Source: Escherichia coli (GTDB lineage Bacteria > Pseudomonadota > Gammaproteobacteria > Enterobacterales > Enterobacteriaceae). Taken from it: 55,000 bases of DNA. The notes beneath the pieces were generated by a model. It had not been told where the DNA came from and did no database searches. It saw nothing but the letters and a program-made list of their open reading frames with translations. Location of the stretch: the NCBI RefSeq assembly GCF_003334355.1, contig NZ_QOWP01000026.1, one strand, 5' to 3'. Below are positions 1 to 55,000 of the stretch, piece by piece. Numbering within the stretch: position 1 is the first letter of the stretch; each line of letters begins with the position of its first letter. The translations under genes were made by a program, and so were the position numbers.

Positions 1-145
1 GATATAGCCTATATGCCTATGATGCGGAGGAATGAATGTGATGGGAGTGATGTATCTGAATAGTTGAAAAACCGCAGTCACGTCGTATGCAAGAACGTGC
101 TGCGGTTGGTTTGACTTTGATTGAGACGTTTTGGAATTTTTTTTG

Positions 146-197
146 TGGCAAAAATGGGGCAAAACGCTGCAAAAGGGGCAAAAAAGGGGCAAAAAAA
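146..197. repeat. Short tandem G-tract/A-tract motif, about five copies of a 9-12 bp GGGGCAAAA-like unit
   Basis: Read directly: gtggcaaaaa / tggggcaaaa / cgctgcaaaa / ggggcaaaaaa / ggggcaaaaaaa in tandem. No ORF of 60 aa or more covers it. Confidence 0.6.
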
Positions 198-492
198 GAG
201 TGGATTATCGTAGTTTATTGTTCTCGCTGATGATGTTTAACACATTGAAAAATAAGTAAAACACTTATGAGTCAGATAGTTGTGATTTTTGCCCTTACTT
301 GTTCAGGTTGTATTGTTCTTTCTTACTAATTTCTTGATTTTGCGACATTTAAAAGCGACTCAATTCGTTATATGGCATCAGAAGAGTATGCGTCATGCCG
401 GAACGCCCAGCATAAGAAATCTGATATAAAAAACTGTGGCGTGTATGGTACGGATTAGAGGGGAAAATGTCAGCACATTTGCGAAATGAATC

Positions 493-520
493 AAAAAGCC
501 CGCAGCAATGTGCGGGCGTT
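493..520 (-). terminator. Rho-independent terminator downstream of uspF
   Basis: GC stem gcccgca/tgcgggc with a T-run on the minus strand, immediately 3' of the uspF stop. Confidence 0.6.
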
Positions 521-524
521 AGTG

Positions 525-1040
<516 letters not shown>

Positions 1041-1065
1041 TTAGATCAAAGGAGGAAGAATAAGC

Positions 1066-1093
1066 AGAAAAAGCCCGCCATAACAGCGGGCAG
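1066..1093 (-). terminator. Terminator hairpin downstream of ompN
   Basis: Stem gcccgc/gcgggc followed by a T-run on the minus strand, 3' of the ompN stop. Confidence 0.5.
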
Positions 1094-1099
1094 GAGGAT

Positions 1100-2233
1100 T
1101 TAGAACTGATAAACCAGACCTAAAGCGACAATATCATCGGTAGAGATGCCATTGGCAGCGTAGAAGCTGTCATCTTCATCCAACAGGTTGATTTTATAGT
1201 CAACGTAGGTGGACATGTTTTTATTGAAATAGTAAGTCGCGCCAACATCGGCGTATTTAACCAGATCTTTATCATCAACACCTGCCGGGTTGTCTGCACC
1301 ACCCGCAGCGTGCAGGTCACGGCCTTTAGACATCAGGAAAGAGACTGCCGGACGCAGACCAAAATCAAACTGGTACTGTGCAGTGACTTCAAAATTCTGG
1401 GTTTTGTTTGCCACAGCATAATCGCTGTCGCCAAACGGGGTCATATTACGCGTTTCTGAATACATGGTTGCCAGGTAAATATTGTTAGCATCGTATTTTA
1501 GCCCAGCAGTCCACGCGTCTGCTTTATCACCACCCGCCGCAGTATGGTTAACCTGGTCATTGGTGCGGTCAGAAGAGGTGTATGCCGCACCAGCGCTAAA
1601 GCCCATGCCTAAATCATATGTTGTGGAAAGACCCCAGCCGTCACCGTTTTCATGGCGAACATCACGTCCGTTGTTGGTGCCTTCCTGACCATTACTGGCT
1701 CCTTCGTTGTTACCTTGATACTGCACCGCGAAGTTCAGACCATTTACCAGACCGAAGAAATCAGTATTACGATAAGTCGCGACGCCATTGGCTCGACCAG
1801 TCATAAAGTTGTCTGCATTGGTATAAGAGTCACCGCCAAATTCAGGCAGCATATCGGTCCAGCCTTCGATGTCGTACATTACGCCATAATTACGTCCGTA
1901 ATCGAAAGAACCGTAATCTGCAAATTTCAGCCCGGCAAATGCCAGACGGGTCCATGACTGGTTTTTTGAAGATTCAGTGTTGTTTGCCTGAATATTGTAT
2001 TCCCATTGACCGTAGCCAGTGAGTTGATCGTTAATTTGGGTTTCGCCTTTAAAACCCAGACGCGCATAGCTCTGGTCGCCATCTTTCGCTGAATTATCAG
2101 AAAAATAATGCAGGCCATCAACTTTGCCATACAGATCTAATTTGTTGCCGTCTTTATTATAAACTTCGGCTGCATGTGCAGCACCTGCGGCGAGCAGGGC
2201 AGGAATTAAAAGTGCCAGTACTTTGCTTTTCAT
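1100..2233 (-). CDS. ompN: Outer membrane porin OmpN (OmpC/OmpF family)
   Basis: 377 aa ORF with signal peptide [21 protein letters not shown] and C-terminal ...LVYQF; classic general-porin sequence. Confidence 0.9.
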
Positions 2234-2460
2234 TGAATAAATCCTTTAGTTATTTTATTTGCCTTTTATCCCCATTTCGGGGAGTGAAAACATCCTAAAG
2301 GAGAAGTTCAGTTAGCCGATAAATATCATTTGTTACGCCTTAAGTAAAACCTTAATCAAATAATTCCTCTGAAATGATAATAAGTCTGGTGAATGTATCG
2401 AAGATAATACATACAAAATAAAAATTATACTTTTAATTTGCTATACGTTATTCTGCGCGG

Positions 2461-2569
2461 GTTATATGCCTTTATTGTCACAGATTTTATTTTCTGTTGG
2501 GCCATTGCATTGCCACTGATTTTCCAACATATAAAAAGACAAGCCCGAACAGTCGTCCGGGCTTTTTTT
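2461..2569 (+). ncRNA. micC: MicC small regulatory RNA (Hfq-dependent, represses ompC)
   Basis: Sequence gttatatgcctttattgtcacagatttt...aagcccgaacagtcgtccgggcttttttttt matches the MicC sRNA I recall, ending in its own intrinsic terminator. It lies between ompN and ydbK as in E. coli. Confidence 0.9.
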
Positions 2570-2599
2570 TTAGAATTGGATAATCCTTATCCAGAGCAT

Positions 2600-5500
2600 T
2601 TAATCGGTGTTGCTTTTTTCCGCTTTTCCGGCCATTTGTGCCAGGAAGTCATAGCGTTTTTGCAAATCAGCTGCAGCATCTTTCCATAACTGTTCTGCCA
2701 CTTCTGGCTGCTGCGAATTCAGCCGACGGAAACGTTGCTCGTGAAGTAACGTTTCTTCCAGTGCTTCTGACGGCGGGCGTGAATCCAAGGCCAGCGGCAG
2801 TTTGCCTTCATCGGCACGACGCGGATCAAAGCGATATAGCGGCCAGAAGCCGGTAGCTGTGAGTTGGCGCATCTGGTCGTGGCTGAGTGCCAGATCGTAA
2901 CCATGCTCTTCACACGGGCTATAAGCAATGATCAGCGATGGCCCCGGATACGCTTCCGCTTCCTGAATCGCTTTCACCGTCTGGTTCAGCTGCGCGCCGA
3001 GAGAAATCTGCGCCACATAAACATGACCGTACATCATCATACTGACGCCAAGATCTTTACGCGCTTTACGTTTGCCGTGCTCGCCAAATTTAGTTACTGC
3101 ACCCAGCGGTGTCGCTTTCGACGCCTGACCACCGGTGTTGGAATAGCATTGCGTATCCAGCACCAGAATGTTGACGTTTTCCGTCAAACTCAATACATGA
3201 TCCAGACCGCCAAAGCCGATATCGTAAGCCCAGCCATCACCACCAATCAGCCAGATTGATTTTTCCACCAGTGCATCTGCATCACGTAGCAGTTCATGTG
3301 CTTCGGCAACATCGTTGAGTTGCTGGCGTAAAGCTGCAACCTGTTCACGACGAACCTCTGGCGTGGCGTCTGATTTCAACGCCGTCAGTAATTCCGCCGG
3401 GATTTTATCGGCAAATTGATCCAGCAGACGCAGCACGCGGACACGGTGTTGATCGACCGTCAGGCGGAAACCAAGGCCAAATTCGGCATTATCTTCAAAT
3501 AGAGAGTTCGCCCATGCCGGCCCACGACCGTTGGCATCGGTGGTATACGGTGTAGAGGGCAGGTTACCGCCATAAATTGAAGAACAGCCAGTGGCGTTAG
3601 CGATCAACATCCGGTCGCCATAGAGCTGAGTCAGTAATTTAATATACGGCGTCTCGCCACAACCGGAGCAAGCACCTGAATATTCAAACAGCGGTGTAAT
3701 CAGCTGCGATGTACGAATATCAATACGTTCCAGTTTGCTACGGTCGATTTCTGGCAGGTTGAGGAAGAAATCGTAATTGATTTTCTCTTCTTCGACATGT
3801 TCCAGGCGAGACATCATATTGATGGCTTTAATCTCTGGATTCTGACGGTCTTTCGCCGGGCAAACTTCGACGCACAGGTTACAACCGGTGCAATCTTCCG
3901 GTGCCACCTGCAAGACATATTTCTGCCCGCGCATATCACGCGATTTCACATCCAGCGAATGCAGGCTGGCAGGGGCGTTTTCCATCGCTTCAGGCGGCAC
4001 CACTTTTGCGCGAATAGCTGAGTGTGGGCAAGCGGCAACGCAGTGGTTACATTGGGTACAGAGTTCCTCTTTCCAGATGGGGATCTCTTCGGCGATATTG
4101 CGTTTTTCCCAGCGAGTGGTGCCCATCGGCCAGGTGCCGTCTGGCGGCAGCGCCGAAACGGGGAGGGCATCACCAAGCCCGGCGAGCATCGCAGCGGTTA
4201 CGGTTTTCACGAAATCAGGGGCGGCATCGGAAACCACTGGCGGTCGATTGGCGCTGTGCGGATTAACCGGCTGCAACGGAACTTCTTCTACGGATTCACG
4301 CGCCAGCGCCAGAGCCTGCCAGTTGCGTTCCACCAGATCCTGGCCTTTGCTACTGTAACTTTTGGCAATCGCACCCTGCAATTCTGCGAGGGCGCTATCG
4401 CCAGGCAGAATTTGCGTCAGATGGAAAAAAGCCATCTGCATGACGGTATTAATACGGGCCGCCAGGCCACATTCGCGGGCGATTTTCGCCGCGTTAATCA
4501 CATAGAAGCGCGCTTTTTTCTGGTTTAACACGGCCTGAACTTCTTGCGGCAAGCGTGACCACACTTCATCTGCGCTGTACGGTGTGTTGAGCAGGAAAAT
4601 GCCGCCAGGTTTTAAACGCTCAGCCATCTGATATTTATCGATAAACTGCAACTGGTGGCAGCCAACAAAATCAGCCTGGGAAATGAGATAAGCGGAACGA
4701 ATCGGCTGTTCGCTCACTCGAAGGTGAGAAACCGTCAGGCCGCCCGCCTTTTTGGAGTCGTAAACAAAATAGCCCTGTGCGTACCACGGCGTGGAATTAC
4801 CGATAATCTTGATATTGTTTTTGGTCGCGGAAACGCTGCCATCACTACCAAGGCCATAAAACAAGGCTTCCAGTTTCGCCGAGTTTGGCAGGGTGTTTTC
4901 CGGCAACGGCAGTGACAGATTGGTCACATCATCGTAAATACCAACCGTAAAGCGCGCTTTCGGTTTAGCCGCGTTGAGCTCGGCAAATACCGCCAGTACA
5001 CAGTCTGGGCCAAATTCTTTGGATGAAAGACCATAGCGCCCACCAATGACACGGGGCAGAGTTTCGCGCTCGCCATTATTAAAGGCTTCTGCCAGTGCGG
5101 TCATTACATCCAGATAGAGCGGTTCTGCCTGGGCACCGGGTTCTTTGGTTCTGTCCAGTACCGCCACGCTGCGTACGGATCCCGGCAGAGCTTGCAGTAA
5201 ATGTTTAGCGGAGAAGGGGCGGTACAGGCGAACTTTCAGCACGCCAACTTTTTCGCCACGGGTTAGCAATTCATCAACCACTTCTTCACAGGTACCAATG
5301 GCAGAGCCCATCAGGATAATCACCCGTTCCGCTTGCGGATGCCCGTAATATTCAAACGGCTGATACTGACGACCTGTCGCGGCAGAGAAATCATTCATCG
5401 CCTGTTCAACATGGTCATAGACCGCGTTGTACCATGGGTTGGTGGCTTCGCGAGACTGGAAATAAGTGTCAGGATTGGCGGACGTACCGCGGATCACCGG

Positions 5501-6124
5501 ATGTTCCGGGTTGAGTGCCCGGGCGCGATGAGCATCAATTTCGACCTGCGGCATGAGATCAAGAATCGTGTCATCGGCCAGCGGGACAATTTTATTGATT
5601 TCGTGGGACGTGCGGAAACCATCAAAGAAATGAATAAATGGCACGCGGCTTTTCAGCGTCGCGATTTGCGAAATGAGAGCAAAGTCTTGCGCTTCCTGGA
5701 CGTTTGCTGCACACAACATCGCGCAACCCGTCTGGCGCACCGCCATAACGTCGGAATGATCGCCAAAAATAGAGAGTGCATGTGTGGCAACGGTACGTGC
5801 CGCTACATGCAGGACAAACGGTGTTAGTTCGCCTGCCAGTTTGTACAGCGTCGGGATCATCAGCAGCAAACCCTGCGATGACGTAAACGATGTTGAAAGG
5901 ACACCCGTCTGCAAAGCGCCATGCACGGTAGCGATAGCACCCGCTTCCGACTGCATTTCAACCACGCGTGGTGTGTCTCCCCAAACGTTCTTTAAGCCGT
6001 TTCCGGCCCAGGCATCAGCCTGTTCTGCCATCGTGGAACTGGGGGTAATAGGGTAGATGGCGATAACTTCACTGGTGCGAAATGCGACCGAAGCAACCGC
6101 GCCATTACCGTCAATAGTAATCAT
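2600..6124 (-). CDS. ydbK: Pyruvate:flavodoxin/ferredoxin oxidoreductase (PFOR)
   Basis: 1174 aa ORF with two 4Fe-4S ferredoxin-type Cys clusters (CTQCNHCVAACP, CTGCNLCVEVCP) and a TPP-binding region; matches YdbK/Pfo. Confidence 0.95.
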   Translation of the reverse strand: MITIDGNGAVASVAFRTSEVIAIYPITPSSTMAEQADAWAGNGLKNVWGDTPRVVEMQSEAGAIATVHGALQTGVLSTSFTSSQGLLLMIPTLYKLAGELTPFVLHVAARTVATHALSIFGDHSDVMAVRQTGCAMLCAANVQEAQDFALISQIATLKSRVPFIHFFDGFRTSHEINKIVPLADDTILDLMPQVEIDAHRARALNPEHPVIRGTSANPDTYFQSREATNPWYNAVYDHVEQAMNDFSAATGRQYQPFEYYGHPQAERVIILMGSAIGTCEEVVDELLTRGEKVGVLKVRLYRPFSAKHLLQALPGSVRSVAVLDRTKEPGAQAEPLYLDVMTALAEAFNNGERETLPRVIGGRYGLSSKEFGPDCVLAVFAELNAAKPKARFTVGIYDDVTNLSLPLPENTLPNSAKLEALFYGLGSDGSVSATKNNIKIIGNSTPWYAQGYFVYDSKKAGGLTVSHLRVSEQPIRSAYLISQADFVGCHQLQFIDKYQMAERLKPGGIFLLNTPYSADEVWSRLPQEVQAVLNQKKARFYVINAAKIARECGLAARINTVMQMAFFHLTQILPGDSALAELQGAIAKSYSSKGQDLVERNWQALALARESVEEVPLQPVNPHSANRPPVVSDAAPDFVKTVTAAMLAGLGDALPVSALPPDGTWPMGTTRWEKRNIAEEIPIWKEELCTQCNHCVAACPHSAIRAKVVPPEAMENAPASLHSLDVKSRDMRGQKYVLQVAPEDCTGCNLCVEVCPAKDRQNPEIKAINMMSRLEHVEEEKINYDFFLNLPEIDRSKLERIDIRTSQLITPLFEYSGACSGCGETPYIKLLTQLYGDRMLIANATGCSSIYGGNLPSTPYTTDANGRGPAWANSLFEDNAEFGLGFRLTVDQHRVRVLRLLDQFADKIPAELLTALKSDATPEVRREQVAALRQQLNDVAEAHELLRDADALVEKSIWLIGGDGWAYDIGFGGLDHVLSLTENVNILVLDTQCYSNTGGQASKATPLGAVTKFGEHGKRKARKDLGVSMMMYGHVYVAQISLGAQLNQTVKAIQEAEAYPGPSLIIAYSPCEEHGYDLALSHDQMRQLTATGFWPLYRFDPRRADEGKLPLALDSRPPSEALEETLLHEQRFRRLNSQQPEVAEQLWKDAAADLQKRYDFLAQMAGKAEKSNTD

Positions 6125-6397
6125 ATGACACCCTTACATTGCGCAAATGAGGGGCGCACGAAATTGCTGCGCGCCCAGTAGTAATCTTTCAATTTTAGCA
6201 AATGGCTTTCTTCTGCATTTTCGCTTTTGTGTCCCCCACATCAGCGTAATGAATGTTTTGATCAAACAGAGGGCAAAAAAATAGCCATAAAAAAGTAAAA
6301 ATGCGGGGCAACGCGCAGGACAGCTCTCGACGCCGCCCTCTGTGCTGCCTATTATTTATGGCGGTGTCGTTTGGCTTGAAGATCAGAGGAAGAAAAG

Positions 6398-6664
6398 ATG
6401 CGAGCAGCGTTTTGGGTAGGGTGTGCCGCTTTATTGTTGTCGGCGTGTAGTAGTGAGCCTGTTCAGCAGGCGACTGCGGCGCACGTAGCGCCAGGTTTAA
6501 AAGCGTCGATGTCCAGTAGTGGAGAAGCAAATTGTGCAATGATCGGCGGTTCGCTTTCTGTTGCCCGTCAACTGGATGGTACGGCGATTGGGATGTGTGC
6601 ATTACCCAACGGCAAACGCTGTAGTGAACAGTCACTTGCCGCCGGGAGCTGTGGCAGCTATTAA
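6398..6664 (+). CDS. ydbJ: Small lipoprotein YdbJ (DUF333)
   Basis: 88 aa ORF with lipoprotein signal MRAAFWVGCAALLLSAC and an RBS upstream. Confidence 0.85.
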   Translation: MRAAFWVGCAALLLSACSSEPVQQATAAHVAPGLKASMSSSGEANCAMIGGSLSVARQLDGTAIGMCALPNGKRCSEQSLAAGSCGSY

Positions 6665-7083
6665 TTCATTAAATCCGCCAGCTTATAAGTTAATGTCTGT
6701 TTCGCGGTCGCCAGCGTTAACTGGTTCGCGGTCAGATCCACTTGTGCACCTTCTTTCAGCATTTCGCTAATGGTGTTATCGAGTTCATTAAGCTGCGGGT
6801 TAGCGCACATCATACGGGTCATTGCCAGCCCTTTGGCTGTCAGTTCACCATTAGACAGTTTGCCTTCACCGCTAAAGCGGTTACACATGCTGCCGGAAAT
6901 CATCATTTTTTCACCAAAGCTGATTTCTGGCGGATTTTTATCGCTGGTCACGGGCTTACCGTTTACGCTTTCCAGCACAAAGCGATGATGCTGTAACTGT
7001 TCTGGCGTTACAGCAATTTTGTCACTACTTACACATCCCGCCATCAGCAGGCTTAGCGCAACAAGCGCGGCTACTTTCTTCAT
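6661..7083 (-). CDS. hslJ: Heat-inducible lipoprotein HslJ
   Basis: Track ORF starts at a TTG; the likely start is the ATG giving MKKVAALVALSLLMAGC (lipobox), 140 aa. Confidence 0.85.
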   Translation of the reverse strand: MKKVAALVALSLLMAGCVSSDKIAVTPEQLQHHRFVLESVNGKPVTSDKNPPEISFGEKMMISGSMCNRFSGEGKLSNGELTAKGLAMTRMMCANPQLNELDNTISEMLKEGAQVDLTANQLTLATAKQTLTYKLADLMN

Positions 7084-7193
7084 TGTGGTTCTCAATTACA
7101 GTTTCTGACTCAGGGCTATTTTAAGAATAGAGGATGAAAGGTCTTTGGGGATTATCTGAATAAGCTCCCCTGGAATGCAGGGGAGCGGCAAGA

Positions 7194-8183
7194 TTAAACC
7201 AGTTCGTTCGGGCAGGTTTCGCCTTTTTCCAGATTGCTTAAGTTTTGCAGCGTAGTCTGAGAAATACTGGTCAGAGCTTCTGCTGTCAGGAATGCCTGAT
7301 GCCCGGTAAACAGCACGTTGTGGCAGGCAGACAGGCGACGGAATACGTCATCCTGAATTACGTCGTTGGATTTATCTTCAAAGAACAGATCGCGTTCGTT
7401 CTCATATACGTCCATACCCAACGAACCAATTTTCTGATTTTTCAGCGCTTCAATTGCCGCCTGAGAATCAATCAATGCACCGCGACTGGTATTGACGATC
7501 ATCACGCCATTTTTCATCTGATCGAAGGCGGCTTCGTTCAACAGATGGTAGTTTTCCGGTGTCAGCGGGCAGTGCAGAGAGATAACGTCTGATTCAGAGA
7601 ACAGGGTTGGCAGATCGACATACTCCACACCGAGTTCCAGCGCCGCCGCACTTGGATACGGATCGAACGCCAGCAGACGCATACCAAAACCTTTCAGAAT
7701 GCGCAGCATCGCCACACCAATTTTACCGGTACCGATAACGCCTGCCGTTTTGCCATACATAGTAAAGCCGGTCAGACCTTCCAGAGAGAAGTTAGCGTCA
7801 CGGGTACGCTGATACGCGCGGTGAATACGGCGGTTCAGCGTCATCATCATACCGATGGCGTGTTCAGCAACGGCTTCTGGATCATAGGCTGGAACACGGA
7901 CTACTTTCAGCCCCAGTTCTTTTGCCGCGTCAAGGTCGACGTTATTGAAACCGGCACAGCGCAGGGCGATATATTTAACGCCGTGCTTTTTCAGCTCTTC
8001 CAGCACCGGGCGGCTGCCGTCATCGTTTACGAAAATACATACCGCTTCGCAGCCATTGGCAGTTTTAGCGGTTTTTTCCGTCAGCAGAAAGTCAAAAAAT
8101 TCCAGCTCAAAGCCAAAGGACTCGTTCACCTGTTGCAGGTACTTCTTGTCGTACTGTTTTGTGCTATAAACGGCGAGTTTCAT
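7194..8183 (-). CDS. ldhA: Fermentative D-lactate dehydrogenase (NAD-dependent)
   Basis: 329 aa ORF with the D-2-hydroxyacid dehydrogenase NAD-binding motif GVIGTGKIG; matches LdhA. Confidence 0.95.
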   Translation of the reverse strand: MKLAVYSTKQYDKKYLQQVNESFGFELEFFDFLLTEKTAKTANGCEAVCIFVNDDGSRPVLEELKKHGVKYIALRCAGFNNVDLDAAKELGLKVVRVPAYDPEAVAEHAIGMMMTLNRRIHRAYQRTRDANFSLEGLTGFTMYGKTAGVIGTGKIGVAMLRILKGFGMRLLAFDPYPSAAALELGVEYVDLPTLFSESDVISLHCPLTPENYHLLNEAAFDQMKNGVMIVNTSRGALIDSQAAIEALKNQKIGSLGMDVYENERDLFFEDKSNDVIQDDVFRRLSACHNVLFTGHQAFLTAEALTSISQTTLQNLSNLEKGETCPNELV

Positions 8184-8390
8184 AAGACTTTCTCCAGTGA
8201 TGTTGAATCACATTTAAGCTACTAAAAATATTTTACAAAATTTCAAATTTAATTGAAAGCTATGGCGATATTGAAAAATTCATCAACAACTATGCTTAGT
8301 GTAGGCGCAACCTTCAACTGAACGGTTAAACATGCCACAATACCCGTATTGAATGCTTAATTTTTCGCTAAATCAGGATATTAACTACCC

Positions 8391-11030
8391 ATGCTGGGTA
8401 AATATAAAGCCGTTCTCGCGCTGTTATTACTGATTATTCTTGTGCCGTTGACGCTGTTGATGACGCTCGGGCTGTGGGTTCCCACGCTGGCGGGCATCTG
8501 GCTACCGCTCGGGACACGTATTGCATTAGATGAAAGCCCACGCATTACGCGTAAAGGTTTAATCATTCCCGATCTCCGTTATCTGGTGGGAGATTGTCAG
8601 CTTGCGCATATCACCAACGCCAGCCTTTCACATCCCAGCCGCTGGTTATTGAACGTCGGCACGGTAGAACTTGATTCTGCTTGTCTGGCGAAATTGCCGC
8701 AGACGGAGCAATCGCCAGCTGCTCCAAAAACCCTCGCGCAGTGGCAGTCCATGCTGCCTAACACCTGGATCAATATCGATAAACTGATTTTTTCTCCCTG
8801 GCAGGAATGGCAGGGAAAACTCTCTCTCGCATTAACCTCTGATATCCAGCAACTGCGTTATCAGGGCGAAAAAGTTAAATTTCAAGGCCAGCTGAAAGGG
8901 CAACAACTTACAGTCAGCGAACTGGATGTCGTCGCGTTTGAAAATCAGCCGCCGGTTAAACTGGTGGGGGAATTTACTATGCCGCTCGTGCCGGATGGAC
9001 TTCCTGTAAGTGGACATGCTACTGCGACGTTAAACTTGCCGCAGGAACCGTCACTGGTGGATGCAGAGCTGGACTGGCAGGAAAATAGCGGGCAATTGAT
9101 TGTGCTGGCACGGGATAACGGCGATCCGTTGCTCGATTTGCCGTGGCAAATTACTCGTCAACAATTGACCGTAAGCGATGGTCGCTGGAGTTGGCCGTAT
9201 GCAGGTTTTCCTTTGAGTGGCCGACTGGGTGTCAAAGTCGACAACTGGCAGGCAGGGCTTGAGAACGCTCTGATCAGCGGACGACTGAGTGTGCTGACCC
9301 AGGGGCAAGCGGGTAAAGGCAACGCGGTGCTAAATTTTGGCCCAGGAAAATTAAGCATGGATAACAGCCAGCTGCCTCTGCAGCTGACCGGTGAAGCGAA
9401 ACAGGCGGACCTCATTTTATATGCCCGCTTACCCGCGCAGCTAAGTGGAAGTCTGACTGACCCAACGCTGACCTTTGAGCCAGGCGCGTTACTTCGTTCA
9501 AAGGGAAGAGTCATCGATTCGCTGGACATCGATGAAATCCGCTGGCCTTTAGCGGGTGTAAAAGTCACCCAACGTGGTGTTGACGGACGTTTGCAGGCCA
9601 TCTTGCAGGCGCATGAAAATGAACTGGGCGATTTCGTGCTGCATATGGATGGGCTGGCGAATGATTTTCTCCCTGACGCTGGCCGCTGGCAGTGGCGCTA
9701 CTGGGGAAAAGGGAGTTTTACACCGATGAATGCCACCTGGGATGTCGCAGGAAAAGGTGAGTGGCATGACAGCACGATTACGCTGACCGATCTCTCCACC
9801 GGTTTCGACCAGTTACAATACGGTACGATGACGGTAGAAAAGCCGCGATTAATTCTCGACAAGCCCATCGTCTGGGTACGTGACGCACAGCATCCCTCCT
9901 TTAGCGGCGCGCTGTCACTGGACGCCGGGCAAACGCTGTTCACTGGCGGCAGTGTGTTACCGCCATCAACCTTAAAATTTAGCGTCGATGGGCGCGATCC
10001 TACCTATTTCCTCTTTAAAGGCGATTTACATGCTGGTGAGATTGGCCCGGTTCGGGTAAATGGTCGCTGGGACGGTATTCGTCTGCGCGGTAACGCCTGG
10101 TGGCCTAAACAATCACTGACCGTATTCCAGCCGCTGGTGCCACCCGACTGGAAGATGAACTTACGCGATGGTGAACTGTATGCTCAAGTTGCATTTTCTG
10201 CTGCGCCTGAACAAGGATTCCGCGCGGGAGGGCACGGCGTGTTGAAAGGCGGTAGTGCCTGGATGCCAGATAATCAGGTTAACGGTGTCGATTTTGTCCT
10301 GCCTTTCCGTTTTGCCGATGGAGCCTGGCATCTGGGGACTCGCGGCCCCGTTACGTTGCGAATTGCCGAAGTGATTAATCTGGTGACAGCGAAAAATATT
10401 ACGGCTGATTTGCAAGGGCGTTATCCGTGGACTGAAGAAGAACCCTTGCTGTTGACTGATGTTATCGTCGATGTGTTAGGCGGTAACGTGCTGATGAAAC
10501 AATTACGTATGCCGCAACATGACCCGGCGCTGTTGCGGCTGAATAATCTCTCATCCAGCGAACTGGTTAGCGCCGTCAATCCGAAACAATTCGCCATGTC
10601 CGGGGCATTTAGTGGTGCATTGCCGTTATGGCTAAACAACGAAAAATGGATAGTGAAAGATGGTTGGCTGGCAAATAGCGGGCCAATGACCTTGCGGCTG
10701 GATAAAGACACCGCAGATGCGGTGGTGAAAGACAATATGACTGCGGGTTCAGCAATTAACTGGTTGCGCTATATGGAAATTAGCCGGTCATCGACAAAAA
10801 TTAACTTAGATAATCTCGGTTTATTAACCATGCAGGCCAACATTACAGGTACCAGTCGCGTTGATGGTAAAAGCGGTACGGTAAACCTTAATTACCATCA
10901 TGAAGAGAATATTTTTACGCTGTGGCGCAGTTTACGCTTTGGCGATAATCTCCAGGCATGGTTGGAGCAGAACGTACGTCTGCCGGGAAATGACTGTCCG
11001 CAAGGAAAAGAGTGTGAGGAAAAACAATGA
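8391..11030 (+). CDS. ydbH: AsmA-like family protein YdbH (envelope lipid-transport family)
   Basis: 879 aa ORF with an N-terminal transmembrane anchor (LALLLLIILVPLTLLMTLGLWV) and a long periplasmic body; first gene of a three-gene overlapping operon. Confidence 0.9.
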   Translation: MLGKYKAVLALLLLIILVPLTLLMTLGLWVPTLAGIWLPLGTRIALDESPRITRKGLIIPDLRYLVGDCQLAHITNASLSHPSRWLLNVGTVELDSACLAKLPQTEQSPAAPKTLAQWQSMLPNTWINIDKLIFSPWQEWQGKLSLALTSDIQQLRYQGEKVKFQGQLKGQQLTVSELDVVAFENQPPVKLVGEFTMPLVPDGLPVSGHATATLNLPQEPSLVDAELDWQENSGQLIVLARDNGDPLLDLPWQITRQQLTVSDGRWSWPYAGFPLSGRLGVKVDNWQAGLENALISGRLSVLTQGQAGKGNAVLNFGPGKLSMDNSQLPLQLTGEAKQADLILYARLPAQLSGSLTDPTLTFEPGALLRSKGRVIDSLDIDEIRWPLAGVKVTQRGVDGRLQAILQAHENELGDFVLHMDGLANDFLPDAGRWQWRYWGKGSFTPMNATWDVAGKGEWHDSTITLTDLSTGFDQLQYGTMTVEKPRLILDKPIVWVRDAQHPSFSGALSLDAGQTLFTGGSVLPPSTLKFSVDGRDPTYFLFKGDLHAGEIGPVRVNGRWDGIRLRGNAWWPKQSLTVFQPLVPPDWKMNLRDGELYAQVAFSAAPEQGFRAGGHGVLKGGSAWMPDNQVNGVDFVLPFRFADGAWHLGTRGPVTLRIAEVINLVTAKNITADLQGRYPWTEEEPLLLTDVIVDVLGGNVLMKQLRMPQHDPALLRLNNLSSSELVSAVNPKQFAMSGAFSGALPLWLNNEKWIVKDGWLANSGPMTLRLDKDTADAVVKDNMTAGSAINWLRYMEISRSSTKINLDNLGLLTMQANITGTSRVDGKSGTVNLNYHHEENIFTLWRSLRFGDNLQAWLEQNVRLPGNDCPQGKECEEKQ

Positions 11031-11212
11031 AAATTTTACTGGCTGCGTTGACGTCATCTTTTATGCTGGTTGGCTGTACGCCTCGCATTGAAGTCGCTGC
11101 ACCTAAGGAACCGATCACTATCAATATGAACGTTAAAATTGAGCATGAGATCATCATCAAGGCAGACAAAGATGTCGAAGAGCTGCTTGAAACTCGTAGC
11201 GATCTTTTCTGA
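11027..11212 (+). CDS. ynbE: Small lipoprotein YnbE
   Basis: 61 aa ORF with lipobox MKILLAALTSSFMLVGC; its start overlaps the ydbH stop (ATGA). Confidence 0.85.
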   Translation: MKILLAALTSSFMLVGCTPRIEVAAPKEPITINMNVKIEHEIIIKADKDVEELLETRSDLF

Positions 11213-11219
11213 GGTGATG

Positions 11220-55000: not shown

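Follow-up and report, generated by a model that had tools for sequence, protein, structure and literature searches.

The right end of a Rac-like prophage

The window, a 55,000-nucleotide stretch of Escherichia coli DNA, carries close to its first letter a tandem repeat array and the right junction of a prophage, followed by uspF and its chromosomal neighbours. The features are listed below by window position and strand.

130-298 (+): P arm of attR, the phage-derived attP module; empty-site genomes match only from 299
145-155 (+): repeat unit 1, GTGGCAAAAAT, degenerate candidate arm-type site (GTGGCA)
156-165 (+): repeat unit 2, GGGGCAAAAC, consensus candidate arm-type site
166-174 (+): repeat unit 3, GCTGCAAAA, degenerate (GCTGCA)
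175-185 (+): repeat unit 4, GGGGCAAAAAA, consensus; the unit gained or lost between strains
186-197 (+): repeat unit 5, GGGGCAAAAAAA, consensus
238-250 (-): IHF-like site between array and core, TTTCAATGTGTTA, one mismatch to WATCAANNNNTTR; a consensus match only
287-295 (-): inverted partial copy of the motif, AGGGCAAAA, 3 bp from the core; maybe chance or part of a core-type site
299-324 (+): attR common core, 26 bp, TTGTTCAGGTTGTATTGTTCTTTCTT; identical 26-mer in attL (L004 11348-11373)
295-348 (-): displaced native ttcA 5' end, 17 codons plus stop ("ttcC" remnant), B' side of attR; read from the sequence, and annotated as ttcA in empty-site genomes
525-956 (-): uspF
1100-2233 (-): ompN
2458-2578 (+): MicC small RNA between ompN and nifJ/ydbK, where it is expected (Rfam RF00121, 125 bits)
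2600-6124 (-): nifJ/ydbK

Where does the chromosome end and the phage begin? When window 1-520 was compared by megablast with 5,426 complete E. coli genomes, the matches fell into discrete classes. The whole query is matched in 871 genomes, in others the match starts only at ~136-143, and in many it starts only at 299, where the 5' end of an intact ttcA lies directly beside uspF. Because prophage-free genomes match only from 299, window 1-298 is an insert, namely the right-hand end of a Rac-like prophage. In both the source strain CFSAN064036 (100% identity) and K-12 derivatives, this insert forms the right end of Rac, and ttcA-intR-xisR lie ~20 kb further left, at the far end of the prophage. 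For Rac, this 26-bp core was already known (Liu et al. 2015, PMC4632033), and the same core is annotated as att in Rac-SA53.

An earlier note on this DNA, made from the letters alone, had placed a prophage boundary near uspF in K-12 and suggested aligning the region against E. coli genomes. That alignment finds a boundary at 299, and the note was right: the right junction of Rac, attR, occupies 299-324. The note's description of the array as lying downstream of uspF is correct as to position, but the repeats belong to prophage DNA and are parted from uspF by the core and the displaced ttcA end at 295-348. Its further thought, that the array might be a junction remnant, has to be given up; the array is a conserved, ordered part of the attachment site.

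In Rac types with other upstream DNA (O157, O111, sit-carrying, Rac-SA53), similarity sets in at ~136-143, approximately at the start of unit 1. Within the P arm no conserved element lies farther out than the array, which is 102-154 bp away from the edge of the core; its first unit is where homology between Rac sub-types sets in. It stays with the att module though the adjoining genes vary, among them ydfK/ynaM, sitA, tail-fibre and NleG-like genes.

Several smaller elements accompany it. A block like ..ATTGAAAA.. occupies the same relative place as the IHF-like site in the attP regions of 933W, phiP27, RothC and group B (a diverged ttcA-type attP, below), and a perfect WATCAANNNNTTR lies in P', 3 bp from the core, with 0.04 perfect sites expected from shuffling. 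The inverted copy at 287-295 has no counterpart in the O157 version. Between the array and the IHF-like site is a second small tandem repeat, TTATCGTAG/TTTATTGTT (205-222, +); the equivalent place in 933W holds AAAGAACG twice, 11 bp apart. Just upstream of the array, a GC-rich, terminator-like hairpin, ACCGCAGtCACGT...ACGTGcTGCGGT (71-106, +; -25.2 kcal/mol, z=-2.56), is confined to the ynaM/ydfK-carrying Rac sub-type. Rfam gave no match at the array and only a sub-threshold CssrB (3' end) match on the hairpin, at 69-104.

A phased array of variable length

Window 141-200 reads ttttGTGGCAAAAATGGGGCAAAACGCTGCAAAAGGGGCAAAAAAGGGGCAAAAAAAgag. Within it, five head-to-tail units of 9-12 bp each span 145-197, at most 1 bp from the 146-197 first proposed, and start at 145, 156, 166, 175 and 186 (spacing 11, 10, 9 and 11 bp). 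Tandem Repeats Finder reports 147-195, with a period of 11, 4.8 copies and a score of 52. The exact sequence GGGGCAAAA occurs three times on both strands of the 55-kb window, and all three occurrences fall inside the array as units 2, 4 and 5; by our own arithmetic, chance would supply ~0.4 in 110 kb. The A-tracts, runs of four to seven A, are centred at ~152, 162.5, 172.5, 182.5 and 194. Their mean spacing of ~10.5 bp agrees with the earlier observation that they lie roughly one helical turn apart. The repeat array is real and non-random. GGG[GA]CA is itself strand-skewed across the whole window, with 26 copies on the plus strand versus 6 on the minus strand; only three of the plus-strand copies lie in the array.

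Is the number of units fixed? The comparison across E. coli genomes that had been proposed shows that it is not: directly read alleles carry two to seven units.

2 units: L135
4 units: L131, L128, L140
5 units: this window, K-12, O157, Rac-SA53
6 units: L235, L236
7 units: L239

The array changes length by whole 11-bp GGGGCAAAAAA units, so that the helical phase is kept. A 189-bp query matched 589 genomes, a number probably limited by low-complexity masking and the 28-base word, and lengths were inferred in an evenly spaced 60 of these. Most have the five-unit length, four are longer by +11 to +23 bp, and three alleles were confirmed by reading. The variation is consistent with slippage on a repeat under loose constraint as to the number of its units.

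Short ORFs cross the array, and RefSeq/PGAP places a "hypothetical protein" over it in some genomes only, with differing lengths (window 87-230, +; L235 287-442; L236 364-489; L239 38-187). Because of the 11-bp length polymorphism, these ORFs are probably spurious. A protein-coding ORF was rejected as the explanation, given frame-breaking 11-bp indels and annotated ORFs that differ in length and position. The initial statement that no ORF explains the repeats is thus upheld, since steps of 11 bp leave no conserved reading frame.

The opposite arm and the uninterrupted attP

The motif is absent from the 26-bp core and reappears at the other prophage end. In attL, the stretch that separates the start codon of ttcA, here supplied by the prophage, from the stop codon of intR includes ..ctaaatGGGGCAAATtGGGGGCAAACTTTGCAACta.. 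(L004 11422-11449), which contains the copies GGGGCAAAT and GGGGCAAAC, 11 bp apart (L004 11422-11441), and then a degenerate third, TTTGCAAC. Their strand is that of the array, their distance from the core is 49-76 bp, and they abut the intR stop codon. Nine IMG/VR contigs carry an uninterrupted attP, in which the array, a spacer of ~90 bp, the core, the P' pair and the 3' end of int follow one another; in one of them, L139, the P arm is nearly identical to that of the window. Searching IMG/VR with IntR returned only 99-100% identical copies, most on contigs ending 3 nt after int, which was uninformative as to diverged P' arms. A scan of IMG/VR for three-unit patterns gave ~25 att-related loci out of 120, the rest being mostly coding or other phage tandem repeats.

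Some of these loci carry further detail. In lysogens, only 51 bp separate the prophage-supplied ttcA start from the intR stop (L004 11397-11449), and the two P' sites fill them. With a gap this short, the hybrid ttcA must have its promoter inside intR, and its expression might respond to Int bound at P'. Two IMG/VR contigs, L128 and L140, have a four-unit Rac-type P arm and the first 14 nt of the core, TTGTTGAGATTGTA, followed by unrelated DNA, GAGTATAAACCGC...; such a joint could have arisen by deletion or could be the attR of a secondary integration site. Together with core variants in the attP contigs, it suggests strand exchange around TTGTATTG. Another contig (L090 1-5000) has an intact attP beside an intR fragment (residues 268-411 only), flanked by NleG-like effector ORFs and an omptin-like ORF, and resembles an att relic left inside a lambdoid prophage that carries effectors.

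The motif in related integrase lineages

A tblastn search of phage genomes with IntR identified relatives of ~40-44% identity among 933W-type Stx phages, Fels-1, phiP27, and Klebsiella and Yersinia phages, and of ~31% in phiCTX. Both att arms were read in five of them (933W, Fels-1, phiP27, Klebsiella RothC and Yersinia 210.17), whose integrases are ~42-43% identical to IntR and whose cores are different, and also in the diverged ttcA-type attP, the "group B" contigs. All six of these further att regions carry tandem TGGGGCA/TGGGACA on both arms. The motif was chosen after seeing Rac, and the other six lineages were examined afterwards.

In 933W, which targets wrbA, the P arm repeats TTTGGGGCACTATTGGGGCAAAATG to give six sites 128-201 bp from the core, and the P' arm, with two copies of the motif, has TGGGGCACGTCTGGGGCACG beside int. 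In Fels-1, phiP27, RothC and Yersinia 210.17, both arms contain TGGGGCA or TGGGACA in pairs spaced by 11 bp; these four and the diverged ttcA-type attP have 2-4 P-arm copies and 1-2 P' copies, group B having four on the P arm and at most two on P'. In all seven lineages together, GGG[GA]CA was counted 23 times in P arms versus 0.59 expected (2,017 nt) and 13 times in P' arms versus 0.23 expected (790 nt), or 36 copies versus 0.8 with both arms pooled, expectations being derived from the window's frequency of the motif. Neither arm of any of the seven lineages has a copy on the opposite strand (36 vs 0). Neighbouring copies are mostly 11 bp apart, otherwise 19-20 or 30 bp.

What is it that these arms have in common? 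Because the cores and target genes differ among the phages, the motif tracks the integrase family and not the crossover site. At the greater distance of phiCTX (31% identical Int), the layout is retained with a different repeat, TGGGAACA. The P' copies and those of 933W (GGGGCACG, GGGGCACT), like many in phiP27 and RothC, are without A-tracts, which makes the G-rich half, GGGGCA, the conserved element. We propose, tentatively and at somewhat less than even odds, that (T)GGGGCA in tandem 11 bp apart is a shared arm-site code of enterobacterial lambdoid PF12167/IntBPP-1 integrases (Rac, 933W-type Stx phages, Fels-1, phiP27 and relatives), whatever the target gene.

In the group B contigs (L033, L042, L055, L057, L061, L062, L069 and others) the attP has the core AGCTTATTCAGGTTGTACTGTTCTTTCTT and adjoins a SRAP/YedK-like ORF. 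Only ~60 C-terminal codons of an IntR-like gene are recognizable in them, and this arrangement is seen again in many contigs.

Predicted curvature

Phased A-tracts were the reason for the original suggestion that the array is intrinsically bent DNA, and curvature was computed with our own implementation of the Bolshoy-Trifonov and AA-wedge models. Both wedge models predict a bend. The array is the most curved spot of the window, ranking at the top of 54,950 positions in each model, with 48.6 and 46.9 degrees (two 20-bp arms); the median is ~10 degrees, and the 99.9th percentile lies at 38-39. Its ratio of end-to-end to contour length is 0.69 vs 0.97 for shuffled sequences, none of 500 shuffles being as low. 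It has at least four A-tracts of at least four A at ~10.5 bp, the pattern used to define phased A-tracts. The suggestion of bent DNA therefore stands as a prediction. Of the outcomes that the note said would refute it, neither an invariant copy number nor a lack of predicted bending was observed. High curvature is predicted also at the K-12, O157, six-copy, group-B and Fels-1 versions; in phiP27, RothC and Yersinia 210.17 the predicted peak does not fall at the repeats. As modeled, the bend is a credible property of the Rac-type array, perhaps aiding arm folding; the family's conserved feature is the G-rich half-site. For Rac and its kin, phased A-tracts might do the work of a bend that a protein would otherwise impose on the arm.

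What reads the repeats?

At its N-terminus IntR has an Arm-DNA-bind_2 domain (PF12167, residues 5-69, E=4e-26); SAM-like and catalytic domains come after it. Its AlphaFold2 model (mean pLDDT 80) has three strands and a helix at residues 8-55 (pLDDT 75-91) and aligns over ~400 columns with full-length lambda Int, the C-terminal part matching the Tn1549 integrase best. According to Smyshlyaev et al. 2021 (PMC8138268), PF12167 is the domain with which the IntBPP-1 subgroup binds arm DNA; they term the members of this subgroup putative integrases. The place of the repeats at the junction, their presence in both arms, the domain content of IntR, and a motif and geometry kept across unrelated cores all speak for arm sites. 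From this comparison of sequences, we judge it likely that the array consists of arm-type IntR binding sites in the P arm of the Rac attR, with the intrinsic bend a likely accessory property as far as the curvature models indicate. Some evidence runs against this reading. Units 1 and 3 are degenerate, and a unit number of 2-7 means that the exact number is weakly constrained. Moreover, the N-terminal domains of IntR and 933W Int are no more alike than the whole proteins (~47% identity by our own count over the first alignment block, vs 43% overall).

Could the array instead be a purely structural bent element, serving arm folding or local transcription with no protein reading its units? Its rank as the most curved position of the 55-kb window in two models, the high curvature predicted for five other versions, and gains and losses in 11-bp steps that keep the helical phase would all suit such an element. 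However, GGGGCA and not the A-run is what persists across lineages, the P' copies and many of those in 933W, phiP27 and RothC lack an A-tract, the curvature peak of phiP27, Yersinia 210.17 and RothC lies away from their repeats, and curvature does not need a strict single-strand orientation (36 to 0). With the G-rich half conserved and the motif in both arms and across cores, sequence-specific protein binding is favored over curvature alone. Curvature is also compatible with Int binding, which makes this a partial rather than a full rival, and as a complete explanation we regard it as improbable. A neutral origin by microsatellite-like slippage where the prophage ends, or derivation from a piece of a small ORF, would account for the polymorphic copy number of 2-7 and for the PGAP hypothetical proteins annotated across it in some genomes. 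Such an origin sits badly with the persistence of motif, orientation, 11-bp spacing and two-arm layout in phages whose att regions are otherwise unalignable, and with 11-bp length changes that break any frame and leave putative peptides of low complexity and variable length; we consider it highly improbable.

If a protein does read the units, why not the excisionase? In this alternative the repeats would be binding sites of the excisionase XisR (an RDF); such factors typically polymerize along a helically phased series of direct repeats on a single att arm and so bend it. The tandem layout of the Rac P arm is excisionase-like in this sense and resembles the sites of lambda Xis, L5 Xis and P2 Cox. 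XisR belongs to DUF1233, as does 933W Xis (35% identical), and this RDF family travels with the integrase family; because the two excisionases are homologous, conservation of the motif module alone cannot separate Int from Xis. Against this, excisionase sites are expected to keep to a single arm and to lie inward of the arm-type sites, towards the core. Here both arms carry the motif, the array is outermost, and in every lineage examined the motif stands beside int in the P' arm, which is not where lambda-type RDF sites lie. XisR does bind a fragment containing attR: in the EMSA of Liu et al. 2015 (PMC4632033), His-XisR shifts the "AttR" fragment and not "AttM". The primers in the supplement of that study map AttR to window 130-422 and AttM to 9-298, and both contain the whole array. 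Since AttM was unshifted while holding every unit, the array alone did not bind XisR in that assay. The tandem repeats at 205-222 and the 933W AAAGAACG pair are candidate excisionase sites and better placed than the array, yet AttM, which includes 205-222, was negative for XisR. We regard the assignment of the array to XisR as quite unlikely.

How would IntR use these sites? On the arm-site reading, IntR would be a heterobivalent tyrosine integrase whose C-terminal domains act on the core at 299-324. Its N-terminal arm-binding domain would recognize (T)GGGGCA(A) in the array units at 145-197 and in the two or three attL sites. By bridging arm and core sites, IntR would fold the arms onto the core to give an excisive or integrative intasome. 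Bends at the IHF-like sites (238-250 and the perfect P' site) would aid this folding, and the intrinsic curvature of the A-tracts probably would too. We infer, then, that the N-terminal domain of IntR binds the array, that the sites are needed for recombination, and that curvature contributes.

Comparison with known systems

In lambda, the attP core lies between two IHF sites, and these are flanked in turn by arm sites that on one side end at int. The arm-type sites are P1, P2 and P'1-P'3, with the recognition sequence C/AAGTCACTAT, and P1-P2 lie at a similar distance from the core as the Rac array. The Rac attachment site resembles this plan in having candidate accessory sites on both arms, ~100-160 bp out on the int-distal side and ~50-85 bp on the int-proximal side, where they end at the int stop. 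Adjacent direct repeats lie about one helical turn apart in both, with IHF-like sites between arm and core sites, and the IntR model has the three-strand-plus-helix N-terminal domain of lambda Int. Unlike lambda, Rac would have (T)GGGGCA(A) as its recognition motif, and its arm-binding domain is of another family, PF12167 of the IntBPP-1 subgroup. The Rac P arm holds a contiguous run of five (2-7) phased A-tract units, whereas lambda has two sites split by an IHF site. The candidate Rac sites are also all in one orientation.

With the attP regions of 933W, Fels-1 and phiP27, Rac has in common the integrase subgroup (~43% identity), the motif, the 11-bp pairs and the two-arm layout. The target sets them apart, ttcA for Rac versus wrbA, yecE and others for 933W and its relatives; the cores differ as well, and the A-tracts of those phages are weaker or absent. 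In 933W, unlike Rac, the P-arm units form a 31-bp super-repeat of two sites each. Seen as DNA structure, the array is like phased A-tract bent DNA of the kinetoplast type and like curved promoter-upstream elements, with A-runs every ~10.5 bp and extreme predicted curvature. Unlike kinetoplast-type bent DNA, it sits within a recombination site, and each A-tract forms the 3' half of a conserved, G-rich candidate protein site. With its phased direct repeats, the P arm also brings to mind RDF arrays such as X1-X1.5-X2 of lambda and the Xis sites X1-X4 of L5; unlike these, the Rac motif is on both arms, and the AttM fragment that holds the array is not shifted by XisR (PMC4632033).

In the searchable literature, an older description in subscription journals being possible, we came across neither a map of arm-type sites for IntR, 933W Int or PF12167 integrases nor a footprint or EMSA with an integrase N-terminal domain on these sites. 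Read as arm sites, the array is an expected component of known machinery, apparently unmapped for IntR, and calls for no new principle.

Implications

Rac is among the most widespread E. coli prophages and is still able to excise. Its excision alters biofilm formation, motility and the N-terminus of TtcA (Liu et al. 2015, PMC4632033). So far only the 26-bp core has been described, and the candidate accessory sites would complete the map of attR, attL and attP with arm, IHF-like and core sites. Such a map would point to the natural alleles, from two to seven units, in which excision proficiency is worth comparing. The array also explains the recurrent spurious annotation of a "hypothetical protein" at this end of the prophage.

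Beyond Rac, the repeats provide a candidate recognition motif for an abundant integrase subgroup that includes those of Shiga-toxin phages. One arm-site motif seems common to Rac-type and Stx-phage integrases with different targets. If the code is shared, the integrases of co-resident prophages could occupy each other's sites, coupling or hindering the excision of otherwise unrelated elements. E. coli O157:H7, with a Rac-like prophage at ttcA and 933W at wrbA, is an example of such co-residence.

Follow-up and report, generated by a model that had tools for sequence, protein, structure and literature searches.

MicC of Escherichia coli K-12 (b4427; Rfam RF00121; Chen et al. 2004, J Bacteriol 186:6689, cited via PMC5745476) is an RNA of 109 nt (PMC5745476). 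As summarized in PMC5745476, Chen et al. (2004) describe it as Hfq-associated and as forming a 22-bp duplex near the ompC start that inhibits 30S binding. An ompC::gfp fusion carrying -81..+12 is repressed >20-fold by MicC (PMC1807950), and the decay of a second target, ompD, proceeds via RNase E (PMC10250213). MicF follows the same logic as an Hfq-dependent sRNA encoded divergently from one porin gene that represses another (ompF) through base pairing close to the ribosome-binding site (PMC5745476), and micF is annotated next to ompC in K-12. The DNA analyzed here, referred to as the window, is a 55-kb stretch from E. coli in which an 83-codon ORF lies over a sequence resembling MicC. The analysis assigns a probability of about 97% to the reading that window 2461..2571 on the plus strand is micC, the gene for an Hfq-dependent trans-acting sRNA, and that the ORF over it is a chance frame. 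The features that define the locus are:

1100..2233, minus strand: ompN, 377 aa, a quiescent OmpC-family porin divergent from micC (NCBIfam NF007841, OmpC-subfamily porin, 594 bits; RefSeq annotation)
2461..2571, plus strand: micC gene, equal to K-12 RefSeq ncRNA b4427 (111 nt); Rfam RF00121; 100% identity to K-12 1437121..1437231
2438..2689, plus strand: spurious 83-codon ORF with a TTG start, from the mechanical ORF list and its translation
2600..6124, minus strand: ydbK/nifJ, pyruvate:flavodoxin oxidoreductase, 1174 aa, convergent with micC (TIGR02176, 1626 bits; RefSeq annotation)

Identification of micC

The original prediction proposed a search with the Rfam MicC covariance model as its check. 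That search was run on window 1..8000 with Rfam 15, and RF00121 matched 2458..2578 (+) over model positions 1-123 of 123. The bit score is 125 (gathering score, 90), and the E-value is 2.9e-20 for the 8 kb scanned and 2e-19 for the whole 55-kb window. Coverage of the full-length model at a score above the curated threshold places the locus in the MicC family.

Window 2234..2620 and the ompN–ydbK intergenic region of E. coli K-12 MG1655 agree at all 387 nt (100% identity), and the annotated K-12 ncRNA micC (b4427, 1437121..1437231) maps to window 2461..2571, which makes the locus an ortholog of the type gene. The 109-nt form of the RNA would correspond to window 2461..2569. The gene sits between ompN and ydbK, as had been predicted, and is divergent from the former and convergent with the latter. 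The micC region was found in 5413 of 5426 complete E. coli genomes. The first 7.8 kb of the window is 99.5% identical to K-12, and thus the window is not K-12 itself.

The whole 55-kb window contains two RNA families above threshold, MicC and RydC. The RydC sRNA (Rfam RF00505) lies at 54222..54285 (-) with a score of 92.5 bits (gathering score, 48). The Rfam scan returned no MicF match in the window. Matches to the Thr and Leu leaders at the micC site were weak and fell below threshold; they are a product of the terminator hairpin and were set aside. At its left end, the first ~298 nt of the window correspond in K-12 to the terminal part of the cryptic prophage Rac and to the ttcC remnant, as against an intact ttcA in strain 120899. 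A partial CssrB match within this segment (69..104) is subthreshold at 22.6 bits against a gathering score of 76.

The assignment is a sequence-based one. It draws on family membership, K-12 identity, synteny, conservation of RNA structure, ompC complementarity, and the absence of ORF conservation. Expression of micC, its Hfq dependence, and ompC repression are attributed to this copy from the literature on the identical K-12 sequence and not from this strain. In its canonical context, micC is already known and well characterized.

Conservation of the locus in Enterobacteriaceae

A genome collection was scanned with a pattern of 18 specified bases taken from the MicC 5′ end, which returned 45 loci. 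Enterobacteriaceae account for 34 of these (Escherichia, Citrobacter, Salmonella, Klebsiella, Superficieibacter, Pseudocitrobacter, and a MAG labeled Raoultella), and all 34 carry the full MicC-like body and the terminator (AAGCCCGAA...TTCGGGC followed by a T run). The remaining 11 loci, from Bacteroidota, archaea, Spirochaetia, and others, have no MicC body or terminator and were discarded as chance matches. Nt 1–20 are invariant among the orthologs because the search pattern requires it, and this invariance carries no weight as evidence. The pattern did not include the terminator or two upstream blocks, all of which are conserved in the orthologs.

A convergent nifJ starts 17–35 nt after MicC in all 33 orthologs with enough downstream DNA; for the remaining ortholog (L034), just 139 nt are available downstream, and an IS200 end occupies them. 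Upstream DNA of 1.4 kb or more is available for 22 loci, and 20 of them have a full OmpN-like porin divergent from MicC. The two loci of these 22 with no porin upstream are from Salmonella enterica subsp. arizonae (L026) and diarizonae (L044), and the pairing of ompN with micC is therefore not universal. The immediate upstream neighbor of micC in the arizonae locus is uspF, which is 91% identical to the uspF of the window.

Insertion sequences were observed at two loci. E. coli ETEC4068 (L049; NZ_CP122681.1, 4165..5700) has a 768-bp IS1 inserted at micC nt +4/+5 and flanked by a 9-bp duplication equal to window 2456..2464; the insertion cuts this micC off from its own promoter. The allele is only 86% identical to that of the window and its terminator is perfectly paired. 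An IS200C copy directly follows this terminator, and the identical IS200-end sequence (GTGCACAGAAAACCCCCAGCTAGGCTGGGGG...) starts right after the T run of the MicC terminator in both L034, a Citrobacter MAG, and L049. The shared end suggests that insertion recurs at this site or that the sequence was transferred between the two.

RNA structure and the terminator

Two structured elements follow the MicC 5′ end:

2495..2529, plus strand: middle stem-loop, UGUUGGG (2495..2501) pairing with UCCAACA (2523..2529); Rfam consensus stem
2541..2571, plus strand: intrinsic terminator, stem 2541-2550/2555-2564, loop AGUC 2551-2554, T9 2563-2571; from sequence and fold

A Rho-independent terminator with a U tail is the 3′ module typical of Hfq-dependent sRNAs. 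The intrinsic terminator had been predicted at 2541..2570 and is present there, with the T run reaching 2571. It consists of a 10-bp stem with one A.C mismatch and nine U residues and is kept in 34 of 34 orthologs.

Structure conservation was measured on an alignment of 35 sequences (34 distinct), with controls in which the 3′ partners were slid by 1–3 columns. The Rfam-type MicC structure is 92.9% paired across the alignment compared with 30–52% in the slid controls. The terminator is 99% paired across the orthologs. The middle stem is 83% paired, and changes on both sides occur in four of its seven pairs among the 34 distinct sequences; its basal pair is U-A in Escherichia and C-G in Citrobacter. 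The observed covariation score was reached by none of 500 shuffles. The 5′ 22 nt of MicC are unpaired in the Rfam-supported structure. The single-sequence MicC fold is only marginally better than shuffles (z = -1.75). RNAalifold on the MAFFT alignment returned the terminator alone as consensus, and the middle stem was tested separately as a named structure. A second hairpin in the single-sequence fold (MicC nt 21–36; columns 21-24 with 35-38) was rejected, being only 50% paired in the orthologs.

The mismatch in the terminator stem of the E. coli K-12 type is at 2548/2557, where 33 of the 35 aligned sequences have an A-U pair. Read from the ydbK side, on the minus strand, the mismatch becomes a G.U wobble, and a terminator scan calls the hairpin on this strand 36 nt past the ydbK stop. 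The micC hairpin probably also terminates ydbK and would thus serve both convergent transcripts.

Complementarity to the ompC leader

The unpaired 5′ end contains the target-pairing region:

2461..2482, plus strand: 5′ single-stranded target-pairing region, MicC nt 1–22; duplex computed against the K-12 ompC leader

The ompC gene of this strain lies outside the window, and complementarity was therefore assessed with K-12 ompC. MicC nt 1–16 (2461..2476; GUUAUAUGCCUUUAUU) can form 16 uninterrupted Watson-Crick pairs with K-12 ompC mRNA -30..-15, which is directly upstream of the GAGGG Shine-Dalgarno sequence. By the authors' arithmetic, ~3e-6 chance 16-mer complements are expected for these lengths. 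MicC nt 1–22 form 21 pairs with K-12 ompC with an internal loop on the mRNA side. A duplex of full-length MicC with 160 nt of ompC mRNA was set aside: it is an unrealistic end-to-end pairing at -59.8 kcal/mol against a shuffle mean of -43, and 3 of 500 shuffles were as good. Because of this unrealistic geometry and the large shuffle background, the analysis relies on the 16-nt perfect complement and on the duplex of the 5′ 30 nt.

The proposed mechanism follows the K-12 model. The gene would be transcribed from its own promoter, divergently from ompN, to give an RNA of ~109 nt ending at the intrinsic terminator just before the convergent ydbK. The unstructured 5′ end of this RNA would pair with the ompC leader just upstream of the Shine-Dalgarno sequence, and this pairing would block 30S binding and lower OmpC synthesis. 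In Salmonella, the same 5′ end pairs within the ompD coding sequence and directs cleavage by RNase E.

The putative promoter region

The upstream alignment of 35 sequences points to a promoter just upstream of the gene:

2415..2454, plus strand: putative micC promoter, from conservation in the upstream alignment (35 sequences)

Two blocks are conserved in this alignment, an A/T block (AAAATAAAAATTATAC) at window 2415..2430 and a second block (TATTCTGCGCGG) at 2449..2460, and together they are the likely micC promoter. Its candidate elements would be a weak -35-like TTATAC (2425..2430) preceded by an A/T tract, a spacer of 18 nt, and a -10 element TATTCT at 2449..2454 (-12..-7). A scan for the sigma-70 consensus called no plus-strand promoter. 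A 227-nt fragment equal to window 2234..2460 drove both micC-lacZ and ompN-lacZ fusions (PMC5745476). Beta-lactams induced both reporters together, loss of sigma-E or H-NS de-repressed them, and OmpR is a repressor of micC (PMC5745476).

Open reading frames overlapping micC

The better surviving of two coding alternatives is that MicC is a dual-function RNA that also encodes a peptide of 17 aa (MPLLSQILFSVGPLHCH; window 2466..2519) beginning at the nt-6 AUG. A near-leaderless micropeptide would then start at window 2466, and its translation would compete with target pairing through the overlap with the seed. There are precedents, since Spot 42 and other E. coli sRNAs once held to be non-coding were later found to encode peptides (PMC8916003). 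The nt-6 ORF is the sole complete AUG-initiated ORF wholly inside MicC, and its AUG is present in 35 of 35 aligned sequences. However, this AUG sits in the seed, so RNA pairing explains its conservation, which the search pattern also imposes. Conservation of the peptide stops after the seed-encoded MPLLS; predicted lengths span 7–25 aa, and in four sequences the frame stays open to the end of the RNA. The AUG is preceded by only 5 nt, which include no Shine-Dalgarno sequence. MicC has zero occurrences in two 2025 reviews of dual-function sRNAs. The conserved small ORF expected of a dual-function RNA is not found at nt 6, and a peptide-coding role for MicC is very improbable.

The 83-codon ORF fares worse. 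Its size is unremarkable because the first 8 kb of the window holds 54 ORFs of 40 aa or more, the majority of which are not genes. The first base of the ORF precedes the MicC 5′ end by 23 nt, and the RNA covers only the first ~44% of its span. As read from the sequence, the frame crosses the terminator and the transcript ends at codon 44 of 83. The last 30 codons (2600..2689) are antisense to the ydbK 3′ end. The 20 nt before the TTG (ATAAAAATTATACTTTTAAT) contain no purine-rich Shine-Dalgarno sequence, and the translation has no NCBIfam family match at E <= 0.01.

The frame is also not conserved. The longest ORF over MicC in the 34 enterobacterial orthologs ranges from 25 to 100 aa, and the frames, starts, and ends differ. 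Other Escherichia species already have the 83-aa frame interrupted or displaced (31 and 59–69 aa), and the same holds for every other genus. MicC lengths vary from 100 to 114 nt across the orthologs with indels that are not multiples of three, and a coding frame is thus not preserved.

Public protein collections list the exact 83-aa sequence, with M as the start, as a 'hypothetical protein' from 911 contigs, all E. coli or Shigella. A 59-aa version in the same frame with a different start codon is on 587 further contigs from E. coli or Shigella. These deposited proteins are predictions only and are gene-caller artifacts. Neither the RefSeq PGAP nor the K-12 annotation calls the 83-aa ORF. A genuine protein-coding gene at 2438..2689, with or without an overlapping micC, is the least probable reading and is disfavored: the 83 open codons and the public entries in E. 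coli and Shigella speak for it, but the TTG has no Shine-Dalgarno sequence, the start precedes the only known plus-strand transcription start, a strong terminator falls at codon 44, and gene callers disagree on where the protein begins. The original prediction that 2438..2689 marks the MicC sRNA gene and not a protein is borne out by the Rfam match, the K-12 identity, and the failed coding tests.

Annotation of micC in public records

The micC gene is annotated in K-12 MG1655 and absent from the other RefSeq records sampled. The PGAP-annotated E. coli RefSeq records among these (for example NZ_CP025916.1, L001) have no feature between ompN and nifJ (2234..2599), and outside K-12 micC is invisible to PGAP annotation in the records sampled. 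Reading the locus as micC removes a false protein call and replaces it with a well-characterized regulator of porin balance and hence of antibiotic permeability. The practical value is in annotation quality, as the false ORF stands on hundreds of E. coli and Shigella contigs as a 'hypothetical protein'.

Comparison with known systems

SgrS/SgrT, Spot 42/SpfP, and AzuCR resemble MicC in having a small ORF inside a base-pairing sRNA. Their ORFs have been shown to be translated, whereas the small ORFs of MicC show no conservation and have no ribosome-binding site. MicF shares the regulatory logic of MicC and differs in Rfam family, sequence, and target. The closest system is MicC of E. coli K-12, whose sequence is the same as that of the window throughout the gene and the entire ompN-ydbK intergenic region. 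There is no difference within the gene between the K-12 and window copies, and the two share the same neighbors, orientation, ompC seed complementarity, and terminator.
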